A stretch of 64,000 bases of DNA from Giesbergeria sp. (lineage in GTDB: Bacteria > Pseudomonadota > Gammaproteobacteria > Burkholderiales > Burkholderiaceae_C), in assembly GCA_034676525.1 (NCBI GenBank), contig JAUCCA010000012.1, positions 417,033 through 481,032 on the forward strand, given 5' to 3'. Numbering within the stretch: the stretch's first letter is position 1; the number at the start of each line of letters is the position of its first letter. Positions 1 through 64,000 of the stretch are shown here, piece by piece. The position numbers and the translations under genes were made by a program. The notes beneath the pieces were generated by a model. That model did no database searches. It was not told where the DNA came from and worked only from the letters and a program-made list of their open reading frames with translations.

Positions 1-1440
1 ACCGGCGAGCTTCGCCGCATCACCGAGCCCGTCTCACCGCACCTGGAGATGACCGCCCTGTGCGACCGCGTGCTGCGCGCGGGTGGCCCGGCGCTGCTGT
101 TTGAAAACCCCACGGGTCACACCATGCCGGTGCTGGCCAACCTGTTCGGCACACCCGAGCGCGTGGCGCGCGCCATGGGGGTGGACAGCATCGCCGGCTT
201 GCGCCCGTTTGGCGAGCTGCTGGCCTCACTCAAGGAACCCGAGGCGCCCAAGGGTTTCAAGGAAATGGTGGGCATGAGCAGCCTGCTCAAGACCCTGTGG
301 AACATGGCGCCCAAGGAGCGAAGCAGCCCACCGTGCCAGGAACTGGTGTGGGAAGGGCAGGACGTGGACCTGGCCCGCCTGCCCATCCAGCACTGTTGGC
401 CGGGCGACGTGGCGCCGCTCATTACCTGGGGCTTGGTCATCACGCGCGGGCCGCACAAGGCGCGGCAAAACCTGGGCATCTACCGCCAGCAGGTGCTGTC
501 CCGCAACCAGCTCATCATGCGTTGGCTGGCGCACCGCGGCGGTGCACTGGATTTTGCCGAGCACTGCCGCCTGCGCCCCAGCGAGCCCTATCCGGTGGCG
601 GTTGCCATTGGCGCCGACCCGGCGACCATCCTCGGCGCCGTGACGCCCGTGCCCGACAGCTTGTCGGAATACCAGTTCGCCGGCCTATTGCGCGGCGCGC
701 GCACCGAGGTGGCCAAAGCGCTGGGTGTACCGCTTTCGGTGCCAGCGCATGCCGAAATCGTGCTCGAAGGCCACATCTACCCCGATGCCGCGCACGCCAG
801 CGGCTGGCAGCACGCGCTCGAAGGCCCGTACGGTGACCACACCGGCTACTACAACGAGCGCGCTGAGTTCCCGGTGTTCACGGTGGACCGCATCACACTG
901 CGCAAGGACGCGCTCTACCACTCGACCTACACCGGCAAACCGCCCGACGAACCTGCCGTGCTGGGCGTCGCGCTCAACGAGTTGTTCATTCCGCTCTTGC
1001 AGCGCCAGTTCCCGGAAATCATCGACTTCTACTTGCCGCCCGAAGGCTGCAGCTACCGCATGGCACTGGTGCGCATCAAGAAGGCCTACCCCGGCCACGC
1101 ACGCCGCGTGATGATGGGCGTGTGGAGCCATTTGCGCCAGTTCATGTACACCAAGTTCATCGTCGTCGTGGACGAAGACGTGGACGTACGCGATTGGAAG
1201 GAAGTCGTCTGGGCGATGACGACCCGCATGGACCCGGTGCGCGACACCATGCTGATTGAGCACACGCCCATCGACTACCTCGACTTCGCCTCGCCCGTCA
1301 GCGGCCTGGGCAGCAAGATGGGCATGGACGCGACGAACAAATGGCCCGGCGAGACACAGCGCGAATGGGGCAGGACCATCAGCATGGATGCCGATGTGCA
1401 GGCGCGTATGGACGCGCTGGCACAAACGCTGGGGCTTTGA
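1..1440 (+). CDS. ubiD: UbiD family (prFMN-dependent) decarboxylase, 5' end outside the window
   Basis: Frame open from base 1 ([18 protein letters not shown]...). Motifs [34 protein letters not shown] and [10 protein letters not shown]. Confidence 0.95.
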
Positions 1441-1472
1441 AAGCGAGCGAACTCCTCTACCATGGGGCGCTC

Positions 1473-2156
1473 ATGGACACCGATTCAAGCCGCCATCAAT
1501 ATGCATCACCAAGCAAGGGAGTCTTGGTGGTCGACGACCATGAGCTGCTCCGCCTGGGGCTGCGCACGCTGGTGCAATCCCACGCACTGGCCAATGGGCA
1601 GGTGGTGCAGGTGTTTGAGGCCCACAGCCTGCAAGAGGCGCTGGCGGTATTTGGCGATAACAGCGCCGCCATCCAACTGGTTCTGCTCGACTTGCACTTG
1701 CCGGATGCACACGGCCTGTCTGGCGTAGAGGCATTCATGGCCCACTTTCCAAAGGCCCATGTGGCCGTGCTGTCGGGCGTCGGCGATCCGGGGCTGCAGC
1801 GCGATGCGCTGGCCCTCGGCGCACGAGCCTATCTGACCAAATCGGGAGACCTCGCGCAGGTGGTGCACTACATCACGGCGTCGGAAGTGATTGACCTGCC
1901 GAATAAGGTATCCAGCGAAGCCGACACCCTCACCGCACCGACCGGGGGCCGAACCGTACGCACCGCATCCGGCGAGTGGATACAGATCACAACACGACAG
2001 GCGCAGGTGCTCGACTGGATCCTCACCGGCTGGTCCAACCGCCAGATTGCCGAACACGCGAACCTGAGCGAAGGCACGGTCAAAAATCACGTCTCCACTT
2101 TGCTGCTGCTGCTGGGCGCACGTTCACGGGCCCAGCTCATCAGCCAACTGCGTTGA
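1473..2156 (+). CDS. NarL/LuxR-family two-component response regulator
   Basis: Receiver domain (VLVVDDH, LLDLHLPD, AYLTK) plus C-terminal LuxR HTH (TTRQAQVL...SNRQIA...SEGTVKNHVS). Start placed at ATG 1473. Confidence 0.9.
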   Translation: MDTDSSRHQYASPSKGVLVVDDHELLRLGLRTLVQSHALANGQVVQVFEAHSLQEALAVFGDNSAAIQLVLLDLHLPDAHGLSGVEAFMAHFPKAHVAVLSGVGDPGLQRDALALGARAYLTKSGDLAQVVHYITASEVIDLPNKVSSEADTLTAPTGGRTVRTASGEWIQITTRQAQVLDWILTGWSNRQIAEHANLSEGTVKNHVSTLLLLLGARSRAQLISQLR

Positions 2157-3960
2157 CCACCAAGGCACCCACCGCTGCCGTCGACCCCGCCACCGCAAGG
2201 CGGATGCTGCGCGAGCAAGTCGCAACCTTGTTTGCCACCATCAAGAGCGCCACCGTAGCCGACGCCTTGTTGGCATGGACGGTTGGGGCGCTCTTCTATT
2301 GGCAGTTGCGCAGCCCCTGGGTGCTGGGCTGGCTAGGCCTTCACTTGCTGGAACTGCTGCGTTACCCGAGCCAGGCGGCCTACCACCGCGATCCGGCAGC
2401 AGCCGAGCGCAGCGCCTTCTGGGCGCGCCGGCATTGGCAGGAAATGCTGTTCTTCTCCTGCATCTGGGGAGCGCTCCCCTGGATGATGATGCCTGCCGAC
2501 AACCTGCCCATGACCTCGATGATCGTGCTCGTCATCGTCGGTCTGTGCAGCACGGCCTGCCGGCGGTGGCGGCGCGCTGGCCATCGGTGCTCGCTTTTGT
2601 GCTGCCCATGAATCTCGGCTTGATCAGTGCGCTGCTCTGGCACGGCAGCAACACCCATTGGTTTCTGGCTTTTTTTGTGGCGGTGTATTTGCTAGCCACC
2701 TTTCAAATCGCCCATGCCCTCAACAAGATGCTCACAGAGTCGCTGCTCGCGCGCTTCGAGAAAGAAGCGCTGGCCGAACAAATCGCCGAACAAATGGCGG
2801 TCACCCAGCGGCTGAGCGACGAGAAAACTCGCTTCTTTGCCTCGGCCAGCCACGACCTGCGCCAACCGCTGCACGCCATCGCCCTGTTTGGTGCCGTGCT
2901 GGAGCGGGAGCTGCACAGCCACAGCGCAGGCCAGCATGCAAAACGGCTGATGCAAGCCGTGCACGCCATGGGCACTTCCCTTGACACCATGCTGGACATG
3001 TCGCGCCTGGACGCTGGCGTGGTGCAAGCCGAGATGACTGCGGTGCCGATGAAACCCATGCTGCAAACCGTCAACCAGTTGTTCGCTTCGCGGGCAGAAG
3101 CCAAAGGTCTGCAACTGCGCGTGCGGACCACCGAGCTGTGGGTGCTGACCGATGCGCAGTTGCTGCAGCGTCTGCTCGCCAACCTGGTGGAAAACGCCAT
3201 CAAGTACACCCACCAGGGCGGCGTGCTGGTGATAGCGCGAGCCAAGCACGGCGAGGTCTGGATCGAAGTGCTCGACACCGGCCGAGGCATTGCACTTGAA
3301 AACCAGGACAAGATATTTGAGGCCTTCTATCAAATCGACAACCCCGGGCGCGAACGCAGCCACGGGCTGGGCATGGGTCTGTCCATCGTGCGCAGACTCG
3401 CCCATTTACTGAACCACCCTTTGCTTCTGACATCGCGCCCTGGCACAGGCACGCGGTTTCGCCTGAGGTTGCCTTTAGCCCCTAGCCCCGTCACCGATGG
3501 TGCACGCGATCAGGCAGGTTCGACGCTATCGGGAATACATCCCCGCGAGCCCGCTGAGCAAACCCCTGCGCTGGTCTTGCCTTCACCCGTTCTGCTGCTG
3601 GACGATGAGGCCGATATCGGCGATGCCATGACCGCCTTGCTCGCCTCCTACGGCGTGCAGCTCGAAGTGGTGAGAAACGAAGCCGCGGCGGAGCAAGCCT
3701 TCATAGAGGCGGATCTGGAGGCGCGGCCGTTTGCAGCCTTGATCTGCGACTACCGTTTGGCCGAAGGTGCTGATGGGCTGGAGACTGCCTTTCGTCTGAG
3801 GACCAAGTTCCATCCCGGCCTGCCTTTCCTTTTAGTCACTGGAGAGACTTCTCCACAGCGGCTGCAACGCGTTCGCGACAGTGGCGTGCCCGTGTTGTTC
3901 AAACCCGTCGTGGCTCAATCAATGATTCAAGCATTGGCAAGGCTGATTGCCAAAACCTGA
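2153..3960 (+). pseudogene. Membrane hybrid sensor histidine kinase (HisKA, HATPase, receiver) with a 1-nt frameshift near 2552-2555
   Basis: TM N-terminus read from TTG 2153, overlapping the regulator stop. It continues in another frame as GLPAVAARWPSV... into ASHDLRQPL (H-box), NLVENAIKYT, DTGRGI, GLGMGL and a receiver domain. Confidence 0.85.
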
Positions 3961-3979
3961 ACCCCCGGGTGCCGCGGCA

Positions 3980-4026
3980 AGGCATGACTTTCGGCACTGT
4001 CTAGCTGGGCTTTTGCAGCCTATCCT
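3980..4026 (+). promoter_or_regulatory. Candidate activator box with -10 element (copy 1)
   Basis: AGGCATGACTTTCGGCA (3980-3996), 24-nt spacer, TATCCT (4021-4026). Same layout as copy 2 at 6197-6243. Confidence 0.6.
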
Positions 4027-4057
4027 GAGTGAACTGTGACACCCAAGGATTCGAGAC

Positions 4058-4522
4058 ATGCAAGCCAATCGCCATCAACCGTCCGCTGAGTGCGTGCGCG
4101 ACATTCACCAAGCCCCGTCGAGTGGTTCAAGCTCGCGCGTGTCGATCGCATCGGCAATCTTTGCCTTGTTTTTCGTGGTGGGCAGCGCACATGCCAAAGG
4201 CCCCGGCACCCCTACGGCGGAACATCTGGGCCTCACACCGGCCTACCTGCAGGGGGACTGGTGCCAAACCTACATCCAGTTTCCCAACAAGCGCGCTGAC
4301 GAGAACGTCCCCTTCCGGTGGGATCCAGATGGCACCTATGCCGGCATTGTTCACCCGGCTAAGGAAATGCAGCCAGGCCTCGTTTACCGCTACAAGCCCG
4401 ACGGAAAGGTGACGCTTGCCTACTTCCCTGGGTTGCTCCTAAAGGTGAAATCGGTCAAGCCAGACGCCTTTGTTTTGCAGCTGTCTGGCGACCTTCACTT
4501 TCGCAGAGGGACCTGCAAATGA
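4058..4522 (+). CDS. Secreted hypothetical protein, lipocalin-like (paralogue 1)
   Basis: Signal peptide ending SAHA. Shares EHLGLTPAYLxGDWC...IQFPN...LVYRYxPDGK...DLHFxRGxCK with the next gene. Confidence 0.75.
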   Translation: MQANRHQPSAECVRDIHQAPSSGSSSRVSIASAIFALFFVVGSAHAKGPGTPTAEHLGLTPAYLQGDWCQTYIQFPNKRADENVPFRWDPDGTYAGIVHPAKEMQPGLVYRYKPDGKVTLAYFPGLLLKVKSVKPDAFVLQLSGDLHFRRGTCK

Positions 4523-4983
4523 CAGAACAAGCAACCTATCAAAGCGGGCTGCGCCCAGCGCTGGTTTGCCTGGCCGCCATGGTGCTGCTGTCCGGCTGCG
4601 GCGAAAGCAAAGACAGCGGGGCTGGCCGTACCGTGTCGAAATCCGCCAAACCAAGCATGGTTGCGGCGGCTGCAGGGCCCACTACAGAGCACCTGGGCCT
4701 CACACCAGCCTACTTGGAAGGCGACTGGTGCAGCACCCATATTCAGTTCCCCAACACGCGATCCACGGAAAACCGCAACCACCGGTTTTCTGCAGACGGC
4801 AGCTTCGCGGCGCAAACAGACCCCAAATCGGAAATGAAGCCGGGGCTGGTTTACCGCTACAGGCCGGATGGAAAGATCGGTATGGACAGTTTGCTCTACC
4901 AAGTGAAGTCGGTGCAACCAGACGATTTTGTTTTGCGCATCGCCGTCAACGACCTTCACTTTCACCGGGGCGCTTGCAAATGA
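4519..4983 (+). CDS. Lipoprotein, lipocalin-like (paralogue 2)
   Basis: Lipobox LLSGC; ATGA overlap with the previous gene; clear paralogy to 4058-4522. Confidence 0.8.
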   Translation: MTEQATYQSGLRPALVCLAAMVLLSGCGESKDSGAGRTVSKSAKPSMVAAAAGPTTEHLGLTPAYLEGDWCSTHIQFPNTRSTENRNHRFSADGSFAAQTDPKSEMKPGLVYRYRPDGKIGMDSLLYQVKSVQPDDFVLRIAVNDLHFHRGACK

Positions 4984-5571
4984 ACCCCAACAGCCACCCT
5001 GCCGAGCTTCGTGCAGTACCTTTGGCCGCCGGCTCAACGCGGTGGCCATTCCAACTCGGCCTGCTCGCCTTGGTCTTGTGTACGCCCATCCTGACGCAGG
5101 CGGGCACGCCAAGGGATACGTTCAAACAGGGGCGCTCAGCCGGGCTCGAAGGCCCGTGTCCATTTTTTGATGCAGCCGTGGTTCAAAAAGTATTTCCCAA
5201 CAGCTCAGACGAAGCAGTTTTTAAACGCAGGGAAAGGCCTTATCCCTCTTGCACCTACAGCTGGAAGGGCAAGCAAAAGCGGCGCATGAAAATAGGCGAG
5301 CGCGAAATTATGATGCCCGGACAGGGCCGATTGACGCTCACCGTAGCGCCGTCGCGCGTCGCAGCCAACGATTGGGAACGCGTCTTGAAATCAACAGCTC
5401 ACGCCCGTGCCAGAGTTGGGCGAATATGCCATCTGGTCGCCCAAGCGGCGTCAGCTGTCATGGATCGGTAAAGGCCATGTTTTCCATGTGGCGGTGGAAG
5501 ATGACGACAACCCCGAAATCCAACAAAAAAACGCCATGGTGGTGGCCGCCGAACTGCTTCGAACGCACTGA
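4980..5571 (+). pseudogene. Secreted hypothetical protein, apparently frameshifted near 5391
   Basis: ATGA-coupled start, signal peptide and Cys pair. After ...WERVLK a stop-free alternative frame reads QQLTPVPELGEYAIWSPKRRQLSWIGKGHVFHVAVEDDDNPEIQQKNAMVVAAELLRTH* to TGA 5569-5571. Confidence 0.6.
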
Positions 5572-5610
5572 GCCTTGGAAACAACTTGGCAATGGTCGGG
5601 CTCACCGCAC

Positions 5611-6159
5611 TCACTCCTCGCAAGCCTGCCCATCGCCCTTGTTCGTGCACACCGACTGGCGCACCCAAAGCATCAACCCGGTGGCCGCGTTCACCTGAGC
5701 GCTCACTTCCGTGCCGCGATAGCCCTCGCCGGACGACACGCGCTCTACCCAGATGGTGAACTCATCCGAATCTGAAGCGTCGTCGACTTCGCCGGCCACG
5801 CAGCGTGTCAACTCGGCGCGCACGCTTTTGTCGAGTTTGAAAACCGCCGGAAACTGGCAGCGGTAGCCCATTTGTCGCAACCGCATCTTCGGCTCGTCAA
5901 GGCTCACTTCCACCACGCGGCAAGCCGTGGCACCCGTCATGGTTTTTTTGACCTGGTAGGTCTTTTCGAGCGGATGGGCGGGTTCGCCTCGTGGCGTGGC
6001 CAAAGCACCTTTGTGCAGAGCAAAGCCATGCTGCGCATCAGTCACAGCCGCCTTCAGCTCCTTGCAGGCAAACATCTCGCTCGCCATGGCTACCGTTGGC
6101 AAGGCCAACCAAGTGGCAACCACTGTGGCCGCCAAACATAAAGTCGATCGATCAAGCAT
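5611..6159 (-). CDS. Secreted Cys-containing hypothetical protein
   Basis: Signal peptide ending AMA, several Cys in the mature part, GGAGG RBS upstream. Confidence 0.7.
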   Translation of the reverse strand: MLDRSTLCLAATVVATWLALPTVAMASEMFACKELKAAVTDAQHGFALHKGALATPRGEPAHPLEKTYQVKKTMTGATACRVVEVSLDEPKMRLRQMGYRCQFPAVFKLDKSVRAELTRCVAGEVDDASDSDEFTIWVERVSSGEGYRGTEVSAQVNAATGLMLWVRQSVCTNKGDGQACEE

Positions 6160-6196
6160 GCATTGCCTCCGGTCTAAGGAACCTCGTCAAAGAGCG

Positions 6197-6243
6197 AGCC
6201 TAGTGCCTTGCGCAGCGCACAACCATTGCACAAAGTCATGCCT
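6197..6243 (-). promoter_or_regulatory. Candidate activator box with -10 element (copy 2)
   Basis: Minus strand reads AGGCATGACTTTGTGCA (6243-6227), 24-nt spacer, TAGGCT (6202-6197). Confidence 0.6.
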
Positions 6244-6254
6244 GAAAGGCGGGG

Positions 6255-6500
6255 CTGGAACGAACTGCTCTGAACCATGAGCACGCGAATAAACACGGTG
6301 CGTGGCTCGATGCTGATTGAGCACACGCCCACCGATTACCTCGACTTTACCTAGGCCGTCAGCGGGCCGGGCAGCCAAGATGCGATGGGCGCGACCAACA
6401 AATGGCCCAGCGAGACGCAGCGCGAATGGGGAGCACTATGGCGATGGACGCCCAAGTTGCAGCTCAGATGAACGCGCCAGCCCAAACATTGGGTCTGTGA
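6255..6500 (+). pseudogene. Decayed duplicate of the ubiD 3' end
   Basis: Aligns with ~1194-1440 (ATGCTGATTGAGCACACGCCC, AACAAATGGCCC, CAGCGCGAATGGGG, ending AQTLGL*). Has in-frame stops (TGA 6271-6273, TAG 6352-6354) and indels. Confidence 0.9.
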
Positions 6501-6546
6501 GTGGCAGTGCGCGAGGCACAGCCCGACCAAGACCATGCACCCACAG

Positions 6547-7782
6547 TCAGTGCGTCGGCAACCCGTCCAGCTCCTCGCTTGTCGGCTCAGCCTGAGGCTC
6601 ACGATGTCGGCTGGCCAGCCAGGGGGCGGGGGCATGGGCAACCCGGTTGCGTCCTTGGCGCTTGGCCTCGTATAAAGCTTCGTCGGCCCGTGCCAAGGTG
6701 CTCTCAATAGGCTCGCCGCGGTGATGTGTCGTCCAGCCGATGGAGACCGTCATCTGGATTTTCTCCTCGCCCACAACCATCGACGTGTGCTCCAAGCTTC
6801 TGCGCAAGCGCTCAAGCAGTTCCGCCGCATGGGCTTGCCGGGTGTCACACAGCAACAATACGAATTCTTCCCCTCCCCAGCGGGCGAACACATCGCCGCT
6901 GCGCAGTTCACGGCCCACGACCTTCGCAAACAGCTGCAGCGCTCGGTCGCCGGCGTTGTGGCCGTGCTGGTCGTTGATGGCCTTGAAGTGGTCTATGTCG
7001 AGCTGCGCGAGCAGAAGGCTGCGTCCGCTTCGTTCACAGCGAAGCAGTTCCAGCGCCATCAGTTCGGACATCTGCCGTCTGTTGAACAAGCCCGTGAGCT
7101 CATCGCGCATGGCCAATTCGCGAATTTGCACCAGTGCGACCTCCAGCTCACGCTTTTGACCACGCAGACGCGCCCGAATGCTCTGTACCTGTAAGCACAT
7201 CAACGTGCCCGCAAGCAGAGACAACAGCACGATGGTGAGATGGGCTGCCACCACTGCAATGGAAGGCTTTGAAGCCTCAAGGTAAGCGGCGCCGAGCACG
7301 GCAAGCGAATACAGGCCCATCGAGTAGAGCATGAGGAACACCGTCTGGCGCCGGTCGCGCCCGAAGATACCGAACATCAAAATAATGACCAGCACCGGAA
7401 GCACGAGCGCACGAACTGGGCCGGCAATAACGTAGGCGACCGCATTGCACGTCAGTGCCCACTGCATCTGAAACAGCGTCATGGAAGGGTCCGCCATGCG
7501 TTCGCTGTAGCCGCTTCTCACCATGAGCAGCGCAGCAGCCAGCCCACCGACCGCAAACGCCGACCACCAGTTAACCAAGCGCGGATCCATGTCGCCACTG
7601 GCCGCCAGCACCCGCATCGCCAAGGCGCAACACACCATCATCAGAGTGGCCAGCCCGGCCATGGTGGTGCGGCGACGCCGCTTCTCCTCGCTTCCGAGCA
7701 GGCGCGTCAACCACTGCGATGCGGGGGTGGCAGATTGGGGCACGAGACGCGTTAAGGAGAATGGGGAGCGCAGACAAAACAT
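6547..7782 (-). CDS. Membrane-bound diguanylate cyclase
   Basis: Multi-TM N-terminus, DELTGLFNRR, RSGD I-site and RWGGEEF. Start uncertain (7782 or a downstream ATG). Confidence 0.9.
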   Translation of the reverse strand: MFCLRSPFSLTRLVPQSATPASQWLTRLLGSEEKRRRRTTMAGLATLMMVCCALAMRVLAASGDMDPRLVNWWSAFAVGGLAAALLMVRSGYSERMADPSMTLFQMQWALTCNAVAYVIAGPVRALVLPVLVIILMFGIFGRDRRQTVFLMLYSMGLYSLAVLGAAYLEASKPSIAVVAAHLTIVLLSLLAGTLMCLQVQSIRARLRGQKRELEVALVQIRELAMRDELTGLFNRRQMSELMALELLRCERSGRSLLLAQLDIDHFKAINDQHGHNAGDRALQLFAKVVGRELRSGDVFARWGGEEFVLLLCDTRQAHAAELLERLRRSLEHTSMVVGEEKIQMTVSIGWTTHHRGEPIESTLARADEALYEAKRQGRNRVAHAPAPWLASRHREPQAEPTSEELDGLPTH

Positions 7783-7818
7783 AGGGGTCCGCGCATTGTG
7801 GACCCCTATGTTACTTTT
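7772..7818. terminator. Perfect 11-bp hairpin with T-rich tails on both strands
   Basis: CATAGGGGTCC (7780-7790), 9-nt loop, GGACCCCTATG (7800-7810). Followed by TTTTGTCT on minus and TTACTTTT on plus. Confidence 0.6.
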
Positions 7819-7934
7819 CGTGTCAGACAACTGCCCGTCGGCTGGCAGCGCGCGGCGTGCCTGCGCTCCGAATGCGTGCATCGCGCACCTGCGCCACCCG
7901 CATGTTCACTGGTGGGCCTGCGCGCCTTTACTCT

Positions 7935-9872
7935 TTACGCTTTGGTGTCCAGCTCAGAAGCGATGATGGTTGGCGTGTGTGCTGCGGGCACAAACGCATC
8001 CGAGAAGCAGGCACCTTCTGCCAGACCCTGCGCAAGGAAAGCCGGCACAGCCGCGTCCACCATGCGCACGGAGCCACACAGGTACACCTCGTGACCGCTA
8101 AGGTCAGGGAAATCGGCCAGCATGGCTTCGTGGACCAATCCGGTGCGCCCCTTCCACCCATCGCCTTCGACCGACTCAGACACGACAGGCACCACGCTGA
8201 AGTTGCTGTGGTCGCTTTGCCACTGCTCGCAAAGCGCCAGCATGTACAGATCTTTGCTGTCGCGCACGCCCCAGTACAGGCGCATGGGCCGCGTAACGCC
8301 ACGGGCAAAGGCGTCTTCGACAATGCTCTTGATGGGTGCGAAACCCGTCGCGCCGGCAATAAAGAGAATCGGCTGTGCACCGTCGCGCAGCGTGAACTGA
8401 CCGCGCGGTCCTTCAAACTTGATGGTGTCGCCTACCTGCATGCCCTCAAACACGTGCGTGGTAAAGCGCCCACCCGGCACCAGCCGCACATGCAACTCGA
8501 TAAGTGCGTTGTTCTGCGGTGCATTTGCAAAGGAGAAGGCACGGCGCTCGCCGTTGTCCAGCACGATGTCGATGTACTGGCCGGCGTCAAAGGCCAGGCG
8601 ATCTGCGCCGGGGAGTTCAAGACGCAGGCGCATGACGTCTTCCGCCAAATGCTCCATGTGGACCACGCGCGCCTCGTACTGCGGAATTTCAACAGCGCTG
8701 GCGCCTGTAAACCCATCGACCGAAATGACGACGTCGCCGTTGGGCACCGCGCAGCACATCAGTGCCAGGCCGCGCGCCAACTGTGCATCGGACAGTGCCG
8801 CCTTCTGGTAGGGGCGGTGCTCGACCGTGCCCTGCTCCATGGTGCACATGCACAGCCCGCAGGCGCCGTTGCGGCACTCGTACGGCAAAGCAAGGCCGTC
8901 GCGCAGGCCCGCGTCAAGCAGCGTTTCGCCCGGGCGCAAGCTGAACTCAGCAGCGTTGCCGCCCTCGCCGCGCACGGTGGCGTGCAGGGTGCCTTGACCC
9001 TTTCGGCGGGGCTGCGGCCACAGCGGCAACAAGAGCAGGACGACCGTCAACACAGACACCAGCGCCCACACCCGCCCCAGCGGCCACTCGCTCAGCAGCG
9101 GATACAGCGCAAGCAGGAACCAGTCAAGCTTCACGTCCATCACGGCTTTGGCCAAGTCGGCTGCACCGCCTTGGCTCTGAACGGGCGCTACCAATGCCAT
9201 CACCAGAAACGTGACAACCAAGCCAATGATGGTTTCCCGTGGCGGCGTGGTGCGGGCCTTGGGCACCCGCTGCACGTGAATCCACATGACGAGCAGCACG
9301 ACCAGCGGCAGACCAATGTGCAGGAAAGAAAGCAGCGAGAAGAAGCGGTCGCTCACGCTGTCGGCATACACAAAGTTGCGCATCAGCGTGCCGCTAAACG
9401 GCGGCAGCCAGTCGAGCATTTCGAAGCTGGTAACCGTGACGTACTGCGCCAGCGCGTCCCACGGCAGCATGTAGCCATTGATGCCCGAGGCATAGACCAA
9501 CCAGATCAATGCGACCCCGGTGACCCAAGAGAACCAGCGGAAACCGTGGAAAAGATCAAACGCGAAATACCGCAGCATGTGCAGCATCATGGTAAGCACC
9601 ATGGCGTCCGATGCGTAGCGGTGCACGCTGCGCAGGATGCCGCCCAGCCACCACTGACCGTTGGTCAGCGACTCGACGGAATCGTATGCGCCCGAGACAC
9701 CGGTTTCAAAGAACGCATACAAATACAGCCCGGTACCGCCGACGATCCAGAAAAGAAAGAACGTGATCGAACCGAGGTGGTACAGAGGGTTGATGCGATC
9801 GCCAAAGGCACGATTGAACAGCGCCTCAACGCGCATGAACATCCACTGCAGGATCGATTGGAACGCTTTCAT
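7935..9872 (-). CDS. Fusion: cytochrome b (b/b6-type) + [2Fe-2S] ferredoxin + FAD/NAD(P)H reductase (FNR-like)
   Basis: Four heme-b His (SVHRY..MLHML, FLHIG..WIHVQR). CRNGACGLC...MCC ferredoxin. RAFSFAN, GPRGQF, AGATGFAP and YLCGS FNR motifs. Confidence 0.88.
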   Translation of the reverse strand: MKAFQSILQWMFMRVEALFNRAFGDRINPLYHLGSITFFLFWIVGGTGLYLYAFFETGVSGAYDSVESLTNGQWWLGGILRSVHRYASDAMVLTMMLHMLRYFAFDLFHGFRWFSWVTGVALIWLVYASGINGYMLPWDALAQYVTVTSFEMLDWLPPFSGTLMRNFVYADSVSDRFFSLLSFLHIGLPLVVLLVMWIHVQRVPKARTTPPRETIIGLVVTFLVMALVAPVQSQGGAADLAKAVMDVKLDWFLLALYPLLSEWPLGRVWALVSVLTVVLLLLPLWPQPRRKGQGTLHATVRGEGGNAAEFSLRPGETLLDAGLRDGLALPYECRNGACGLCMCTMEQGTVEHRPYQKAALSDAQLARGLALMCCAVPNGDVVISVDGFTGASAVEIPQYEARVVHMEHLAEDVMRLRLELPGADRLAFDAGQYIDIVLDNGERRAFSFANAPQNNALIELHVRLVPGGRFTTHVFEGMQVGDTIKFEGPRGQFTLRDGAQPILFIAGATGFAPIKSIVEDAFARGVTRPMRLYWGVRDSKDLYMLALCEQWQSDHSNFSVVPVVSESVEGDGWKGRTGLVHEAMLADFPDLSGHEVYLCGSVRMVDAAVPAFLAQGLAEGACFSDAFVPAAHTPTIIASELDTKA

Positions 9873-11329
9873 GAAGAAACCACCATTTCGCTGGCAGCGG
9901 GCAGGCCCGCGCCTGGATGGCGACGCATCGCGCGCACTGCCACCACAATGAACAAAACACCACCCACGATGGCAACCAGACCCCCCAGGCCCATCAACGC
10001 CATGCCTGCGACTTCCGCATTGGAGCGCAAGACCTGCTCAGCGCCCGCCACTTTGCGCTGTACGCCGTAGCCGCCCGACCACACCAATCCAACAATGTGC
10101 ATCAGCTGGCCGAGGCCATAAACCCAAGGCTGTGCAACCGCCAAGCGCCCCTTAGGCGCTGCGTATCCGAGGAATGGCAGCAGGTGGTACACGAGCCCCA
10201 TAAGCGCGAGCGTCACACCGACGATGCAGCCGTGGTAGTGCGCAGGGATGCGCACATTGCTGCCGCTGATGAAGATCCCGATCACCCCGCCGGCACCAAA
10301 CAGCAATATCGAAGACAGCACGGCAGCGCGCAGCGGGTGTTGCGTGTCGCGTGTGAGCGGCAAGCGGTACAGCGCCACGACCACCGCCAACGCCACCGGC
10401 ACGATGGCGGTGCCGCCGCCTGCGCGCATCGCCCACGTCAACAGCGCGCGGTGTTCCACCGAGCTGATGTCGTAGGCAAGGTAGGCCCAAGGCGTCACAA
10501 ACACGCCCACCAATGCCAACGCGAACATAAACAAAGTGACACGCGGACTCAGCCGCAAGGTCGCGCCGCAGGCATTCGCCAGCCACAGCCACCCCACCAA
10601 CATGAGCAGCGTCCAGGTGAATTGCAGCGCGTGGCCCCCACCCCAAAACAAAATCTCGTAATACGCTTTGCCGGTCAGCGAGAGCGGCAATTGCACAAAC
10701 GACCAGCCAAACGCGAGGAGCGCGACCACTGTGGCCACCGCTGCCGCGCCCAAGCCAAAGCCCAGCGCACCTCGGCCATCAAACGCCGTACCGAGGCGTG
10801 GCGCGGCCAAGATGCCGCGCAGCGCGAGCACACCGACACCCAGACCAAAAACCACAAGACCACCGAGGAACATCGGTGAGCGCAACACGGGAATGTAATT
10901 GGCCATGATCGGCTCGCCCGCGTTCAGGAAGGGCGCGAGCGTCATGGCGGCTGTGCCGATGGCACAGATCCAAAGCGCAGCCCACCCCCAACGCAGACCC
11001 TGGGCGGTGCCGTACAGACTCCAGAGCAGGCCCGCCATCGCCATGAACCACACGAGGACCGACAGGTCCACATGCAGCACCAAGGAAACATGAAAAAAGT
11101 CGGCTGCAGGTAGCAGCCGGTTTACGCCCGGTGTACGCGAGAGCACCAGCAGAATGGAAAAGAGGCCAGAGCCCACCAGCGCCACTAGGCCAAGCCACAA
11201 CCAGCCTCGTGCCAAGCTGCGGCGCGCATCCTGCGGGACGGCAAGCGAATAGTCTGCCGCGGCTGAGGCGGGCACGGGCCTAGCAGACCCGCCGGCGACA
11301 CCAATGGAAGACGGAGCGACCGCGCTCAT
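9869..11329 (-). CDS. Divergent heme-copper oxidase subunit I-like membrane protein lacking the helix VII His-His pair
   Basis: Multi-TM. LVLHVDLS (helix II His), FWGGGHALQF (helix VI His) and IPAHYHG (helix X HxH) are kept; the HH pair aligns to AY. Confidence 0.75.
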   Translation of the reverse strand: MSAVAPSSIGVAGGSARPVPASAAADYSLAVPQDARRSLARGWLWLGLVALVGSGLFSILLVLSRTPGVNRLLPAADFFHVSLVLHVDLSVLVWFMAMAGLLWSLYGTAQGLRWGWAALWICAIGTAAMTLAPFLNAGEPIMANYIPVLRSPMFLGGLVVFGLGVGVLALRGILAAPRLGTAFDGRGALGFGLGAAAVATVVALLAFGWSFVQLPLSLTGKAYYEILFWGGGHALQFTWTLLMLVGWLWLANACGATLRLSPRVTLFMFALALVGVFVTPWAYLAYDISSVEHRALLTWAMRAGGGTAIVPVALAVVVALYRLPLTRDTQHPLRAAVLSSILLFGAGGVIGIFISGSNVRIPAHYHGCIVGVTLALMGLVYHLLPFLGYAAPKGRLAVAQPWVYGLGQLMHIVGLVWSGGYGVQRKVAGAEQVLRSNAEVAGMALMGLGGLVAIVGGVLFIVVAVRAMRRHPGAGLPAASEMVVSS

Positions 11330-11829
11330 AGCAACACGATGCCTCCGCGTTCGGCATCGAAGTCAATGACCAGCACTTGTGAAGGTTTGAGATTCACAGT
11401 CGCTTCGTGCTGGTGGTTAAACCCGTCGGTCGCGTTGGTGTCGCGCATACGCACCGTAATGCGGTGCGTGCCAGCGCCGACCTCCAGGCGCTTGTAGACA
11501 GTGGAAGCACCATCGCGCGAGAGCCCTGACGGTGCGGCGGTGTGGCGATAGGCAGGCTTACCGTCGATGTCGAGCTCCACCGTCACGGAAGCACGTTCGC
11601 GCTCGCACTTGAGTGGCGCGCGCATGTTGGGCGCCAACTTGGCGAGCTCCTCTGCCGTATAGGGGCGGCACTCTGCAACGCGCTGCCCGTGGTGGACGAA
11701 GCTCAGCTTGATGAGCGCCTCATCCGCCGCGAGCGGCGAGAACGCTGGCCACTGCGAAAAAACGCCTACCAGCAGCGCAAAACTGCCGTACAGCAGTGCT
11801 TGGCCTGCGAGGACGAAAACGCGATTCAT
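11326..11829 (-). CDS. Membrane-anchored hypothetical protein (one TM, beta-rich soluble domain, 2 Cys)
   Basis: 4-nt overlaps with both neighbours; N-terminal hydrophobic helix; HHG and C..C motifs. Confidence 0.8.
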   Translation of the reverse strand: MNRVFVLAGQALLYGSFALLVGVFSQWPAFSPLAADEALIKLSFVHHGQRVAECRPYTAEELAKLAPNMRAPLKCERERASVTVELDIDGKPAYRHTAAPSGLSRDGASTVYKRLEVGAGTHRITVRMRDTNATDGFNHQHEATVNLKPSQVLVIDFDAERGGIVLL

Positions 11830-13490
11830 GCAAAAGACTCCGAATGGACAAAAGATTCTGCCGTGCGCACGCGCAGGGCCTTGAGCGCGGCCGCGAGCGC
11901 GGCCTCATCACCAGCATCGACGGCAACCAGCGACCAAGCTTCCTTCGGTACGCTGGCACGCAGGCGTGGCTCACGTTGACCGTTAAGACGCTCGCGCGTC
12001 CAGCGCTCACCCAGCCGAAATTCGCAGCCGCCTTCACGACAAGTCGCCACCAGCACGCCAGTGGCGCCTGCACGCAAGGCGTATTCAAGAAACGATGGCG
12101 GCAGCAAACCTGTGCACACCAGCGGCAGCGTCAAGACATCGTCCGCGGCAACCCCGGCCAGCTGCGCGCCTTGCGCACAGCCAAACACCACAAAGCGCTG
12201 AGACCCTGAAAGTGCCGCAAGACCAGCCAGCATCTGCTGGCGCAATGCATCAATCGGCCATTGCGGCATGTCGATACCAGTATGCAGCACCTGCGCGCTG
12301 CGAAACGGCGTGGACGATGGGCAAGAGCCCACGCAAATGCCGCAACTGGCACACAAGTCGCTGCGCACCTGCGCCAGCTCCATGCCCACACGGCCGTTGG
12401 GATGCGGCACCATGGTGATCGCCGCGTAAGGGCAGTCTTCGACGCAGCGCCGGCAGCCGCTGCAGTGGTCGGGGTTGACCTCAGCGACCGCTTGCTCCAG
12501 CGCCAGTGGACGCCACGCGGTATGCGAAGTGGCGGGTGCGCCCAAATTTGACAGAAGCGCCGGCGCTACTGCCAACGCGGGGCGGCGACGCAGACCCAAC
12601 CATGGCAAAGCCACAAGCACAGCCATCACCAGCCCGAGCAGGCCCCACACCGCTCCCGCGGATGTGGCTGCGGTCAGGGGATGGATGAAAAGCAGCCACC
12701 AGTCGTACGCCAGCGCTTGCGGCACGGTGCTCAAGTCTGCGGGACCCTGACTGCGCACTGGCAAGAAGGCCGCGAGCATAAGCATGGCCAATAGCGTGCC
12801 AATTGCCAGCGTGCGCGGCGGGAACACTGAAGCGCGACTAATGCGCTGCACGTGGAACCACAAACCAAACACCAGCAAAAGGGGCACGCCCAAGTGCACA
12901 AAGACGAACAGCGAGAACAGCCGGTCGTTCAACTGCGTGCCACTCAGAAAATTGCGCGCCAGCGGCGAGGCCAGCCCGGGCAGTACATCAAGCCACTCGG
13001 CTGTCGCTGTGGCGGAAAACTGCCCGAGGCGGTCCCAGTTCAGCCAGAAGCCGCCAATCGCAGAAACGAAAAGGAGCGGCAGCAGCGGGACGCCCGTCAG
13101 CCAAGACGCTGCGCGAAAACTCCGAAATCGCCCCAACATCCATTCGCGCAGCACGTGCGCCAGCACCACCACGACCATGGCGTCGGCGCTGTAGCGGTGC
13201 AGGCCGCGCAGCAGGCTGCCCCACTGCCTAGGCTCGCGCGACAACGCATCAATTGATTGGTAGGCGCCACTGGCTGAGGTGTCGAGCACGGCATACAGAA
13301 TCACTCCGCTGAACACCAGAAGCCACAGCAACCAGAAACCCAGCGCACCCAGATGCTTGAGAGGATTGCCACTGACTCCCGCCAGTGCGTCGAATCCGTG
13401 CTCGCACGCGCGCCAAAGCCTTGCCGACGCGTGCGGCGCCACCGCAATGGGGAGCGAACTGGAAGAGGCAGCCATATGCGGCGAATTCAC
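11826..13490 (-). CDS. Fusion: cytochrome b + 2x[4Fe-4S] ferredoxin + MvhD/FlpD-like [2Fe-2S] domain
   Basis: Four heme His (GLHRY..LAHVL, FVHLG..WFHVQR). CSGCRRCVEDCP and CASCGICVGSCP. C-terminal VFGC...VCTG...GATGVLVATCREGGCEF matches the MvhD pattern. Confidence 0.85.
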   Translation of the reverse strand: MNSPHMAASSSSLPIAVAPHASARLWRACEHGFDALAGVSGNPLKHLGALGFWLLWLLVFSGVILYAVLDTSASGAYQSIDALSREPRQWGSLLRGLHRYSADAMVVVVLAHVLREWMLGRFRSFRAASWLTGVPLLPLLFVSAIGGFWLNWDRLGQFSATATAEWLDVLPGLASPLARNFLSGTQLNDRLFSLFVFVHLGVPLLLVFGLWFHVQRISRASVFPPRTLAIGTLLAMLMLAAFLPVRSQGPADLSTVPQALAYDWWLLFIHPLTAATSAGAVWGLLGLVMAVLVALPWLGLRRRPALAVAPALLSNLGAPATSHTAWRPLALEQAVAEVNPDHCSGCRRCVEDCPYAAITMVPHPNGRVGMELAQVRSDLCASCGICVGSCPSSTPFRSAQVLHTGIDMPQWPIDALRQQMLAGLAALSGSQRFVVFGCAQGAQLAGVAADDVLTLPLVCTGLLPPSFLEYALRAGATGVLVATCREGGCEFRLGERWTRERLNGQREPRLRASVPKEAWSLVAVDAGDEAALAAALKALRVRTAESFVHSESFA

Positions 13491-14347
13491 ATTCGGCGAG
13501 GTCGCCCACGGTTGCGCCGACTCGCCCGCAATTCATTGATGAAGAACACGATCATGACAATGAAAAAAGTGATGCCACCTGCCACCTGGATCGGTAAGGT
13601 GTAGTCCGCTCGGTACTCGCCTGTCTTGATGTCGTACACCGTGCACACGAGGCGAATGCGCTCGAACAGCGTGTCGAGCACGCGGTCATGGAAAACAGGA
13701 GAGCCAGCCAGAAGCAGCCGAAGGGGTTCGCCCAGATCGGCGGCATTGAGTTGCTCGCCATAGATTTGCCGCACGATGCGGCCTTGCGAATCCACCAGGC
13801 TGAGCTGCAGAACGTGGTCAAAACCGGCAGGCGTAGATTTGTACAAAAAACCAAAATCGCGCGTCAACGCCGGCACGTCTGCCGCGCGGGGGCTAAGGAA
13901 TTCCCAGTTGTCTCTGCCGATACGAAACTGCGCGGCAAATGCCTTGAGCGCTTCTGGAGAATCCTCTGGCTGGTTAAAGCCAATACTCACGACATTGAAT
14001 TGGCCCGGGCCGACACTCTTTTGCAATGCGTCGACGGCAATCTGCAGCGCACGCGTTGTGCCGGGACAGATTTGGAAACAACCGGTGTAGATGAAGCTCA
14101 CCAGCAGGGGTTTGCCGCGATAGCTTGAAAGCGACACCGTGCGGCCCGAGCGGTCGCGGAACAAATGCTCGCCCAGCTCCCTCCCGACTGCGTCTTCGCT
14201 CGCGCGCAATGCGAGGCGCGCGTCAAGCCCGAGCGTGGCGGCCTGCTCAGAGCCGTGCGTGATCGCTTGCGCGGGCAGCGACAGCAGGCATGCCCACCCC
14301 ACCACCCACACCAGCACCAGGGCAGTCAGGGAGCGGGATCGACACAT
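13487..14347 (-). CDS. SCO1/SenC-family copper chaperone
   Basis: FIYTGCFQICP (CxxxC), FDHVL His, thioredoxin-like fold and C-terminal TM. Confidence 0.9.
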   Translation of the reverse strand: MCRSRSLTALVLVWVVGWACLLSLPAQAITHGSEQAATLGLDARLALRASEDAVGRELGEHLFRDRSGRTVSLSSYRGKPLLVSFIYTGCFQICPGTTRALQIAVDALQKSVGPGQFNVVSIGFNQPEDSPEALKAFAAQFRIGRDNWEFLSPRAADVPALTRDFGFLYKSTPAGFDHVLQLSLVDSQGRIVRQIYGEQLNAADLGEPLRLLLAGSPVFHDRVLDTLFERIRLVCTVYDIKTGEYRADYTLPIQVAGGITFFIVMIVFFINELRASRRNRGRPRRM

Positions 14348-14360
14348 AGCAAACTCTCGT

Positions 14361-15260
14361 TCAACGGATCAGGCCGTCCACACAGGCGGCCACGAGCAAG
14401 GTGCTCAATTGGATCAAAGAGGCAAAAAACGCCGACATCGCGTGCGCACGCGTCACTTCGCGCGCCAGCACCCAAGATTTGTACACAAAATGCGCACCGC
14501 CGAAGAATGCGCCAACGGCATACACAGGGCCTGCGCCGTAGAACACAGGAAGCAAAGACGCCACCAACAGTGCGACGGTGCTGACGAACACAATGTGCGC
14601 TGCCCGCTCGTTGCCTACCACCACCGGCAACATTGGCACACCGGCTTGCGCATAGTCGGCGCGGTTGGCAATCGCCAGCGCCCAAAAGTGCGGCGGCGTC
14701 CAGAGAAACAGCACCAACGCAAGCAGCATCGGCAGCGGCCCCAGCGCAGGATCGACTGCCGCGGCGCCTGCCAACACGGCAAAACTGCCGGCCAAGCCGC
14801 CAATCACGATGTTCATGGAGCTGCGGCGCTTGAGCCACACCGTATACACAAAAGCGTAGAAGAAAGCGCCAAGAAACACATAGACGGCAGCAGCGCCGTT
14901 GAGCACCAACCACGCCGCTGCCACCGACCCCACGAGCATGGCGGCCATCAGCACCAACCACGCGGGGTGGTGTGGCAGCGCGCCGGTGACAAAAGCACGC
15001 CGACGCGTGCGCGCCATTAGATGGTCGCTGTTGTGTTCAAAGTACTGATTGAACGCGCCTGCACTGGCGGAAGCCACCAACACAGACAGCGCCAACACCA
15101 GCACCTGAAGCCAGCTGGGCGCTGGGCCAGGTGTTACCACCATGCCCACCAGCGCCGTCACCATGATGAGCGAGCCTATGCGCAGCTTGAACAACGAGAT
15201 GACGTCGCGCGTGCGCTGCACGGCCAGGCTGCGCGCGGGTTGAATCGTGTCGGTGCCCAT
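14361..15260 (-). CDS. ctaB: Protoheme IX farnesyltransferase (heme o synthase)
   Basis: LFKLRI, NQYFEHNSDHLMARTRRR, YTVWLKRR and LWTPPHFWAL. Start at ATG 15260. Confidence 0.92.
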   Translation of the reverse strand: MGTDTIQPARSLAVQRTRDVISLFKLRIGSLIMVTALVGMVVTPGPAPSWLQVLVLALSVLVASASAGAFNQYFEHNSDHLMARTRRRAFVTGALPHHPAWLVLMAAMLVGSVAAAWLVLNGAAAVYVFLGAFFYAFVYTVWLKRRSSMNIVIGGLAGSFAVLAGAAAVDPALGPLPMLLALVLFLWTPPHFWALAIANRADYAQAGVPMLPVVVGNERAAHIVFVSTVALLVASLLPVFYGAGPVYAVGAFFGGAHFVYKSWVLAREVTRAHAMSAFFASLIQLSTLLVAACVDGLIR

Positions 15261-15274
15261 GGCTTGGCTTTCTT

Positions 15275-17002
15275 TCAGGACATGCCCCACAGCTGGGCGA
15301 GGTACTTCCAGTTGATGAAGTAGTACAGCACGAATGCCACCAGGAACACCATGGCCAGCACGAAGCTTCCAGGTGCTACCAAGCCAGCCGACCCGTAAGT
15401 CTGCGCAGCCGCTGTACGTGCAGTCGGTGGAATCGGCGTGAAGCGTGGACTCACAACACCTTGATCGAGCTTCTTGCCCCACAGCAACGAACCGACCGTG
15501 ATGTAGATGTACAGAGCGCCGCCGGCGATGGCCGCCATACCGCCAATACCTACGAGGCCCATCATCAGATAGGCAGCGCCTGGCCATTCATACGCCAGTG
15601 CCGCGCCGCTGAACGCCATGTCCCAGTGCCTGCGCGAGACGCCCAAGGTGCCGGCACCCATCATGACCAAGCAGAAGAAGTACATCGAGAAACCGAAGAG
15701 GTAAGGCTGAATTTTTGCCAGCCCCGGAGAGATGGTTTCGCGCTTGAACAGCACTGGAATCAGGTAGTACGTGAGCGCCATGAACGTCAGCGTCGTGCCG
15801 ACCACCACAGTTGCATGGAAGTGACCAGGCACATAAATGGTGTTGTGAATGATCAGGTTGAGCTGCTCGGTACCCATCATGACGCCCGAAATACCGCCCA
15901 GGAAGCCAAAGCCGACGATGGAGATGAACACACCTGAGAACGTCGGGTTGCCCCAAGGCGCTTTGCGCAGCCACTCAAACAGGCCCTTGTTGTAGCCCTT
16001 GGCGCGTTGCGCCACTTCCATGGCACCGGGAACGGTCAAGCCGTGGATCATCGAAGCCAACACAGCGAAATACATGAAGTAGCTGGTGTTAACGATTTTC
16101 CACTCGGTACTCACACCCGGGTCGGCAAGCAGGTGGTGCGCACTAGCAAGCTGCAAAAACAAGATGTAAAGCAGGAAGGCGCCGCGACTGACGCGCTCGG
16201 ACATGGGCTTGGCGCCAAAACAAACCGCAGCTACCAGGTACCAGATCGAGATGTGCGCCGCTACGTTAATCTGCTGCGACGAGTGACCGAAGGCCCACCA
16301 GATGGTCCGGTAGATCAGCGGGTCGACGTTGTCGATCAGGCCAAGCGCCAGAAGATAGGTGGGGATCAGGATGATCGCGCCAGAGACGATGGTGAACACT
16401 GCAATGATGGCCGCAACGATGGCGCCGAACGTCACCAGCGGCACCGAGCCCTGATAGGTCTTGTCGCGCTTGGCTACCACCAGCGTGCCAAAGAACACGA
16501 AGCAAGCGATCAATGCGCCGACCGCAAAGAGGATCAGACCCAGGTAAAACCAAGGCGTGGCCATCATGGGCACATAAGACGTCATCATCACGCTGGAGCC
16601 GCCGCGGAACACGTCGATGTTGTTCATGACGGCGCCGACCAGCATGAGCGCGTAGGCCAACCATGCCATTTTGGGCGTGGCGATTCGACAGCGCAGCAGC
16701 GTTGAGGCACAGAAATACAGCACCGCGACCTCAAAGAAGATCATCCAGAAGATGAGCATGTTGATGCCGTGCGCGGTAAGCACCAGATAGAACGTGTCGG
16801 CGGCCAGCCAGTGCACGGCGGGCCAGCGCGTCAGCACCACGCCGATGGCGAGGATGCCGCCAACGAGCAAGGCGACCACAGCGGTCACCGCGTTGAAGAT
16901 CATCAGACGTTCGGCGCTGCGTTCGAACTGAAGGCCCGAACGCGGGCAAGTACGGTAGGTGGTGGCGCTGCCTGAGGCGAGCGCAGCAGAAGTTGCGGCC
17001 AT
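15275..17002 (-). CDS. Heme-copper oxidoreductase subunit I, B-family-derived, eNOR-type nitric oxide reductase
   Basis: All six His present (TAHG, GHSSQQIN, SAHH, GHFH). The H+4 Tyr of O2 reductases is Gln (codon 16271-16273). No cytochrome c subunit; partner is a CuA subunit II. Confidence 0.82.
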   Translation of the reverse strand: MAATSAALASGSATTYRTCPRSGLQFERSAERLMIFNAVTAVVALLVGGILAIGVVLTRWPAVHWLAADTFYLVLTAHGINMLIFWMIFFEVAVLYFCASTLLRCRIATPKMAWLAYALMLVGAVMNNIDVFRGGSSVMMTSYVPMMATPWFYLGLILFAVGALIACFVFFGTLVVAKRDKTYQGSVPLVTFGAIVAAIIAVFTIVSGAIILIPTYLLALGLIDNVDPLIYRTIWWAFGHSSQQINVAAHISIWYLVAAVCFGAKPMSERVSRGAFLLYILFLQLASAHHLLADPGVSTEWKIVNTSYFMYFAVLASMIHGLTVPGAMEVAQRAKGYNKGLFEWLRKAPWGNPTFSGVFISIVGFGFLGGISGVMMGTEQLNLIIHNTIYVPGHFHATVVVGTTLTFMALTYYLIPVLFKRETISPGLAKIQPYLFGFSMYFFCLVMMGAGTLGVSRRHWDMAFSGAALAYEWPGAAYLMMGLVGIGGMAAIAGGALYIYITVGSLLWGKKLDQGVVSPRFTPIPPTARTAAAQTYGSAGLVAPGSFVLAMVFLVAFVLYYFINWKYLAQLWGMS

Positions 17003-17017
17003 TGCTGTGTGCTCCTG

Positions 17018-17557
17018 CTATTTGACGTAGAGGCGCCCCACCATCGTGTGGTGGTTGATGCCGCAAAACTCGTTACAAACGATGGAGAACTGACCCGATT
17101 GATTGGGCGTAATCTTCATCACGTGCTCATACCCAGGCACCACCTGGATGTTGATGTTGGTCGGCTGCAGAGAGAAGCCGTGGTTGTAATCCATAGAAGT
17201 CATGTGCAGCTTGTAGGTTTTGTCTTTTTCAAGCTCAAGAATGGGCCACCAGGACCACAGACGCCCGATGAGATAGATGTCGCTGCCCTCAGGCGGATGC
17301 ACGACGGGAATCTTTTCGTCGGTCTCGGTGCGGACGGTGTACTTGTCGACCATGGCCTGCGTCTTGGCAGCAAACATGTCCGGCGTCGTCTTGTAGGTTT
17401 CGGTGGAGAGGTTCTGCTTGCCGTAGATGTGCCAGCCGACCATCATGAAGAACATGACCATGCACCAAGCAAAGGCGATGGCGATCCAGAGGCCTTCGAC
17501 GCGGTCCAGGGGATGTTTCCACCAGAGCCGTTCGGCGGGGGGAAGAATTGCGCTCAT
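17018..17557 (-). CDS. CuA-containing subunit II (single TM, ba3/eNOR-type)
   Basis: DYNHGF and CNEFCGINHHTM CuA ligands; one N-terminal TM helix. Confidence 0.92.
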   Translation of the reverse strand: MSAILPPAERLWWKHPLDRVEGLWIAIAFAWCMVMFFMMVGWHIYGKQNLSTETYKTTPDMFAAKTQAMVDKYTVRTETDEKIPVVHPPEGSDIYLIGRLWSWWPILELEKDKTYKLHMTSMDYNHGFSLQPTNINIQVVPGYEHVMKITPNQSGQFSIVCNEFCGINHHTMVGRLYVK

Positions 17558-17573
17558 GTGCGGGCTCCTGGGG

Positions 17574-17729
17574 TTACTTGGCCATGGGAATGGTCAAGAT
17601 TTCGATCACCCCCCACAGTGAGTACACGACCATCGGGACCATCACCCCGATGAACAGTAACAAAAAAGGGTTGTCGAGCAGCTGCTGAATCATCGGCACC
17701 TTCTCGTTTTCGTCGTTATCGTGTTCCAT
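17574..17729 (-). CDS. Small single-TM protein (subunit IIa-like), 51 aa
   Basis: GAGGAG RBS before ATG 17729; one hydrophobic helix; first gene of the operon. Confidence 0.75.
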   Translation of the reverse strand: MEHDNDENEKVPMIQQLLDNPFLLLFIGVMVPMVVYSLWGVIEILTIPMAK

Positions 17730-17788
17730 ACTCTCTCCTCGTTGACCAAAAGGTTCACATGATTGTCTCGTTTGGAGGCAGCATAGAC

Positions 17789-17802
17789 TTGATCTGCGAC
17801 AA
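17789..17802 (-). promoter_or_regulatory. FNR/DNR/NnrR-type box
   Basis: TTGATCTGCGACAA versus consensus TTGAT-N4-ATCAA (2 mismatches). Centred about 41 nt upstream of a start inferred from a GACAAT -10-like hexamer (17767-17762). Confidence 0.65.
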
Positions 17803-17894
17803 GGTCTACAGAAAGACGCCTTAAGGGTAAGCACTTAGTTCGCACAAACCACACACCTTTTGGTGGATGTTCTTTTTTGTTGTAAGCAGTACGT

Positions 17895-18860
17895 ATGCAC
17901 GCACCTTCCTCCCCTGACCCCGCGCCGCATCGGCGCCTTTTTTTGCGCCGTGCGGCCTGGATTTGTGCTGTTTTGGTGCTGGTGGTGACAAGCGCCAGCG
18001 CTTTTTTGCGTCAATCTGGCGCCGGTCTGGGTTGCACACCGTGGCCCGCCTGCCACGCCAGCGCGGCGCGCGCCGACGTCGAACGCCCTGCGCCCAGCGC
18101 GGCTGAGCACACGGCTCGCGCCGTGCACCGAGTCGTCGCTTCGTCCTTATTGCTTCTGCTGATGGCCATGACGGCCTTTGCCTGGACAGGCAAGCCGCGG
18201 TTGGCGGTAGAAGGGCGCGTGGTCTTGGTGGCCCTCGGGCTGGTGCTGTTCCTTGCGGTGCTTGGCGTCTTCACTGCCAAGGCTCGCGCGCCAGCGATCA
18301 CCCTTGGCAATCTGTTGGGAGGCCTGCTGCTGTTTGCCGCGTGTGTCCGGCTCGCCGTTACCGCGTGTGCCATCGCCGAACCGCAGCGCAAACACCTGCA
18401 GCGCTGGGCGCTCGTGTCCGGCACCCTGTTGCTCGTGCAGATCGGTTTGGGCGCACTGATCAGCGCCGGGTATGCAGGGTTGAGCTGCCCCGAGCTAAGC
18501 AGCTGCAGCCCAGGCGCCCATGCTTGGGAAGCGTTGAGCCTGCTTCACCCACCCGGAGATGGGGCTGGAATGCCCGGTTATGCGGAGGGCGTTGGCATCC
18601 AACTCCTGCACCGCCTCGCGGCGTTGGCAGTGATGGTGGCGCTTGCAGCATTGGCAAGGTCCGCGTGGCAGGCCCGGCGGCGAGTCGAGGCGGCTGCGCT
18701 CGGGGTGCTCGCTGTACTTCAAGTGGGTTTGGGTGCGACGCTGGTGCTCAGTCAATTGCCGCTGGGCGCAGCGCTTGCGCACAACCTGGTTGCCGCGCTG
18801 CTGCTGGGAACGGTGGCGGCACTCATCGCAGCATCCGCGCGGGTGTCGCCTCGGTTGTGA
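17895..18860 (+). CDS. ctaA: Heme A synthase (CtaA/COX15 family)
   Basis: SGAGLGCTPWPAC, HRVVA, AGLSCPELSSC, HRLAA and AHNL; 8-TM pattern; divergent from the oxidase operon. Confidence 0.82.
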   Translation: MHAPSSPDPAPHRRLFLRRAAWICAVLVLVVTSASAFLRQSGAGLGCTPWPACHASAARADVERPAPSAAEHTARAVHRVVASSLLLLLMAMTAFAWTGKPRLAVEGRVVLVALGLVLFLAVLGVFTAKARAPAITLGNLLGGLLLFAACVRLAVTACAIAEPQRKHLQRWALVSGTLLLVQIGLGALISAGYAGLSCPELSSCSPGAHAWEALSLLHPPGDGAGMPGYAEGVGIQLLHRLAALAVMVALAALARSAWQARRRVEAAALGVLAVLQVGLGATLVLSQLPLGAALAHNLVAALLLGTVAALIAASARVSPRL

Positions 18861-18891
18861 CGCGGCGAGGCCGTGCTGCCCACAATGGCGC

Positions 18892-20199
18892 ATGGACTTC
18901 GCACCTTCTCCCCGCGCACGTGACCTTCTGCAGCGCATGGATGCGTTCATCGAGCGCTACCTACTGCCCCACAACGCCGCGTGGCACGCGGCGGTTCAGG
19001 CGGGTGCGTTTCCACCGCCTTTCCTGGAAGACCTGAAGGCGCTGGCCGGGGAAGAAGGCCTTTGGAATCTTTTCCTCCCCAGTCTGCAGGACACGGAGCC
19101 CGGCACTCGCCTGTCGAACCTCGACTACGCGCCCTTGGCCGAGTCCATGGGGCGCTTGCCTTGGGCGGCTGAGGTATTCAACTGCAGCGCGCCCGACACC
19201 GGAAATATTGAGCTGTTGCACCGCTTTGCTTCTGGCGATCAGCGCCAGGAATGGCTGGAGCCACTGCTGGAAGGCCGCATCCGCTCAGCGTTTGCGATGA
19301 CCGAGCCCGACGTCGCCTCGTCCGACCCCACCAACCTGCAAACCACCGTGCGCCGCGATGGCGAAATGCTGGTGGTGAGCGGGCGCAAGTGGTTCATCAC
19401 CGGCGCAGCGCACCCCCACTGCCGCTTGCTGATCGTCATGTGCCGGAACGCGAGCGACACATCCGACGCCGCAGACACGCAGGACGACGATGGGCACCGC
19501 CGTCACAGCATGGTGCTGGTGCCGCTCGATACCCCCGGCGTGCAGCTGGTGCGCAACATCTCCGTGCTGCACCACCACGCGCCGGAAGGGCATTGCGAAA
19601 TTCTGTTGCAGGACGTGCGAGTACCGCACAGCGCGCTGCTGGGCGACTGGGGCGGAGGCTTTGCCATGGCGCAGGCGCGCTTGGGCCCGGGGCGTGTGCA
19701 CCACTGTATGCGCACCATTGGCCAGTGCGAGCTCGCCCTTCAATTGGCGGCTGAACGCGCACTGGAACGCAAGATGTTTGGCAGCTACGAGTCCGGTTTT
19801 GCGAATGTGCAGGATTGGCTGGCTGAGTCGCGCATTGAAATCGACCAGGCACGCCTATTGGTGCTGCACACGGCATGGCGCTTGGATCAAGCCGATCCAG
19901 CGCAGGCGGCGCAGACCCGCGCGCAGATCTCTGCCATCAAGGTGGTGGCGGCGCGCTTGCAAACCCGTGTGGTGGACCGCGCCATGCAGGTCTTCGGCGC
20001 CATGGGCCTCTCGCCCGACACGCCGCTGGCGCAGTTCTGGAGCTGGGGCCGTGCCCTGCACTTGATGGACGGGCCCGACGAAGTGCACCTGCGCACCGTG
20101 GCGCGCCACGAGCTGGCTCAGGCGCGCAGTCGTATGGGGAAAAGCAGCGCGTGGTTCACCACCCCCGAGCAGCTGCGCGCACCGCCGCGCGTTCGCTGA
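18892..20199 (+). CDS. Acyl-CoA dehydrogenase family protein
   Basis: FNCSAPDTGNIE, SAFAMTEPDVASSD, GRKWFITGA, AQARLGPGRVHHCMR and MDGPDEVH. Confidence 0.93.
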   Translation: MDFAPSPRARDLLQRMDAFIERYLLPHNAAWHAAVQAGAFPPPFLEDLKALAGEEGLWNLFLPSLQDTEPGTRLSNLDYAPLAESMGRLPWAAEVFNCSAPDTGNIELLHRFASGDQRQEWLEPLLEGRIRSAFAMTEPDVASSDPTNLQTTVRRDGEMLVVSGRKWFITGAAHPHCRLLIVMCRNASDTSDAADTQDDDGHRRHSMVLVPLDTPGVQLVRNISVLHHHAPEGHCEILLQDVRVPHSALLGDWGGGFAMAQARLGPGRVHHCMRTIGQCELALQLAAERALERKMFGSYESGFANVQDWLAESRIEIDQARLLVLHTAWRLDQADPAQAAQTRAQISAIKVVAARLQTRVVDRAMQVFGAMGLSPDTPLAQFWSWGRALHLMDGPDEVHLRTVARHELAQARSRMGKSSAWFTTPEQLRAPPRVR

Positions 20200-20213
20200 A
20201 CACTCTGTTTTTG

Positions 20214-20255
20214 GTAGCTTATCGCGCTTATTTGATAAGGGCTAGAGCCTTAAAA
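20214..20255 (+). repeat. ~43-bp palindromic REP-like repeat, copy 1 (degenerate)
   Basis: GTAGCTTATCGCGCTTATTTGATAAGGGCTAGAGCC; matches copies at 32068, 35272, 46722 and 49642. Confidence 0.7.
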
Positions 20256-20273
20256 GGCATAGATTTTTGCGAT

Positions 20274-21461
20274 TCAGGTCTCGACGTGTTCGTGTGCACT
20301 CCTGAGCACGCCGCGCGGCTCCGCAATCAGCTCGGCCCACTTGCTGTCGCCGTGCAGGGCCACTCGGTCGCGGCCGTGCGCCTTGGCTTCGTAGAGGGCC
20401 TGGTCTGCCTGCTCGAGCATCTGCTCAAGTGCTTGACCCGGCCGACCGGCGGCCAAGCCCGCCGACACTGTGATGCGAACGATGCCGGAGATGGTTTGAA
20501 CTTCCAACGCGGCGACTTCCACGCGTACTCGCTCCAACATCTTTAGCGCGCCGTCCACGGAAGTTTCGGGCAGCAACAGCAAGAATTCTTCACCTCCCCA
20601 ACGCGCCAGCAGGTCGGTACTGCGCAAATTAGCCTGCACACATTGCGCGAAATTACGCAGCACGGCGTCGCCTGCAGCGTGACCGTGGCGGTCGTTAACG
20701 AGCTTGAAAAGATCGATATCCAGCAGAGCCAACACCAGCGGTCGGCCTCCGCGAGCGCAGCGCTCGCGCTCTAGGTCCACGACCTCTGTCATGCGGCGCC
20801 GGTTCAACAGACCGGTCAACTCGTCGTGCGTCGCGAGGTGGTTGATGCGCTCAAGCGCAGCGCCCAGCGCATGTTTCTGGAACTTCAGTCTGCGGCGCAC
20901 ATGTTGAATGCGCACGCCAACGAAGGTGCTTCCCGCCAGCACCAGCACGATCATCACGCCATAGGCGAACTCCAACATGCTGTTGTAGCCGGGCGCGTGG
21001 ACCCAGGCCACGATTCCCATGGCGACCCCGAAGGATGTAAGCGCAAACAGCAGGTTGGCCGCCAACTCCCGCGCGCTGAGGCTGAAGATGCCGAACATCA
21101 GGACCAGCGAGAGGATGACTGGGGTGATGCCGCGCGCGTCGCCCAGCAATGCGTAGCCTGCCGCATTGCTCAAAATGGCGTATCGAATCTGGACCAGGGT
21201 CATAGCGGGGTCGGCCATTGCACGGGTCCAGCCCGCGCGGATGCAGGTGATCGCTGCCGCATTGAACAGCACAGTGGTCGAGATCCAGATCATCACCTGC
21301 TGGACGCTGGCAAAGCCCGCATAGGCCAGCAGAAGGGCCAGCGATCCGCACAGGACGGACAGCAAAGCAGACGCCCCCGTCATCGCCACGCGAATGCGCA
21401 TGTGCGGGTCGCTGCCCAAAAGCCGCTGCATCAGCGCGCTGCGCTTCACGCCAATGGCCAT
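20274..21461 (-). CDS. Membrane-bound diguanylate cyclase, paralogue of 6547-7782
   Basis: HDELTGLLNRR, RSTD I-site and RWGGEEF; same TM architecture. Start uncertain. Confidence 0.9.
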   Translation of the reverse strand: MAIGVKRSALMQRLLGSDPHMRIRVAMTGASALLSVLCGSLALLLAYAGFASVQQVMIWISTTVLFNAAAITCIRAGWTRAMADPAMTLVQIRYAILSNAAGYALLGDARGITPVILSLVLMFGIFSLSARELAANLLFALTSFGVAMGIVAWVHAPGYNSMLEFAYGVMIVLVLAGSTFVGVRIQHVRRRLKFQKHALGAALERINHLATHDELTGLLNRRRMTEVVDLERERCARGGRPLVLALLDIDLFKLVNDRHGHAAGDAVLRNFAQCVQANLRSTDLLARWGGEEFLLLLPETSVDGALKMLERVRVEVAALEVQTISGIVRITVSAGLAAGRPGQALEQMLEQADQALYEAKAHGRDRVALHGDSKWAELIAEPRGVLRSAHEHVET

Positions 21462-21639
21462 GCAATGCCTTTCGTTGAAATCCGGTTGTACCGCCGACGC
21501 GCCTTTGCGAGGAAGGCGGCCCATTCTATGGATGCGCCATTTTGGTGCAAGGCCTGGCCTTTCGACCGATAGGTGCATCTGTCCACCAATTGGGGGGTAT
21601 CGCAGCACGCTTGTAGAACAGCCAGAGTGACAGTAAGAT

Positions 21640-21653
21640 AGTAATCAATTACT
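21640..21653. promoter_or_regulatory. Candidate TetR operator
   Basis: 6-2-6 palindrome AGTAAT-CA-ATTACT, 20 nt upstream of the TetR start, in an AT-rich patch. Confidence 0.55.
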
Positions 21654-21673
21654 CACTTAACGCAAGCTCTTCT

Positions 21674-22282
21674 ATGTCCACTCGTGCCAAGCCCATGCCT
21701 GCAGACGAACGCCGCGCCGCTACGGTCGAGGCCGTCGTGCAGCTCGCCGCCACACAAAACCCGAGCGACATCACCACCGCAGCCATTGCCAGCCATATGC
21801 AACTGACGCAGGGGGCTCTATTTCGCCACTTTCCTTCCAAGGACGCCATCTTGCAGGCCGTCATGGAATGGGTGGCCGAGCAGTTGTTGGCCCGGGTCGA
21901 GCGGGCCGCGCAGAACGCTCCTACTCCCCTGGCGGCGCTGGAGGCCATGTTTCTGGCACACACTGCCTTTATCGCCGAGCACCCCGGCGTGCCGCGCATG
22001 ATGTTTGGAGAGCTCCAACGCACTGGCGACAGCCTGCCCCGGCGCATGGTGCGCACGCTCTTGGGGCGCTACGGCGAGCGCCTGCAGCAACTGTTCGCAC
22101 AGGGCAAGGCGCAAGGCGAGATCGATTCGGAGCTGGACACCGAAGCCGCCGCCACTTCATTCATCGGAAGCATCCAGGGCCTGGTCATGCAATCCATGTT
22201 GTCCGGCGACGTGGAGCGCATTCGCCGCGATGCACCGCGTGTGTTCGCCATCTACCAGCGCGGCATCCGGAGCGCACCATGA
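21674..22282 (+). CDS. TetR/AcrR-family regulator
   Basis: N-terminal HTH ITTAAIASHMQLTQGALFRHFPSKDAIL. Confidence 0.92.
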   Translation: MSTRAKPMPADERRAATVEAVVQLAATQNPSDITTAAIASHMQLTQGALFRHFPSKDAILQAVMEWVAEQLLARVERAAQNAPTPLAALEAMFLAHTAFIAEHPGVPRMMFGELQRTGDSLPRRMVRTLLGRYGERLQQLFAQGKAQGEIDSELDTEAAATSFIGSIQGLVMQSMLSGDVERIRRDAPRVFAIYQRGIRSAP

Positions 22283-23430
22283 GCCGACTTCCGATCCAAC
22301 GCCGCACGCTGGCCTTGTTGGCCGTAATGGTGCCGCTTTTGGCACTGTTCATTTATGTCGTGCTTCGCTCGGGTCCACTGGCGCCCGTCGCCGTCACCGT
22401 CACCGCCGTAGAGCAACGCGCCATCACGCCCGCCCTGTTTGGCATTGGCACCGTGGAGGCACGCACTACGTACCACGTCGGCCCCACGGTTTCGGGCCGC
22501 GTGCTGCGCCTGTTGGTAGAGGTGGGTGAGCACGTCGTCGCTGGCCAGGTGCTGGGCGAAATGGATGCGGTGGATTTTGACGAACGCCTGCGCGCCCAGG
22601 TTGCCGCCGTGCAACGTGCTCAGGCCAGCTTGAAGGACGCGCAGGCGCGCCAGCAGCAGGCACAGACCCAAGCCACGCGCTACGCCCAATTGCTGGCCGC
22701 ACGCGCCACCAGCGAAGAAACCGCCAGCGCGCGCCAGCAAGATTTGCTCTCCGCCAACGCTGCTCTGGCGGGCAGCCAGGCTGAGGTGGCGCGCCTGCGC
22801 GCCGAGAAGGAGGCCCTGCGCACGCAGCGCGGCCAGTTGCGCCTGCGCGCTCCGGCAGATGCGCTGGTGACGGCCCGCTTGGCGGAGCCCGGCAGCACTG
22901 TGGTGCCAGGGCAAGCGGTAGTGGACTTGGTAGACCCAGCCAGCCTGTGGGTCAACGTGCGTTTTGACCAGACGAGTTCCGCCGGCCTGCGCGCAGGCCT
23001 GCCGGCGCAGGTGTTGCTGCGCTCCGACGTAGGGACGCCACTGGCCGCACGCGTTCTGCGCGTTGAGCCCCTGGCCGATGCCGTGACCGAAGAGACGCTA
23101 GCGAAGGCGGTGCTCACCGTTTTGCCCAATCCGCTGCCGCCGCTGGGCACGCTGGCGGAAGTCACCATCACCTTGCCGGAACTCGCCGCCGCACCCACTA
23201 TTCCCAATGCCGCCTTACGGCGCGTGGGCGGCAAGATGGGCGTCTGGGAACTGGATGCCGACGGCCTGCGCTTTGTCCCGCTGGTCTTGGGCCAGGCCGA
23301 CCTGGACGGCCATGTGCAGGTGCAAAGCGGCCTCAAGCAAGGCGCGCGCATCGTCGTCTACAGCGAAAAAGAACTGAGTGCCCGCAGCAACACTCACGAG
23401 GTCGACCGCATCGCCAAGGTGGCCCCGTGA
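22279..23430 (+). CDS. Efflux periplasmic adaptor (HlyD/MacA-like)
   Basis: TM anchor, GTVEA...VGPTVSGRV lipoyl half-motifs, coiled-coil hairpin; ATGA overlap. Confidence 0.9.
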   Translation: MSRLPIQRRTLALLAVMVPLLALFIYVVLRSGPLAPVAVTVTAVEQRAITPALFGIGTVEARTTYHVGPTVSGRVLRLLVEVGEHVVAGQVLGEMDAVDFDERLRAQVAAVQRAQASLKDAQARQQQAQTQATRYAQLLAARATSEETASARQQDLLSANAALAGSQAEVARLRAEKEALRTQRGQLRLRAPADALVTARLAEPGSTVVPGQAVVDLVDPASLWVNVRFDQTSSAGLRAGLPAQVLLRSDVGTPLAARVLRVEPLADAVTEETLAKAVLTVLPNPLPPLGTLAEVTITLPELAAAPTIPNAALRRVGGKMGVWELDADGLRFVPLVLGQADLDGHVQVQSGLKQGARIVVYSEKELSARSNTHEVDRIAKVAP

Positions 23431-24674
23431 TCAGCCTGGCCGGCCGCGACATCCTCCATGCCTGGGGCAAGTTTGTCTTCACGGGCATTGGCTTGGGGCT
23501 GCTGATTGGCGTCACCCTCACCATGGCAGGTGTCTACCGCGGCATGGTGGACGACGGACGGGCCCTGCTGGACAACAGCGGCGCCGACATCTGGGTGGTG
23601 CAGCAGGGCACGCTGGGCCCCTACGCCGAACCCTCGAGCCTGAACGACACCACCTGGCGCAGCCTGCGCACGCTGCCTGGCGTGCAGGACGCCGCCAACG
23701 TCACCTACCTCACCATGCAAGTGCAGCGCCTGGCAGGCAACGCTGGCAATGCGGGCGCAGCCGGCCCTGCCAGTGCCGCCAGCGACGTGCGCGCCATGGT
23801 GGTCGGCATCGCACCCGGCGGCAGCGGCACGCCCGGTTGGCCGCCCTATCTGGTCGCCGGGCGGCATCTCACGCGCAGCCACTACGAAGCCGTGGCCGAC
23901 ATCGCCAGCGGAATGGCGCTGGGCGAGCGCATTCAGATCCGGCGCAACGTGTACACGGTCGTTGGGCTCACGCGGCGCATGGTGTCCTCGGGCGGTGACC
24001 CCATGGTGTTCATTCCGCTCAAGGATGCCCAGGCGGCGCAATTCCTGCGCGACAACGATGCCCTGTGGCAAAGCCGCTACCGTACGGCTGCCAACCCCGC
24101 TTTCAATCGCCCCGGTGTCCCCGGCCTGCTGGACGCAGTGATTGCCTCGCAAGGTAGCAACCCGTCGGTCAACGCTGTGCTGGTCCGGGTGCGCGAAGGC
24201 CACGACGCCGACGCAGTGGCAAAGTCGATCGACCGCTGGCAGCGCCTCACGGCCACCACGCGCGCGCAGATGGAAGACATTCTGGTCGGCAAGCTGATTG
24301 CCACGTCTGCCAAGCAGATCGGCATGTTTCTGGCCATTCTGGCGCTGGTCAGCGCAGCCATCGTCGCCTTCATCATCTATACGCTCACGCTGGGCAAGAT
24401 CCGCGAGATTGCGGTGCTCAAACTCATCGGCACCAAGAACCGCACCATCGCCGGAATGATCGTGCAGCAGGCGCTGGGCTTGGGGCTCATCGGCTTCGTG
24501 GTCGGCAAGATCTCCGCCACGCTGATGGCACCCGCGTTTCCCAAATACGTTCTGTTGGTCCCAGAAGACACCGCAATGGGTTTGGCGGCGATCCTCGCCA
24601 TTTGCGTGCTGGCCAGCGGAGTAGCCATTCGCGCTGCGCTCAAGGTCGATCCAGCCGAAGCGGTAGGAGGCTGA
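23427..24674 (+). CDS. ABC transporter permease (MacB/FtsX-like)
   Basis: N-terminal TM, large periplasmic domain, three C-terminal TMs, REIAVLKLIG. Confidence 0.9.
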   Translation: MISLAGRDILHAWGKFVFTGIGLGLLIGVTLTMAGVYRGMVDDGRALLDNSGADIWVVQQGTLGPYAEPSSLNDTTWRSLRTLPGVQDAANVTYLTMQVQRLAGNAGNAGAAGPASAASDVRAMVVGIAPGGSGTPGWPPYLVAGRHLTRSHYEAVADIASGMALGERIQIRRNVYTVVGLTRRMVSSGGDPMVFIPLKDAQAAQFLRDNDALWQSRYRTAANPAFNRPGVPGLLDAVIASQGSNPSVNAVLVRVREGHDADAVAKSIDRWQRLTATTRAQMEDILVGKLIATSAKQIGMFLAILALVSAAIVAFIIYTLTLGKIREIAVLKLIGTKNRTIAGMIVQQALGLGLIGFVVGKISATLMAPAFPKYVLLVPEDTAMGLAAILAICVLASGVAIRAALKVDPAEAVGG

Positions 24675-24675
24675 T

Positions 24676-25412
<737 letters not shown>

Positions 25413-25416
<4 letters not shown>

Positions 25417-25835
25417 AACCCTTGCTGCAACGCAATCGCTGGCTGCGCGGCGCCAGCGTGTTCGCTGTGCTCTTTGGCCTCCTCACCGTGAACGAAGGCG
25501 GCACCGTGCTGTTCGGCGGCGCGGCTGCGCGCAGTGCTGCCGGGGCCTATGTGCTGTTTGTGCTCTGGTTCAATTTCGTGGCTGGTTTTGCTTACGTGGC
25601 TGCGGGCATCGCGCTGTGGCGGCGCCTGAGCTGGGCGCCGTGGCTGGCGCTCAGCATAGGTCTCGCCACCGCCGTGGTGTTTGTGGCCTTCGGCATCCAT
25701 GTGCTGACGGGCGGCCCCTTTGAAGTGCGCACCGTAGCCGCCATGGCATTGCGCACTGCAGTGTGGCTGGGCATCGCCATCCTGGCCTTGCGCCTGCGGC
25801 GCGGCCGCGCGGACCAACTGGAAACCACACCATGA
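25413..25835 (+). CDS. Small 4-TM hypothetical membrane protein
   Basis: ATGA overlaps at both ends; hydrophobic segments. Confidence 0.75.
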
Positions 25836-27307
25836 AAACGCCCTTGCGACCCCCTCTGCAAAGCGGGCGTCCTGCCCTGGCCTTGTTGTTGGCCGCCCTG
25901 CTCGCCGGCTGTGCGGCGGGCCCGGACTATCAAACCCCGACGCCTCTGGCAGATAGCGCTCTGCCGCAACCTGTAATCAACGCGCCGAACAGCGCCAGCA
26001 GCAGCGCCTTTGGCGCGGCGCAGACCTGGAGCGCCGACATGGACCTCGAAGCGCCCTGGTGGCAGCAGCTCGGCTCCCCAAACTTGGACGCGCTGATTGC
26101 CGAAGCCCTGCAGGCCAGCCCGACGCTGGCGGCTGCGCAGGCGCAACTGCGTCAGGCCGAGGAGCTGCAAGGAGCGCAAGAGCGCGCGACAAAATTGCCA
26201 CGCGCCGACCTGGGCGTCGGCAGCGCGCGCCAGCACAGTTCGCCCAGCGCACAGGGTTTGCCGGGCGACGGACGCACGTTCAGCCTGCACAGCGCCAGCG
26301 TCAGCGTGCAGTACCAACTCGACGTGTCGGGCGGCAACCGCCGCGCGCTACAAGCCCTGGCGGCACGCACCGACTACCGCCGCTACCAGCTGGCAGGCGC
26401 CCGCTTGGACCTGGCCGCTCGCGTCGCGAGCACCGCCATCACCCAGGCCCGCATTGCAGCGCAGGCCGAAGCGCTGGAAGCGATTGCCAGCAATCAGTCG
26501 TCACAAACCGACATCGCCCAGGAGCGCCTGCGCCTGGGCCAGGCCATGCCGGCCGATGTGCAGGCCCTGCAGGCGGCGCTGGAGCAGACCCGCGCCTCCG
26601 CGCTGCTGCTGCGCAAGCAGGCGCAGCAGAGCGCGCATCTGCTGGCCGTGCTGGCCGCGCGCACGCCGGGGGCCGAGCCCCTGCCTGCGTTCAGACTGCA
26701 AGATTTCACACTGCCCGCGGCGCTGCCGCAAGTGCTGCCGTCTGAAATGGTGCGCCAACGCCCCGATATTCAGGCGGCCGAAGCCTTGGTGCGGGTGGCC
26801 AGCGCCGAGCATGGCGTGGCCGTGGCGCGCATGTACCCGCAGATCCGGCTCAGCGCGAACCTGGGCAGCCAGGCGCTGACCACGGGTGCCCTGTTTGGTG
26901 GCAGCTCGGCCGTGTGGGGCCTGATTGCCCAGCTGACGCAGCCTTTGTTCGACCCAGCTCTGCCCGCGCAAAGACGCGCTGCATTGGCCGGTCTGGATGC
27001 TGCGGCCGCCCAGTACCAAAGCGTGGTGCTCGAATCGCTGCGCAGCGTGGCCGATGCCCTGCGCGCGAGCGAGGCCGATGCCCAAGTGCTCGCCACGCTG
27101 GAGCGCGCCGACACCGCCGCACAGGCCAGCCTGGAGACCACGCAGCAACAACTGGCGCTGGGCGCTGCCAGCTACGTGCAATGGCTGGTGGCCCAGCAGC
27201 AAGCCCTGCAATTGCGCAGCAGCCTGGTGGCGGCACAGGCCCAGCGCCTGGCCGACAGTGCCGCACTGTTTCAGGCCGTGGGCGCGGGCGTGGCTACGCC
27301 GGGTTGA
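25832..27307 (+). CDS. Outer-membrane efflux lipoprotein (NodT/TolC family)
   Basis: Lipobox LAGC-AAGPDY, WWQQLGSP, ALQASP, RQRPDIQAAE and YPQI. Confidence 0.92.
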   Translation: MKTPLRPPLQSGRPALALLLAALLAGCAAGPDYQTPTPLADSALPQPVINAPNSASSSAFGAAQTWSADMDLEAPWWQQLGSPNLDALIAEALQASPTLAAAQAQLRQAEELQGAQERATKLPRADLGVGSARQHSSPSAQGLPGDGRTFSLHSASVSVQYQLDVSGGNRRALQALAARTDYRRYQLAGARLDLAARVASTAITQARIAAQAEALEAIASNQSSQTDIAQERLRLGQAMPADVQALQAALEQTRASALLLRKQAQQSAHLLAVLAARTPGAEPLPAFRLQDFTLPAALPQVLPSEMVRQRPDIQAAEALVRVASAEHGVAVARMYPQIRLSANLGSQALTTGALFGGSSAVWGLIAQLTQPLFDPALPAQRRAALAGLDAAAAQYQSVVLESLRSVADALRASEADAQVLATLERADTAAQASLETTQQQLALGAASYVQWLVAQQQALQLRSSLVAAQAQRLADSAALFQAVGAGVATPG

Positions 27308-27659
27308 GGACGCCGCCCGCCGGAAGCACCGTGCGTTCAAAGTGGCGTCTGATGTGAGCGCAAGCGCCTTCGCACAGCAGGTCTGCAGGGCTGTCCGTGC
27401 GCCTGTACCAAGCGCGCTGGCCGCGCATCTCTCGCAGCACCAAGCCATGACGCGCCAAGAGCGCCAGGTGACGAGACGCATTGGCCACGCTGCAGCCACA
27501 GCGCTGCGCCAATTCGCCCACCGTGCATTCGCCCATGCCGAGCGAACGCAGCAGTTGAAGCCGCGTCGGCTCCCCGAGCAAGCGGAAAGTCGCTGCAAGT
27601 TGCGCTATGTCGCAACCGGCTCGCGTGCAGTCTGGTTTCATGGCGTTGTGCATTCGCAA
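27294..27659 (-). CDS. ArsR/SmtB-family repressor, Cys-rich
   Basis: FRLLGEPTRLQLL...TVGELA...SVANASRHLALL...GLV; seven Cys including C-terminal LCEGAC. Start may be 27641. Confidence 0.85.
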   Translation of the reverse strand: MRMHNAMKPDCTRAGCDIAQLAATFRLLGEPTRLQLLRSLGMGECTVGELAQRCGCSVANASRHLALLARHGLVLREMRGQRAWYRRTDSPADLLCEGACAHIRRHFERTVLPAGGVLNPA

Positions 27660-27758
27660 ATCAACTTATTGACTATTTAGTTGTTTGCGCAAATAATAGC
27701 CTAAGACTTTCCGATTGGCCAATCCACTGCGTTGCGGTGAGATGTAAGAACGAGAAAC

Positions 27759-28797
27759 ATGCAGCACCTCCCCCTCTTTCATAAAAGCACTGGCAATCGC
27801 GCTTGCACTGCTTGGAACAGCCAGTGCAGCCGACCTTCAGACCGCCCCCGCGCAAGCGGCAGCGCTCGGTGGTCGCACCGGGTTTGACGGTGTCGTCGAA
27901 GCCGTGCGCCAGACCGTGGTGGCCGCTCAGACTCCTGGTGCCGTGGTCGAGCTCAACGTGAAGGTGGGCGACCACGTCAAAGCCGGGCAGTTGCTGCTGC
28001 GCATCGACGCGCGCGCGGCCGACCAGAGCGCCGCCGCGAGCGACGCCCAAGTGCAGGCTGCCCGGGCATCACTCGATGTCGCCACGCGCAGCTACGAGCG
28101 GCAAAAGCAGTTGTTCCAGAAGAAGTACATCAGCCAGTCGGCGCTGGACCAGGCCGAGTCCAGCTACAAAGCCGCGCGCGCCCAGGTGGCGGCTCAGGCG
28201 GCGCAGGCCGGTGCTGCGCGCACGGGCGCTGCCCTCAGCACCGTACGCGCGCCCTACGCAGGCATCGTGGCCGAAGTGCCAGTGCAGTTGGGCGACATGG
28301 CCATGCCCGGCCGCACCCTGCTCTCGCTCTACGACCCCAGCAGTCTGCGGGTAACGGCGGCTGTGCCGCAGTCGCTGTCGCCAGGCGCGCAATCGGACAC
28401 CGTGCGTGTGGAATTGCCCGGTTTGCCCGCCGCGCAGCAATGGCCCCAAGCGACGCGCGTGCAGGTGCTACCCACCATCGACGCTGCCACGCATACCGTG
28501 CAGGTGCGCGCCGAGCTGGCCGCCAGCGTGCAGGGCGCCGTGCCCGGCATGTTTGCCCGCCTGTGGTTGCCGGTCGTCGATACCGGCGAGACAGACAAGA
28601 GAGTGACCGTTCCGGTCTCGGCCATCGTGCGCCGCGCGGAAATGACGGGACTGTACGTGCAGGACGCCAATGGCAAGCCGCTGCTGCGTCAGGTGCGCCT
28701 GGGACGCACTGAAGGCGACCGCGTCGAAGTGCTCAGTGGCGTGGCGCCGGGTGATGCGGTGGTGCTCGACCCGCAGGCCGCCACCCGCGCACGCTAA
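27759..28797 (+). pseudogene. RND periplasmic adaptor with a 1-nt insertion near 27770-27779 in the signal peptide
   Basis: ATG 27759 stops early. The adaptor frame (FIKALAIALALLGTASA...VEAVRQTVVAAQTPG) is bounded by TAA 27745-27747 and has no start until GTG 27904. Removing one C or T restores MQHLP(L/S)FIKALA. Confidence 0.75.
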
Positions 28798-28807
28798 AGG
28801 TCTCGAC

Positions 28808-31800
28808 ATGCAAGAGCAGAAGCACAAGCACATGGGAATCTCAGGGCGCATTGCGGCGTTCTTTCAGGGAGCGCAAATCACGCCGCTGCTGGCCCTGGTG
28901 GCGCTGCTGCTTGGCGCATTCGCCGTGCTGGTGACACCGCGCGAGGAAGAGCCGCAGATCAACGTCACCATGGCCAACGTGCTGATTCCGTTCCCCGGCG
29001 CCAGCGTGCGTGACGTGGAGCAGATGGTCGCCATTCCCGCCGAGCAGGTGCTCTCGCAAATCACCGGCGCCGAGCATGTGATGTCGCTCTCGCACCCCGG
29101 CATGGCGATTCTTACGGTGCAGTTCAAGGTGGGCGTTCCGCGCACCGAGGCGCTGGTGCGCCTGTACGACACCGTCAACTCCAACGCCGACTGGCTGCCC
29201 AAGGGCCTGGGCGTGATGGACCCGATCGTCAAGCCCAAGGGCATTGACGATGTGCCCATCGTCTCGCTCACGCTGTTCAGCGACCAGCAGGAGACCGGCG
29301 CCTTTGACCTGGAGCGCGTGGCGCACAGCGTGGAAGCCGACTTGAAGCGCGTGCCCGGCACGCGCGAAGTCACCACCATCAACGGCCCCGGCCGCGCCGT
29401 GATGGTGGAGCTCGACCCTGCCCGCATGGCCGGTATGGGCGTGACGGTGGCCGACCTGCGCATGGCGCTGCAGTCGGCCAACCTGGGCCTGCCTGTGGGC
29501 GAGTTGCTGGGCGGCAACCGCTCAGTAGCGATCGAATCGGGCCCTTTCCTGCGCGATGCCAGCGAGGTGGCCGACCTGGTGGTCGGCGTGCGCGGCGGCA
29601 AGCCCGTGTTTCTGCGCGAAGTGGCCCAGGTGCGCGACGGCGCGCCGCCGCCCAGCCGCTATGTGTGGCACGGCACGGCGGGCGAGAAGGCGGCGGAGTT
29701 TCCGGCTGTCACCATTGCCATCACCAAGAAGCCGGGCGAGAACGCCATCGACGTCGCCAACGCCGTGATGTCGCGGGTCGAAGCCCTGAAGAACACGGTG
29801 ATTCCAGCCGCTGTGCAAGTGGCCGAGACGCGCAACTACGGCGCCACCGCCAACGACAAGGCGCAAAAACTCATTCAGAAGCTGCTGTTCGCCACCGCAT
29901 CGGTGGTGGCGCTGGTGTTTATCGCACTGGGGCGGCGCGAGGCCGCCATCGTCGGCACCGCCGTGGTGCTGACGCTCACCGCCACGCTGTTTGCATCCTG
30001 GGCCTGGGGCTTCACGCTAAACCGCGTGTCGCTGTTTGCGCTGATCTTCTCCATCGGCATCTTGGTGGACGACGCCATCGTGGTGGTGGAAAACATCCAC
30101 CGCCACCAAAAATTAGAACCGGGCAAAACGCTGGCGCAGATCATTCCCGGCGCGGTGGACGAAGTCGGCGGCCCCACCATCCTCGCCACGTTCACCGTGA
30201 TTGCCGCGCTGCTGCCCATGGCGTTTGTCTCGGGGCTGATGGGCCCGTACATGAGCCCCATCCCGATCAACGCCAGCATGGGCATGCTGCTCTCCTTGGC
30301 GATTGCCTTTGTGGTTACGCCCTGGCTGGCACGCCTGTGGATGAAGCCGCACCATGGCTCGGATGCCGAAGGCCACGCCGCACCTTCGGGCATGGCACGG
30401 CGCATCACGCCGCTGTTCACACGCATTTTTACGCCGCTGCTTGACGAAAAACGCGGCGGGCGCAACCGAGGCTTGCTGGGGCTGGGCGTGGCGCTGCTGA
30501 TCGCCATCTCGGTGGCGATGCCCGCCACCGGGCTGGTGCTGCTCAAGATGCTGCCGTTTGACAACAAATCAGAATTCCAGGTGGTGGTGGACATGCCCGC
30601 CGGCACACCGGTGGAGCGCACCGCTGCGCTGATGCACGAGTTGGGCGCATACCTCGCGACGGTGCCCGAGGTGACCGACTACCAGGCCTATGCCGGCACG
30701 GCAGCACCCATCAACTTCAACGGTCTGGTGCGCCAGTACTACCTGCGCGCAAGCGGCGAGGTGGGCGACATTCAGGTCAACCTGGTGGACAAGCACGACC
30801 GCCACGACCAAAGCCACGCCATTGCCACGCGTGTGCGCCCGCCACTGCAGACAATAGCCAAGCGCTTTGGCGGCAACGTGAAAGTGGTCGAAGTGCCGCC
30901 CGGCCCGCCGGTGCTTTCACCCATCGTGGCGGAAATTTATGGACCTGAGGCCGAAGGCCGCCGCAAGGTGGCCAAGGCGGTACGCAGCGTGTTCGACAAA
31001 GCCGAAGGTCTGGTGGACGTGGACGACAGCAGCATCGCCGACGCCCCGCGCACCGTGCTGCTGGTCGACCGGCGCAAGGCCGCCATGCTGGGCGTGCCTC
31101 AGCAGGCCATTGTGACCACGCTGCGCGCCGGGCTGGCGGGTGAAGCGGTGGCCTATTTGCACGACCAGAGCAAGTACCCAGCCGCAGCCACGCTGCAACT
31201 GCCGCCGGAGCAACAAGGCAACCTGGCTGCGCTGCTTCAGCTCACGGTGCGCTCGGCCAGCGGTGCGCTGGTTCCGATTCGCGAGCTGGTCAACGTGAGC
31301 GACCAGCTCCGCGAGCAGCCGATCCACCACAAGGATTTGCTGCCCGTGAACTACGTGCTCGCCGACATGGCCGGCAAGGTGGACAGCCCGCTCTACGGCA
31401 TGTTCGAGATGCGCGGCGACATCGCCCAGCTCGCCATGCCCGACGGCGGAAAGCTGGAGGAATATTTCATCAGCCAGCCGCAGGACGCCTGGCGCGGCTA
31501 CGCGCTCAAGTGGGACGGCGAGTGGCAGATCACCTACGAGACCTTCCGCGACATGGGCGCCGCCTACGCCGTGGGCCTGATCCTGATCTACTTGCTGGTG
31601 GTGGCGCAGTTCGGCAGCTACCTCACGCCGCTGATCATCATGGCGCCCATTCCGCTGACCATCATTGGTGTGATGCCGGGCCACGCGCTGCTGGGCGCGC
31701 AGTACACCGCCACCAGCATGATCGGGATGATTGCGCTGGCCGGCATCATCGTGCGCAACTCCATTCTGCTGGTGGACTTCATCAACCTGCAGGTGCGAAG

Positions 31801-32071
31801 CGGCGTTGAGTTCAGGCAGGCCATCATCCACTCGGCCATCACCCGCGCGCAGCCCATCGTGCTCACGGGCCTGGCCGCCATGCTGGGGGCGTTCTTCATT
31901 CTGGACGACCCGATTTTCAACGGCCTGGCGATTTCGCTGATCTTCGGCATCGCCGTCTCCACGCTCCTCACGCTGGTGGTCATTCCCACCCTGTACTACG
32001 CGGCGTACCGCAAACGTCTGCACCGGCTGTTGCCGCCGGCGGCAGACGTGGAAACGCTATCCCATTCATAG
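28808..32071 (+). CDS. RND efflux transporter permease (AcrB/AcrD/AcrF family)
   Basis: PREEEPQI, SIGILVDDAIVVVEN, GIIVRNSILLVDF and RAQPIVLT. Confidence 0.93.
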   Translation: MQEQKHKHMGISGRIAAFFQGAQITPLLALVALLLGAFAVLVTPREEEPQINVTMANVLIPFPGASVRDVEQMVAIPAEQVLSQITGAEHVMSLSHPGMAILTVQFKVGVPRTEALVRLYDTVNSNADWLPKGLGVMDPIVKPKGIDDVPIVSLTLFSDQQETGAFDLERVAHSVEADLKRVPGTREVTTINGPGRAVMVELDPARMAGMGVTVADLRMALQSANLGLPVGELLGGNRSVAIESGPFLRDASEVADLVVGVRGGKPVFLREVAQVRDGAPPPSRYVWHGTAGEKAAEFPAVTIAITKKPGENAIDVANAVMSRVEALKNTVIPAAVQVAETRNYGATANDKAQKLIQKLLFATASVVALVFIALGRREAAIVGTAVVLTLTATLFASWAWGFTLNRVSLFALIFSIGILVDDAIVVVENIHRHQKLEPGKTLAQIIPGAVDEVGGPTILATFTVIAALLPMAFVSGLMGPYMSPIPINASMGMLLSLAIAFVVTPWLARLWMKPHHGSDAEGHAAPSGMARRITPLFTRIFTPLLDEKRGGRNRGLLGLGVALLIAISVAMPATGLVLLKMLPFDNKSEFQVVVDMPAGTPVERTAALMHELGAYLATVPEVTDYQAYAGTAAPINFNGLVRQYYLRASGEVGDIQVNLVDKHDRHDQSHAIATRVRPPLQTIAKRFGGNVKVVEVPPGPPVLSPIVAEIYGPEAEGRRKVAKAVRSVFDKAEGLVDVDDSSIADAPRTVLLVDRRKAAMLGVPQQAIVTTLRAGLAGEAVAYLHDQSKYPAAATLQLPPEQQGNLAALLQLTVRSASGALVPIRELVNVSDQLREQPIHHKDLLPVNYVLADMAGKVDSPLYGMFEMRGDIAQLAMPDGGKLEEYFISQPQDAWRGYALKWDGEWQITYETFRDMGAAYAVGLILIYLLVVAQFGSYLTPLIIMAPIPLTIIGVMPGHALLGAQYTATSMIGMIALAGIIVRNSILLVDFINLQVRSGVEFRQAIIHSAITRAQPIVLTGLAAMLGAFFILDDPIFNGLAISLIFGIAVSTLLTLVVIPTLYYAAYRKRLHRLLPPAADVETLSHS

Positions 32072-32110
32072 CTACTGGCGCTTACCAAATAAGCGCTAAA
32101 GCACCATTTG
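32068..32110 (+). repeat. REP-like repeat, copy 2 (supplies the stop codon of the RND gene)
   Basis: ATAGCTACTGGCGCTTACCAAATAAGCGCTAAAGC; the TAG at 32069-32071 ends the ORF. Confidence 0.8.
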
Positions 32111-32120
32111 ATTGATAAAA

Positions 32121-32483
32121 ATGACCCGAAATTACCTAGACCTGACCCGCGAAATTTCGACCGAAGTGCACAAGCTTCGCGCCGACATCCCCGACACCTT
32201 GCGCGGCTTTTCCGCCATGGCGCAAGCCGCCGGTCAACCCGGCGTGCTGGACGCCAAAACCAAGGAGCTGATCGCCATGGCGTTGTCGGTTTCCTCGCGC
32301 TGCGACCCCTGCATTGGCTTCCACGCACAGGCCCTGGTGAAGTTCGGCGCCAGCCGCGCCGAGCTGGCCGAGATGCTGGGCATGGCGGTTTACATGGGCG
32401 GCGGGCCGTCGCTGATGTACGCCGCCAAAGCCTCGGCCGCTTTTGATGAATTTGCCGCCCTGGCCGCGCCGGCCACGGCCTGA
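32121..32483 (+). CDS. AhpD/carboxymuconolactone decarboxylase-family protein
   Basis: LDAKTKELIA...RCDPCIGFH (CxxC plus His), YMGGGP. Confidence 0.88.
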   Translation: MTRNYLDLTREISTEVHKLRADIPDTLRGFSAMAQAAGQPGVLDAKTKELIAMALSVSSRCDPCIGFHAQALVKFGASRAELAEMLGMAVYMGGGPSLMYAAKASAAFDEFAALAAPATA

Positions 32484-32502
32484 CCTCCCCGGAGAAACCT
32501 GC

Positions 32503-33912
32503 ATGCCCCGCCAGCGCCTCACCGCCCACGCCGCCGCAGTTGCACTCGCCGCCGCCAGCCTCTGGGGCGCAGCGCCGCAAGCGCAGGCCGCCGACCTGGC
32601 GGCCGCGTTTGCCGCCGCCGAGCAGCACGACCGCAGCTACGCCGCCGAACGCGCTGCGCACGACACAGCGCAACCCCGGCGCGACCAAGCCGCCGCGCTG
32701 TGGCGGCCCGGGGTGCAGTTCCAGGCGACGGCTGGCCTGGGCAGCAGCGAGACCGACACGCGCGGTGCGCAATTTGGCGCACCGGGCCTCGGCACGTCGC
32801 AGGGTGTGGATTTCTCCACCTCGGTGAACGGCGGCGCCAGTACCCGCTGGGCGCTGCAGGCGAGCCAGCCGCTCTACAACCCACAACGCCGCGCGCAGCA
32901 GCGCCAGCTCAACACCGCTGCCGAAGTCGCAGAGCGCAGCTGGCAGGTGGCGGGCCAGCAATTGGCCCAGCGCGTAGCCCAGGCCTGGTTTGGCCTGGCG
33001 CTGTCGCGCGAATCGCTGGCCGTGCTCGATGCGCAGCTTGCGGCCGTGCAGCGCATCAGCCAGGAGGCGCAAGACCGCTACGACCTGGGCGACGCCCCCA
33101 TCACCGCCACGCACGAAGCGCGCGCCCGCTTGGCGCTGCTGCGCGCCCAGCGACTGGCCGCGCAAAACGACATAGCCGTGAAAGAGCGCGCACTCACCGA
33201 CCTGACAGGCCTGCCCGTTGCGGCCCTCGACGCAAAAGCCCCCACCCACGTGGCGGCCAACGCCACGCCGCTGCCGGCATGGCAGGCCGAGGCTGAGGCC
33301 CAGAACCTGCAACTTCAACTGCAACAACTGGCTGTGGACAACGCGCAGGCCGCCGCCGACCGCCTGCGCGCGGGCAGCAGCACGACCGTGGACCTGGTCG
33401 CCCAAGTGGGGCAAGAGCGCATCCACGGCAGCGGCGACTACGGCAGGGCACGTAATAGGGCGACGAATGCCCTAGTGGGCGTGCAGATCACGGTACCGTT
33501 GTGGACCGGCGGCATGCAAAGCGCCCGTGAGCGCGAAGCCATTGCGTTGCTGGAAAAGGAGCGCGCAACGCTGGACGCCACGCGCGAACAGGTGGCACGC
33601 GATGTCCACACCGCCTGGCTGCAACTGGCCACCGGCGCCGAGCGCGTGCGCGCACTGGCCGAAGCGCACTCCGCCAGCAGCGAGCGCCTGAACGCCACCC
33701 AACTCGGCCAAGAGGTGGGCGACCGCACGCTGTTGGATGTGCTTACTGCCCAAAACGACCAAGCCGCAGCGCGCCTGCAACTGGCCCAGGCGCGCACCGA
33801 ATGGCTGCTCGCCCGCCTGCAACTGGCCACGCTCAGCGGTCGCCCTGGCAACGCCGCGCTGCAAGCCCTGAACGCCGCCATGACCGAATCCGGTACGCAG
33901 CCCACCCACTGA
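32503..33912 (+). CDS. TolC-family outer-membrane channel
   Basis: Signal peptide, ASQPLYN, QITVPLWTGG and GDRTLLDVL. Confidence 0.88.
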   Translation: MPRQRLTAHAAAVALAAASLWGAAPQAQAADLAAAFAAAEQHDRSYAAERAAHDTAQPRRDQAAALWRPGVQFQATAGLGSSETDTRGAQFGAPGLGTSQGVDFSTSVNGGASTRWALQASQPLYNPQRRAQQRQLNTAAEVAERSWQVAGQQLAQRVAQAWFGLALSRESLAVLDAQLAAVQRISQEAQDRYDLGDAPITATHEARARLALLRAQRLAAQNDIAVKERALTDLTGLPVAALDAKAPTHVAANATPLPAWQAEAEAQNLQLQLQQLAVDNAQAAADRLRAGSSTTVDLVAQVGQERIHGSGDYGRARNRATNALVGVQITVPLWTGGMQSAREREAIALLEKERATLDATREQVARDVHTAWLQLATGAERVRALAEAHSASSERLNATQLGQEVGDRTLLDVLTAQNDQAAARLQLAQARTEWLLARLQLATLSGRPGNAALQALNAAMTESGTQPTH

Positions 33913-35244
<1,332 letters not shown>

Positions 35245-35271
35245 CGCGCAACCGCCGTCACTCTCAAATCA

Positions 35272-35314
35272 ATAGCTGCTAGCGATTACCCTATAAGCGC
35301 TAGAGGCCATTTTT
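35272..35314 (+). repeat. REP-like repeat, copy 3
   Basis: ATAGCTGCTAGCGATTACCCTATAAGCGCTAGAGGCC. Confidence 0.8.
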
Positions 35315-35335
35315 ACCCTAAATCTGGAGATTCCC

Positions 35336-35749
35336 ATGAACCCGCCCTATGCCTTCGCTATCACCATTGCCCAGCCACTCGCACAGGCGGTGGAGACGCT
35401 CCGCGCGGCCTTGGCCGCCGAGCAAATGGGCATCGTCAGCGAAGTGGACATGCAGGCCACGCTCAAAGCCAAGCTCGGCATCGACAGTGCGCCGCAGCGC
35501 ATTCTCGGCGTGTGCTCGCCCAAGGTGGCGCACGCGCTGGTCACAGCCGAACCCGACATCGCCGCACTGCTGCCCTGCGGCGCCAGCGCGCTGGAGGCCA
35601 CGCCCGGCCAGACCCGCGTGCTGCTGCAAGACCCGCGCGTCATCCTCACGGCCAGCGCCAGCCAGGACCCAGCCGTCAAGGCGGTACTGGAAGAAGCCCG
35701 CGTCGCCGTGCTGCGCGTGGTGGCGGCCTTGGGCGGCCACGCGAGCTGA
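35336..35749 (+). CDS. DUF302 domain protein
   Basis: GIVSEVDMQATLKAKL...ILGVCSP...AALLPC pattern. Confidence 0.85.
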   Translation: MNPPYAFAITIAQPLAQAVETLRAALAAEQMGIVSEVDMQATLKAKLGIDSAPQRILGVCSPKVAHALVTAEPDIAALLPCGASALEATPGQTRVLLQDPRVILTASASQDPAVKAVLEEARVAVLRVVAALGGHAS

Positions 35750-35752
35750 CCC

Positions 35753-36889
35753 ATGGCCACCGCCGCACGCATCACCATCCTGGGCAGCGGCTTTGGCGCC
35801 CTGTCTGCGGTGCGCGAACTGCGCGCTCGGGGCTGCCAGGGCGACATCACCCTCATCTCGCCCCGCGCCGAGCTGCACTACCTGCCCGGCATCATCTGGA
35901 TCCCCAGCGGCCTGCGCACGCGCGAGCAGCTCATCGTGCCGCTGGCGCCGTTTTTTGCACGGACCAAGGTGCGCCACCTCTGCGCCGAGGTCACGGGCCT
36001 CTCCCCCGATGGCCGCAGCGTGCAGACCACTTCCGGCGAGGTGGCGAACGACGCGCTGGTGATTGCCACCGGCGGCCGCTTCATCAAAAAGCTCCCCGGC
36101 ATAGAACACGCCATCACGCCCTGCGAAGGCATTGCGGCAGCCGAAAAGATTCGCGACCGCCTAAAGGCCATGAGCTTCGGCACCATTGCCGTCGGCTTCG
36201 CCGGCAACCCCAAGGAGCCAACCGCCGTGCGCGGCGGGCCCATGTTCGAGTTCCTCTTCGGCATCGACGCGCAACTGCGCAGCGAGGGCCGGCGCGAGCA
36301 GTTCAAGCTGGTGTTCTTCAACCCCTCCAAAGAACCCGGCGCCCGCCTCGGCGCCAAGGCCGTCGCCCACCTGCTGGCCGAAATGGCGCGCCGCAACATC
36401 ACCACGCACCTGGGCCACAAGATGGTCCGCTTCGAGGCCGACAAGGTGGTGACCGAAGGCGGCGAATTTTCGGCTGATTTGATTTTGTTCATGCCCGGCA
36501 TGACCGGCAACGCCTGGTTCGACGAAACCACCCTGCCGCGCTCACCCGGCGGCCTGCTCCAGGCCGACGCCCAGTGCCGGGTGGCGGGATTCGATCATGT
36601 TTATGTAGCGGGCGACTCCGGCAGTTTCCCCGGCCCCGACTGGATGCCCAAGCAGGCGCATATGGCAGACCTGCAGGCCGCCGCTGCCGCACAAAACCTG
36701 ATCGACGGCCTGGCCGGGCGCCCGCAGACGGCGGGCTTCAAGGCGGAGCTGGCTTGCATCATTGATGCGTTGGGGACCGGGACGCTCGTGTGGCGCACTG
36801 AGGAGCGCAATGTGCTACTGCCGCCTCTGCGGCTGATGCACTGGGCGAAGCGGGGGTTTGAGCGGCGGTATTTGGGGCGTTATCGGTAG
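35753..36889 (+). CDS. sqrF: Sulfide:quinone oxidoreductase, type VI
   Basis: 378 aa. Cys124, Cys275 and Cys335, a uniform +3 offset from the recalled Cys121/272/332 of Thiocapsa SqrF. Lacks the type I second Cys (AVRGGPMFE). Confidence 0.78.
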   Translation: MATAARITILGSGFGALSAVRELRARGCQGDITLISPRAELHYLPGIIWIPSGLRTREQLIVPLAPFFARTKVRHLCAEVTGLSPDGRSVQTTSGEVANDALVIATGGRFIKKLPGIEHAITPCEGIAAAEKIRDRLKAMSFGTIAVGFAGNPKEPTAVRGGPMFEFLFGIDAQLRSEGRREQFKLVFFNPSKEPGARLGAKAVAHLLAEMARRNITTHLGHKMVRFEADKVVTEGGEFSADLILFMPGMTGNAWFDETTLPRSPGGLLQADAQCRVAGFDHVYVAGDSGSFPGPDWMPKQAHMADLQAAAAAQNLIDGLAGRPQTAGFKAELACIIDALGTGTLVWRTEERNVLLPPLRLMHWAKRGFERRYLGRYR

Positions 36890-37043
36890 GAGATCTCGGC
36901 GAGCGCTGCAGACGCATCAGCGTGTCGGACTGGCAATTTGGTGCGCCAACGCTGTTCTGCGAAATGGATTCAAACATGGTACGTTCACCTCCAACAGATC
37001 TTCAAGCGTTGTGAAGCTTGATCGTTCAAGAAAGGTGGAAATC

Positions 37044-37379
37044 ATGGCGCCCAAATGCATCAACGCCGCTTCGCGCATTCTGGTGACGGCGGGCTTTGCG
37101 TTTTGCTCTGCTCTGGCACTGGCGGCGAGCGGTTTTTGGATCGATCAAACACAAGAGGTGTTGGTGACGCCCGGCATGAGCATGTCGCAGGTTCGGCAAA
37201 CACTGGGACATCCGACACGGTTCATCAAATATCGCAACCAGCCTGGCCCTACGTTTACCTACCGGGTGAACGGCACGTTCGACACCCTTTTCGACATTGA
37301 TTTTGACGCGAGTGGTCAGGTGATTTCCACCAGCGAGCGCATCGTTCCTATAGACGCCGGCGGCGACCGCGTTCATTGA
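37044..37379 (+). CDS. Small exported protein, SmpA/OmlA (BamE)-like domain
   Basis: Signal peptide then VTPGMSMSQVRQTLGHP. Confidence 0.65.
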   Translation: MAPKCINAASRILVTAGFAFCSALALAASGFWIDQTQEVLVTPGMSMSQVRQTLGHPTRFIKYRNQPGPTFTYRVNGTFDTLFDIDFDASGQVISTSERIVPIDAGGDRVH

Positions 37380-37714
37380 CAGGGCGCATCCCTAAGCACT
37401 CCATCCGCCCGCCAAAGGGATTTCCGCAATGCACCGGTAGCCAATGGGCAATGAATGGAAGGCGGCGGCAACCTCACGGCGCGCCGCCAGCGCGATCTAG
37501 CCAGCGTCGTCCACAGCGTGCGGTGCTTCTGTTGCCACAGGCGCAGCAACCTTCACCGCGGCATTCTCAGCTCCGGTCGCTGGCATAGAAGACGCGCAGC
37601 AGGGCTATGTATCCTTAATCTGTGCGCAAGGGCGGCGCAGCAGGTCGACCGCATGTCCACGCAACCGCAAGTGACCCACGACGACGTCCAAATTCCCGAC
37701 GCATGCCGAAACAT

Positions 37715-37741
37715 GGAACCTTTCTTCGCCCTGTTCGTTGA
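37715..37741 (+). promoter_or_regulatory. ECF-sigma promoter (autoregulatory candidate)
   Basis: GGAAC-N16-CGTTGA; identical spacing at 39278-39304. Confidence 0.65.
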
Positions 37742-37755
37742 CACTTGCAACGACC

Positions 37756-38310
37756 ATGAGATCCCTCCGCCATCTTGACGACGAAGCGTGCGCCGCCAAG
37801 GCGCAGCGGGGCGATGTGGCTGCGTTTTCAGCTTTGGTGGCGCGCTACCAGGACCGCATCTACCGCTTCCTGGTGCGCCTCACGCGATCGCAGGACGATG
37901 CAATGGAATTGACCCAAGAGACCTTTTTAAGCGCTCACCAGGCATTGGAGCGCTGGCGACCAGATGCGCGCTTTACCACCTGGTTGTTCCGCATCGCGCG
38001 CAACCAGGCGTTTGACTGGTTGCGCCGGAGGAAGCTCGTGGAGTTCGTCGCTTTGGAGGACGATCAGGACCTCGGCATCGAAGACCCAGCCCCCACACCC
38101 GACGCCGTGCTGGAGACGGTGCAGCGCTTCCAGGGGCTCGAACGGGCGCTGGCACGGCTGCCTGCGGAGCACCGGGAAATCCTGCTGCTGCGGGAAATCG
38201 AAGAGCTGTCTTACGACGAAATCGCTGAAGTTCTGGACATCAGCCTGGGCACCGTGAAATCGCGCATCGCCCGTGCGCGCACCGGATTGCTGGAAAAAAT
38301 GCCGCGCTGA
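37756..38310 (+). CDS. ECF RNA polymerase sigma factor
   Basis: DAMELTQETF, FTTWLFRIARN, LSYDEIAEVL and GTVKSRIARAR. Confidence 0.93.
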   Translation: MRSLRHLDDEACAAKAQRGDVAAFSALVARYQDRIYRFLVRLTRSQDDAMELTQETFLSAHQALERWRPDARFTTWLFRIARNQAFDWLRRRKLVEFVALEDDQDLGIEDPAPTPDAVLETVQRFQGLERALARLPAEHREILLLREIEELSYDEIAEVLDISLGTVKSRIARARTGLLEKMPR

Positions 38311-38324
38311 AAGGACGAAACACC

Positions 38325-38777
38325 ATGCCTTGCCCCCAACACGAAGCACTGTCTGCTTACGCAGACCACATGATGAAGCCAGGCGAGCGCGCCCGGTTTC
38401 AACAGCATCTGAACGTCTGCCCCATCTGTGAGCAGCAGCTTGATGACATCCAGGCCCTGCGGCAGACGCTGCACGCGCTGGCCTCGCCCACGCTGGGGTT
38501 TGACCTTGCCTCCCGTCTGGAGGGCAAGCTGCAGCGCAAGCCCGAACGTCGCCAGCGGCCATGGTCTGCGCTGTGGGGCGGTTCCGGTTGGATGCCCACT
38601 GGGCTCACGGCGGGCGTAGCGCTGGTCTCGGGTGTCTGGCTCGGTGGACTGCTGCTCGGCGGTGGCACTGCAACGGTCGCCAATCCCGTACAGATGGTGC
38701 GCGTGTTCGACCCTGTTCCGCCAGGTGGCCTGTGCGCTGCCGCGGAACTTTGCCGCTTCTCGAAAGGAAGGCCATGA
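38325..38777 (+). CDS. Anti-sigma factor with zinc-binding (zf-HC2/ZAS) domain and TM helix
   Basis: LSAYAD...HLNVCPIC (HxxxCxxC) followed by a TM segment. Confidence 0.87.
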   Translation: MPCPQHEALSAYADHMMKPGERARFQQHLNVCPICEQQLDDIQALRQTLHALASPTLGFDLASRLEGKLQRKPERRQRPWSALWGGSGWMPTGLTAGVALVSGVWLGGLLLGGGTATVANPVQMVRVFDPVPPGGLCAAAELCRFSKGRP

Positions 38778-39247
38778 ATCGCACCGCCTTGACCCGCTAT
38801 TTGCTGGCCGCTTCACTTGCCTTGAACGTGGGAATCGTCGCATCACTCGCCCTGCGCACGGCGCCGCCTGGGCCGGTGAACACGGCAGCGCAGCCGGAGC
38901 ACTTGAATCTGCAGGACTACCTGAAACTGAGCCCCGAACAGCGCGCCCGTTGGCAGCAACTGGAGCCCGCGTTTTTGCAGGAGTTGGCCACGAATTGGCA
39001 GGGTATCCGAGGGCACCGCGAGGCCCTCGTTCGGCACATTTTTGCTGAGACTCCGGACCGCGCCGCCATCGACGCCGAACAGACCGCGATTGCCAGCCTG
39101 CAGCAAGCACAGCAGCAGCGCGTGATTGCGCAACTGCTGGCAGAGCGCGGGGTGCTCGACGCGCAGCAGCGCCAGCGTTTGATGAATCTGCTGCTCAACC
39201 GCTACTCGCAAGAGAGTACAGAGGAAGAGCTGCTGCACCGCGATTGA
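38774..39247 (+). CDS. Periplasmic helical sensor (CnrX/CpxP/Spy-like heavy-metal sensor family)
   Basis: LAASLALN anchor, LKLSPEQR, PDRAAID and LDAQQRQRL. Confidence 0.75.
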   Translation: MNRTALTRYLLAASLALNVGIVASLALRTAPPGPVNTAAQPEHLNLQDYLKLSPEQRARWQQLEPAFLQELATNWQGIRGHREALVRHIFAETPDRAAIDAEQTAIASLQQAQQQRVIAQLLAERGVLDAQQRQRLMNLLLNRYSQESTEEELLHRD

Positions 39248-39277
39248 TCGCCCTGGTGAGGCAATCGAAAGAAAAAG

Positions 39278-39304
39278 GGAACATTCTGCGACGAGCTTCG
39301 TTGA
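39278..39304 (+). promoter_or_regulatory. ECF-sigma promoter (target gene)
   Basis: GGAAC-N16-CGTTGA, 64 nt upstream of ATG 39368. Confidence 0.65.
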
Positions 39305-39367
39305 AGACATCAAGGCAGCCGAAATGGCTGGCCCCCAAAACCCTTCAATCACCAACGGAGTCTCTTC

Positions 39368-39847
39368 ATGAAATCCCCCCTCGTTCTTCTGCTTGCCGTC
39401 GCACTGTCGTCTCCCTTCGCTGCGCTGGCCGCTAACGACGCGCACGACCATGGCAAGTCCAGCCCCCACAAGCTTGAGCTCAACGCCGGCAAAAAATGGG
39501 GCACCGACGATGCGCTGCGCCAAGCGATGTCGAGCATTCGCACGTCTGTCTCGCAGATCCTGCCCACAGCCCACTCGGGCAAGGCAAAGGCCGCCGATTA
39601 CGGCGCCTTCAGTAAGGACATCAACGCACAGGTCGCCTACATCGTGGAGAACTGCAAGCTCGAACCGGCGGCAGACGAACAGCTGCACATCATCGTTGCC
39701 GACCTGATGAGCGGCGCGGACGCAGCCGAAGGCAAAGAGGGCGAGAAGCAGCGCGCATCAGGCGTTGTCAAGGTCGCCCAGGCGGCCAACGCCTATGGCA
39801 AACACTTCGACCACACCGGATGGAAAGCCATCAAGCTGCCGCACTGA
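39368..39847 (+). CDS. Exported His-containing helical protein resembling the DnrO family
   Basis: Signal peptide, HDH, LELNAGKKWGTDDALR, YIVENCKLEPAADEQLH and YGKHFDH. Family recognised from memory only. Confidence 0.65.
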   Translation: MKSPLVLLLAVALSSPFAALAANDAHDHGKSSPHKLELNAGKKWGTDDALRQAMSSIRTSVSQILPTAHSGKAKAADYGAFSKDINAQVAYIVENCKLEPAADEQLHIIVADLMSGADAAEGKEGEKQRASGVVKVAQAANAYGKHFDHTGWKAIKLPH

Positions 39848-39926
39848 GAACCAACGTTCGTTGAAAGCTTGCCCGCACTTGTGTGCGCGGCAAGACGAAT
39901 TCCAATCCCAAAAGCAGGTACCTGTC

Positions 39927-40217
39927 ATGTTCATCGTCATCATTGATTTCCCACCCATCCAGCCCGGCAAGGATGCGGATTTTCGAGCGTGGTTTGTGGA
40001 GAGCAACGAGGAGTTTGGAAAGCACGAGGGCTTCATCAGCCGGCGGCTCTTAAGCCCTGTCAACGGCGGCAACTATGCTGCCATCGTGGAGCATGAGAGC
40101 CATGACACCTTCATGAAGATGCACAGCACCCCTGAGCATGCACAAGCGAGCGAGCGTGTCGCGCCGCTGTTTGATGGCAAGCGGACGCCTCGGTTCTTCG
40201 ATGTGCTGATCGGTTGA
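39927..40217 (+). CDS. Antibiotic biosynthesis monooxygenase (ABM/IsdG-like) domain protein
   Basis: 96 aa; PGKDADF...EGFISRRLL...HESHDTF...HSTPEH. Confidence 0.75.
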   Translation: MFIVIIDFPPIQPGKDADFRAWFVESNEEFGKHEGFISRRLLSPVNGGNYAAIVEHESHDTFMKMHSTPEHAQASERVAPLFDGKRTPRFFDVLIG

Positions 40218-40412
40218 GGTAGGAAGCCAGCTTGCTCAGGCAAGTGGCATCGATAGAGCTGCGCGAAGCGCAGCTTCCTGGACCTCTACGGATGCGACCT
40301 CTGGCATCAAGGATGCGCTAATCCTCGACTTCAGCGGCCATGAGGCTGCCAGGTGACACGGCATCGCCCAGTTTTCTCAGCGGGCATCGGCGTGCGCCGC
40401 TTAAGACGCGAA

Positions 40413-41309
40413 TCAGTCGCCCACCGCGTCCGGTGCTTTTGGTGCTTTTGGTGCTTCTGGTGCTTCTGGTGCAGCAGGCTCCGCCGCAACTTCCGCCGCC
40501 GCATCCGCAGCCGCCTGCGCCGCCGCCAACCGCGAACGCGCACTGACCACCGAGCGCGTCACCGCCCGCACATCCATGCCATACATATCCGCAAAAGCTT
40601 CCACGCTCTTGCCACTGGCCTCATAGGTCCGCAGCAGGGCTTCGTCCTTGGCGGCGCGCTCGGCCAGTTCGGCAAAGGCTTCATCCAGCACCGCATTCGC
40701 CGCGTCGTCGCGCGTGCGCACGCGCTCGGCGTAGTCCTCACGGGTGAGGCCGCTGGCGTCGATGTTGTCGACGATGCGGGCGCGCAGGCGGGGCAGCAGA
40801 TCGTCTTGGCCACGGCCCTGGCGGCGCTTGTAGACCTCAACCAGCGCGTGGTGCACATGCTCGGGCGCCATGGCTTCCACTGGCTGGCCTTGCAAATCGT
40901 GGCGCTGCTGGCCGGCTGCCACCGCCTGCAGATAGCGCGTGGAGCGGGTGTGGATGGCCAGCGCCTGCTTGAGCGCGTCTTTCTCAAACGCCTCGGGGTG
41001 CGCGGCCATCAGGTCTTGGAAGATGCCGCGCTTGAGCGGGCGAAACACCGCGCCAAAGAGCGGTGGATAGAGCGCGGCCAACTGCTCCAGCGCCGGCGGC
41101 ACGGGGCGCGGCGCTCGGCGCTGGGACGCGTCGGCGCCAGGGGCTGGTGCATTGCCGCCTGCGCGCTCGCCACGGCCACGGCCGCCGCGGGCTTTGCGGG
41201 CGGGGGGCTGCGTGGCAGCGGCGCCGTCCCCGGCGTTCTGCGCCTGCGGCACTGGCTCGGCAGCGGGCGTCAGGTCTTGGGACTCAGCGGGAGCAGCGTT
41301 CTCGGTCAT
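40413..41309 (-). CDS. proQ: ProQ/FinO-family RNA chaperone
   Basis: RPLKRGIFQDL, LAIHTRSTRYL and RHDLQG; low-complexity termini. Confidence 0.85.
   Translation of the reverse strand: MTENAAPAESQDLTPAAEPVPQAQNAGDGAAATQPPARKARGGRGRGERAGGNAPAPGADASQRRAPRPVPPALEQLAALYPPLFGAVFRPLKRGIFQDLMAAHPEAFEKDALKQALAIHTRSTRYLQAVAAGQQRHDLQGQPVEAMAPEHVHHALVEVYKRRQGRGQDDLLPRLRARIVDNIDASGLTREDYAERVRTRDDAANAVLDEAFAELAERAAKDEALLRTYEASGKSVEAFADMYGMDVRAVTRSVVSARSRLAAAQAAADAAAEVAAEPAAPEAPEAPKAPKAPDAVGD
40432..40472. repeat. 9-bp tandem repeat (GGTGCTTYT x ~4.5) encoding the (A-P-E/K)n tail of ProQ
   Basis: Read directly from the sequence. Confidence 0.85.
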
Positions 41310-41368
41310 GGCAGTCGGCGTTGGGAAAAACCCCCGATCATGCCAGTGTGCGCAATTGCCTTTGCGTT

Positions 41369-42919
<1,551 letters not shown>

Positions 42920-43031
42920 GAGCGGTTTTCTCCCCATTGCGGTGCATCGCCGGTCGCTCGCCCGGTCGCTGCGGGCGGCGTTGTGGTCTGCGAGCGCCTG
43001 TTTTTCCGAGCATGCCACAGGAAAACCCGTG

Positions 43032-43048
43032 TTGGCACGCTCCCTGCT
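43032..43048 (+). promoter_or_regulatory. Sigma-54 (-24/-12) promoter of the porin-glnK-amtB operon
   Basis: TTGGCACGCTCCCTGCT with GG-N10-GC spacing. Confidence 0.75.
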
Positions 43049-43087
43049 AAGAAGGTTTGTCCCAAATTTTCAGCACTCGGAGGATTT

Positions 43088-44171
<1,084 letters not shown>

Positions 44172-44205
44172 CCGCCTGCCCTTCCACCCCACTGAGAACA
44201 CCACC

Positions 44206-45630
44206 ATGAAAAAACTCCTTGCCTCCCTGGTTCTGGGGCTGAGCGTACTGATGTTGTCCCCGCTGGCGCTGGCCCAAGCCTCGGCGACACCGGAAGCCAC
44301 GGCCAGCGCGCCGGTAGCGGCGCCTGCCACACCCCTTGCCATGCCCGCAAACGCTGGCAGTACGGTGGACGCCGATGCCGCGGCGGCCTCGACGCCTCCG
44401 CCCAAACTCGATTCGGGCGACACCGCCTGGATGCTCACCTCCACCCTGCTGGTCATCCTGATGGTGATCCCCGGCTTGGCATTGTTCTACGGGGGCTTGG
44501 CGCGCTCGAAGAACATGCTGTCGGTGCTGGTGCAGGTGTTCGTGATCTTTGCGCTGATCACCGTGCTCTGGGCCGTGTACGGCTACAGCCTGACCTTTGG
44601 CGGCGAGGGGCAGTTCTTTGGCGGCGCCGACAAGCTCTTCCTCAAGGGAATTGCGCCGGACACCCTTTCGACCTTGCTGCCGACGATTCCTGAGTACGTA
44701 TTTGTCGCCTTCCAGTCGACGTTCGCCGCCATCACCGTCGCGCTGATCGTCGGTTCGTTTGCCGAACGCATGAAGTTTGCCGCGGTGTTGGTTTTTGCCG
44801 TGCTGTGGTTCACCCTGAGCTACATCCCCATAGCCCACATGGTCTGGGGGGGCGGGCTTTTGGCCAAGGACGGGGCGCTCGACTTTGCCGGCGGCACCGT
44901 GGTGCACATCAACGCGGGCATGGCCGGCTTGGTGGGTGCGTACATGGTCGGCCAGCGTATTGGTTTTGGCAAAGAGGCGCTCACGCCGCACAGCCTGACA
45001 CTGACCATGGTGGGCGCGTCGCTCCTGTGGGTGGGCTGGTTTGGCTTCAACGCGGGCTCGGCCGGTGCGGCCAACGGGACGGCCGGTCTGGCGTTCATCA
45101 ACACCACACTGGCGACCGCCGCCGCCACGTTGTCTTGGCTGGCTGGAGAAGCGCTGCACAAAGGCAAGGCGTCGATGCTGGGCGCGGCCTCCGGCGCCGT
45201 GGCGGGCCTGGTGGCCGTCACGCCGGCTGCGGGCTTCGTCGGCCCGATGGGCTCCATCGTGCTCGGACTGATCGCGGGTGTGGTCTGCCTGTGGGGCGTG
45301 GGCGGCCTGAAAAAGCTGCTGGGCGCCGACGATGCGTTTGACGTATTTGGCGTGCACGGCGTGGGCGGCATCGTGGGCGCCATCCTCACCGGCGTGTTCG
45401 CAGCGCAGGGGCTGGGCGGCACCGGCGGGCTCACGCCCGACAGTTTTGCCATCGGCGCGCAGGTGTGGATTCAGTGCAAGAGCGTGTTGATGACGCTGGT
45501 GTGGTCGGGTGTGGCCGCCTTCATCAGTTACAAGATCGCCGACCTTCTGGTGGGGCTGCGGGTGACGGAAGAGGCCGAGCGCGAGGGCCTGGACATCACC
45601 TCGCACGGCGAGACGGCCTACAGCCGCTAA
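44206..45630 (+). CDS. amtB: Ammonium transporter
   Basis: GDTAWML, FQSTFAAIT, DFAGGTVVHIN, WFGFNAGS and VFGVHG. Confidence 0.97.
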   Translation: MKKLLASLVLGLSVLMLSPLALAQASATPEATASAPVAAPATPLAMPANAGSTVDADAAAASTPPPKLDSGDTAWMLTSTLLVILMVIPGLALFYGGLARSKNMLSVLVQVFVIFALITVLWAVYGYSLTFGGEGQFFGGADKLFLKGIAPDTLSTLLPTIPEYVFVAFQSTFAAITVALIVGSFAERMKFAAVLVFAVLWFTLSYIPIAHMVWGGGLLAKDGALDFAGGTVVHINAGMAGLVGAYMVGQRIGFGKEALTPHSLTLTMVGASLLWVGWFGFNAGSAGAANGTAGLAFINTTLATAAATLSWLAGEALHKGKASMLGAASGAVAGLVAVTPAAGFVGPMGSIVLGLIAGVVCLWGVGGLKKLLGADDAFDVFGVHGVGGIVGAILTGVFAAQGLGGTGGLTPDSFAIGAQVWIQCKSVLMTLVWSGVAAFISYKIADLLVGLRVTEEAEREGLDITSHGETAYSR

Positions 45631-45654
45631 GCGCCTGGTGCAATCGCACCTTGC

Positions 45655-45682
45655 AAGCCCGCCTTTCGAGGCGGGCTTTTTT
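45655..45682 (+). terminator. Rho-independent terminator after amtB
   Basis: AAGCCCGCCT-TTCG-AGGCGGGCTT followed by a T-run. Confidence 0.9.
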
Positions 45683-45738
45683 CTATGGGCGGCGTTGCGA
45701 GAATAATGGACCGCTCCACAAACTTTGAGAGGCAAGCC

Positions 45739-46707
45739 ATGGCATGGCGCGTATTGGGCAGCCACCTCTGCGAACTGGGCGAATCGCCGTTCTGGCAGGC
45801 GGGCGACAGCCGCTTGTACTGGGTCGACATCGCTGGCCGGGCGGCCTTGCGCGCCGACCCGGCCACCGGCGCCACCGACCACTGGCCGCTGCCAGACGAG
45901 CCCGGCTGCATGGCCCCCGCGCGAACGGCGGGCCTAGCCAGCGGCTGGGTGCTGGCAATGCGCAGCGGCATTTACCGCGCGTGGCAGTGGGGCGGCGCGC
46001 TAGAACGCATTGCCCAGCTCCCGTACGACCCCGCGCACGAGCGCGCCAACGACGGCAAGTGCGACCCATTCGGGCGCTTCTGGGTGGGCACGCGCGACGA
46101 ACGGCCCAGCGCCAGTGCGGGCCATGGCCAGGCGGCCATGTACTGCATTGATGCGCGCTCTGGCCCGGCGCAGGTGCAGCGCATGTGGGGGGGCGCCGGC
46201 ACGCTCAACGGGCTGGCCTGGTCGCCCGACCAGCGCACGCTGTACGCGACAGACACGCCGACGCACCGAATCGAAGCGCGCGACTGGGACGGCGCCAGCG
46301 GCGCGCCCGGCCCGGCACGGCCCCTCCACCAGTTCGCCCCAAAGCCCACCGGTTGGGCGCCCGGTGCCGGGGGCTACGGCGGACGCCCCGACGGCGCCGC
46401 TGTAGACGTAGAAGGCAACTACTGGTGCGCGATGTACGAAGGCGGCCGCGTGCTGCAGCTCTCACCGGCAGGGGAAATCCTGCGTGAGCTCGCCACTCCG
46501 CTCGCCTGCCCGACCATGGTGTGCTTGGGCGGCCCGGACCTGCGCACGCTCTACGTCACCAGCGCGCGCCATGGCCGGCCAGCAGCGGAATTGGCGCGCA
46601 CGCCGCTCGCCGGCCAGGTGCTGGTGCTGGAAGCACCGACCGACGTGCCCGGTCTACCCGTCAATGCGTTTCAGGAAGCCGTACAGGCTCCGGGTGAAAG
46701 CCAATGA
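45739..46707 (+). CDS. SMP-30/gluconolactonase/LRE family protein
   Basis: LGESPFW, RANDGKCDPFGRFW, NGLAWSPD and RPDGAAVD. Confidence 0.92.
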   Translation: MAWRVLGSHLCELGESPFWQAGDSRLYWVDIAGRAALRADPATGATDHWPLPDEPGCMAPARTAGLASGWVLAMRSGIYRAWQWGGALERIAQLPYDPAHERANDGKCDPFGRFWVGTRDERPSASAGHGQAAMYCIDARSGPAQVQRMWGGAGTLNGLAWSPDQRTLYATDTPTHRIEARDWDGASGAPGPARPLHQFAPKPTGWAPGAGGYGGRPDGAAVDVEGNYWCAMYEGGRVLQLSPAGEILRELATPLACPTMVCLGGPDLRTLYVTSARHGRPAAELARTPLAGQVLVLEAPTDVPGLPVNAFQEAVQAPGESQ

Positions 46708-46721
46708 AAACGCAAAAAACG

Positions 46722-46764
46722 ATAGCTGCTTGCGCAATATTGACGGGCGTTAGAGGCCAGTTTT
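46722..46764 (+). repeat. REP-like repeat, copy 4 (degenerate)
   Basis: ATAGCTGCTTGCGCAATATTGACGGGCGTTAGAGGCC. Confidence 0.7.
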
Positions 46765-46849
46765 ATTCGAAATTTGAAACTAGCCAACGTCCTCTGCTGC
46801 GCAGTGGTCGAATGCCATCGCAGCGCACGGCTGCAGCGCATCCCGCACT

Positions 46850-47080
46850 ATGGGCGCGCTGACTTTTCAAGCCGTCAATGAGGGCGTGGTGGCCGTGCAC
46901 CTTGCGAGCGGCGAACCCGTGGGCCACCTCAAGCGCATCGGCGGCGTCTGGAAATTCAAGGCCATGGGCTACGAGGAGGGCAGCCTGGTACCCGGCGGCG
47001 GGCCGCTTACCCACCGACACAACCGAGTCTTCGCCCTATTGGATGAAGACAGCATCACCGCGGACCTGCTGGAAACCTAG
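46850..47080 (+). CDS. Small hypothetical protein (76 aa)
   Basis: Protein-like composition (GHLKRIGGVWKFKA); no family recognised. Confidence 0.55.
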   Translation: MGALTFQAVNEGVVAVHLASGEPVGHLKRIGGVWKFKAMGYEEGSLVPGGGPLTHRHNRVFALLDEDSITADLLET

Positions 47081-47241
47081 GGCAATGCTGAACAAGCCCC
47101 CCACACGCCGCACATCCGCGCTTCGGGCGGCCTGCTGCGTTGCAAATCCTCGTCATAGCTGCGGCTATGACTGCGGTTTGCGCCTTGCATCCCATCCCGA
47201 CGCGCGGCGCGCGTCATCGCGGTGACTTATTCAGCATCGCC
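47081..47241. mobile_element. 161-bp MITE-like element with 16-bp terminal inverted repeats
   Basis: GGCAATGCTGAACAAG ... CTTATTCAGCATCGCC (14/16 match); internal hairpin GTCATAGC-TGCG-GCTATGAC; no ORF. Confidence 0.65.
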
Positions 47242-47381
47242 TTAACTTCATCGGCTGCTGGAGGCGGGCCAGCTGCTCTGGTGGCCCACCCAAACGTCTG
47301 GCGGCTGCCTACAAGGCGCAGGGCGCAGCGCGGTTGTGATGGGGCTCTGCTGCAACCCCGCCACACAACCGCCTTTGCTCC

Positions 47382-48527
47382 ATGACTGCAACCACCACTG
47401 TCACCCCTGCTGGCCAGCGCTTGCCCGGCGGACTGGTGTACGTCACTCCCGACTTGCCCGGCCTGCGCCGGGTACGCCGCGGCAAAGCCTTTGCCTACCG
47501 CCTGCCCGATGGCAGTTGGCTGCGCGACGCAGAAGAATCTCGCCGCATCGCCCAGCTGGCTATTCCGCCGGCCTATCAGGAAGTGTGGATTTGCCCACTG
47601 GCGAATGGCCATTTGCAGGCCACAGGGCTTGACGCGCGCGGCCGGCGCCAGTACCGCTACCACCCCGACTGGCGGCGCCTGCGCGATGGCGACAAGTTCG
47701 AACGCATGCGCGCGTTTGGCGAGGCGCTGCCCCGCATCCGGGCACGAGTCGCGCGGGACTTGGCGCCCAAGCGCGGTCAAACGCTTACGCGAACCCTTGT
47801 GCTGGCGACCATCGTGCGGCTGCTCGACACCACCTACCTGCGTGTGGGCAATGAGGAATACGCCGTCAGCAACCGGTCTTACGGCCTGACGACTTTGCGC
47901 ACGCGCCATGCCGATGTACGCGGCAGCACCTTGCAGCTGCAGTTTCGCGGCAAGAGCGGTGTGCAGCAGAGTGCCACATTGGACGACCCGCGCGTCGCGC
48001 GCGTGGTGCGCCGGTGCCAGCAGCTGCCCGGGCAAGAGCTGTTCCAGTACCTGGACGAAGACGGCACGCCACATTCGCTCGGCTCCAGCGATGTGAACGA
48101 CTACCTGCGGGAAATTGCCGCCCCTGCACGCGCGTCCAAACAGTCGATTCGCGCGCGCGGCGGAACCAGTGAACCCGCGCACTTCACCGCCAAGGACTTT
48201 CGCACCTGGCACGGCAGTGTGCAGGCGCTGGAATTGACCCGCCTGGCCTGCACCCATAACGCCACGGAAGACGGGCCCACGACCAGTGCACGCGACATAT
48301 TGGTGGAGGTCGCCAAGCAGCTGGGCAACACGCCAGCCGTGTGCAAGAAGGCGTACATCCACCCTGCGGTGCTGGAACTGGGCGCGCGACTGGCATCCGA
48401 CGCCGGCCCCGATATGCAGCGCGTGTGGCAACGCATCGGAACCGCCGCATCGCCCCGCGGTCTGAGCGCGGCCGAGCGGCGCTTCCTCACGTTCTTGCGC
48501 CGGCCGCCGCGGCGGCAAGCGCGCTGA
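47382..48527 (+). CDS. Bacterial type IB DNA topoisomerase
   Basis: GLDARGRRQYRYH, LRVGNEEY, FRGKSG, KDFRTW and LGNTPAVCKKAYIHP (catalytic Tyr). Confidence 0.92.
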   Translation: MTATTTVTPAGQRLPGGLVYVTPDLPGLRRVRRGKAFAYRLPDGSWLRDAEESRRIAQLAIPPAYQEVWICPLANGHLQATGLDARGRRQYRYHPDWRRLRDGDKFERMRAFGEALPRIRARVARDLAPKRGQTLTRTLVLATIVRLLDTTYLRVGNEEYAVSNRSYGLTTLRTRHADVRGSTLQLQFRGKSGVQQSATLDDPRVARVVRRCQQLPGQELFQYLDEDGTPHSLGSSDVNDYLREIAAPARASKQSIRARGGTSEPAHFTAKDFRTWHGSVQALELTRLACTHNATEDGPTTSARDILVEVAKQLGNTPAVCKKAYIHPAVLELGARLASDAGPDMQRVWQRIGTAASPRGLSAAERRFLTFLRRPPRRQAR

Positions 48528-48663
48528 TTGAAGCGGGGCGCTTGCCGCCACCGCGCCCGAGAAGCCTTAACGCCCAGCGGTTCAAAGGGGGCCACCATCC
48601 ATCGCCGGCGCTCACAACTTGCATGCAGAAAATTCACGCCCTCTCGGTGGGGCTGGGCTTACC

Positions 48664-49782
48664 ATGGCTGCCATGGAAAGTGCCCTCTCCGAACTCATAG
48701 CCCGCGTAAGCGACGCAAGCGCCCAGGCCACACCGCTGCAGATTTGCGGCGGCGGCAGCAAAGCTTTTCTCGACCAGACCACACCGCGCGGCGAGCTGCT
48801 TAGCACCCGCGGCATCACTGGCATCGTCAGTTACGAGCCCAGCGAACTGGTTGTCACTGCGCGCGCTGGCACTCCGCTGGCAGAGCTGGAGGCCGCCTTG
48901 ACTGAGCAGAACCAAACCCTGCCGTTTGAACCACCACACTTTGGGCCCGGGGCCACCGTGGGTGGCATGGTGGCCGCAGGGCTGTCGGGCCCGGCACGCG
49001 CCAGCGTGGGTGCGGTGCGCGACTTCATGCTGGGGGTCACCATCGTCAACGGGCGGGGCGAGCTCCTTGTGTTCGGTGGGCAGGTGATGAAGAACGTCGC
49101 CGGCTACGACGTCTCGCGCCTGATGGCGGGCAGCTGGGGGACGCTGGGGGTGATCACCGAGGTCAGCCTGAAGGTGCTGCCAGTGGCCCCCGCCGAGGCG
49201 ACGCTGGCTTTTGAATGCAGCCAAGCCGAGGCGCTCGACCGACTTAATGCCTGGGGCGGGCAGCCCCTGCCGCTCAATGCCAGTTGCTGGGTTGAAGACG
49301 AAGGCGCGGGGCGTTTGTACCTGCGCCTGCGTGGCGCTGCTGCCGCTGTTGAGGCGGCTTGCCGCAGCATGGGGGGCGAGCGCAAGCCCAACGCCGAGGT
49401 GGCGGCCGATTGGCAGGCCTGCCGCGAACAGCGCCTACCGTGGTTTGCCGCACGTGCGCCGCAGCATGCGCTGTGGCGCCTTTCGGTGCCGCAGTCGGCG
49501 CCGGAGTTGCAGCTCCCTGCCGGCGTGGCGCCGCCGCTCGTCGAATGGCACGGTGGTCTGCGCTGGGTGCAGGCGGGCAGGGAGCACGGCCCCGCCCTGC
49601 AGAAGCTGGCCCAGGATGTGGGCGGAACCGCTTCTCTATTCATAGCTGATAGCGCTTATACAGAAAGCGCTGCAGGCCAATTTGACCAAATATCGCCTGC
49701 GCTGAGCCAGATCCATACGCGGCTGCGCCAAGCCTTCGATCCGGCAGGCATCTTCAATCCCGGCCGCATGGGCGGGTGCTAA
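48664..49782 (+). CDS. glcE: Glycolate oxidase FAD-binding subunit
   Basis: YEPSELVVTARAGTPL, FGGQVMKNVAGYDVSRL and FDPAGIFNPGR. Confidence 0.95.
   Translation: MAAMESALSELIARVSDASAQATPLQICGGGSKAFLDQTTPRGELLSTRGITGIVSYEPSELVVTARAGTPLAELEAALTEQNQTLPFEPPHFGPGATVGGMVAAGLSGPARASVGAVRDFMLGVTIVNGRGELLVFGGQVMKNVAGYDVSRLMAGSWGTLGVITEVSLKVLPVAPAEATLAFECSQAEALDRLNAWGGQPLPLNASCWVEDEGAGRLYLRLRGAAAAVEAACRSMGGERKPNAEVAADWQACREQRLPWFAARAPQHALWRLSVPQSAPELQLPAGVAPPLVEWHGGLRWVQAGREHGPALQKLAQDVGGTASLFIADSAYTESAAGQFDQISPALSQIHTRLRQAFDPAGIFNPGRMGGC
49642..49684 (+). repeat. REP-like repeat, copy 5, in frame inside glcE
   Basis: ATAGCTGATAGCGCTTATACAGAAAGCGCTGCAGGCCAATTTG encodes IADSAYTESAAGQF. Confidence 0.78.
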
Positions 49783-49786
49783 CGCC

Positions 49787-50581
49787 GTGCGCCGGTTTCG
49801 TCGCCTGACCGACCAGCACCGCACAGGCATCTACAACTGGCGCCTGGGGCTGCTGCTGGCCTTCAATGCCGGCGCGATCAATGCAGGGGGCTTTCTCGTG
49901 GTGCAGCTGTACACCTCGCATATGACGGGCTTTGTCTCGATGCTGGCCGACAACCTGGTGCTCGGCAACACGGTGCTGGTGCTGAGCGCCATTGGCGCCT
50001 TGCTGGCGTTTATCAGCGGTGCGGCGCTCACAGCCATTTTGGTGAACTGGGCGCGCCAGTACCGGCTGCATGGCAGCTACGCCTTGCCGTTGGTGGTGCT
50101 ATCGCTGCTGATGCTGGTGTTCGGGCTGGTTGGCGCGGTGACGCTCGACTGGAAAACGCCGTTTGCGGTGCCAGTCACGGTGTTGCTGCTGTCTTTCATG
50201 ATGGGGCTGCAGAACGCCACGATCAGCAAAATGTCGTCCTCCGAGATCCGCACCACGCACATGACCGGCATCGTTACCGATCTGGGCATGGAGCTGGGCA
50301 AGCTCGTGTACTGGAACCGCGGCGGCAGGCCGCCAGAGCAGCAGGTGCGCGCCAACCGCCAGCGCCTAAGCCTTTTCTCCAGCCTGCTGGGCGCGTTCTT
50401 GCTGGGCGGCGTGGCCGGCGCTTCCGCATTCAAGCATGTGGGCTTTGTGTTCGTGGTGCCGCTCGCGCTAGTGCTGCTCGCCCTGGCCTTGCCGCCGCTG
50501 TGGATCGACCGCTCCCGCCTGCGCACCATGCTGCGGCGCGGCGCAAAAACCGAGCCCACCCCTCCCGCCCAGAGTTCCTGA
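49787..50581 (+). CDS. YoaK/DUF1275 family membrane protein
   Basis: FNAGAINA, YTSHMTG, MGLQNA and RTTHMTG. Confidence 0.88.
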   Translation: MRRFRRLTDQHRTGIYNWRLGLLLAFNAGAINAGGFLVVQLYTSHMTGFVSMLADNLVLGNTVLVLSAIGALLAFISGAALTAILVNWARQYRLHGSYALPLVVLSLLMLVFGLVGAVTLDWKTPFAVPVTVLLLSFMMGLQNATISKMSSSEIRTTHMTGIVTDLGMELGKLVYWNRGGRPPEQQVRANRQRLSLFSSLLGAFLLGGVAGASAFKHVGFVFVVPLALVLLALALPPLWIDRSRLRTMLRRGAKTEPTPPAQSS

Positions 50582-50602
50582 ATTCCGTTCACCTCGACCA
50601 CC

Positions 50603-51829
50603 ATGCAAACCCAACTCGCCCCCGAATTCCAAGGCACGCCAGACGGCACAGAGGCCGAAGCGATTCTGCGCAAGTGCGTGCACTGCGGTTTCTGTCTCGC
50701 CACCTGCCCAACCTACCAATTGCTCGGCGACGAACTTGACAGCCCGCGCGGCCGCATCTACTTGATGAAGCAGGTGCTGGAAGGCGCCGAACCGACGCAG
50801 GCGACCCAGCTGCACCTGGACCGGTGCCTCACCTGCCGCAACTGCGAAACCACCTGCCCGAGCGGCGTCGAATACGGCAAGTTGGTGGACATTGGCCGAA
50901 AAATTGTGGACGAAAAAGTGCCCCGCCCGATGCTGGAGCGCGGCGCGCGCTGGGCGCTCAAGGAAGGGTTGCCTTCGCCCTTGTTCGGCCCGGCGATGAA
51001 AGTGGGCCAGGCCGTGCGCGGCCTGCTGCCAGCAAGCGTGCGCGCCAAAGTTCCGGCCAAGGAAGATGCTGGCCAGTGGCCTACGCGCACCCATGCGCGC
51101 AAGGTGCTGCTGCTGGCTGGCTGCGTGCAGCCGGCCATGATGCCCGGCATCAACAGCGCCACCGCGCGGGTGCTGGACGCCATCGGCATCCAGACCGTGG
51201 TGGCACAGGGCGCCGGCTGTTGCGGCGCCGTCAAGTTCCACCTGAACGACCAGGACGGCGGCAAAGCCGAGATGCGCGCCAACATCGACGCCTGGTGGCC
51301 GCAGGTGGAAAGCGGCGCGGTCGAAGCGATTGTGATGAATGCGTCTGGCTGCGGCGTCACGGTGAAGGAATATGGCCACCACCTGCAGCACGACGCTGCC
51401 TACGCGCAAAAGGCTGCGCGCATCAGCGCCCTGACGCGCGACCTCTCGGAGCTGCTGCCTGAAATTGCGCCGGCGCTGCAAGGCAAGCTCAAACGCGTGC
51501 CGGTGGGCGTTGTCGCTTTCCACCCGCCTTGCACGCTGCAGCACGGCCAGCAGCTGCGCGGCGGAGTGGAGCAGCACCTGCGCGCGCTGGGCTTTGACGT
51601 GCGGCTGACGCTGAACGAATCGCACCTGTGCTGCGGCTCGGCCGGCACCTACTCGGTGCTGCAAGCCAAGCTCTCGCACCAATTGCTGGAACGCAAAATT
51701 GGCCACTTGGCGGAGCTTGCGCCCACAGTCATCACCTCGGCCAACATCGGCTGCATCACGCACCTGCAAAGCGGCACAACCACGCCCGTGCGCCACTGGG
51801 TGCAGGTGCTGGACGCGGCGCTCGAATAG
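50603..51829 (+). CDS. glcF: Glycolate oxidase iron-sulfur subunit
   Basis: CVHCGFCLATCPTY, DSPRGRI, CLTCRNCETTCPSGV and two CCG domains. Confidence 0.96.
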   Translation: MQTQLAPEFQGTPDGTEAEAILRKCVHCGFCLATCPTYQLLGDELDSPRGRIYLMKQVLEGAEPTQATQLHLDRCLTCRNCETTCPSGVEYGKLVDIGRKIVDEKVPRPMLERGARWALKEGLPSPLFGPAMKVGQAVRGLLPASVRAKVPAKEDAGQWPTRTHARKVLLLAGCVQPAMMPGINSATARVLDAIGIQTVVAQGAGCCGAVKFHLNDQDGGKAEMRANIDAWWPQVESGAVEAIVMNASGCGVTVKEYGHHLQHDAAYAQKAARISALTRDLSELLPEIAPALQGKLKRVPVGVVAFHPPCTLQHGQQLRGGVEQHLRALGFDVRLTLNESHLCCGSAGTYSVLQAKLSHQLLERKIGHLAELAPTVITSANIGCITHLQSGTTTPVRHWVQVLDAALE

Positions 51830-51953
51830 CCATCCTCCACTGAGCGCTGCGCTCGCTTCAGTCGCGGGGCTTTACCTCGGCGCGCCAGCGCACTACAGTG
51901 CCCGAACTCGGCCCCAAACGGCAAATGCCAGACGACCGGGACCTGAGGAGGCA

Positions 51954-53057
51954 ATGATGAAAACCCGTTCCCACCTTGGCCTGCGCGCACTCGCGATGGG
52001 CGCTGCGGCGCTGCTCCTCGCTGCGGTCAGCCCAGCGCAAGCACAAAAAGCTGCCGCAGGCGCCAGAGAGATGCGCGCCGTGGACATCACCGATGCGCGC
52101 GGCTTTCAGCAGCCTGTGGTGGCCGCGATCGTCCAAATTCCAGTGGGCTGGCAGCCGCGCGGCGGTGTGCAGTGGGACCGGACCACCAACTGCGTATCCA
52201 ACCAAGTGCGCTTTGAATGGCTGGCGGCGTCGCCCGATGGTTCGCAGGCGTTTGAGATCATGCACGGCTACCACTGGCAGGTGCAGGGCACGCAGATCCA
52301 GATGAACCCTTGCCCGGTCAACCCTTTTGATTCCGCGCGCGCATTTCTTACCGCCGTGGTGCAGCAGCGCCGCCCCGGCGCGCGCATTCTGGACTACCGC
52401 TCCGTGCCAAGCGCCGCACAAACCACCCCGCTCCCGCCCGGGATGCGTATGCGCCAGGACGCAGGCGAACTGCTGGTGGCGTATCAGAAGGGCGGCGTGG
52501 AGTACCGCGAGTCTTTCAAGACGCAGGTGAACTTTACCGAGCTGCAGGGCAACGTCATGGGCGGCACCTCGATGGTGTTTGCGCAGCGCGCCCCCAATGG
52601 GCAACTGGACTTTGCACTGAGCACGCGCATCTCTTCGTCGCTCAAGCCAAATCCGCACTGGATGCAGCTGGCGAACCAAAGCACTGGCGCCGCCGAGCAG
52701 CGCTTCAGCTCAGCGCAAAGCCGTGCCATATCGAACTGGCACGCGGGGGAAATGGCGCGCATCAATGCCAAAGGCGCAGCAGATCGCGCCGCAATTCGCT
52801 CACAGACGAGCCGCGAAGTCGGCCAGATCTACTCCGACACCAACCGCAACACTCAGGCCACCAACGACGCCATGCACCGCCGCAGCCTGGAGGCGACGGG
52901 CGAGTACAACACCTATTCCGGCCAGGGCGGTGAGCCTGTGCGCTCCAGCATCCACGGTGGCGAGCGCGTGCTGCAGCTCCCCGGCGGCGGGTATTCCAGC
53001 ACCAACGACCCGTACTACAACCCCGCGGGCAGCCGCGAACTTGAGCGGGTGCGCTGA
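51954..53057 (+). CDS. Secreted hypothetical protein (367 aa)
   Basis: GAGGAGG RBS, signal peptide ending AQA, Cys pair; no family recognised. Confidence 0.75.
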   Translation: MMKTRSHLGLRALAMGAAALLLAAVSPAQAQKAAAGAREMRAVDITDARGFQQPVVAAIVQIPVGWQPRGGVQWDRTTNCVSNQVRFEWLAASPDGSQAFEIMHGYHWQVQGTQIQMNPCPVNPFDSARAFLTAVVQQRRPGARILDYRSVPSAAQTTPLPPGMRMRQDAGELLVAYQKGGVEYRESFKTQVNFTELQGNVMGGTSMVFAQRAPNGQLDFALSTRISSSLKPNPHWMQLANQSTGAAEQRFSSAQSRAISNWHAGEMARINAKGAADRAAIRSQTSREVGQIYSDTNRNTQATNDAMHRRSLEATGEYNTYSGQGGEPVRSSIHGGERVLQLPGGGYSSTNDPYYNPAGSRELERVR

Positions 53058-53060
53058 GCC

Positions 53061-53786
53061 ATGGCCCGGCCCCACACCCCCGCGTTGCTGGCCAGCGCAA
53101 GCATCATTTTCTGCATGCTGATGGCGCCACTTGCCGCATTGGCGCAAGACAGCTTTGGCAGCGCCCAACCCGCTTCACCCGCCCCATTCGCGCCGCCCCC
53201 ACCAGCCGCACCCCAGCGGAACGCCCCACCCGTGGAGGGAAAGCCAGCACCACCGCGCAGCGCTCAGCCGAAAGCGGCGCAGAAAAATTTCGATGCCGCA
53301 CCCTCACCCGCTGCCGCTGGCGAACAGCAGGACTTCGGCATTGCACCCATTAACCGGCTGCAGCCCACGGCCAGACTGCACAGCCCGACGCCAACCAGCA
53401 TTCCGGGCGGCAAGGTGGTGGGCACCGCGCAGTTGGCGCAGTGGATGCAAGGCCAGCAAGGCGCTCAGGGGCGCGTGATGCTGCTGCACGCGATTGGCAG
53501 CAATGAGCACCTGCCAAACGCCATTCCAGTGGTGCCCGCCTCTCAGGGGGGCAACTTCAACGACCAGGTGCAGCGCGAGTTCGGCCAGTATCTGGAGCAG
53601 GCCACCGGCGGCGACCGCTCCCGCCTCATCGTGACCTATTGCGCGGGCGTGCAGTGCTGGGGTTCGTACAACGCAGCGCTGCGCGCCATCCACATGGGCT
53701 ACCGCAATGTGCACTGGTACCGGGGTGGAATGGACGCTTGGCGAGCTGCCGGCCTACCGCTGAAGGTAGGCAACGAGCCGCAGTGA
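53061..53786 (+). CDS. Exported rhodanese-like protein with CxxxxCW motif
   Basis: Signal peptide, Pro-rich linker, SPTPTSIPGG, YCAGVQCWGSYNAALR and WYRGGMDAW. Confidence 0.8.
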   Translation: MARPHTPALLASASIIFCMLMAPLAALAQDSFGSAQPASPAPFAPPPPAAPQRNAPPVEGKPAPPRSAQPKAAQKNFDAAPSPAAAGEQQDFGIAPINRLQPTARLHSPTPTSIPGGKVVGTAQLAQWMQGQQGAQGRVMLLHAIGSNEHLPNAIPVVPASQGGNFNDQVQREFGQYLEQATGGDRSRLIVTYCAGVQCWGSYNAALRAIHMGYRNVHWYRGGMDAWRAAGLPLKVGNEPQ

Positions 53787-53815
53787 CTGGCCAGCGCTAG
53801 AAAGTCGACCCGCGG

Positions 53816-55240
53816 TTACTGCGCAAAAATCTTTCCCGGGTTCAGAATGTTTTTCGGATCAAGCGCCTGCTTGATGGCGCGCATGGCGCCCACCGCGCCG
53901 GCCCCGGCCTCGTCAAGCAGGAAACCCATTTTGTGGATGCCGATGCCGTGCTCGCCGGTGCAGGTGCCGCCGAGCGCCAGCGCGCGGGCTACAAGCTGGC
54001 GGTTGAGCTGCTCGGCCTGGTCGCGTTCGGTGGGGCTTTCTGGGTCAATCAAATAGCCGAAATGGAAGTTGCCGTCGCCGACGTGGCCGACCAGGAAGTA
54101 CGGGATGGAACTGGCGTCCGCTTCCTGCACCGATTCAAGTAAGCAATCGGCCAAACGGCTGATCGGCACGCAGGTGTCGGTGGATATCGCCTTGCAGCCG
54201 GGGCGGCTTTGAACGGCGGCAAAGTAGGCGTTGTGCCGCGCCGCCCAGAGGCGCGTGCGCTCTTCGGGTGTGCTGGCCCATTCGAAGGCGTTGCCGCCAA
54301 ATTCGCTGGCGATTTCCTGCACGGTCTCGGCCTGCTCGCGCACGCTGGCGGGGGAGCCGTGGAACTCCATTAGCAGCATGGGCTCTTCGCGCAGGGTCAG
54401 TTTGGCGTGCGCATTTACCAAGCGAACGCTGTTGGCGTCGATCAGCTCGCAGCGGGCAATCGGCACGCCAAGCTGGATGGTCTGAATTACCGTCCGCACC
54501 GCAGCCTCAATGGTCGGGAACGAGCAGATGGCGGCCGACACCGCTTCTGGCAATGGGTAGAGCCGCACCGTCACTTCCGTAATGACGCCCAGCGTGCCTT
54601 CGCTGCCCACCATGAGGCGGGTCAGGTCGTAGCCGGCGCTACTTTTCTTGGCGCGCGTACCGGTGCGGATCGCTTCGCCGCTGGCCAGCACGACTTCCAA
54701 TGCCAGCACGTTCTCACGCATGGTGCCGTAGCGTACGGCGTTGGTGCCGCTGGCGCGGGTAGCGGCCATGCCGCCAATGCTGGCGTCGGCGCCGGGGTCA
54801 ATGGGGAAGAACAGGCCGGTGTCTTTCACTGCGTCGTTGAGCTGCTTGCGCGTGATACCCGGCTGCACGGTCACGGTGAGGTCGTCGGCATTCACCGAGA
54901 GCACACCGTTCATGCGGTTCACGTCCAGGCTGATGCCGCCCTGCACAGCCAGCAAATGCCCTTCAAGTGAGGAGCCGGCGGCGTAGGGGATGACTGGGAC
55001 GCTGTAGTCGTTCGCTAAGCGCAGTGCGTCCTGCACGTCGCGGGTACTTTCTGCAAACACGACGGCAGACGGCGGCGGCGCCTGCAGCGAACCTTCGTCC
55101 CGGCCGTGCTGCTCGCGCACCGATTGGGCGGTGCTGCACTGCGCGCCAAAGCGCGCCGCAAGCGCGTCGAGCAGGCTCTGCGGCACCGGACGCAGCGCGA
55201 TTTCAGGAAGCAGGTGGGCGGCGGCGGTGGGGGCGTTCAT
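53816..55240 (-). CDS. FAD-linked oxidase, D-lactate dehydrogenase (cytochrome)-like
   Basis: GSSLEGH, DPGADASIGG, GTNAVRYG, GHVGDGNFH and GEHGIG. Confidence 0.9.
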   Translation of the reverse strand: MNAPTAAAHLLPEIALRPVPQSLLDALAARFGAQCSTAQSVREQHGRDEGSLQAPPPSAVVFAESTRDVQDALRLANDYSVPVIPYAAGSSLEGHLLAVQGGISLDVNRMNGVLSVNADDLTVTVQPGITRKQLNDAVKDTGLFFPIDPGADASIGGMAATRASGTNAVRYGTMRENVLALEVVLASGEAIRTGTRAKKSSAGYDLTRLMVGSEGTLGVITEVTVRLYPLPEAVSAAICSFPTIEAAVRTVIQTIQLGVPIARCELIDANSVRLVNAHAKLTLREEPMLLMEFHGSPASVREQAETVQEIASEFGGNAFEWASTPEERTRLWAARHNAYFAAVQSRPGCKAISTDTCVPISRLADCLLESVQEADASSIPYFLVGHVGDGNFHFGYLIDPESPTERDQAEQLNRQLVARALALGGTCTGEHGIGIHKMGFLLDEAGAGAVGAMRAIKQALDPKNILNPGKIFAQ

Positions 55241-55311
55241 TGGCAGGTCTCCAGAAGGGCTGAAGACGATGGTACCGCCACGCGTGACCTGCGACGTGCG
55301 ACCTCGACGCG

Positions 55312-55758
55312 TCAGCGGCGCACGTCGGCGTCGAACTCAGCGCGCGAGACCACGGCGTCGTGGTTGGCATCGACCGCCTGCATGCGTTCAGCCAAACCGG
55401 GCACGGTTTTCAGCTCGGCGGCGCTGAGCTTGCCGTCCCGATTGACATCGGCTCGGTCGAAGGCATCTTTTGCTGAAGCCGACGGCATGGTCGCCGTCAC
55501 TTCGGGCCGTACATCGGGGTTGTGGGCTGCGCCAGCCCCTGCGGCCTTGTTGGTTGGGCCGAATGCGGGCGAGGTGGTCATTGGGGGCGGCGCCTTTTTG
55601 TGCGTCATCGCCGGTGGTTGATTGGCGGGGTTCGCTGCAGCAGGTGTGCTGTCGGCGGCATGGACGTGCAGGGCAACGCCTGCACCCAAGCTGATGGCGG
55701 CGAAAAGCAAGACGCTTCGGGTGTCGAAGAATTGATTCGAACGGATGCTGGTACGCAT
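55312..55758 (-). CDS. Secreted EF-hand protein
   Basis: Signal peptide; DVNRDGKLSAAE and DANHDAVVSRAE loops. Confidence 0.8.
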   Translation of the reverse strand: MRTSIRSNQFFDTRSVLLFAAISLGAGVALHVHAADSTPAAANPANQPPAMTHKKAPPPMTTSPAFGPTNKAAGAGAAHNPDVRPEVTATMPSASAKDAFDRADVNRDGKLSAAELKTVPGLAERMQAVDANHDAVVSRAEFDADVRR

Positions 55759-55900
55759 GAACTTCCTTTGCGGTGAGTGAAACACCGCTGCATTGCAACA
55801 AACCCGCGCCGTGCACGCCAGCAGTTTTGCCTTTGGTTGCATGCGCCCACATTTGGGAGCGTGATGTAACCTTGTTCCATCTTGAACGCAGGAGAGAACC

Positions 55901-56467
55901 ATGGGCAAGCGCCTCACACAAATCGCCACGCGCACCGGAGACGACGGCACGACTGGCCTTGGCGACAACACGCGCGTGCCGAAAAACCACCTGCGCGTGC
56001 AGGCGATGGGCGATGTGGACGAACTCAACTCACACATCGGGCTGCTGCTGTGCGAGCCTTTGCCAGCCGAAGTGTCCGAGCTGCTCACCGATGTGCAGCA
56101 GCAGCTCTTTAACTTGGGCGGCGAGCTGTCGATTCCAGGCTTTGAGCTGCTCAAAGATGCTGCCGTGCTGCAGCTCGACCAAGGGCTCGCCACCCACAAC
56201 GCCGCGCTGCCGCGCTTGCAGGAGTTCATCCTGCCGGGCGGCACCCGCGCTGCGGCGCAGGCGCACATCTGCCGCACCGTCGCACGCCGTGCCGAGCGCG
56301 CGGTGGTGGCGCTGGGTAATGAGGAAGCAGTGCGCGAGGCACCGCGGCACTACCTCAACCGACTGTCGGATTTGATGTTTGTCCTCGCACGCGTGCTCAA
56401 CCGCATTGACGGCGGCGACGACGTGTACTGGAAGAGCGAAAAGCTCGCCCGCAGCGATGCTGCTTAA
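55901..56467 (+). CDS. PduO-type cob(I)alamin adenosyltransferase
   Basis: TRTGDDGTT, GDVDELNS, FILPGG and LNRLSDLMF. Confidence 0.93.
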   Translation: MGKRLTQIATRTGDDGTTGLGDNTRVPKNHLRVQAMGDVDELNSHIGLLLCEPLPAEVSELLTDVQQQLFNLGGELSIPGFELLKDAAVLQLDQGLATHNAALPRLQEFILPGGTRAAAQAHICRTVARRAERAVVALGNEEAVREAPRHYLNRLSDLMFVLARVLNRIDGGDDVYWKSEKLARSDAA

Positions 56468-56665
56468 AAAGTCACCGGGTTTGCCGGGCGAGCGCCTCTA
56501 CTGCGCTGCGCCAATGGGACTTCCTGTTTTGAACGGGCGCATCTGGCATTTCAACCCAGCGGAAAGATACAGGGTCGATACAAATACTGGTCCCAGCGCG
56601 GCAGAGACTCCGGTCCCGTCAAGCTCAGGGAGCAACTCCCTGTCCACTCGCTAGACCCGATTGCT

Positions 56666-57496
56666 TCACTCGATGCGGATTTTTCGGTAGCGCGCCTTGG
56701 CAATCTGCGCCAGACCAAAAGCAATCAGGCCGGCAGCCACCGCACCCAGCAGCAAGGGGCCATACGGCTGGTCACGCATCGACTGCAATGCGCCGGAAAC
56801 TCCCATGACGTGGTCGGAATCGTAGCGCCACGCTGCGTACAGCAAAAACGCGCCGATGAGCCCAAACAAGGTCCCGCGCGCAAGGTAGCCAAACGTGAGC
56901 AGCGCCAAGATCGGTATGCGCATGGGGGTGTTGCCCAGTGTCATCCGCGTAGTTTTGTGCGGCCGGCACGCCATGAAGCACTGCACCAGCGCAAACAGCA
57001 CGATTCCCACACCGACAGCGCCTAGCAGCCATTGGCCATACGGAAGGCGCAGCGCCACCGCTGCCAGTTGCTTAGGGGCTTGGCCACCCTCGCCTCCACC
57101 GCCGTGTCCCAACAGCAACCAGGCGGCGATGCCCGCCAGCACGCAGTGCAGGGCTGCGTTCCATACATGGTGAATGCGCAGGGCAATTCTCTTCATGCTC
57201 CAGCGTTCCTTTGTGCATTCCGGGTCCAGCACCGACAGCACCAGCTGCCAGAGCACAAAAGCCGCCAGACCCAGCCCCAGCAACGCCAGCTGGGGTCGGC
57301 CAAGTGGGCCGTCGGCAAGCCGAGACATGGCGCCCTGGGTGCCGCTTGGGCGCTCTGAAGGGTCGAATGCACCGGCGAGCGCCAAGCCACCAATCAACAC
57401 ATATATGGTGCCTTCCGCTGCGATACCGACCCGGGCAAGCCAGCGCAGCCAGCGGGGTGCTTCGCGCCCTTCGGTTGGAGGTGCCGTGCTGGTCAT
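56666..57496 (-). CDS. DUF1206 family membrane protein
   Basis: Repeated ARxG...GxxYxLIG units and QPYGPLLLGAVAAGL. Confidence 0.82.
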   Translation of the reverse strand: MTSTAPPTEGREAPRWLRWLARVGIAAEGTIYVLIGGLALAGAFDPSERPSGTQGAMSRLADGPLGRPQLALLGLGLAAFVLWQLVLSVLDPECTKERWSMKRIALRIHHVWNAALHCVLAGIAAWLLLGHGGGGEGGQAPKQLAAVALRLPYGQWLLGAVGVGIVLFALVQCFMACRPHKTTRMTLGNTPMRIPILALLTFGYLARGTLFGLIGAFLLYAAWRYDSDHVMGVSGALQSMRDQPYGPLLLGAVAAGLIAFGLAQIAKARYRKIRIE

Positions 57497-57619
57497 GATT
57501 GGCAGGGCGGATGGCGCGCGATGCGCTGCGAACGCGTCTGCACGCCAATACGTACGGCGTTGCGGCACCGCTGCCTTGCCCATGTGCTTTGCATCATGGC
57601 CGCCCGATCGCCGCGGGGG

Positions 57620-59305
57620 TCAGGTGGCCCCCGCCATCTCTTGCGCCGCCTGCGCGCCTTCAGACGAATGCCCCACCTGCACCGGCTTGAAGCTGTGCGC
57701 GCTGGCCAGGGGCCAGTAGGTGCGAAACACGTTGTGCTGCCCATCCAGCGCGCCCAGCAAGGCGCCCGGCTTCACCTGCATCACCAGGTTGCTCAGCAGC
57801 CGCACCTCGGTATCCGATATGCGCCGCACGATGTGGTGCGCGGTGATCTGGCGCGGGTGGTCCAGCCCGGCGGCCTGCACCAGTTCCTGCAGCGCGTGCA
57901 GCGTGCTGCGGTGAAAGTTGTGCACCCGCTCGGCCTTGTCGGGCACCACCAGCGCTTGCTGGCGCAACGGGTCTTGGGTGGTCACGCCCGTGGGGCACTT
58001 GCCGGTGTGGCAGGACTGCGCCTGAATGCAGCCCAGCGCCATCATGAAACCGCGCCCCGCATTGCACCAGTCGGCGCCCAGCGCCATCATGCGGGCCAGG
58101 TCAAACGCGGATATCACCTTGCCGGCGCAGCCCAGCTTGATGCGGCCCCGCAGGCCCACGCCCACCAGCGTGTTGTGCACCAGCAGCAGCCCTTCCTGCA
58201 AGGGTGCGCCCACATGGTCGATGAACTCCACCGGGGCCGCGCCGGTGCCGCCCTCGGCCCCGTCCACCACGATGAAGTCGGGGGTAATGCCGGTCTCTTG
58301 CATGGCCTTGACGATGGCAAACCACTCCCATGGGTGGCCCAGGCAGAACTTGAAGCCAGTGGGTTTGCCGCCCGATAGGTCGCGCAGCCGGGCAATGAAA
58401 TGCATCAGCTCCACCGGCGTGGAAAACGCGCTGTGCGACGACGGCGAAATGCAGTCCACACCCATGGGCACGCCGCGCGCCGCCGCAATCTCGGCCGTCA
58501 CCTTGGGCGCCGGCAGCACGCCGCCGTGGCCGGGCTTGGCGCCCTGGCTCAGCTTGATTTCGATCATCTTGACCTGCGGGTCGGTGGCGTTCTTGGTGAA
58601 CCGCTCGGCGTTGAAGCTGCCGTCGTCGTTGCGGCAACCAAAGTAGCCCGAGCCAATTTCCCAGATCAGCGCGCCGCCATGCTCGCGGTGGTACTGCGAG
58701 ATGGAGCCCTCGCCCGTGTCGTGCGCAAAGTTGCCCGCCTTGGCGCCCTTGTTCAGCGCCAGGATGGCGTTGGCCGACAGCGCGCCAAAGCTCATGGCCG
58801 AAATGCTGAACACGCTGGCGTCGTACGGCTGCGCGCAGCGCTCACCAATCGTGATGCGAAAGTCGTGGTTGGCCAGCACCGTGGGCTGCATGGAATGGTT
58901 GATCCATTCGTACCCGGCGTCCGACACAGTGAGCTGCGTGCCAAACGGCCGCACATCGGTATCGCCCTTGGCGCGCTGGTACACCAGCGAGCGCTGCGCG
59001 CGCGAAAACGGCGTCGCTTCCGAGTCGCCCTCAATGAAGTACTAGCGCATTTCCGGGCGGATGAATTCAAGCAAAAACCGCAAATGCCCAATCACCGGGT
59101 AGTTGCGCAAGATGGCGTGTCGCGTTTGCCGCAGGTCGTGCACGCCCACTGCAACCAGAGCGGCAAACACCACAACCGACAGCCACGCCAGCCAGAACGT
59201 CGGCGCGGCGATCAATCCCGCAATGCTGGCCAGCAGGGCCAGGGCGCACACGACAAAGGCGCTGTAGCGCAGCGGGGGGCGGGTAGGTTTCTGGACGGTG
59301 GGAAT
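57620..59305 (-). pseudogene. FMN-binding glutamate synthase family protein with an internal amber stop and an ATT start
   Basis: HAILRNYPVIGHLRF...IRPEMR*YFIE with TAG at 59044-59042 where Gln is expected; EIKLSQGAKPGHGG; CHTGKCPTGV. AAGGAG RBS is followed 6 nt later by ATT (59305), not ATG. Confidence 0.85.
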
Positions 59306-59445
59306 AGCAGGCTCCTTTTATAGGTTCAAGGTATCACAAGGCGCCAGATTTGCAGTGGTGCGGAGCGTCGTTTGCAACGCTTCTGCGCATGCACGACAAC
59401 ATTCCACGTTTTACGCGCATGTGTCCAAACGATTACAATTGCGGC

Positions 59446-59739
59446 ATGCTGTCTATAAAGCCACTACCAGGATTCACCCAGTGGTTGGAGGCCTTGCCAG
59501 ACGCATCCGTGCGGGGCGTTGTGCTCGCCCGTATCAAGCGTCTGTCACTTGGTTTGATGGGCGACGTGTCGCCTGTAGGTGAAGGCGTATCTGAGATGCG
59601 AATCCATGTAGGGGCTGGTTGGCGCGTTTACTTTGTGCAGCGCGGCAAAGAAGTCATTGTTTTGCTGGCCGGTGGCTCAAAACGTACGCAAGTTGCGGAT
59701 ATCAAACGTGCCAAAACACTGGCCAAATTACTCGATTGA
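59446..59739 (+). CDS. RelE/ParE-superfamily toxin (addiction module killer type)
   Basis: RIKRL..G.MGDVSPVGEGVSEMRIHVGAGWRVYF and LLAGGSK. Confidence 0.9.
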   Translation: MLSIKPLPGFTQWLEALPDASVRGVVLARIKRLSLGLMGDVSPVGEGVSEMRIHVGAGWRVYFVQRGKEVIVLLAGGSKRTQVADIKRAKTLAKLLD

Positions 59740-59753
59740 TGAAAGAAAAAATC

Positions 59754-60059
59754 ATGGCTTCACGCATCAAAGTTGACGAACTCCCCGAATTCGATGCTGC
59801 GCCGTATTTGGGAGACGAAGCCACCATTGCCGCCTATTTGACCGATATTTTGGAGGCGCAGGACCCTGGCCTGCTCGCTGCAGCGTTAGGCGACATTGCC
59901 AGAGCCCGTGGCATGAGCGAGATAGCAAAAGCCTCCGGCATTACGCGTGAAGCTCTGTACAAGGCATTGCGTGCTGATGCGCAACCCAGGTTTGACACCA
60001 TTAGCCGTGTTTGTTCAGCTTTAGGTGTTCGCTTGGTAGCGCAACCGATGAACGTTTGA
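59754..60059 (+). CDS. HTH antitoxin (addiction module antidote type)
   Basis: FDAAPYL, ALGDIARARGMSEIA..SGITREALYKAL and PRFDT. Alternative start at 59739. Confidence 0.9.
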   Translation: MASRIKVDELPEFDAAPYLGDEATIAAYLTDILEAQDPGLLAAALGDIARARGMSEIAKASGITREALYKALRADAQPRFDTISRVCSALGVRLVAQPMNV

Positions 60060-60120
60060 GCGCCGAATGCGCCAGTTGCCGAATGACGTACTCTCGATTA
60101 AGAGGCTACGCCCTGCTGAT

Positions 60121-61652
60121 TTACGCCTCCTGCGCCACCGGAAACTTCCGCGGTGTGAGCAGCACCACCGCCAGCACCACCACCGCTGCCACCGCCACGC
60201 CCACATAAATGTGGTGGGTCGCGGTGAACATGGCCTGCCTCAGATACTGATCGGCTGCCTCGTTCAACGCATGCCCATGCAAGGCGCCAATCACCGCGTC
60301 GACATCACGCGGCAGCGTGGCGCTCAGTGCAGCCGGCGCGCGCGCCAATTCGCTGGCTATTGCAGCATTGAAGATCGCGCCGAACAAGGCTGCGCCCAAA
60401 GTCTGGCCCAGGTAGCGCGAGAACATGTTGGCGCCTGTGGCCACGCCGCGTTGCTGCCATGGCACTGCCGATTGCACGCCCACCAACAGCGGCGTGGAAA
60501 GCAGGCCAAAGCCGGCGCCCAGCACGGCTTGGTCCAGCGCCACCAGCCACACCGAACCGGGGTAAGGCATCAGCAAAAAACCAAACGCAGCGAGCACCAC
60601 CAGCACGGCGCCCGCCAGCGCGGTATCACGAAACCCGATGCGCAAATACAGGTCCCCGAAAACGACGACGCCAGCGGCCAGCCAATGCTCATGCAGGCCA
60701 GCATCAGGCCGGCACTGATGGCACCCAGGCCCAGTACCGACTGACCAAAGGTCGGCAGGTAGGTGTTGGGGCCCATCATCACCAGCCCCATGCCGATCAT
60801 GGCCAGGTTGGAACACAGCAGCACCGGTTGTCCCCAGAGCCAGCCGGGCAGCACCGGTTCGGCGGCGCGGCGCTCCACCCACACCGTCACCGCTATCAGC
60901 AACGCCGCCACTGCAAAAATGCCCACGCTTGGTGCGGACCACCACGGCCACGCCTGGCCCCCCTGCAGCAAGCCCAGCAGCAATGCGCCCACCGCAAACA
61001 GCATCGGCCCGGCGCCGGCATAGTCAATGCGGTGGCGGCGGGGTTCAACTTGCTCGTGCAAAAAGCGGGTGATCAAGAAAATGGCCACGGCGCCAATCGG
61101 CAGGTTGATCAGAAAGATCCAGCGCCACGAGGCATATTCGGCAAACGCACCCCCCAGCGTGGGCCCGAGGATCGCCGCCACGCCCCACACACTCGACAAC
61201 CAGCCCTGCACCCTGGCCCGCTCCCGCACCGAATACAAGTCACCGGCCAGCGTGTTGACGGTCGCCATGATGGCGCCCGCGCCCAGCCCCTGCAGGCCGC
61301 GAAAGGCAATCAACGCCACCATGTTCCAAGCCAGAGCCGACGCTACCGAACCGATCAGAAAAATCACCATACCGACAACCAGCACCGGCTTGCGGCCGAA
61401 CAGGTCGGCCAGCTTGCCGTAGATCGGAATCGTCACCGTCTGCGCCAGCAGGTAGATCGAAAACACCCAGCTGAACAGCGCAAAGCCGCCCAGATCGCCC
61501 ACGATCTGCGGAATGGCGGTGGAAACGATGGTGGTGTCCATGGCGGCCAGCATGATCGTGAGCATCAGCGCGGCCAGAATCCAGCCGCGCTGGGCCGGGT
61601 CAGGGGCGGCGTTGGGCGCTGGCGGCGCCGCCGGATTGTTGGTGGGAGTCAT
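60121..61652 (-). pseudogene. DHA2/EmrB-like 14-TM MFS transporter with a 1-nt frameshift near 60652-60657
   Basis: MDTTIVSTAIP, YGKLADLFGRK and WRWIFLINLPIG. After WPLASSFSG the protein continues in another frame (LYLRIGFRDTA...). Confidence 0.82.
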
Positions 61653-61754
61653 GGCAACAAGTCTTGAAATGGTTTTAGGAGCAAGCCATCAGTTCCAACC
61701 ATAGTGACCACATTCATGCGCCTTGACTGCACGATGTTGGGATGGGCGCGTGAT

Positions 61755-61786
61755 GAGCAGGTTAAGCCGCTCGCCGAAGGCGGGTT
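61755..61786 (-). other. Distal half of an attC site split by the IS; R' box missing
   Basis: Minus strand AACC-CGCCTTCGGCG-AGC-GGCTTAA-CCTGCTC, then no GTTRRRY. Confidence 0.6.
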
Positions 61787-61854
61787 TGACCTGCCCCCCA
61801 TAACCCGTACCGGCCATTCTTCCAAGAAGTCCATCAACCCGGAGAATGATGGAC

Positions 61855-62121
61855 ATGAGAACAAGCAAATTCAGCGAAGAGCAAATCATCGGTTTTCTCA
61901 GGCAAGCTGAGGTCGGAATGCCGATCAAAGAGATCGGACGCAAACACGGCTTCAGCGATGCCTCGTTCTACAAGTGGCGCTCCAAGTTCGGTGGCATGGA
62001 TGCCTCTGAGGCCAAACGGCTTCGGGAGCTGGAACTGGAGAACGGCAAGCTCAAGCGGCTGCTGGCCGAGGCCCACCTGGACATCCACGCGCTCAAAAGC
62101 GTCTTTGGCACAAAGCGCTAG
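61855..62121 (+). CDS. IS3 transposase OrfA (HTH)
   Basis: SKFSEEQII...RKHGFSDASFYKWRSKFGGM...LELENGKLKRLLAE. Confidence 0.93.
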   Translation: MRTSKFSEEQIIGFLRQAEVGMPIKEIGRKHGFSDASFYKWRSKFGGMDASEAKRLRELELENGKLKRLLAEAHLDIHALKSVFGTKR

Positions 62122-62999
62122 CCCCACAAGTCAAACGCGAGGCTGTCGGACGCATGGTGGGCGAACACCACCTGTCTGAACGCCACGCCTGCGCCCTTGT
62201 GGGGCTAAGCCGAGATACCTACCGCCATGTGAGTCACACCAGTGCGCTCAATGTGGAGTTGCGCGAAAAAATCGTCCGAACTGCCCATGAGCGCAGGCGC
62301 TGGGGCTACCGAATGATCCATGACGTTCTGCGCCCGCAATACCCTGACATCAATCACAAGCGGGTGTACCGCATCTACACGGCCGAAGGCCTGTCCATCA
62401 GGAAACGCAAGAAGGCCAAGCGCATTGGTGTTCGTGTGCCACTGGTGGCGGCCTTGGCAGTCAATCAGACCTGGAGCATGGACTTTGTGAGCGATGCGAT
62501 CGCCAGGCCGGGTGCGGTAGCGCGGCGTATCAAATGCCTCACGGTGGCAGACGACTTCAGTCATGAATGCGTAGACATCACCGCAGACTTTGGCATTGGT
62601 GGTGCCTACGTCACCCGTCTATTGGATCGAGCCGCCATGTTTCGGGGCTACCCCAAGGCGGTCAGAACCGACAACGGACCGGAGTTCACTTGCCGGGCCT
62701 TCATGACGTGGGCACAGAAACACGGCATCAAACACATCCTGATCGAGCCCGGTAGTCCGACTCAGAACGCCTACATCGAGAGCTTCAACGGCACGTTCCG
62801 AGATGAATGCCTCGACGAGAACTGGTTTGAATCCCTGGAGCAGGCCCGCCAGATCATCGCCAAATGGAGAACCGACTACAACGAAATCAGACCCCACAGC
62901 AGTTGCGGGCGTGCGCCGCCTGCAACCTTCGCCGCATTGAATCGCCGGTTAACCGGCGATTCAATGCTACAGAGCTCGACCAACGCAGGGATCAGTTAG
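62112..62999 (+). CDS. IS3 transposase OrfB (DDE), joined by -1 frameshift at A_AAG 62112-62115
   Basis: WSMDF, DNGPEF and QNAYIESFNGTFRDECL. Confidence 0.92.
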   Translation, partial: KALAPQVKREAVGRMVGEHHLSERHACALVGLSRDTYRHVSHTSALNVELREKIVRTAHERRRWGYRMIHDVLRPQYPDINHKRVYRIYTAEGLSIRKRKKAKRIGVRVPLVAALAVNQTWSMDFVSDAIARPGAVARRIKCLTVADDFSHECVDITADFGIGGAYVTRLLDRAAMFRGYPKAVRTDNGPEFTCRAFMTWAQKHGIKHILIEPGSPTQNAYIESFNGTFRDECLDENWFESLEQARQIIAKWRTDYNEIRPHSSCGRAPPATFAALNRRLTGDSMLQSSTNAGIS

Positions 63000-63056
63000 C
63001 CTTGCAAACCTCGGACTTCCGGAATTTCGATTGGTACGGCGGTAGGGGGCAGGTCA

Positions 63057-63081
63057 GGTTGGCTTGAGCGGCCAGTTAGAC
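63057..63081 (-). other. Proximal half of the split attC (R'' and L'')
   Basis: Minus strand GTCTAAC-TGGCCGC-TCAAGCC-AACC, then the IS. Confidence 0.7.
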
Positions 63082-63274
63082 ACAGCGCCAACTGTCGGGC
63101 GACTGCGCAGAGCCAAAATGCTATGAAAAAGAAAGCTTCTGGCGCACGGACAGCAAGCGATAGAGCCTGCTTTGCGCATACATCTGCACCCACTATGGGA
63201 ATCGCCAGAGCGCTGGCAGTGGTGAGGGGAAAGCAAAGGCAAGAAGCAAGCTGTAGTGCGAGTTACTTCGGGAA

Positions 63275-63335
63275 GGCTGAAGAACAAAGTGAGCGGTTTG
63301 CCGTAGGACAGTCCGCTTGACTGAAGCGGTCAGGC
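63275..63335 (-). other. Degenerate attC (61 bp) overlapping the stop codon of the PIN-like gene
   Basis: GCCTGAC...TCAAGCGG...CCGCTCA-8 nt-TTCAGCC; both R boxes deviate from consensus. Confidence 0.55.
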
Positions 63336-63935
63336 GTCAGACGGTGGAAGGGTGTAAGCCACTTTGGTTCCATTGACTGTGATGTAACCCTTGGCCTCCA
63401 GCTCATTCAACAGTGCGGCTAGTTCTTGCTCCGTAAGCTGCTTCTGAAAGATCGCAGTGATGGTGCTGGAGAGAGTTTTAAGCGTTCGCGGCTTCGATGC
63501 ACCACGTTGCTGGAGGTTTGTCACGATGACAGCCAGCTTTTCGGGCGGCGACTTCGTGGTAGCAACCTTTACAAGTGGAATTTCACTTACATCGCGAGAG
63601 CGTGCTGCAAAAATCTTCTTTGTCTTTAGGTGTTGAATCAGCGGATCGAAACCCGTGTCTTTCGAGATGACATGAAAGTACGCGGTTGGATCGGCAGCGG
63701 CCAATTGCCCAATGTAATAGGCGATATGAAAGTCCAGTGCGTTCGATCCGTTACCAGATATCTTGATGTAATCCGCTTTACTGCCCATCTTCTGCAGTGC
63801 TGCAGCGGCCTCAAACGTTACTTTCGTTTGACTCGCGCCGACGAAGACAATGACTTTGAAGTGCTCGGCATCGAGCACAGAAAGTGCCTCTGGCTGAACG
63901 TTCTCGTAGTCGATGAGCACGTAGTTAGTTCTCAA
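63330..63935 (-). CDS. PIN/NYN-like domain protein with C-terminal HTH-like domain (integron cassette gene)
   Basis: VLIDYENV, GSNALDFHIAYYIG and ISKDTGFD acidic motifs; TTG start about 24 nt after a GTT core; more AT-rich than the flanks. Confidence 0.82.
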   Translation of the reverse strand: MRTNYVLIDYENVQPEALSVLDAEHFKVIVFVGASQTKVTFEAAAALQKMGSKADYIKISGNGSNALDFHIAYYIGQLAAADPTAYFHVISKDTGFDPLIQHLKTKKIFAARSRDVSEIPLVKVATTKSPPEKLAVIVTNLQQRGASKPRTLKTLSSTITAIFQKQLTEQELAALLNELEAKGYITVNGTKVAYTLPPSDA

Positions 63936-63958
63936 AAGCGTTCCCCACTAAAAATGAC

Positions 63959-64000
63959 TTCTAACGGACAAGTTCAGTGGGCGGCGTAGCCGATCCACTG
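63959..64000 (-). other. attC site, truncated by the window end
   Basis: Minus strand CAGTGG-loop-CCACTGA, 8-nt spacer, GTTAGAA core. Confidence 0.75.

What the first reader, a model, noticed from the sequence alone, without database searches (positions are those of the whole stretch)
7935..13490. Top candidate: a four-gene, two-cytochrome-b redox module co-transcribed with an eNOR-type enzyme
Seen: SCO, cyt b-2x[4Fe-4S]-MvhD, a 167-aa anchored protein, a subunit-I paralogue and cyt b-[2Fe-2S]-FNR are chained by 4-nt stop/start overlaps (13487/13490, 11826/11829, 11326/11329, 9869/9872). Both cyt b domains keep all four heme His, but the Qo-site PEWY reads LDWF and YDWW, and no Rieske or cyt c1 gene is in the window. 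Established: cyt b normally dimerises within bc complexes, FNR domains exchange electrons with NAD(P)H, and MvhD relays electrons at Hdr/Qmo complexes. Inference: the two cyt b fusions form a heterodimeric membrane conduit linking cytoplasmic NAD(P)H and Fe-S centres to quinone or to the periplasmic face. It could feed the NO reductase without bc1, or supply reductant for maturing its heme and metal sites. I know of no biochemical description of such a complex.
Basis: partly seen in the sequence, partly recalled or inferred. Interest (0 to 1): 0.88.

Follow-up and report, generated by a model that had tools for sequence, protein, structure and literature searches.

The report
Accessory redox genes of eNOR cluster
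The four genes are real and form a conserved but never-tested accessory set of one large branch of eNOR nitric-oxide reductase gene clusters. They most likely carry cytoplasmic electrons to membrane haem proteins that help build the enzyme, not to the working enzyme itself.

Summary
On the minus strand, SCO, cyt b-2x[4Fe-4S]-MvhD, a 167-aa anchored protein, a subunit-I paralogue and cyt b-[2Fe-2S]-FNR are joined by GTGA/ATGA overlaps. They lie behind a Gln-type (eNOR) subunit I.

The set is not new as sequence. The cyt b fusions were catalogued in 2014 as the 'PDWF-FeS clade'. An 'unusual cytochrome b/b6' of Accumulibacter, which I did not match by sequence, dates from 2006. The whole operon was described for Ferrigenium in a 2026 preprint. 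No biochemistry exists.

New here:
- In 401 Burkholderiales genomes, eNOR, the cyt b fusions and the paralogue occur in the same 50 genomes.
- Across phyla, every eNOR lineage sampled carries at least part of the set, except one clade (haloarchaea, Rhodothermota, Gemmatimonadota).
- The conserved core is cyt b-FeS-MvhD, the 167-aa protein, the paralogue, SCO and a dedicated CtaA.
- Cyt b-FNR is a betaproteobacterial addition, so a two-cyt-b heterodimer cannot be general.
- The paralogue keeps both haem sites but lacks the CuB/FeB His pair.
- CuA is intact and a normal bc1 exists elsewhere in the genome.

Best reading (about 0.4): an NAD(P)H/Fe-S-fed transmembrane haem wire that serves haem-a/eNOR biogenesis.

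The parts
17789..17802 (-). FNR/DNR-type box-like site TTGTCGCAGATCAA (8 of 10 to TTGAT-N4-ATCAA), 60 nt upstream of the small ORF
   Evidence: Perfect or 9/10 boxes sit at the same relative place in most module-bearing eNOR loci (for example L004-L008, L010, L013, L014, L078, L079, L098, L102). They are mostly absent upstream of the module-less clade.
17574..17729 (-). 51-aa single-TM ORF (MEHDNDENEKVPMIQQLLDNPFLLLFIGVMVPMVVYSLWGVIEILTIPMAK), probably a small eNOR subunit
   Evidence: tblastn finds it directly upstream of coxII in 71 loci of both eNOR clades, including Rhodothermus and haloarchaea.
17018..17557 (-). eNOR subunit II (cupredoxin, CuA)
   Evidence: Pfam COX2. The CuA motif CNEFCGINHHTM is intact here and in 97 of 98 homologues.
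15275..17002 (-). eNOR subunit I (P0007)
   Evidence: COX1 214.6 bits. H78, H240, HH289-290 and H394xH396 are present, with Gln244 at the Tyr cross-link position.
14361..15260 (-). Haem O synthase CtaB (probable start ATG at 15260; the longer ORF to 15587 overlaps subunit I)
   Evidence: TIGR01473 260 bits, above its cut-off. Start codon list.
13487..14347 (-). SCO1/SenC copper chaperone with an N-terminal anchor and an extra C-terminal TM helix
   Evidence: PF02630 49 bits. TM scan.
11826..13490 (-). Six-TM di-haem cytochrome b fused to 2x[4Fe-4S] ferredoxin and an MvhD/FlpD domain (P0004)
   Evidence: More than 2000 homologues. Present in 21 of 23 and 17 of 20 module-bearing loci.
11326..11829 (-). 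167-aa protein (P0003): N-terminal TM helix plus periplasmic beta-sandwich with a conserved Cys pair (C54, C75)
   Evidence: 1784 homologues, no Pfam family. AF2 pLDDT 88.9. No Foldseek hit below 1e-3. Fused in frame to the C-terminus of cyt b-FeS-MvhD in 8 loci.
9869..11329 (-). HCO subunit-I paralogue (P0002) that keeps both haem sites and the helix-VI His but lacks the helix-VII His-His pair
   Evidence: hhalign to eNOR I gives probability 98% over 414 columns. AF2 pTM 0.80, best fold match ba3 subunit I with TM about 0.7. Invariant H86, H233, Q236 and H364-Y-H366 in 49 sequences.
7935..9872 (-). Six-TM di-haem cytochrome b fused to [2Fe-2S] ferredoxin, FAD and NAD(P)H domains (P0001)
   Evidence: Found only in betaproteobacterial loci.
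7778..7812 (-). Terminator-like hairpin followed by TTTTG, the probable operon end
17895..18860 (+). Dedicated, divergent haem A synthase CtaA homologue, transcribed divergently from the operon
   Evidence: PF02628 109 bits. A ctaA lies at one edge of 35 of 43 module-bearing loci and of 0 of 28 module-less eNOR loci at 60 bits or more.

Best explanation
The four genes, together with SCO, CtaB and a dedicated CtaA, are the accessory (biogenesis) part of a 'proteobacterial-type' eNOR cluster that is switched on at low O2 or by NO.

Proposed mechanism:
- Each cytochrome b fusion is a six-helix, two-haem transmembrane wire. Its Fe-S or flavin domain sits in the cytoplasm.
- In the FNR fusion the electron path is NAD(P)H, then FAD, then [2Fe-2S], then the inner haem b, then the outer haem b.
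- In the MvhD fusion an unknown cytoplasmic donor feeds [2Fe-2S]/2x[4Fe-4S] and then the two haems b.
- The outer haem b lies at the depth where the haems of HCO-fold proteins and of CtaA also lie.
- From there, electrons pass sideways in the membrane to the copper-site-less subunit-I paralogue and/or to CtaA. The paralogue acts as a two-haem holder or scaffold.
- This supports conversion of haem O to haem a(s), or keeps haem reduced for insertion into eNOR.
- The 167-aa protein is a structural periplasmic subunit of the cyt b-FeS protein.

Shown here: gene content, topology, ligand patterns, co-occurrence, the gene fusion and the regulation motif.

Inferred: the direction of electron flow, the acceptor and the biogenesis role.
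For: 1. Tight association. eNOR I, the cyt b fusions and the paralogue occur in the same 50 of 401 Burkholderiales genomes. They are clustered in 20 of 20 fetched loci despite permuted gene order. They are present in 21-22 of 23 further eNOR loci from alpha-, beta- and gammaproteobacteria, Leptospiraceae and Chloroflexota.

2. The neighbours are biogenesis genes (ctaB, sco, ctaA). A dedicated ctaA co-varies with the module: 35 of 43 module-bearing loci against 0 of 28 module-less ones. It is often directly next to the paralogue.

3. Haem A synthase is known to need a [2Fe-2S] ferredoxin plus a ferredoxin reductase (Cox15 with Yah1/Arh1, PMC7140478). P0001 carries exactly such a pair. Its best NCBIfam matches are oxygenase reductase components: BenC 212 bits, MmoC 193 bits.

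4. The paralogue keeps the bis-His and mono-His haem ligands but not the CuB/FeB His pair. It therefore binds haem but cannot be a normal reductase. A second paralogue, fused to TPR, sits between ResB/CcsA-like genes and ccmABCEFG in 5 genomes, which is a haem-handling context.

5. Evidence against a role as donor to the working enzyme. CuA is intact. The 167-aa protein has no conserved metal ligands. A canonical bc1 is present.

6. Ferrigenium data. Proteome values are 31.6 for eNOR I/II, 28.0 for the paralogue, 26.2 for cyt b-FNR, 24.7 for Sco1 and 23.9 for cyt b-FeS. Accessory transcripts are about 4-200 times lower than eNOR I/II. These are levels typical of an assembly factor.

7. FNR/DNR-type boxes lie upstream in most module-bearing loci.
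Against: - No experiment bears on function.
- The module-less eNOR clade, which includes the characterised Rhodothermus enzyme, also uses haem a. The housekeeping aa3 oxidase and CtaA of this genome work without the module. The module is therefore not needed for haem A synthesis in general.
- The association between ctaA and the module may reflect a single evolutionary event, so the locus counts are not independent.
- The conserved D-W of the Qo motif suggests that a quinone-type pocket is retained, which the biogenesis model does not need.
- The units of the Ferrigenium proteome table are not stated, and n = 1.
- The ccm-context paralogue could equally be a redox partner of the adjacent multihaem cytochrome.
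- No interface prediction could be run.
Confidence: 0.4

Rival explanations
1. Respiratory role. The cyt b fusions, with the 167-aa protein and the paralogue, form a membrane complex that feeds electrons from NAD(P)H, Fe-S donors or the quinone pool into working eNOR. This would be a bc1-independent or supercomplex donor route, as the first reader and the Ferrigenium preprint suggest.
For: Strict co-occurrence and operon linkage with eNOR I/II. A conserved Qo-like D-W and four haem His. All proteins detected in a denitrifying proteome. Co-regulation through FNR/DNR-type boxes.
Against: - eNOR subunit II keeps a complete CuA site.
- The module has no periplasmic redox cofactor that could reach CuA.
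- A canonical bc1 is present.
- Rhodothermus-type eNORs work without the module.
- The accessory proteins appear far sub-stoichiometric in Ferrigenium.
- Cyt b-FNR is missing outside Betaproteobacteria.
Confidence: 0.2
2. The paralogue plus the cyt b fusions are an enzyme of their own. The high-spin haem of the paralogue, with its distal His233 and Gln236 and fed by NAD(P)H through the haem b wire, reduces or scavenges a small molecule (O2, NO, nitrite or peroxide). This would protect or prime eNOR at the oxic-anoxic transition.
For: The paralogue is more conserved than its neighbours: 72-75% identity between genera, against 62-65% for P0004. It has an invariant pocket motif W-G-x-G-H-x-x-Q and H-Y-H. 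The NAD(P)H to two-haem design parallels NOX/FRE enzymes.
Against: There is no second metal site and no subunit II. No activity is known for any member. The family also occurs without cyt b fusions in a ccm/ResB context. Outside Betaproteobacteria there is no NAD(P)H module.
Confidence: 0.13
3. Reverse electron transport. The cyt b-FNR fusion oxidises quinol and reduces NAD(P)+. This was proposed for the 'unusual cytochrome b/b6' of Accumulibacter and for Ferrigenium.
For: Proposed in the literature (PMC9041414 citing Garcia Martin 2006 and Skennerton 2015; bioRxiv 10.64898/2026.01.22.701106). A Qo-like pocket is retained.
Against: With bc1-type topology the Qo-like site is on the outer side and the flavin is inside. 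Quinol to NAD(P)+ would then be about 0.4 V uphill, and it would also move electrons inward against the membrane potential. The proton-motive force therefore cannot drive it. This is an inference from established bc1 geometry. The idea also does not explain the strict tie to eNOR, ctaA and the paralogue, or the absence of the FNR fusion outside Betaproteobacteria.
Confidence: 0.07

Closest known systems
eNOR operon of Ferrigenium straubiae (bioRxiv 10.64898/2026.01.22.701106, section 6.5.2)
   Same: Same gene set: eNOR II, eNOR I, haem O synthase, Sco1, an 'eNOR scaffold protein' (the subunit-I paralogue), a cyt b-FeS-FAD-NADH protein and a cyt b-FeS protein. All were detected in the proteome.
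   Different: Gene order differs. The preprint calls the cyt b genes 'rather unusual' and proposes a quinol:NAD+ supercomplex. Here they prove to be the rule for all eNOR lineages but one clade, and thermodynamics and topology argue against that direction.
'PDWF-FeS clade' of cytochrome b (Kao & Hunte 2014, PMC4122944)
   Same: Cyt b with a PDWF-like Qo motif fused to 4Fe-4S + MvhD (Magnetospirillum, Turneriella) or to ferredoxin + flavin reductase (Alicycliphilus denitrificans). No Rieske partner.
   Different: That paper catalogued sequences only. It made no link to eNOR, the paralogue, the 167-aa protein or CtaA.
Cytochrome b of Rieske/cyt b complexes (bc1, b6f)
   Same: Four-helix two-haem core with all four His. 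Best PDB sequence hit is cytochrome b6, E = 2e-19. An ef-loop motif is retained.
   Different: Only six TM helices, then a cytoplasmic redox domain. The motif is xDWx, not PEWY. There is no Rieske protein and no cyt c1 or f. The periplasmic partner (167 aa) has no conserved redox ligands.
Haem A synthase with its ferredoxin and ferredoxin reductase (Cox15-Yah1-Arh1; PMC7140478)
   Same: A [2Fe-2S] ferredoxin and an NAD(P)H reductase are encoded together with CtaA and CtaB.
   Different: Here the pair is fused to a membrane cytochrome b and belongs to the plant-type Fer2/FNR families. No functional link to CtaA has been shown.
NADPH oxidase / ferric reductase (NOX, FRE) type transmembrane reductases
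   Same: Works alike in outline: a cytoplasmic NAD(P)H-flavin domain feeds two stacked b haems across a six-helix membrane domain.
   Different: Not homologous. The membrane domain is Cytochrome_B (PF00033), not Ferric_reduct, and an extra [2Fe-2S] domain is inserted.
B-family haem-copper oxidase subunit I (Thermus ba3)
   Same: The paralogue has the same 12-helix fold (TM about 0.7) and the three haem-ligand His.
   Different: The CuB/FeB His-His pair is missing. There is no cross-link Tyr, no subunit II, and about 90 fewer residues.

Membership tests
eNOR (the neighbouring enzyme) | Gln in place of the cross-linked Tyr (His+4 on helix VI) | tested here: met
   H240-S-S-Q-Q244. All 100 aligned eNORs read HxxQQ, and outgroups read HxxVY or HxxQY. 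Criterion taken from PMC8756737.
eNOR (the neighbouring enzyme) | Six canonical His ligands and a CuA-type subunit II | tested here: met
   His on helix II, helix VI, helix VII (HH) and helix X (HxH). CuA motif CxExCx3Hx2M.
eNOR (the neighbouring enzyme) | NO reductase activity, haem a(s) in both sites | not testable with these tools
   Shown only for the Rhodothermus marinus enzyme (PMC11214002).
Cytochrome b of bc1/b6f complexes | Four His ligating haems bL and bH | tested here: met
   H84, H98, H185 and H199 of P0001 are invariant in 74 fusions and aligned to b6.
Cytochrome b of bc1/b6f complexes | PEWY-type Qo motif | tested here: not met
   LDWF and YDWW. The family pattern is xDWx and Pro is never first.
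Cytochrome b of bc1/b6f complexes | Rieske Fe-S protein and cyt c1/f as partners; 8 (or 4+3) TM helices | tested here: not met
   No Rieske or c1 gene on the contig. Six TM helices followed by a soluble domain.
PDWF-FeS clade of cyt b (Kao & Hunte 2014) | Cyt b with a DWF-type motif fused to a non-Rieske Fe-S domain (4Fe-4S+MvhD, or ferredoxin+flavin reductase) | tested here: met
   Domain hits, motif, definition read. No tree was built with the published members.
Haem-copper oxidoreductase catalytic subunit I (for P0002) | 12-TM HCO fold with low-spin and high-spin haem His ligands | tested here: met
   hhalign probability 98%. Foldseek best match ba3, TM about 0.7. H86, H364 and H366 invariant.
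Haem-copper oxidoreductase catalytic subunit I (for P0002) | Three His (or equivalent) binding CuB/FeB | tested here: not met
   Only H233 is kept. The helix-VII HH pair aligns to T-P-W-A. E292/H293 are not conserved across the family.
MvhD/FlpD electron-relay domain of Mvh-Hdr/Qmo systems (C-terminus of P0004) | FlpD domain | tested here: met
   PF02662 38.3 bits against a cut-off of 22.3. The HdrA2 C-terminal region matches at E = 9e-20.
MvhD/FlpD electron-relay domain of Mvh-Hdr/Qmo systems (C-terminus of P0004) | HdrA-type flavoprotein partner | not tested
   No HdrA-like gene was seen in the loci, but none was searched for genome-wide.
NOX/FRE ferric-reductase family | Ferric_reduct membrane domain with FAD_binding_8/NAD_binding_6 | tested here: not met
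   Pfam gives Cytochrome_B, Fer2, FAD_binding_6 and NAD_binding_1 instead. The resemblance is functional analogy only.
BenC/MmoC-type oxygenase reductase components (C-terminus of P0001) | Fer2-FAD-NAD domain order and family score | tested here: inconclusive
   The domain order matches. BenC 212 bits and MmoC 193 bits are far below the equivalog cut-offs of 430 and 500.

The most novel reading that the evidence does not exclude
The module, together with the dedicated CtaA, is the missing redox partner system of bacterial haem A synthase. It would be specialised for denitrifiers that must make haem a for eNOR at vanishing or zero O2. The copper-site-less paralogue would hold haem O/a. The cyt b wires would connect the outer-face haem chemistry to cytoplasmic NAD(P)(H)/Fe-S. 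They could act as donor for O2 activation or, in the boldest form, as electron sink for an O2-independent oxidation of the C8 methyl group. This would resolve the paradox, raised for Ferrigenium, that a haem-a enzyme is made under anoxic conditions.
Probability: 0.15. Interest if true: 0.85.

Novelty: new member of a known kind. Interest (0 to 1): 0.58.

Why it matters
eNOR is a widespread N2O-producing enzyme. It occurs in wastewater Accumulibacter, iron-oxidising denitrifiers and many Comamonadaceae.

Nearly all eNOR clusters outside one halophile/thermophile clade carry this untested set of three to four redox genes. Any model of how these organisms make or supply their NO reductase is therefore incomplete.

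The electron donor of bacterial haem A synthase is still unknown. So is the way a haem-a enzyme is matured without O2. This cluster gives a concrete, genetically tractable candidate for both questions.

The subunit-I paralogue is also a large family: more than 5000 database proteins match it. It is an HCO-fold protein without a binuclear centre, and its role is unknown.

Tried and rejected
1. 'The module replaces CtaA.' Rejected. A ctaA homologue lies divergently next to the operon and co-varies positively with the module.

2. The 167-aa protein as a copper or iron chaperone or cupredoxin-like redox subunit. Rejected. H46, H47 and H122 are invariant only within Burkholderiales. Across 52 sequences only the Cys pair and Arg/Asp/Gly positions persist. 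Foldseek gave only generic beta-sandwiches.

3. E292-H293 of the paralogue as a replacement metal site. Rejected. The pair is not conserved in the wider family.

4. Sequence and profile searches of the paralogue against PDB chains found nothing. Only hhalign and fold comparison placed it.

5. An obligate cyt b heterodimer. Rejected as general, from the distribution. It is still possible where both genes exist.

6. Mapping module gain on an eNOR tree. The module-less clade is monophyletic (support 1.0). The deep branching order and root are poorly supported (0.31-0.84), so gain and loss cannot be told apart.

7. RNA evidence for co-transcription.

8. Full-text searches for the original Accumulibacter 'cytochrome b/b6' description found only a secondary citation. 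Identity of that protein with this family was not tested here.

9. The sigma-70 promoter scan was uninformative: 2 found against 2.8 expected.

Full report
**What is in the window**

On the minus strand, genes follow one another with gaps of 16 nt or less, or with 4-nt overlaps:
- a 51-aa single-TM ORF (17729-17574)
- coxII (17557-17018)
- HCO subunit I (17002-15275)
- ctaB (15260-14361)
- SCO (14347-13487)
- cyt b-2x[4Fe-4S]-MvhD (13490-11826)
- a 167-aa protein (11829-11326)
- a subunit-I paralogue (11329-9869)
- cyt b-[2Fe-2S]-FAD-NAD (9872-7935)

A hairpin with a T-run follows the last gene at 7812-7778. A ctaA homologue is transcribed divergently at 17895-18860.

Subunit I has Gln244 at the cross-link Tyr position, which is the published criterion for eNOR.

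The genome's only Rieske/cyt b/cyt c1 operon is on another contig. An aa3 oxidase with a canonical ctaA is also on that contig.

**Anatomy of the four proteins**

*Cytochrome b fusions.* Both have six hydrophobic helices (A-F of bc1 nomenclature) and end after helix F. Their Fe-S or flavin domains are therefore on the same side as the N-terminus, the cytoplasm. NAD(P)H binding also requires this.
- P0001 aligns to cytochrome b6 (E = 2e-19) with the haem His in register.
- In 74 homologues the four His are invariant.
- The Qo motif is xDWx with D and W invariant.

*The 167-aa protein.* It has 1784 database homologues of nearly fixed length and no Pfam family.
- AlphaFold gives an N-terminal TM helix plus a beta-sandwich (pLDDT 88.9).
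- There is no significant structural neighbour.
- Across 52 sequences from several phyla only a Cys pair and some Arg/Asp/Gly positions are conserved. The His residues that are invariant in Burkholderiales are not. It is therefore not a metal centre.
- In eight loci (Alcaligenaceae, Lysobacterales, other Gammaproteobacteria, a betaproteobacterium, Leptospiraceae, Chloroflexota) it is fused in frame to the C-terminus of cyt b-FeS-MvhD.
- This fusion argues that the two are subunits of one complex. It also places the sandwich in the periplasm.

*The paralogue.* It has no sequence hit in the PDB, even with a profile.
- It aligns to eNOR I with 98% probability over 414 columns.
- It folds like ba3 subunit I (pTM 0.80, TM about 0.7).
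- In 49 sequences H86 (helix II), W-G-x-G-H233-x-x-Q236 (helix VI) and H364-Y-H366 (helix X) are invariant.
- The helix-VII His-His pair is replaced, and E292/H293 are not universal.
- It can therefore bind two haems but has no normal CuB/FeB site.

**Distribution**

*Within Burkholderiales.* In an even sample of 401 genomes:
- eNOR I orthologues (58% identity or more) occur in 50 genomes.
- The cyt b fusions occur in exactly the same 50.
- The paralogue occurs in those 50 plus one genome that carries only a distant copy.

Twenty fetched loci from about 14 families all contain coxII, eNOR I, sco, the 167-aa gene, the paralogue and at least one cyt b fusion. Gene order is permuted, and ctaA lies at an edge of the cluster.

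*Across phyla.* A scan of one genome per species with an eNOR alignment returned 80 loci. I searched them with HMMs built here.
- Loci from haloarchaea, Rhodothermus/Salinivenus and Gemmatimonadota: 28 have 7 kb or more downstream, and 0 of 28 have any module gene.
- Loci from Alpha-, Beta- and Gammaproteobacteria, Leptospiraceae and Chloroflexota: 21-22 of 23 carry cyt b-FeS-MvhD, the 167-aa gene and the paralogue.
- Cyt b-FNR is present in 10 of these 23, all betaproteobacterial.

*On an eNOR tree.* The module-less sequences form one clade with support 1.0. All other lineages whose contigs are long enough carry at least part of the set. The Dehalococcoidia locus, for example, has only the paralogue and sco. 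Deeper nodes are weak, so gain and loss cannot be separated.

*ctaA.* A dedicated ctaA (60 bits or more) accompanies 35 of 43 module-bearing loci and 0 of 28 module-less ones. The HMM detects the housekeeping CtaA at 220 bits, so the result is not a sensitivity artefact for bacterial loci.

The 'two-cytochrome-b heterodimer' cannot be the general design. Most lineages have only the MvhD fusion, and two Burkholderiales genomes have only the FNR fusion.

Feeding the reductase without bc1 is unlikely, for these reasons:
- Subunit II keeps all CuA ligands in 97 of 98 sequences.
- The module has no periplasmic cofactor that could reach CuA.
- A normal bc1 is present.
- The purified Rhodothermus enzyme, from the module-less clade, is active as a two-subunit protein.
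- In Ferrigenium the accessory proteins score 23.9-28.0 against 31.6 for eNOR I/II. The values look like log2 intensities, but the units are not stated and n = 1.
- In Ferrigenium their transcripts are roughly 4-200 times lower.

**Direction of electron flow (inference)**

With bc1-type topology the Fe-S or flavin domain lies next to the inner haem, and the Qo-like pocket lies next to the outer haem.

Flow from NAD(P)H outward is downhill and is favoured by the membrane potential. Flow from quinol to NAD(P)+ has been proposed for Accumulibacter (cited in PMC9041414) and for Ferrigenium. That direction would be about 0.4 V uphill and would also work against the potential. I therefore rate it low.

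**Best explanation**

The company these genes keep is biogenesis: ctaB, sco and a dedicated ctaA.

Haem A synthase is known to need a [2Fe-2S] ferredoxin and a ferredoxin reductase in mitochondria (PMC7140478). Its bacterial donor is unknown. P0001 carries such a pair and resembles oxygenase reductase components (BenC, MmoC).

The paralogue is a haem-binding HCO shell without a catalytic metal. A second paralogue, fused to TPR repeats, lies between ResB/CcsA-like genes and ccmABCEFG, next to a multihaem cytochrome, in five genomes. That is again a haem-handling setting.

FNR/DNR-type boxes precede most module-bearing operons. The one in this window matches 8 of 10 positions.

I therefore propose that the cyt b fusions are transmembrane haem wires. 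They would bring cytoplasmic reducing power to outer-face haem sites of CtaA and/or the paralogue during haem a(s) synthesis and loading of eNOR at low O2.

Confidence is about 0.4, for three reasons:
- No experiment exists.
- The module-less clade also makes haem a.
- The association between ctaA and the module may be a single evolutionary event.

**Rivals**

A respiratory donor route (0.2), a separate small-molecule reductase built on the paralogue (0.13) and quinol:NAD(P)+ reverse flow (0.07) remain open.

**Novelty**

- The fusions were catalogued as the 'PDWF-FeS clade', including one from Alicycliphilus, a relative of this organism (PMC4122944).
- An 'unusual cytochrome b/b6' of Accumulibacter has been discussed since 2006. 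I did not test whether it belongs to this family.
- The operon was drawn for Ferrigenium in 2026.
- Earlier notes of this scan reached similar readings of the paralogue and of cyt b-FNR. I treated them as leads and re-tested the parts I use.

- the quantitative co-occurrence
- the split of eNOR into module-bearing lineages and one module-less clade
- identification of the conserved core, with cyt b-FNR as a betaproteobacterial addition
- the natural fusion of cyt b-FeS-MvhD with the 167-aa protein
- the co-variation with a dedicated ctaA
- the ccm-context paralogue
- the conserved 51-aa ORF

The window's cluster is a further member of a known but uncharacterised kind.

Noticed in passing
window 17574-17729 (-): Unlisted 51-aa single-TM ORF directly upstream of coxII. 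It is conserved by tblastn in 71 eNOR loci of both clades, including Rhodothermus and haloarchaea. It is probably a small eNOR subunit comparable to subunit IIa of ba3 oxidase.
   Followed up: partly
window 17789-17802 (-); same relative place in L004-L014, L078, L079, L098, L100, L102 and others: FNR/DNR-type box (TTGAT-N4-ATCAA) upstream of the operon. It is perfect in 13 loci and matches 9 of 10 positions in many more. In this window it matches 8 of 10. It is mostly absent in the module-less clade.
   Followed up: partly
L023-L027 (for example L025 4377-16629): A second paralogue of the copper-site-less subunit I (38-44% identity), fused to C-terminal TPR repeats. It sits in a conserved arrangement: multihaem cytochrome c (~900 aa), ResB-like, CcsA-like, paralogue-TPR, CcmA-B-C-E-F-G. 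This was seen in 5 Burkholderiales genomes, one of them without eNOR.
   Followed up: partly
L078, L079, L080, L081, L082, L096, L099, L108: Cyt b-FeS-MvhD and the 167-aa protein are encoded in one open frame (natural fusion) in eight genomes from four phyla or classes.
   Followed up: yes
L014 and L017: Two copies of the 167-aa gene, one after each cyt b fusion gene. This suggests one anchored sandwich per cyt b protein.
   Followed up: no
window 6547-7881 (-) and 20274-21608 (-): Two 444-aa GGDEF proteins flank the eNOR/ctaA region on either side. They are 40% identical over 368 residues, so they are not a recent duplication. The first ORF probably starts downstream of the terminator-like hairpin.
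   Followed up: no
proteins P0374, P0378, P0380, P0392: HCO subunit I representatives closest to eNOR (39-46% identity) read H-T-x-Q-Y. They have the eNOR-like Gln at +3 but keep Tyr at +4. They branch just outside eNOR in the tree. They may be intermediates between B-family oxidases and eNOR.
   Followed up: no
proteins P0421, P0443, P0450, P0506: An HCO-like group with F-H-x-x-H-Y on helix VI, Y-H instead of H-H on helix VII, and Y-x-H instead of H-x-H on helix X. This is an unusual ligand set that I could not place.
   Followed up: no
G121, G297, G386, G346; G297, G346: In-frame TGA or TAG codons were reported inside otherwise full-length matches to the paralogue or eNOR I in several genomes. 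I did not examine whether these are pseudogenes, sequencing errors or something else.
   Followed up: no
window 13487-14347 (-): The SCO protein has a second hydrophobic helix near its C-terminus (residues 252-270) in addition to the N-terminal anchor.
   Followed up: no

What the first reader, a model, noticed from the sequence alone, without database searches (positions are those of the whole stretch)
7935..9872. Cytochrome b fused to a complete NAD(P)H-FAD-[2Fe-2S] reductase
Seen: the C-terminal ~340 aa has the plant-type ferredoxin plus FNR layout. Established: this layout is typical of the reductase components of soluble oxygenases and of AscD/RfbI. Inference: it is a single-polypeptide NAD(P)H-to-heme-b wire. 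Reductases of this type often serve hydroxylating enzymes, so the partner could be heme modification (ctaA and ctaB are adjacent) rather than bulk respiration.
Basis: partly seen in the sequence, partly recalled or inferred. Interest (0 to 1): 0.7.

Follow-up and report, generated by a model that had tools for sequence, protein, structure and literature searches.

The report
NAD(P)H reductase-cytochrome b fusion of eNOR operon
This is a real, conserved membrane protein that joins a two-haem cytochrome b to a cytoplasmic NAD(P)H-flavin-iron-sulfur reductase; it is the last gene of an unusual nitric-oxide-reductase (eNOR) operon and probably links NAD(P)H to that system, but the fusion has been catalogued before and its function has never been tested.

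Summary
ORF 7935-9872 (minus strand, 645 aa) is a six-helix di-haem cytochrome b followed by a plant-type [2Fe-2S] domain and FAD and NAD(P)H domains. All cofactor ligands are invariant in 71 orthologues, and topology places the reductase in the cytoplasm.

The gene closes a translationally coupled operon: small IIa-like ORF, CuA subunit II, subunit I with Gln at the cross-link Tyr position (eNOR diagnostic), CtaB, SCO1, a second cytochrome b fused to 2x[4Fe-4S]+FlpD, a 167-aa protein, a CuB-less subunit-I paralogue, then this gene.

In 301 genomes of the order, 39 carry the fusion. All 39 are among the 40 that carry eNOR (p = 2e-48). In another lineage the same operon slot holds a cytochrome b fused to a CPR-type diflavin NADPH reductase instead.

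Best reading (about 0.45): an optional NAD(P)H-oxidising input arm for the eNOR module, running NAD(P)H to FAD to [2Fe-2S] to haem bH to haem bL.

The fusion type was catalogued in 2014 and 2017 and discussed in a 2026 preprint. This is a new member of a known, uncharacterised kind.

The parts
7935..9872 (-). cybFNR: 645-aa fusion of a di-haem cytochrome b with a [2Fe-2S]-FAD-NAD(P)H reductase (the finding)
   Evidence: ORF and translation. Five Pfam domains above cut-off. AlphaFold2 model with a 136-sequence alignment: mean pLDDT 90.6, pTM 0.74.
9003..9872 (-). Cytochrome b module, residues 1-290: helices A-D (b6-like, four haem His) plus helices E and F with the Qo-type ef-loop motif L-D250-W251-F
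   Evidence: PF00033 and PF13631 hits. Hydropathy and positive-inside analysis. Helices 29-53, 74-104, 110-134, 175-201, 212-228 and 265-284 in the model. H84, H98, H185, H199, D250 and W251 are invariant across 136 sequences of both paralogue classes.
8721..8987 (-). Plant-type [2Fe-2S] ferredoxin domain, residues 296-384, starting about 10 residues after helix F
   Evidence: PF00111 hit. C333, C338, C341 and C373 are invariant.
8394..8681 (-). FAD-binding beta-barrel, residues 398-493 (R444-A-F-S447 motif)
   Evidence: PF00970 hit. Alignment to GcoB (5ogx), BenC (1krh) and Fre (1qfj).
7992..8369 (-). NAD(P)H-binding Rossmann domain, residues 502-627 (G-A-T-G-F-A-P, C599-G600, C-terminal F627)
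   Evidence: PF00175 hit. Conserved motifs. Fold matches to NqrF, Fre and cytochrome b5 reductase.
9869..11329 (-). COX1-like protein, 486 aa: a subunit-I paralogue that keeps the haem ligands (H86, H364, H366) and one helix-VI His (H233) but has PWAY in place of the helix-VII His pair. Its stop overlaps the cybFNR start (ATGA).
   Evidence: PF00115 hit, E = 8e-11. Conservation across 77 orthologues. Pairwise alignment to subunit I. Junction sequence.
11326..11829 (-). p167: 167-aa protein with one N-terminal hydrophobic helix and two conserved Cys. No family match. It always accompanies the cytochrome b fusions.
   Evidence: No Pfam or NCBIfam hit. Synteny. Conservation.
11826..13490 (-). cybFer4: paralogous cytochrome b (40% identical over 273 aa to the cybFNR membrane module) fused to 2x[4Fe-4S] and an FlpD/MvhD domain
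   Evidence: Pfam hits. Pairwise alignment.
13487..14347 (-). SCO1/SenC copper chaperone
   Evidence: PF02630 hit.
14361..15260 (-). CtaB, haem O synthase
   Evidence: TIGR01473 at 260 bits, above its cut-off of 210. Start codon checked.
15275..17002 (-). eNOR-type haem-copper subunit I (helix VI reads WWAFGHSSQQIN, with Gln at H+4)
   Evidence: PF00115 hit. Best solved relatives are ba3-type oxidases, where Y aligns to Q. Gln is the eNOR diagnostic (PMC8756737).
17018..17557 (-). CuA subunit II (C-x-E-x-C-G-x2-H-x2-M)
   Evidence: PF00116 and TIGR02866 hits. Sequence.
17574..17729 (-). 51-aa single-helix ORF, IIa-like, first gene of the operon
   Evidence: Translation. A gene of 51-65 aa is called at the same place in L001, L003 and L085.
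17789..17802 (-). FNR/Dnr-type box TTGTCGCAGATCAA (8 of 10 consensus positions), about 60 bp upstream of the first ORF
   Evidence: Pattern search. A box matching at least 8 of 10 positions lies at the equivalent place in 48 of 63 orthologous loci, against 2 of 63 control regions.
17895..18860 (+). CtaA/COX15-type haem A synthase, divergently transcribed
   Evidence: PF02628 hit.

Best explanation
The gene encodes an accessory electron-input arm of the eNOR nitric-oxide-reductase module.

Shown from sequence:
- It is a six-helix cytochrome b with two bis-His b haems, bH near the cytoplasmic face and bL near the periplasmic face.
- It is tethered by about 10 residues to a cytoplasmic BenC/NqrF-type reductase ([2Fe-2S], FAD, NAD(P)H).
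- It is translationally coupled to p167, a CuB-less subunit-I paralogue and a second cytochrome b fusion.
- It is found only in genomes that have eNOR.

Inferred:
- Electrons flow NAD(P)H to FAD to [2Fe-2S] to haem bH to haem bL.
- They leave on the periplasmic side to the eNOR system, either through a quinone bound at the conserved Qo-like pocket (invariant D250-W251) or through the haems of the COX1-like protein to CuA.
- NO reduction can then be driven from cytoplasmic NAD(P)H without depending on the bc1/cytochrome c route.
- The arm is optional. eNOR works without it in other lineages.
For: Architecture and ligands.

Cytoplasmic location of the reductase:
- Four positively charged cytoplasmic segments against acidic periplasmic loops.
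- Homology to b6 plus helices E and F of subunit IV. The chain ends after helix F on the n side.

Operon:
- Four consecutive 4-nt start/stop overlaps run from SCO1 to cybFNR.
- The same gene order occurs in nearly all of 80 species loci with enough flank.

Co-occurrence:
- 39 of 39 fusion-bearing genomes carry eNOR subunit I.
- 39 of 40 eNOR genomes carry the fusion, and 261 genomes have neither. Fisher p = 2.3e-48.

Direction of flow:
- In L085 the same operon slot holds the same cytochrome b module fused to flavodoxin-FAD-NAD(P)H, a CPR-type reductase. By established knowledge this enzyme class runs NADPH to acceptor.
- The closest solved relatives of the reductase half (GcoB, BenC, T4moF, CarAd, NqrF, Fre) are all NAD(P)H oxidisers.
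- Electron movement from the n side to the p side is favoured by the membrane potential (inference).

Denitrification setting:
- The genome has nirS, and eNOR is its only NOR-type haem-copper enzyme.
- A conserved FNR/Dnr-type box lies upstream of the operon.
- Relatives sit beside nirS and NnrS.
- Orthologous proteins were detected in the proteome of a denitrifying Fe(II) oxidiser (bioRxiv 10.64898/2026.01.22.701106).
Against: - There is no biochemical or genetic test for any member of the family.
- Sequence cannot fix the direction of flow. The only paper that discusses these genes proposes the opposite direction, quinol:NAD+.
- The invariance of D250-W251 in the Qo-type motif across both paralogue classes points to quinone chemistry rather than a simple haem wire.
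- 49 eNOR genomes of other orders lack the fusion. Eight of 19 inspected clusters have no cytochrome b gene at all. eNOR therefore does not need it.
- The partner cybFer4 has no flavin, so a common donor is not obvious.
- NADH versus NADPH preference was not resolved.
Confidence: 0.45

Rival explanations
1. Reverse, bifurcating operation. Quinol is oxidised at the Qo-like pocket. One electron goes to the very high-potential eNOR branch. The other runs bL to bH to [2Fe-2S] to FAD to NAD(P)+. NO reduction then pays for making NAD(P)H, as a quinol:NAD(P)+ oxidoreductase supercomplex.
For: - This was proposed for the orthologous genes of Ferrigenium straubiae, a lithoautotroph that needs uphill NADH synthesis.
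- The Qo-type D-W pair is invariant.
- No Rieske protein is present, but a CuA enzyme is encoded next door.
- An analogous, also untested, proposal exists for anammox Rieske/cytochrome b complexes with NAD(P) oxidoreductase subunits (PMC5600118).
Against: - The low-potential electron would have to move from the p side to the n side against the membrane potential, and then uphill to about -320 mV (inference).
- Most carriers are organoheterotrophic Comamonadaceae and Alcaligenaceae with no evident need for it (lifestyle from general knowledge).
- The CPR-type replacement in L085 belongs to a class that works only as an NADPH oxidiser.
Confidence: 0.2
2. NAD(P)H:quinone reductase at an n-side (Qi-like) site, comparable to FNR bound to cytochrome b6f in cyclic flow. 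Electrons go NAD(P)H to FAD to [2Fe-2S] to bH to pool quinone. The link to eNOR is only co-regulation.
For: - Di-haem cytochromes b commonly couple one-electron Fe-S wires to quinone (PMC5600118).
- FNR is a reported subunit of b6f (the same paper cites Zhang et al. 2001).
- NqrF shows that this reductase type feeds a quinone reductase.
Against: - Strict genomic co-occurrence with eNOR, and translational coupling to p167 and the COX1-like protein, argue for a physical complex.
- The organism already has standard respiratory-chain components, including a bc1 cytochrome b.
- Conservation is strongest at the p-side Qo-type motif. No Qi-type residue was identified.
Confidence: 0.13
3. Maturation role. 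The fusion supplies reducing equivalents to haem A(s) synthase CtaA or another assembly step of eNOR, as ferredoxin and ferredoxin reductase do for Cox15 in mitochondria (general knowledge).
For: - ctaA, ctaB and SCO1 lie in or beside the cluster.
- eNOR uses haem As in both sites, and many eNOR operons carry ctaA (PMC11214002).
- How haem A is made under near-anoxic denitrifying conditions is an open question.
Against: - 49 eNOR genomes have no such fusion, and minimal clusters have only II-I-(CtaB)-SCO1.
- Castellaniella-type clusters keep the fusion without ctaB.
- About ten loci keep it with no ctaA in the fetched flank.
- The constant neighbours are p167 and the COX1-like protein, not CtaA.
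- CtaA is the least conserved gene of the cluster, at 37-73% identity.
Confidence: 0.12
4. The fusion serves the COX1-like haem protein as a separate enzyme. An example would be an NAD(P)H-dependent NO- or O2-handling haem protein distinct from eNOR turnover.
For: - The COX1-like gene directly precedes and overlaps cybFNR.
- Its haem ligands and several polar motifs are invariant in 77 orthologues.
Against: - Some clusters have a cytochrome b fusion plus p167 without the COX1-like gene.
- No catalytic metal site is evident.
- There is no precedent.
Confidence: 0.07

Closest known systems
[quoted passage not shown] 2017, PMC5600118)
   Same: The same kind of protein: a cytochrome b with an xDWF Qo motif, no Rieske partner, and a C-terminal fusion to non-Rieske Fe-S or flavin domains. 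Kao & Hunte list an Alicycliphilus denitrificans cytochrome b fused to ferredoxin plus a flavin oxidoreductase, and 4Fe-4S/MvhD fusions in Magnetospirillum and Turneriella. An Alicycliphilus protein is 69% identical over the full length here.
   Different: Those papers only catalogue the sequences and state that the functions are unknown. They do not report the link to eNOR, the operon partners or the CPR-type variant. The motif here reads LDWF.
Cytochrome b-[Fe-S]-FAD-NADH protein in the eNOR operon of Ferrigenium straubiae (bioRxiv 10.64898/2026.01.22.701106)
   Same: The same domain architecture and the same operon setting, with eNOR II and I, haem O synthase, SCO1 and a second cytochrome b-[Fe-S] protein. 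The proteins were detected in a proteome.
   Different: The authors call the two cytochrome b genes unusual and propose quinol:NAD+ activity in a lithoautotroph. Here the gene is in a nirS-carrying Comamonadaceae-type genome, and I favour the forward direction. Orthology by sequence could not be checked, because their sequence was not at hand.
NqrF of Na+-NQR; BenC, GcoB, T4moF and CarAd three-domain reductases
   Same: An N-terminal plant-type [2Fe-2S] domain followed by FAD and NAD(P)H domains. Matches: 5ogx E = 6e-53, 1krh E = 4e-41, NqrF E = 7e-24. NqrF is likewise membrane-anchored and injects NADH electrons into a membrane chain.
   Different: NqrF has a single anchor helix, and BenC-type proteins are soluble and serve oxygenases. 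None is fused to a haem protein. Scores are below every NCBIfam equivalog cut-off, and no oxygenase gene is nearby.
NADPH oxidase / ferric reductase (NOX, FRE) family
   Same: The same working logic: a cytoplasmic FNR-type NAD(P)H domain fused to a membrane domain with two stacked b haems that span the bilayer.
   Different: The membrane domain is not homologous. It is cytochrome b/b6 (PF00033), not the ferric-reductase domain, and no such Pfam hit was found. An extra [2Fe-2S] domain is present. This is an analogy only.
Cytochrome b homologues inside haem-copper oxidase operons of Sulfolobales (SoxC/SoxG), and Rieske/cytochrome b complexes with NAD(P) oxidoreductase subunits in anammox bacteria
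   Same: A bc-type cytochrome b is encoded with, and presumed to be complexed to, a terminal haem-copper enzyme or an NAD(P)-binding Fe-S flavoprotein. There is a weak NCBIfam hit to SoxC (E = 2e-7). The anammox case is discussed in PMC5600118.
   Different: There the reductase is a separate subunit and a Rieske protein is present (anammox), or there is no cytoplasmic reductase at all (Sox). Here there is no Rieske protein and the fusion is covalent.

Membership tests
Cytochrome b of bc1/b6f type (PF00033) | Profile match above the curated cut-off | tested here: met
   66.8 bits against a cut-off of 27.2. PF13631 scores 58 bits against 27. Cytochrome b6 chains match at E = 7e-19.
Cytochrome b of bc1/b6f type (PF00033) | Two His pairs, each 14 positions apart, in helices B and D (ligands of haems bL and bH) | tested here: met
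   H84/H98 and H185/H199 are invariant in 136 sequences.
Cytochrome b of bc1/b6f type (PF00033) | Qo motif (PEWY or a lineage variant) in the ef loop | tested here: met
   The motif is L-D250-W251-F252. D and W are invariant across both paralogue classes. xDWF is a recognised variant (PMC4122944).
Canonical Rieske/cytochrome b complex | A Rieske [2Fe-2S] protein and a high-potential cytochrome encoded with cytochrome b | tested here: not met
   None of the ten neighbouring proteins has a Rieske or cytochrome c domain. The genome's true bc1 cytochrome b lies elsewhere, at C8:2416941.
Cytochrome b6 with haem cn | N-terminal Cys (CxGG) that binds haem cn covalently | tested here: not met
   There is no Cys in residues 1-332.
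BenC-type (FNR-like, N-terminal Fer2) oxygenase reductases | Cx4Cx2C...C cluster motif, RxYS-type FAD motif and GxxGxxP NAD(P)H motif, in that order | tested here: met
   C333/C338/C341/C373, R444-A-F-S447 and G507-A-T-G-F-A-P513. Aligns end to end with 5ogx and 1krh.
BenC-type (FNR-like, N-terminal Fer2) oxygenase reductases | Score above the equivalog cut-off, and a partner oxygenase in the neighbourhood | tested here: not met
   BenC 212 bits against 430, MmoC 193 against 500, AntC 186 against 402. No oxygenase gene is in the operon.
NqrF (TIGR01941) | Score above the cut-off, within an nqrA-F operon | tested here: not met
   102 bits against a cut-off of 295. No nqr genes are adjacent.
PDWF-FeS clade / subfamily H cytochrome b fusions | Cytochrome b fused C-terminally to a non-Rieske Fe-S or flavin domain, with an xDWF motif and no Rieske gene in the cluster | tested here: met
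   Placement on the published tree was not tested. A 69%-identical full-length Alicycliphilus protein links it to the catalogued example.
eNOR operon (accessory gene) | Neighbouring subunit I has Gln at the cross-linked Tyr position, with a CuA subunit II | tested here: met
   The motif is GHSSQQ, and Y of ba3 aligns to Q. The diagnostic comes from PMC8756737. The CuA motif is present. The same motif occurs in all 30 relatives inspected.
eNOR operon (accessory gene) | NO reductase activity and haem As content of the neighbouring enzyme | not testable with these tools
   Shown only for the Rhodothermus marinus enzyme (PMC11214002).
sNOR (norSY-senC-orf1) | Asn at the active-site position | tested here: not met
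   Gln, not Asn, is at H+4.
NOX/FRE ferric-reductase family | Ferric-reductase transmembrane domain | tested here: not met
   No such Pfam hit. The membrane domain is PF00033.

The most novel reading that the evidence does not exclude
The two cytochrome b fusions, p167, the CuB-less subunit-I paralogue and eNOR form one membrane supercomplex that couples cytoplasmic pyridine nucleotide directly to NO reduction. It would work either as an NAD(P)H:NO oxidoreductase that bypasses the quinone pool, bc1 and cytochrome c, or as a Rieske-less bifurcating quinol oxidase that makes NAD(P)H at the expense of NO reduction. Either would be a respiratory-chain design with no characterised precedent.
Probability: 0.3. 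Interest if true: 0.8.

Novelty: new member of a known kind. Interest (0 to 1): 0.5.

Why it matters
eNOR is a recently recognised source of N2O, and its natural electron donor is unknown. In Burkholderiales almost every eNOR genome carries this fusion. Understanding it would show how a large group of wastewater, soil and groundwater denitrifiers feed electrons to NO reduction, and whether that step conserves energy.

It would also give the first function for cytochrome b 'subfamily H'. It would test whether a bc-type cytochrome b can work without a Rieske protein.

For this window itself the gene is one more orthologue of a protein family already noted in the literature.

Tried and rejected
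- A first AlphaFold2 run with 71 close orthologues gave an unusable membrane domain (pLDDT 62.8). Adding the paralogue class fixed this. Model coordinates cannot be read, so the distance between the [2Fe-2S] cluster and the haem could not be measured.
- The fold search found no solved chain that covers both halves (best TM-score normalised to the query 0.36).
- NADH versus NADPH preference: the beta2-loop sequence (YWGVRDSKDLY) resembles NADH-using GcoB and BenC and dual-specific Fre, but it varies among orthologues. This is left unresolved.
- Autotrophy of the host: the only RuBisCO-family hit scores 217 bits and may be a RuBisCO-like protein. This is inconclusive.
- Clade I nosZ is absent. 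Clade II was not searched.
- sNOR identity was rejected, because the active-site residue is Gln, not Asn.
- A periplasmic location was rejected on topology.
- A general respiratory NADH dehydrogenase was rejected on co-occurrence.
- Supplementary files of PMC11214002 are not held.
- No sigma-70 promoter or intrinsic terminator was convincingly found around the gene.
Full report
**Observation**

The window has an ATG-started ORF at exactly 7935-9872 on the minus strand, 645 aa. Pfam finds five domains, all above their gathering scores:
- Cytochrome_B (residues 25-201) and Cytochrom_B_N_2.
- Fer2 (305-377).
- FAD_binding_6 (401-493).
- NAD_binding_1 (504-608).

NCBIfam aligns residues 311-629 end to end with BenC, MmoC and AntC reductases, but far below their equivalog cut-offs. 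The closest solved structures match each half separately:
- GcoB (5ogx), BenC (1krh), Fre, T4moF, CarAd and NqrF for the reductase.
- Cytochrome b6 for the membrane part.

No solved chain covers both halves (best TM-score normalised to the query 0.36).

**Anatomy**

Hydropathy and charge distribution give six transmembrane helices. The N-terminus, the B-C and D-E loops and the segment after helix F are positively charged, and the other loops are acidic. A second AlphaFold2 run with a 136-sequence alignment gave mean pLDDT 90.6 and pTM 0.74, with helices at 29-53, 74-104, 110-134, 175-201, 212-228 and 265-284. A first run with 71 close orthologues had failed for the membrane part.

By homology to b6 plus the first two helices of subunit IV, the chain leaves the membrane on the n side. 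The [2Fe-2S] domain begins about 10 residues later, so the reductase is cytoplasmic.

Residues invariant in 71 orthologues:
- H84/H98 and H185/H199.
- C333/C338/C341/C373.
- R444 and S447.
- T509-G-F-A-P513.
- C599-G600 and F627.

Across 136 sequences that also include the paralogous Fer4 fusions and a CPR-type fusion, the four His, R81, D89, D139, N166 and the D250-W251 pair of the Qo-type motif (LDWF here) stay invariant. There is no Cys before residue 333, so there is no haem cn site.

**Surroundings**

The gene is the last of a minus-strand operon:
- A 51-aa IIa-like ORF (17574-17729).
- CuA subunit II (17018-17557).
- Haem-copper subunit I (15275-17002).
- CtaB (14361-15260).
- SCO1 (13487-14347).
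- A second cytochrome b fused to 2x[4Fe-4S] and FlpD/MvhD (11826-13490). Its membrane module is 40% identical to that of cybFNR.
- A 167-aa protein with no family match (11326-11829).
- A 486-aa subunit-I paralogue (9869-11329).

CtaA is divergently transcribed (17895-18860). From SCO1 to cybFNR, every junction is a 4-nt ATGA or GTGA overlap. This suggests coupled translation and a stoichiometric complex.

Subunit I is ba3-like, but the cross-linked Tyr is replaced by Gln (GHSSQQ). That is the published diagnostic of eNOR (PMC8756737). eNOR from Rhodothermus marinus is a demonstrated NO reductase that contains haem As (PMC11214002).

The subunit-I paralogue keeps the helix II and helix X His residues and one helix VI His. 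It has PWAY where the helix VII His pair should be. These features are conserved in 77 orthologues.

The genome has nirS. Its only other haem-copper enzymes are one aa3-type and two cbb3-like oxidases, so eNOR is its only NOR-type enzyme.

**Comparative evidence**

At least 563 species genomes encode a relative. The best 80 are full length (61-90% identity) and come from Comamonadaceae-type genera, Alcaligenaceae and some Xanthomonadales. The closest are Giesbergeria and Simplicispira, at about 90%.

In nearly all loci with enough flank the order is CtaA | II-I-(CtaB)-SCO1-(cybFer4)-p167-COX1like-cybFNR.

In an even sample of 301 genomes of the order:
- 39 have the full-length fusion.
- 40 have eNOR subunit I.
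- All 39 fusion genomes are among the 40 (Fisher p = 2.3e-48).
- The one exception ends its operon after the COX1-like gene.

In a phylum-wide sample, 49 further genomes carry an eNOR subunit I. All 30 inspected read GHSSQQIN, and none has the fusion. Their clusters are of three kinds:
- Minimal, II-I-(CtaB)-SCO1.
- Extended by cybFer4-p167.
- Extended by two cybFer4 paralogues, p167, the COX1-like gene and CtaA.

In one metagenomic lineage the last slot is filled by the same cytochrome b module fused to flavodoxin, FAD_binding_1 and NAD_binding_1. This is a CPR-type diflavin reductase, and it is followed by NnrS. Another relative lies beside nirS.

So the cytochrome b/p167 unit is an optional accessory of eNOR. 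Its second cytochrome b carries interchangeable cytoplasmic heads, and two unrelated kinds of these heads are NAD(P)H oxidases.

A TTGAT-N4-ATCAA (FNR/Dnr-type) box lies about 60 bp upstream of the first ORF (17789-17802, 8 of 10 positions). A box matching at least 8 of 10 positions lies at the equivalent place in 48 of 63 orthologous loci, against 2 of 63 control regions.

**Mechanism**

Shown:
- Cofactor sites for NAD(P)H, FAD, [2Fe-2S] and two transmembrane-stacked b haems sit in one chain.
- The reductase is on the cytoplasmic side.
- The genetic linkage to eNOR is obligatory.

Inferred: electrons run NAD(P)H to FAD to [2Fe-2S] to bH to bL. They leave on the periplasmic side towards eNOR, through a quinone at the conserved Qo-like pocket or through the COX1-like haems to CuA.

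I favour this forward direction for three reasons:
- Every characterised relative of the reductase half oxidises NAD(P)H.
- A CPR-type head can replace it.
- The membrane potential assists n-to-p electron movement.

I give this reading about 0.45.

The main rival (0.2) is the reverse, bifurcating quinol:NAD+ scheme proposed for the Ferrigenium straubiae orthologue, whose proteins were seen in a proteome.

An n-side NAD(P)H:quinone reductase (0.13) fits poorly with the strict eNOR linkage.

- eNOR genomes exist without the fusion.
- Clusters keep the fusion without ctaB or a nearby ctaA.
- p167 and the COX1-like protein, not CtaA, are the constant neighbours.

It remains testable by haem LC-MS in a mutant.

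**Comparison with what is known**

The fusion is not new to the literature:
- Kao & Hunte (2014) listed an Alicycliphilus denitrificans cytochrome b fused to ferredoxin and a flavin oxidoreductase, together with 4Fe-4S/MvhD fusions, as the 'PDWF-FeS clade'.
- Dibrova et al. (2017) placed such large proteins in 'subfamily H' with functions 'yet to be established'.
- A 2026 preprint describes both cytochrome b genes in an eNOR operon.

It works like NqrF or NOX: a membrane-anchored FNR-type reductase feeding a membrane haem or Fe-S chain. It is a member of neither family.

- The quantitative co-occurrence with eNOR.
- The map of cluster variants.
- The CPR-type replacement.
- The conserved regulator box.
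- A confident fold.

**Verdict**

This is a real feature and was correctly described. It is a new member of a known but functionally uncharacterised kind. Interest is moderate, because the function is an open and experimentally accessible question about how eNOR is wired.

Noticed in passing
window 17789-17802 (minus strand), and the equivalent place in L001-L083: A TTGAT-N4-ATCAA (FNR/Dnr/NnrR-type) box lies about 60 bp upstream of the first ORF of the eNOR operon. A box matching at least 8 of 10 positions is found in 48 of 63 orthologous loci, against 2 of 63 control regions.
   Followed up: partly
window 9869-11329 (-): The subunit-I paralogue keeps the haem ligands (H86, H364, H366) and one helix-VI His, but has PWAY instead of the helix-VII His pair. 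It is strongly conserved in 77 orthologues, including a VEHR motif and a GYGVQRKVAG motif. Its function is unknown.
   Followed up: partly
window 11326-11829 (-): The 167-aa protein has one N-terminal helix and two conserved Cys and matches no family. It accompanies every cytochrome b fusion seen, even in clusters that lack the COX1-like gene. It may be the partner subunit of cytochrome b.
   Followed up: partly
L085:10001-12484, and its flank up to about 18800: The same cytochrome b module is fused to a CPR-type flavodoxin-FAD-NAD(P)H reductase in an eNOR-type operon. That operon also carries PCuAC-like, CtaG and SCO1 genes. It is followed by NnrS, a Crp-family regulator, hemerythrin and DUF2249.
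   Followed up: partly
genomes G001-G300 (for example G054:C80:49432-50394): A stand-alone Fer2-FNR protein of about 345 aa, about 50% identical to residues 308-632 of the fusion, is present in nearly every genome of the order (286 of 301 with E <= 1e-40). It is the likely source of the fused reductase. Its own role was not examined.
   Followed up: no
L003:11990-17201: In a relative, the cluster is followed by UbiD, a flavoprotein (UbiX-like), SCP2 and two peptidase-U32 genes, the set known for O2-independent ubiquinone synthesis.
   Followed up: no
window 7778-7812: A 16-bp-stem palindrome (AACATAGGGGTCCGCG...CGTGGACCCCTATGTT type) lies between the cybFNR stop and the body of the GGDEF gene. 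It falls inside the long N-terminal extension of ORF 6547-7881. The true GGDEF start may lie downstream of it, and it may act as a terminator.
   Followed up: no
genome C8:2632121-2633878 (-): A second cbb3-like subunit I (WWYGHNVLG) carries a roughly 130-aa N-terminal extension that resembles a fused small membrane protein.
   Followed up: no

What the first reader, a model, noticed from the sequence alone, without database searches (positions are those of the whole stretch)
9869..11329. Subunit-I paralogue that keeps the heme ligands but has lost the binuclear-site metal ligands
Seen: aligned to the neighbouring subunit I, His is retained in helix II (LHVD), helix VI (GHALQF) and helix X (AHYHG), while SAHH becomes PWAY and the H+4 position is Phe. 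Established: the helix VII His pair ligates CuB/FeB in all catalytic heme-copper enzymes. Inference: it can bind two hemes but not a normal binuclear centre. It may be a heme chaperone, a heme-modifying enzyme, an NO-binding buffer or an electron-relay subunit. Automatic pipelines would probably mislabel it as a cbb3 or COX1 subunit.
Basis: partly seen in the sequence, partly recalled or inferred. Interest (0 to 1): 0.75.

Follow-up and report, generated by a model that had tools for sequence, protein, structure and literature searches.

The report
Copper-site-less oxidase paralogue paired with haem-A synthase
This gene encodes a relative of the catalytic subunit of respiratory oxidases that keeps both haem pockets but has lost its copper/iron site; the family is widespread and untested, usually sits beside the haem A synthase gene, and so probably helps make or deliver haem a.

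Summary
Window 9869-11329 (-) encodes a 486-aa, 12-helix member of the haem-copper oxidase (HCO) subunit-I superfamily. His86, His233, His364 and His366 are 98-100% conserved across the family. The helix-VII His-His pair is absent family-wide and the cross-link Tyr is Phe.

One correction: His233 is the third CuB ligand, not a haem ligand. So one of three metal ligands survives.

The family is large (633 clusters at 50% identity) and forms its own clade. Its nearest catalytic relative is eNOR subunit I. NCBI labels it "cbb3-type cytochrome c oxidase subunit I", a label the tests here do not support.

The neighbouring enzyme is an eNOR (Gln at the Tyr position). The gene is translationally coupled into an operon: eNOR II/I, ctaB, senC, a cytochrome b–FeS fusion, a 167-aa protein, this gene, then a cytochrome b–[2Fe-2S]–FNR fusion.

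The new finding is that the family also occurs in genomes without eNOR. In 39 of 62 genomes a haem A synthase gene (ctaA) lies within 1 kb. Genomes with two paralogues have two such pairs.

Best reading, inferred only: a non-catalytic two-haem partner of CtaA in maturation of haem-a enzymes. A 2026 preprint mentions an "eNOR scaffold protein of unknown function", probably this gene.

The parts
9869..11329 (-). CuB-less HCO subunit-I paralogue (486 aa, 12 TM helices). His86 is the helix II low-spin haem ligand. His233 is the surviving helix VI CuB-type His, in the motif FWGGGHALQF. Ala282-Tyr283 replace the His-His pair. His364 and His366 are in helix X. Arg425-Lys426 are the haem-propionate anchors.
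11326..11829 (-). p167: an N-terminal TM helix plus a beta-sandwich domain, with invariant Cys54 and Cys75 and a PNMRAP..C.RER motif. It has no Pfam or NCBIfam family. 4-bp overlaps couple it translationally to both neighbours.
   Evidence: present in 78 of 80 related loci; no significant PDB match
11826..13490 (-). Fusion protein: a di-haem cytochrome b (N-terminal b/b6 type), 2x[4Fe-4S] ferredoxin and an MvhD/FlpD-like domain.
   Evidence: 79 of 80 loci
7935..9872 (-). Fusion protein: a di-haem cytochrome b, a plant-type [2Fe-2S] ferredoxin and an FAD/NAD(P)H reductase. The soluble part resembles oxygenase reductases of the BenC/MmoC type.
   Evidence: BenC 212 bits, MmoC 193 bits; 75 of 80 loci
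13487..14347 (-). Sco1/SenC copper chaperone.
14361..15260 (-). Haem O synthase CtaB. The ATG at 15260 is the likely start; a GTG at 15290 is also possible.
   Evidence: (TIGR01473, 260 bits)
15275..17002 (-). eNOR subunit I. All six canonical His are present, in the motif GHSSQQ, with Gln at the position of the cross-link Tyr.
   Evidence: diagnostic residue from Table A4 of PMC8756737
17018..17557 (-). eNOR subunit II, a cupredoxin with an intact CuA motif (CNEFCGINHHTM).
17574..17729 (-). 51-aa single-TM ORF with an AGGAGA ribosome-binding site, the first gene of the operon.
   Evidence: a 50-aa gene sits in the same position in L081
17895..18860 (+). Divergent haem A synthase (CtaA/COX15, 106-109 bits), transcribed head-to-head from the operon.
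   Evidence: (same position in 32 of 80 loci)

Best explanation
The gene encodes a non-catalytic, two-haem member of a distinct clade of the haem-copper oxidase superfamily. The clade probably arose from an eNOR/B-type subunit I. It kept the low-spin and high-spin haem pockets and one distal His, and it lost two CuB/FeB ligands, the cross-link Tyr and any recognisable proton channel.

Its conserved partner across the family is haem A synthase (CtaA), often together with haem O synthase (CtaB). I therefore read it as an accessory of haem-a cofactor supply for haem-a enzymes: eNOR in this window, aa3-type oxidases in other genomes.

The mechanism I think most likely is a subunit-I mimic. It docks to CtaA as real subunit I does, takes newly made haem a (or haem As) into its two conserved pockets, and buffers or hands it on. 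The distal His233/Gln236 pocket would keep the bound haem unreactive.

In this operon it is made together with p167 and two cytochrome b–FeS/flavin fusion proteins. These may keep the system reduced or feed electrons to the O2-dependent CtaA reaction.

Shown here: the residue pattern, the fold, the clade and the gene linkage. Inferred: haem binding, contact with CtaA, and the direction of any haem or electron transfer.
For: Residues and fold:
- The four His are 98-100% conserved, with Arg425-Lys426, Trp229, Gly232 and Gln236. There is no conserved ligand in helix VII.
- The model is confident and matches the HCO fold.
- Residues aligned to the ba3 K-channel positions are hydrophobic, and no chain of conserved polar residues exists.

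Separate clade:
- The family profile scores members at 400-580 bits, eNOR I at 130-178 bits, and A/C-type subunits not at all.
- In the tree the family is one side of a branch with SH-aLRT 100.

Linkage to CtaA:
- ctaA is adjacent in 15 of 28 divergent loci and in 14 of 29 loci with only 1.5-kb flanks.
- Comparing the coordinates by eye, ctaA lies within 1 kb in 39 of 62 family-positive genomes, in at least 9 GTDB families.
- 60 of those 62 genomes have a ctaA somewhere.
- The paralogue and ctaA overlap by 4 bp in L143 and L126.
- Five genomes with two paralogues (G069, G137, G181, G197, G285) have two paralogue-ctaA pairs. In G069 one pair is canonical, beside an A-type cox cluster, and one is divergent, at the end of an eNOR operon.

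Independence from eNOR:
- The family occurs in genomes with no eNOR I, for example the complete genomes G009 and G045.

Fusions and neighbours:
- One member is fused to CtaB (P0243, L081).
- Several are fused or adjacent to a periplasmic TPR domain (P0133, P0200, P0253, P0257, P0266, L083, L139, L140).
- One is fused to a cytochrome b domain (P0121).

Literature:
- eNOR carries haem As in both sites, and many eNOR operons hold a CtaA homologue (PMC11214002).
Against: - There is no experimental datum on this family. Haem binding, haem type and any contact with CtaA are all inferred.
- About a third of family-positive genomes have ctaA elsewhere, and two of 62 have none detected (G102, G218).
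- The invariant distal pocket (Trp229, Gly232, His233, Gln236) is more than a passive haem holder would seem to need. It hints at ligand chemistry or a sixth haem ligand.
- Within the sNOR/eNOR-cluster relatives (L001-L080), the strict co-translation with two redox fusion proteins fits an electron-transfer role at least as well.
- Some eNOR-less genomes encode an orphan CuA subunit-II-like protein next to the paralogue (L143). That also suggests electron input.
- From my own recollection, B. subtilis CtaA makes haem A in E. coli without any such partner.
Confidence: 0.45

Rival explanations
1. The protein is an electron relay or reductase component. Its two haems would form a wire carrying electrons to the O2-activating haem A synthase, or to another membrane oxygenase. 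Electrons would come from NAD(P)H through the cytochrome b–[2Fe-2S]–FNR fusion, or from a CuA protein in other genomes. This would be the bacterial counterpart of the ferredoxin reductase/ferredoxin pair (Arh1/Yah1) needed by mitochondrial Cox15.
For: - The gene is translationally coupled to two di-haem cytochrome b fusion proteins in the window and in at least 75 of 80 related loci.
- The soluble part of one fusion is most similar to oxygenase reductases: BenC 212 bits, MmoC 193 bits.
- A cytochrome b::paralogue fusion exists (P0121).
- An intact CuA subunit-II-like gene sits directly upstream of the paralogue-ctaA pair in eNOR-less genomes.
- CtaA needs electrons and O2 (PMC11214002).
Against: - Many loci, for example L124, L125, L090 and L082, hold only ctaA and the paralogue, with no donor gene nearby.
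- Lateral electron transfer out of the buried haems of subunit I has no precedent that I know of.
- The TPR and CtaB fusions fit an assembly factor better.
Confidence: 0.25
2. The protein is a structural ('scaffold') or electron-input subunit of the eNOR complex itself. Together with the two cytochrome b fusions it would form a supercomplex linking NAD(P)H or quinol to NO reduction, as suggested for Ferrigenium straubiae.
For: - It is co-operonic with eNOR II/I in the window and in about 73 of 80 related loci, and also in L081, L128 and L137.
[quoted passage not shown] It proposes a supercomplex with the cytochrome b proteins and reports four proteins of that operon (which four is ambiguous in the text) in a proteome.
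Against: - The family occurs in many genomes with no eNOR I, where it pairs with ctaA beside A-type cox genes.
- From my own recollection, the purified eNORs of Magnetospirillum and Rhodothermus are two-subunit enzymes.
- I could not verify that the preprint's 'scaffold' gene is this family.
Confidence: 0.15
3. The protein is a catalytic or ligand-binding haem-only enzyme. The high-spin haem with its His233/Gln236/Trp229 distal pocket would bind or transform O2, NO or H2O2, acting as a sensor, scavenger or oxygenase.
For: - The distal-pocket residues are strictly invariant: Trp229, Gly232 and His233 in 116 of 116 sequences, Gln236 in 115 of 116.
- From general knowledge, a His/Gln distal pair is typical of haem proteins that stabilise bound diatomic ligands.
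- The gene sits in an NO-reductase operon.
Against: - No proton pathway is conserved and no second metal site is evident.
- There is no output domain.
- The dominant linkage is to haem-a biosynthesis genes rather than to NO or O2 stress genes.
Confidence: 0.1

Closest known systems
eNOR subunit I (B-family-derived NO reductase; the Rhodothermus marinus enzyme is characterised in PMC11214002), including the copy 4 kb upstream in this window
   Same: - It is the nearest catalytic relative by profile score (130-178 bits) and by tree position.
- Both have the 12-TM fold and share the helix II, VI and X His.
- Both have Gln at H+3 after the helix-VI His (GH.SQQ against GH.LQF).
- The two genes share an operon.
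   Different: - The paralogue lacks the helix-VII His-His pair.
- It has Phe, not Gln, at the Tyr position.
- It is about 90 residues shorter.
- It forms a separate clade (SH-aLRT 100).
- In the window no CuA subunit is encoded directly beside it.
- It also occurs without eNOR.
Thermus thermophilus cytochrome ba3 subunit I (PDB 1EHK, 3S8F and related entries)
   Same: - It is the best solved-structure match by sequence profile (E 1e-19) and by fold (TM 0.72).
- The haem ligands and the propionate-anchoring basic pair align.
   Different: - The paralogue has one of three CuB His and no Tyr237.
- K-channel positions are hydrophobic.
- Val236 is replaced by an invariant Gln.
gNOR and NOD, HCO families with altered active-site ligands (PMC11214002)
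   Same: They are HCO members in which a canonical metal-ligand His is replaced.
   Different: gNOR changes one His to Asp and is still predicted to be catalytic. That paper calls it the first HCO family to replace an active-site His. This family has lost two His with no conserved replacement.
[quoted passage not shown]
   Same: The operon content matches: eNOR II, eNOR I, haem O synthase, sco1, and the two cytochrome b fusion genes. This is probably the same gene family.
   Different: - The preprint gives no sequence features or function.
- I could not check that the gene is the same.
- The preprint does not note that the family occurs outside eNOR operons or that it pairs with ctaA.
Surf1/Shy1 haem-a chaperones, and the Cox15–Yah1–Arh1 system of mitochondria
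   Same: These are functional analogies only. Surf1 is thought to store haem a and hand it from haem A synthase to subunit I (PMC9145763). From my own knowledge, Cox15 needs a ferredoxin and a ferredoxin reductase.
   Different: - There is no homology to Surf1.
- Surf1 co-exists with the paralogue in L093.
- The ferredoxin/FNR module here is fused to a membrane cytochrome b.

Membership tests
Haem-copper oxidoreductase superfamily, subunit I (Pfam PF00115) | 12-TM subunit-I fold and a profile match above the curated cut-off | tested here: met
   COX1 scores 41.9 bits against a cut-off of 34.8. The AF2 model has 12 helices with pLDDT 91.7. Foldseek gives TM 0.72 to ba3.
Haem-copper oxidoreductase superfamily, subunit I (Pfam PF00115) | Bis-His ligands of the low-spin haem (helix II His and the second helix X His) and the proximal His of the high-spin haem | tested here: met
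   His86, His366 and His364 are 98-99% conserved and align to ba3 His72, His386 and His384.
Haem-copper oxidoreductase superfamily, subunit I (Pfam PF00115) | Three His ligands of CuB/FeB (helix VI His and the helix VII His-His pair) | tested here: not met
   Only His233 is present. Positions 282/283 are Ala-Tyr in the window, and His occurs there in at most 6 of 116 family members.
Haem-copper oxidoreductase superfamily, subunit I (Pfam PF00115) | Cross-linked active-site Tyr (a feature of O2 reductases) | tested here: not met
   Position H+4 is Phe237: Phe in 89 of 116, Tyr in 11 of 116.
Haem-copper oxidoreductase superfamily, subunit I (Pfam PF00115) | Conserved proton channel from the cytoplasmic side | tested here: inconclusive
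   No chain of conserved polar residues was found, and positions aligned to ba3 Tyr244/Tyr248 are hydrophobic.
eNOR subunit I | Gln at the position of the cross-link Tyr (Hemp & Gennis 2008, as tabulated in PMC8756737) | tested here: not met
   The motif is GHALQF, with Gln at H+3 and Phe at H+4. The neighbouring true eNOR I has GHSSQQ.
eNOR subunit I | Placement inside the eNOR clade, or a comparable profile score | tested here: not met
   It forms a separate clade with SH-aLRT 100. eNOR I scores 130-178 bits against the family profile, while members score 400-580 bits.
cbb3-type cytochrome c oxidase subunit I (CcoN), the public annotation | A match to the CcoN equivalog model, ccoO/ccoP neighbours, and a place in the C-family clade | tested here: not met
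   No NCBIfam hit at E <= 0.01, TIGR00780 included. The neighbours are p167 and cytochrome b fusions. The C-family is a separate clade.
'eNOR scaffold protein' (Ferrigenium preprint) | A gene of unknown function in the eNOR operon, alongside haem O synthase and sco1 | tested here: met
   The operon content is identical in the window and in about 73 of 80 related loci.
'eNOR scaffold protein' (Ferrigenium preprint) | Sequence identity of the named IMG gene with this family | not testable with these tools
   The IMG record was not available, and the preprint gives no sequence features.
Surf1-type haem-a chaperone | SURF1 domain | tested here: not met
   There is no SURF1 hit. A separate SURF1 gene co-exists with the paralogue in L093. 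Any similarity is in function only.

The most novel reading that the evidence does not exclude
The CuB-less paralogue and CtaA would form a two-component haem A synthase system. The paralogue would be the missing physiological partner of bacterial CtaA, acting as electron donor, as O2-poising site, or as first acceptor of haem a. The cytochrome b–[2Fe-2S]–FNR fusion would be the membrane-bound bacterial equivalent of the mitochondrial Arh1/Yah1 supply to Cox15. Each haem-a enzyme type (aa3, eNOR) would then have its own dedicated paralogue-CtaA pair.
Probability: 0.2. Interest if true: 0.8.

Novelty: new variant of a known kind. Interest (0 to 1): 0.6.

Why it matters
HCO subunit I is among the best-studied membrane enzymes, and its six His ligands are treated as near-universal. 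The 2024 survey of the superfamily presents gNOR, with one His changed to Asp, as the first exception.

This work documents a large clade that keeps the haem pockets and discards the catalytic metal site. It was found in about a quarter of the genomes sampled from this phylum. Public records, if their taxonomic labels are right, also place it in Nitrospirota and Bacteroidota.

The tight pairing with haem A synthase, duplicated pair by pair where two haem-a enzymes co-exist, gives a testable handle on two open questions. One is how haem a leaves CtaA and reaches subunit I in bacteria. The other is where CtaA gets its electrons.

There is also a practical point. The gene is annotated as a cbb3 or COX1 oxidase subunit, which inflates counts of terminal oxidases in genome surveys.

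Tried and rejected
- I first labelled the neighbouring enzyme sNOR, from the AOB 'norSY-senC-orf1' literature. I rejected this because the Tyr-position residue is Gln, the eNOR signature, not Asn.
- A single-sequence search of PDB sequences found nothing. Only the family profile reached ba3.
- I looked for substitute metal ligands in helix VII/VIII. Tyr283 is only 53% conserved. Thr298 and Met301 look like the generic HCO helix-VIII 'FT..M' motif; that comparison rests on my recollection of the bovine sequence.
- I tested whether p167 is a degenerate cupredoxin or subunit II. Foldseek finds only weak generic beta-sandwich matches (best E 0.009, a CARDB domain), so this is not supported.
- A search for an FNR/NNR box (TTGATNNNNATCAA, one mismatch allowed) found none near the operon. 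The single window hit, at 58554, is at chance level.
- The first tree included wrongly chosen ORFs with very long branches. I rebuilt it without them.
- Model coordinates are not exposed, so I could not measure distances around His233 or search for cavities.
- Reviews of oxidase assembly and of CtaA evolution (PMC9145763, PMC8239418) returned no match for the search terms I used for such a paralogue.
Full report
**Observation**

Window 9869-11329 on the minus strand is an intact 486-codon ORF whose ATG overlaps the stop of the upstream gene by 4 bp. It passes Pfam COX1 weakly, at 41.9 bits against a cut-off of 34.8, and matches no NCBIfam model.

BLASTP against the subunit I encoded 4 kb upstream (15275-17002 -) gives 25% identity, E 9e-14.
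- LHVD against TAH-G
- GGGHALQF against AFGHSSQQ
- PWAY against SAHH
- PAHYHG against PGHFHA

The helix-VI His (His233) is the third CuB ligand, not a haem ligand. The protein therefore keeps three haem ligands and one of three CuB/FeB ligands.

**Family-wide pattern**

The protein belongs to a large family.
- More than 5,400 clusters at 90% identity share words with it.
- An exhaustive search finds 1,514 clusters at 50% identity, 633 of them at E <= 1e-30.

In alignments of 127 and 116 members at 30-88% identity:
- His86, His233, His364 and His366 are 98-100% conserved.
- Trp229, Gly232 and Tyr145 are invariant.
- Asn144, Pro147, Glu225, Gln236, Thr298, Met301, Arg425 and Lys426 are at least 92% conserved.
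- The two helix-VII positions are hydrophobic and Tyr/Phe, with His in 6 of 116.
- Position H+4 is Phe in 89 of 116.

The family profile reaches T. thermophilus ba3 subunit I at E 1e-19. It aligns His86 to His72, His233 to His233, His364/366 to His384/386, and Arg425-Lys426 to the propionate-binding Arg449-Arg450.

The AlphaFold model is confident (pLDDT 91.7, pTM 0.92, 12 helices). It matches ba3 and other subunits I at TM about 0.7.

No chain of conserved polar residues corresponds to a proton channel. The sequence therefore argues for two haems, one distal His, no binuclear metal site and no proton-coupled catalysis. None of this has been tested biochemically.

**Place in the superfamily**

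An HMM of the family scores members at 400-580 bits and eNOR subunits I at 130-178 bits. A- and C-type subunits from the same genomes do not score at E < 1e-3.

In a maximum-likelihood tree with eNOR, A-type and C-type subunits, the family is one side of a branch with SH-aLRT 100. An earlier tree contained mis-picked ORFs and was discarded.

The family shares an invariant Gln at H+3 with eNOR I (GH[SP]SQQ against GH.LQF). It is thus a separate clade whose nearest catalytic relative is eNOR.

Public records label members 'cbb3-type cytochrome c oxidase subunit I' or 'cytochrome c oxidase subunit 1'. The CcoN tests fail: there is no TIGR00780 hit, there are no ccoO/ccoP neighbours, and the C-family is a different clade.

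**The operon in the window**

On the minus strand the gene order is:
1. a 51-aa TM ORF (17574-17729)
2. a CuA subunit II (17018-17557)
3. subunit I (15275-17002)
4. haem O synthase (14361-15260)
5. Sco1/SenC (13487-14347)
6. cytochrome b + 2x[4Fe-4S] + FlpD-like fusion (11826-13490)
7. p167 (11326-11829)
8. the paralogue (9869-11329)
9. cytochrome b + [2Fe-2S] + FAD/NAD(P)H reductase fusion (7935-9872)

The last five genes are linked by 4-bp overlaps. A divergent ctaA (17895-18860) is transcribed head-to-head from the operon start.

Subunit I has Gln at the position of the cross-link Tyr. That is the eNOR signature; sNOR has Asn there (Table A4 of PMC8756737).

The whole cluster recurs in the 80 closest species-level loci. 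The paralogue is in 80, cytb-FeS in 79, p167 in 78, cytb-FNR in 75, and eNOR I in about 73. Gene order follows two variants.

A 2026 preprint on Ferrigenium straubiae describes the same operon. [quoted passage not shown] The 'scaffold' gene is probably this family, but I could not verify that.

**Wider context, the new element**

I sampled the family beyond its close relatives.

Of 401 genomes from the phylum, 95 reach E <= 1e-30 against the family profile (33 of 212 genera; one of the 95 reaches that level only through its eNOR I). Many carry two paralogues.

Adjacency of ctaA to the paralogue:
- In 28 divergent loci, ctaA is immediately adjacent in 15. CtaB is adjacent or fused in 5, and a TPR protein is fused or adjacent in 4.
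- In 29 further loci with only 1.5-kb flanks, ctaA is adjacent in 14.
- I compared the coordinates by eye. A ctaA lies within 1 kb of a paralogue in 39 of 62 family-positive genomes, in at least 9 GTDB families. It lies within 7 kb in 2 more, including this one.
- 60 of the 62 genomes have a ctaA somewhere.

In L143 and L126 the paralogue and ctaA overlap by 4 bp.

Several genomes have no eNOR I at all, only an A-type oxidase (some also a C-type one) plus the paralogue. They include the complete genomes G009 and G045.

Five genomes with two paralogues (G069, G137, G181, G197, G285) hold two paralogue-ctaA pairs. In G069:
- one pair has a canonical CtaA (about 364 bits) and sits beside an A-type cox cluster
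- the other has a divergent CtaA (about 120 bits, like the window's 106 bits) and sits at the end of an eNOR operon

Fusions point the same way:
- paralogue::CtaB (P0243)
- paralogue::TM helix::TPR (P0133, P0200, P0253, P0257, P0266)
- cytochrome b::paralogue (P0121)

**Interpretation**

The conserved partner of the family is haem A synthase, not eNOR as such. eNOR carries haem As in both sites, and its operons often hold a CtaA homologue (PMC11214002). A-type oxidases carry haem a.

I therefore read the protein as an accessory of haem-a supply. The option I favour is a subunit-I mimic that docks to CtaA and takes up or buffers haem a/As for delivery. This fits three things:
- the ancestral interaction between subunit I and the haem-a machinery
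- the loss of catalytic features
- the TPR and CtaB fusions

The main rival is an electron relay to the O2- and electron-requiring CtaA reaction. In its favour are the co-translated cytochrome b fusions, one of which has a BenC/MmoC-like oxygenase-reductase module. So are the cytochrome b fusion (P0121) and an orphan CuA subunit-II-like gene upstream of the pair in eNOR-less genomes.

A structural role inside eNOR is hard to reconcile with the eNOR-less genomes. A haem-only catalytic or sensing role is suggested only by the invariant His233/Gln236/Trp229 pocket.

All functional statements here are inferences from sequence and gene linkage.

**Side results**

p167 is a single-TM protein with a confidently modelled beta-sandwich domain (pLDDT 94.6) and two invariant Cys. 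It has no significant structural match, so it is not shown to be a degenerate subunit II. No FNR-type box lies near the operon.

**Earlier notes of this scan**

Two follow-up notes on other genomes (e1-4147767, e1-3887260) reached the same general reading: a copper-site-less paralogue beside eNOR and haem-a genes. The second pointed to the Ferrigenium preprint. That led me to re-test the neighbour and correct my sNOR label to eNOR.

A first-reader note on this same operon (e1-5269578) calls the last four genes a two-cytochrome-b redox module beside an eNOR-type enzyme, which my results support.

**Limits**

Noticed in passing
window 7935-9872 (-) and 11826-13490 (-): Two unusual fusion proteins have an N-terminal di-haem cytochrome b (b/b6 type). 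One carries a [2Fe-2S] ferredoxin plus an FAD/NAD(P)H reductase of the BenC/MmoC type. The other carries 2x[4Fe-4S] plus an MvhD/FlpD-like domain. Both are conserved with the paralogue in at least 75 of 80 related loci.
   Followed up: partly
window 11326-11829 (-): p167 is a family with no Pfam or NCBIfam model. It has a TM helix and a beta-sandwich domain, with invariant Cys54/Cys75, Arg70/77/79 and a PNMRAP..C.RER motif. The model is confident but has no significant PDB neighbour. It is found only where the cytochrome b fusions are present.
   Followed up: partly
window 17574-17729 (-); L081 248-400: A roughly 50-aa single-TM ORF with a strong ribosome-binding site opens the eNOR operon, upstream of subunit II. 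A similar small gene sits in the same place in a distant eNOR operon.
   Followed up: no
L143 10471-11004 (-); L126 5651-6211 (+): Genomes with no eNOR subunit I still encode an eNOR-II-like cupredoxin with an intact CuA motif (CGEFCG.GH..M). It lies directly upstream of the paralogue-ctaA pair in L143 and about 3 kb upstream in L126. Its partner is unknown.
   Followed up: partly
window 17895-18860 (+); G069:C1:99852-100799, G137:C6:44122-45057, G181:C23, G197:C152, G285:C39: The CtaA next to eNOR operons is a divergent class, scoring 106-120 bits to Pfam COX15-CtaA against 320-380 bits for canonical copies. In the window's copy I saw no His in the fourth TM segment. It may be specialised for haem As.
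   Followed up: no
G082:C87:30838-32121 (L133), G154:C162 (L139), G218:C199 (L140); P0133, P0200, P0253, P0257, P0266: A second paralogue type of 600-740 aa scores 275-400 bits to the family profile. It carries an extra TM helix and a periplasmic TPR domain. It often co-exists with the short type in one genome. G218 has this type but no detectable ctaA.
   Followed up: partly
window 4058-4522 (+) and 4519-4983 (+): Two tandem 154-aa ORFs overlap by 4 bp. They encode clearly similar proteins (…EHLGLTPAYL.GDWC…YRY.PDGK…) that look like duplicated small secreted proteins or lipoproteins.
   Followed up: no
L082, L084, L090, L124, L125, L095-L097, L099: In one lineage (GTDB family f39 and relatives) the head-to-head ctaA-paralogue pair is always flanked by a class I/II aminotransferase gene. 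This is probably lineage synteny.
   Followed up: no

What the first reader, a model, noticed from the sequence alone, without database searches (positions are those of the whole stretch)
11826..13490. MvhD/FlpD domain on a cytochrome b, with no hydrogenase or Hdr nearby
Seen: 2x[4Fe-4S] followed by FGC...VCTG...GATGVLVATCREGGC. Established: this ferredoxin-plus-MvhD tandem forms the C-terminus of HdrA-MvhD fusions and QmoB in methanogens and sulfate reducers, where it serves flavin-based bifurcation or confurcation. Inference: a module from anaerobe energy metabolism has been recruited to an NO-respiration operon. Its soluble partner is unknown and may be the FNR domain of the second cyt b.
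Basis: partly seen in the sequence, partly recalled or inferred. Interest (0 to 1): 0.72.

Follow-up and report, generated by a model that had tools for sequence, protein, structure and literature searches.

The report
Cytochrome b-FeS-MvhD partner of eNOR
This gene encodes a real membrane cytochrome b fused to three cytoplasmic iron-sulfur clusters; the fusion type was first noted in 2014, is found only alongside one kind of nitric-oxide reductase (eNOR), and has never had its function tested.

Summary
ORF 11826-13490 (-) encodes 554 aa: a bc1-type dihaem cytochrome b with six helices, two [4Fe-4S] motifs, and an MvhD/FlpD domain (Pfam 38.3 bits against a cut-off of 22.3). Four haem His, eight Cys and four FlpD Cys are conserved across representatives at 50% identity or less.

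The genome has no [NiFe] hydrogenase, no HdrA and no second FlpD.

The gene sits in a nine-gene operon:
- eNOR small subunit, subunit II (CuA) and subunit I (Tyr->Gln, GHSSQQ)
- CtaB and SCO1
- this gene
- a 167-aa membrane protein
- a haem-copper-oxidase-like (HCO-like) protein lacking two copper (CuB) ligands
- a paralogous cytochrome b-ferredoxin-FNR fusion

In 401 Burkholderiales genomes, all 45 carriers of the FeS-FlpD module also carry eNOR. An FNR/DNR-type box lies upstream in 47 of 58 related operons. The genome has nirS but no cNOR or qNOR.

The fusion was described in 2014 (PDWF-FeS clade). A 2026 preprint noted both cytochrome b fusions in an eNOR operon. So this is a new member of a known, uncharacterised kind.

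Most likely it is a Rieske-less transmembrane electron wire serving eNOR, probably paired with its FNR paralogue. Flavin-based bifurcation is not supported, because the MvhD residues that hand electrons to the HdrA flavin are absent. The direction of electron flow is unresolved.

The parts
11826..13490 (-). The finding: cytochrome b + 2x[4Fe-4S] + MvhD/FlpD fusion protein (554 aa, GTG start overlapping the SCO1 stop)
   Evidence: AlphaFold2 model: mean pLDDT 84, pTM 0.84. Best fold matches are bc1 cytochrome b chains.
12591..13418 (-). Cytochrome b module (residues ~25-300): six helices, haem ligands H98/H112 and H199/H213 (13 residues between each pair, the bc1 spacing), Qo-type motif Y262-D263-W264-W265
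   Evidence: Pfam PF00033 and PF13631. Haem His conservation. D263 invariant. Hydropathy and model helices. Motif named in PMC4122944.
12306..12488 (-). Two [4Fe-4S] motifs (C343/346/349/353 and C380/383/386/390), cytoplasmic
   Evidence: Fer4 family hits. All eight Cys kept in 30 of 30 representatives. An even helix count puts this part in the cytoplasm.
11871..12197 (-). MvhD/FlpD-like domain (residues ~432-540), predicted [2Fe-2S] ligands C438, C459, C484, C489
   Evidence: PF02662 at 38.3 bits. Alignment to MvhD chains with C42/C67/C72 matching C459/C484/C489. Conservation.
11326..11829 (-). 167-aa partner protein (p167): N-terminal membrane helix plus beta-sandwich, start overlaps the stop of the finding
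   Evidence: No Pfam or NCBIfam hit. Present beside the fusion in 51 of 51 full loci. AlphaFold2 pLDDT 91, no significant PDB fold match. Invariant C54 and C75.
9869..11329 (-). HCO-like protein (486 aa) with both haem sites kept and the CuB His-His pair replaced
   Evidence: PF00115 at 41.9 bits. 25% identity to eNOR subunit I over the full length. In 60 orthologues H86, H233, H364 and H366 are invariant, and HH is replaced by A/I plus invariant Y283.
7935..9872 (-). Paralogous cytochrome b fused to a [2Fe-2S] ferredoxin and an FAD/NAD(P)H reductase (645 aa)
   Evidence: Pfam Cytochrome_B, Fer2, FAD_binding_6, NAD_binding_1. BenC-like. Its cytochrome b part is 41% identical to that of the finding. 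The paralogue clade is monophyletic.
13487..14347 (-). SCO1/SenC copper chaperone
   Evidence: PF02630
14361..15260 (-). Haem o synthase CtaB (299 aa from Met110 of the longer ORF)
   Evidence: TIGR01473 at 260 bits. Orthologues are 299 aa.
15275..17002 (-). eNOR subunit I (575 aa): the cross-link Tyr is replaced by Gln (GHSSQQ); HH and HxH are kept
   Evidence: PF00115 at 214.6 bits. Alignment to Aquifex ba3, GHPVVY against GHSSQQ. Gln is the eNOR criterion in PMC8756737.
17018..17557 (-). eNOR subunit II with the CuA motif CNEFCGINHHTM
17574..17729 (-). 51-aa single-helix protein, first gene of the operon (position of a ba3 subunit IIa)
   Evidence: Read from the sequence. A 51-aa gene occupies the same place in relatives.
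17789..17802 (-). FNR/DNR/NNR-type box TTGTCGCAGATCAA, about 66 nt upstream of the first start codon
   Evidence: A box of this type is found in 47 of 58 related loci against 0.136 expected per 300 nt.
17895..18860 (+). Haem a synthase CtaA, divergently transcribed
   Evidence: PF02628 at 109 bits
7778..7812 (.). Perfect 16-bp hairpin about 120 nt after the last operon gene, the probable operon end

Best explanation
The protein is a Rieske-less, bc1-type dihaem cytochrome b. Its last two helices are replaced by a cytoplasmic three-cluster wire: two [4Fe-4S] clusters and one MvhD-type [2Fe-2S] cluster. It is an accessory subunit of the eNOR nitric-oxide reductase system, expressed from the same low-oxygen/NO-regulated operon.

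It most likely forms a cytochrome b dimer with its FNR-bearing paralogue, plus the 167-aa protein. The dimer would carry electrons across the membrane between cytoplasmic redox centres and the periplasmic side, where the Qo-type pocket and the CuA site of eNOR lie.

My preferred direction is outward. NAD(P)H would be oxidised on the paralogue's FNR module, and a second, unidentified cytoplasmic reductant on the FlpD cluster. Electrons would pass through FeS, haem bH and haem bL to eNOR, giving NO reduction a supply independent of bc1 and cytochrome c.

Shown: the architecture, the ligand conservation, the cytoplasmic position of the FeS domains, the exclusive linkage to eNOR, and the paralogy. 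Inferred: complex formation, the heterodimer, and the direction of flow. I put about 0.85 on the general 'eNOR-linked transmembrane electron wire' and about 0.45-0.5 on the outward direction.
For: Architecture and ligands.

Six helices place the FeS part in the cytoplasm. The fold matches bc1 cytochrome b.

Linkage to eNOR:
- Same nine-gene cluster in Alicycliphilus and Simplicispira.
- eNOR beside the gene in 48 of 51 full loci.
- All 45 carriers among 401 Burkholderiales genomes also carry eNOR, against 5 eNOR carriers among the 356 genomes without the module.
- Distant loci with 28-31% identity also sit next to Gln-type HCOs.

Overlapping start and stop codons couple the fusion, p167, the HCO-like gene and the FNR fusion.

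Paralogy: 41% identity. The FNR clade arose once, and a second independent duplication is seen in L095. This fits a selected cytochrome b pair.

Regulation: FNR/DNR-type box in 47 of 58 operons.

The genome has nirS and no cNOR or qNOR.

The outward direction rests on family precedent. BenC-, NqrF-, Hmp- and LuxG-type Fer2-FAD-NAD modules (NCBIfam matches) all oxidise NAD(P)H. That precedent is established knowledge, not a test.

The proteins were detected in the Ferrigenium proteome under denitrifying conditions (preprint 10.64898/2026.01.22.701106).
Against: - No experiment exists for any member of the family.
- R. marinus eNOR purified as an active NO reductase with artificial donors (PMC11214002), and 5 of 50 eNOR genomes lack the module. 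The module is therefore not needed for catalysis.
- The invariant Asp of the xDWF motif points to a working quinol pocket, which a simple outward wire does not need.
- A canonical bc1 complex is present and could feed eNOR through cytochrome c.
- In some Accumulibacter loci the module lies away from eNOR (L056, L065, L079).
- The FlpD form occurs without the FNR paralogue, so its cytoplasmic partner is unknown.
Confidence: 0.5

Rival explanations
1. Quinone-based (Qo-type) bifurcation running inward. Quinol is oxidised in the Qo-type pocket. The strongly oxidising eNOR takes the first electron. The second, low-potential electron passes through haem bL, haem bH, the [4Fe-4S] clusters and the FlpD cluster to the paralogue's flavin and reduces NAD(P)+. 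This would make a quinol:NAD(P)+ oxidoreductase driven by NO reduction.
For: - Invariant D263 and a conserved cd-loop WD motif suggest a functional quinol site.
- The whole Qo region is retained, as noted in PMC4122944.
- The Ferrigenium preprint proposes this model. Carriers include lithoautotrophs that need reverse electron flow.
- MvhD-type clusters are known to feed a flavin (PMC13580544).
Against: - There is no Rieske protein or other high-potential acceptor in the operon. p167 has no conserved metal ligands.
- Most carriers are heterotrophs with no need to make NADH uphill.
- The electron would move against the membrane potential and uphill to -320 mV.
- The MvhD hand-off residues are missing.
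- The FlpD form exists without any FNR partner.
Confidence: 0.2
2. Cofactor-maturation reductase. The two cytochrome b fusions carry NAD(P)H-derived electrons to the outer face of the membrane for eNOR assembly. Possible uses are electrons for the O2-dependent haem a synthase CtaA, or keeping SCO1 and copper reduced for CuA insertion.
For: - The operon is otherwise rich in maturation genes: CtaB and SCO1, with CtaA next door.
- eNOR uses modified haem a in both sites (PMC11214002).
- Mitochondrial Cox15 needs a ferredoxin and a ferredoxin reductase (established knowledge).
- Purified eNOR is active without these proteins.
Against: - A-family oxidases in the same order also need haem a and copper, yet none of the 351 genomes without eNOR carries the module.
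- Tight translational coupling to an HCO-like protein with conserved haem ligands suggests a respiratory complex rather than a chaperone system.
Confidence: 0.1
3. NarI/NarH-like redox loop. Quinol is oxidised at the periplasmic pocket. Both electrons run inward through the two haems and three FeS clusters to an unidentified cytoplasmic acceptor, generating proton-motive force.
For: The layout matches a dihaem cytochrome b plus an FeS chain, with the quinol site on the outer side and the clusters inside.
Against: - No cytoplasmic reductase with a high-potential substrate is encoded in the operon.
- This does not explain the exclusive tie to eNOR, whose electron entry site is periplasmic.
Confidence: 0.07
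4. One reading: a flavin-based bifurcating or confurcating module of the Hdr/Qmo kind working in an NO-respiration operon.
For: The Fer4+FlpD tandem is collinear with the HdrA2 C-terminus. A flavoprotein domain (FNR) is encoded in the same operon.
Against: - The genome has no HdrA, no hydrogenase and no second FlpD.
- MvhD Cys16, His68 and Asp71 are absent (PMC13580544).
- BenC-type FNR modules are not known to bifurcate.
- Both one-electron branches would end in similar b haems.
Confidence: 0.03

Closest known systems
'PDWF-FeS' clade of cytochrome b (Kao & Hunte 2014, Genome Biol Evol, PMC4122944)
   Same: [quoted passage not shown] They share an xDWF Qo motif and have no Rieske gene in the cluster. 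The window's cluster is syntenic with that of A. denitrificans.
   Different: That paper only catalogued the clade. It did not link it to eNOR, to the 167-aa partner or to the HCO-like gene. The motif here is YDWW rather than PDWF.
Cytochrome b-[Fe-S] and cytochrome b-[Fe-S]-FAD-NADH genes of the Ferrigenium straubiae eNOR operon (bioRxiv 10.64898/2026.01.22.701106)
   Same: Both cytochrome b fusions lie in an operon with eNOR II, eNOR I, haem o synthase and sco1. The proteins were detected under denitrifying conditions.
   Different: The gene order differs. The authors propose a quinol:NAD+ oxidoreductase. The MvhD-type domain, the p167 partner and the paralogue phylogeny are not discussed in the passages I read.
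MvhD, and the C-terminus of HdrA2 (Fer4 + MvhD fusion), of methanogens
   Same: Homologous domains in the same order (NCBIfam NF040770, positions 565-765). Three cluster Cys align with identical spacings of 24 and 4 residues.
   Different: There is no hydrogenase or HdrA partner. The N-terminal CxxC is reduced to one Cys. His68 and Asp71 are replaced by Arg and Gly. The domain is anchored to a membrane cytochrome b.
Cytochrome b of bc1 / b6f complexes
   Same: Four haem His with bc1 spacing, helices A-F, the cd-loop WD motif and the ef-loop Qo motif. The best fold matches are bc1 cytochrome b chains.
   Different: There is no Rieske or cytochrome c1 partner. Helices G and H are replaced by FeS domains. 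No Qi-site His, Ser or Asp pattern was recognised.
NarI-NarH, and NOX/FRE-type transmembrane reductases (functional analogues only)
   Same: These are dihaem membrane cytochromes b wired to a cytoplasmic FeS chain (Nar) or to an FAD/NAD(P)H module (NOX, FRE) to move electrons across the membrane.
   Different: The cytochrome b folds are unrelated, so this is an analogy and not membership. The resemblance is recalled from knowledge and was not tested here.

Membership tests
MvhD/FlpD (PF02662) | Profile match above the curated cut-off | tested here: met
   38.3 bits against 22.3; 41.8 bits in the genome scan
MvhD/FlpD (PF02662) | Four Cys able to bind one [2Fe-2S] cluster | tested here: met
   C459, C484 and C489 align to MvhD C42, C67 and C72. 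C438 follows the first strand where MvhD has its N-terminal Cys; that alignment is by eye. The four are kept in 25-29 of 30 representatives.
MvhD/FlpD (PF02662) | Works with a [NiFe] hydrogenase (MvhAG) and/or HdrA | tested here: not met
   No PF00374 hit and no HdrA in the 99.99%-complete genome
MvhD/FlpD (PF02662) | Residues between the cluster and the HdrA flavin (Cys16, His68, Asp71 of M. marburgensis MvhD) | tested here: not met
   Single Cys instead of CxxC; Arg485 and Gly488 at the His68 and Asp71 positions (numbering from PMC13580544)
Cytochrome b of Rieske/cytochrome b complexes | Four bis-His haem ligands on helices B and D | tested here: met
   H98/H112 and H199/H213, kept in 29-30 of 30
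Cytochrome b of Rieske/cytochrome b complexes | Qo motif (PEWY and its variants) in the ef loop | tested here: met
   YDWW at 262-265, family consensus xDWF, D263 invariant
Cytochrome b of Rieske/cytochrome b complexes | Rieske iron-sulfur partner encoded with it | tested here: not met
   No Rieske domain in the operon proteins. All five genomic Rieske hits lie on another contig, one of them beside the canonical cytochrome b.
PDWF-FeS clade (Kao & Hunte 2014) | Cytochrome b with an xDWF-type motif fused to a non-Rieske FeS domain, no Rieske in the cluster | tested here: met
   The cluster is syntenic with that of A. denitrificans, a named member species.
eNOR (for the neighbouring subunit I, 15275-17002) | Gln in place of the cross-linked Tyr, with three His metal ligands kept | tested here: met
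   GHSSQQ against GHPVVY of Aquifex ba3; HH and HxH present. The criterion is from PMC8756737.
eNOR (for the neighbouring subunit I, 15275-17002) | CuA-bearing subunit II and haem a biosynthesis genes | tested here: met
   CNEFCGINHHTM; CtaB and CtaA
eNOR (for the neighbouring subunit I, 15275-17002) | NO reductase activity without O2 reductase activity | not testable with these tools
   Shown only for the R. marinus enzyme (PMC11214002)
Flavin-based electron-bifurcating complexes (Hdr/Qmo type) | A bifurcating flavoprotein (HdrA/QmoA-B type) with high- and low-potential branches | tested here: not met
   No HdrA-like protein in the genome. The only flavin module is BenC-type FNR. QmoB itself was not searched.

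The most novel reading that the evidence does not exclude
The four translationally coupled genes (cytochrome b-FeS-FlpD, p167, the HCO-like protein, cytochrome b-Fdx-FNR) build a self-contained, Rieske-less heterodimeric cytochrome b complex that performs quinone-based bifurcation. NO reduction, by eNOR or at the altered His/Tyr site of the HCO-like protein, pulls one electron from quinol. The other electron is driven through the b haems, the [4Fe-4S] clusters and the MvhD-type cluster to the paralogue's flavin to make NAD(P)H. This would be a new way of coupling denitrification to reverse electron flow.
Probability: 0.15. Interest if true: 0.85.

Novelty: new member of a known kind. Interest (0 to 1): 0.45.

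Why it matters
eNOR is reported to be among the commonest nitric-oxide reductases in nature. It occurs in wastewater phosphorus removers and in iron-oxidising denitrifiers, and it makes the greenhouse gas N2O (PMC11214002).

How eNOR gets its electrons in vivo is unknown. In about 90% of eNOR-bearing Burkholderiales sampled here, the enzyme comes with this cytochrome b-FeS module.

If the module links NAD(P)H or quinol directly to eNOR, that would change the energy budget assumed for this branch of denitrification. It would also provide a marker gene set.

It is also the only known setting in which an MvhD-type domain works without a hydrogenase or Hdr, and in which a bc-type cytochrome b works without a Rieske protein. 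That makes it a good test case for how these modules are reused.

For this window itself the result is modest. It holds one more member of a family that has been catalogued but never characterised.

Tried and rejected
- I searched the large protein database with the FlpD domain alone to obtain stand-alone MvhD sequences for a ligand alignment. It returned only fragments of this same family. The N-terminal Cys alignment therefore rests on PDB alignments plus residue numbers from PMC13580544.
- A sequence search of the HCO-like protein against PDB found nothing.
- The fold search with the p167 model gave only generic beta-sandwich matches, all with E above 0.01. There is no cupredoxin or Rieske likeness to report.
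- Model coordinates are not given to the Python box, so distances between clusters and haems could not be measured.
- I considered that the two 444-aa GGDEF genes flanking the cluster mark a recent duplication or insertion. They are only 40% identical, so I rejected this.
- I considered that the divergent CcoN-like gene elsewhere in the genome could be a cNOR. Its best solved relatives are cbb3 oxidases, so I rejected this.
- Literature searches for functional or expression data on this fusion found only the 2014 catalogue and the 2026 preprint.
Full report
**What is there**

- Pfam finds a cytochrome b N-terminal domain (residues 47-215, E 6.7e-17), a dicluster ferredoxin (342-392) and FlpD (450-538, 38.3 bits against a cut-off of 22.3).
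- NCBIfam aligns residues 329-540 collinearly to positions 565-765 of 777 of HdrA2.
- Solved MvhD chains align to the last domain (9sw2_D E 9e-6).
- Hydropathy and an AlphaFold2 model (pLDDT 84, pTM 0.84) give six membrane helices, so everything after residue ~300 is cytoplasmic.
- The best structural matches are cytochrome b chains of bc1 complexes.

**Conservation**

A full HMMER scan of 1.84 billion representatives found 398 clusters at E below 1e-30.

In 30 full-length representatives at 50% identity or less:
- the four haem His (98, 112, 199, 213) are kept in 29-30
- the eight [4Fe-4S] Cys are kept in all 30
- the four Cys of the FlpD domain (438, 459, 484, 489) are kept in 28, 27, 29 and 25

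The ef-loop motif is YDWW, the family consensus is xDWF, and Asp263 is invariant.

**Comparison with MvhD**

Residue numbers come from the M. marburgensis structure paper (PMC13580544) and the alignment.
- MvhD Cys42, Cys67 and Cys72 match Cys459, Cys484 and Cys489, with identical spacing.
- The N-terminal CxxC is reduced to a single Cys438.
- Cys16, His68 and Asp71 sit between the MvhD cluster and the HdrA flavin. They are missing here; Arg485 and Gly488 stand at the last two positions.
- The domain probably still binds a [2Fe-2S] cluster, but it lacks the surface used with HdrA.

**Genome context of hydrogenase and Hdr**

The genome (4.07 Mb, 99.99% complete) has one FlpD hit, which is this gene. 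It has no [NiFe] hydrogenase large subunit. It has no HdrA; the best hit to the HdrA2 model is this gene's own tail.

A canonical bc1 complex lies elsewhere, with its Rieske gene beside the cytochrome b gene. No Rieske gene is near the operon.

**The operon**

On the minus strand from 17729 to 7935 lie, in order:
- a 51-aa single-helix protein
- a CuA subunit II (CNEFCGINHHTM)
- an HCO subunit I
- haem o synthase
- SCO1
- the finding
- a 167-aa protein (p167)
- a divergent HCO-like protein
- a second cytochrome b fused to a [2Fe-2S] ferredoxin and an FAD/NAD(P)H reductase

The last four genes overlap start to stop. Haem a synthase is transcribed divergently.

Subunit I aligns GHSSQQ against GHPVVY of Aquifex ba3. 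The cross-link Tyr is Gln, which is the published signature of eNOR.

The genome has a cd1 nitrite reductase. Its other haem-copper enzymes are an A-type oxidase (by its PF00115 score only; not checked further), a cbb3 oxidase and a cbb3-like protein. No cNOR or qNOR was found. 'NO-respiration operon' is therefore a fair description.

**Linkage tested**

- The same nine genes occur in Alicycliphilus denitrificans and Simplicispira suum.
- Of 80 genome loci fetched with a family alignment, 51 have enough flank. Among those, eNOR subunit I is present in 48, p167 in 51, the HCO-like gene in 44 and the FNR fusion in 47.
- All 48 eNOR genes in which a motif search located the active-site helix show GHSSQQ; in 19 further loci it was not found.
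- In an even sample of 401 Burkholderiales genomes, 45 carry the FeS-FlpD part and 50 carry eNOR. All 45 are among the 50.
- Two distant loci, with 28-31% identity to the finding, also sit next to Gln-type enzymes (GHQSQQ, GHSAQQ).
- Exceptions: three Accumulibacter loci keep the module away from eNOR, and five eNOR genomes lack the module.

**Regulation**

A box TTGTCGCAGATCAA lies about 66 nt upstream of the first start codon (17789-17802). A box within two mismatches of TTGAT-N4-ATCAA is found in the same 300-nt region in 47 of 58 related loci. The background rate is 0.136 per 300 nt. This places the operon under an FNR/DNR/NNR-type regulator, as expected for denitrification genes.

**Paralogy**

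The two cytochrome b parts in the window are 41% identical.

In a tree of 69 cytochrome b domains, the FNR-linked copies form one clade (100/97) set among FlpD-linked copies. The internal branching roughly parallels that of their partners. A distant locus (L095) has an independent duplication that gives two FlpD-type copies, each followed by a p167-like gene.

Cytochrome b of bc complexes is a dimer (established knowledge). Two independent duplications kept in one operon suggest a selected heterodimer. This is inference.

**The neighbours**

- p167 models confidently (pLDDT 91) as one membrane helix plus a beta-sandwich, with two invariant Cys and no metal-binding pattern. It has no significant fold match.
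- The HCO-like protein keeps the haem ligands (H86, H364, H366) and one CuB His (H233) in all 60 orthologues.
- In that protein the His-His pair is replaced by A/I plus an invariant Tyr283. Asp88, Glu225, His293 and His411 are also invariant.

**Literature**

- Kao & Hunte (2014, PMC4122944) listed exactly these fusions, including the A. denitrificans FNR form, as the 'PDWF-FeS' clade.
- A 2026 preprint on Ferrigenium straubiae noted both fusions in its eNOR operon, found the proteins in a proteome, and proposed a quinol:NAD+ oxidoreductase.
- Earlier notes of this scan pointed to both sources. I read both and re-tested the eNOR linkage independently.
- No functional study was found.

**Mechanism**

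Shown: a bc-type dihaem cytochrome b with a retained Qo-type loop, wired on the cytoplasmic side to three FeS clusters, encoded with eNOR, without Rieske, hydrogenase or Hdr.

Inferred: it forms a dimer with the FNR paralogue and moves electrons across the membrane for eNOR.

I favour outward flow from NAD(P)H, because every characterised relative of the Fer2-FAD-NAD module oxidises NAD(P)H. The invariant Asp of the Qo motif keeps the inward, quinone-bifurcating model alive at about 0.2. A maturation role gets about 0.1, a Nar-like redox loop about 0.07, and flavin-based bifurcation about 0.03.

**Verdict**

- This is a new member of a known but uncharacterised kind.
- Interest is moderate.

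Noticed in passing
window 9869-11329 (-): An HCO-like protein family keeps both haem sites and one CuB His. The His-His pair is replaced by A/I plus an invariant Tyr283. Asp88, Glu225, His293 and His411 are also invariant in 60 orthologues. It has no PDB sequence relative. It may be a catalytic subunit with an altered metal site rather than a scaffold.
   Followed up: partly
window 11326-11829 (-): A 167-aa protein with no family assignment is the only gene found beside the fusion in all 51 full loci. It is predicted as one membrane helix plus a beta-sandwich, with two invariant Cys and no metal motif.
   Followed up: partly
window 17789-17802: An FNR/DNR/NNR-type box lies upstream of the operon. 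A box of this type is conserved at the same place in 47 of 58 related operons.
   Followed up: yes
window 7778-7812: A perfect 16-bp inverted repeat with a 3-nt loop lies about 120 nt after the last operon gene. It falls inside the long ORF call of the next GGDEF gene, whose true start is probably further downstream.
   Followed up: no
window 6547-7881 (-) and 20274-21608 (-): Two 444-aa membrane GGDEF diguanylate cyclases, 40% identical, flank the eNOR cluster. A GGDEF gene also lies upstream of the cluster in Simplicispira suum.
   Followed up: partly
L095 3634-8019: A distant relative has two tandem pairs of cytochrome b-FeS-FlpD plus a p167-like gene after eNOR and SCO1. It has no FNR paralogue and no HCO-like gene. 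This is an independent duplication.
   Followed up: partly
L056, L065, L079 (Accumulibacter): The module (fusion, p167, FNR fusion) lies more than 10 kb from any eNOR gene in these loci, so it can be inherited as a separate unit.
   Followed up: no
G000:C8:2632250-2633488 (L097 222-1874, -): A 550-aa CcoN-like protein scores far below the ccoN cut-off (257 against 583 bits) and has an N-terminal extension of about 95 residues. Its best solved relatives are cbb3 oxidases. It is a second, divergent C-family enzyme in the same genome.
   Followed up: partly
window 14361-15587 (-): The longest ORF for haem o synthase (408 aa) overlaps the end of eNOR subunit I. Orthologues are 299 aa, so the true start is probably Met110 at 15260.
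   Followed up: partly
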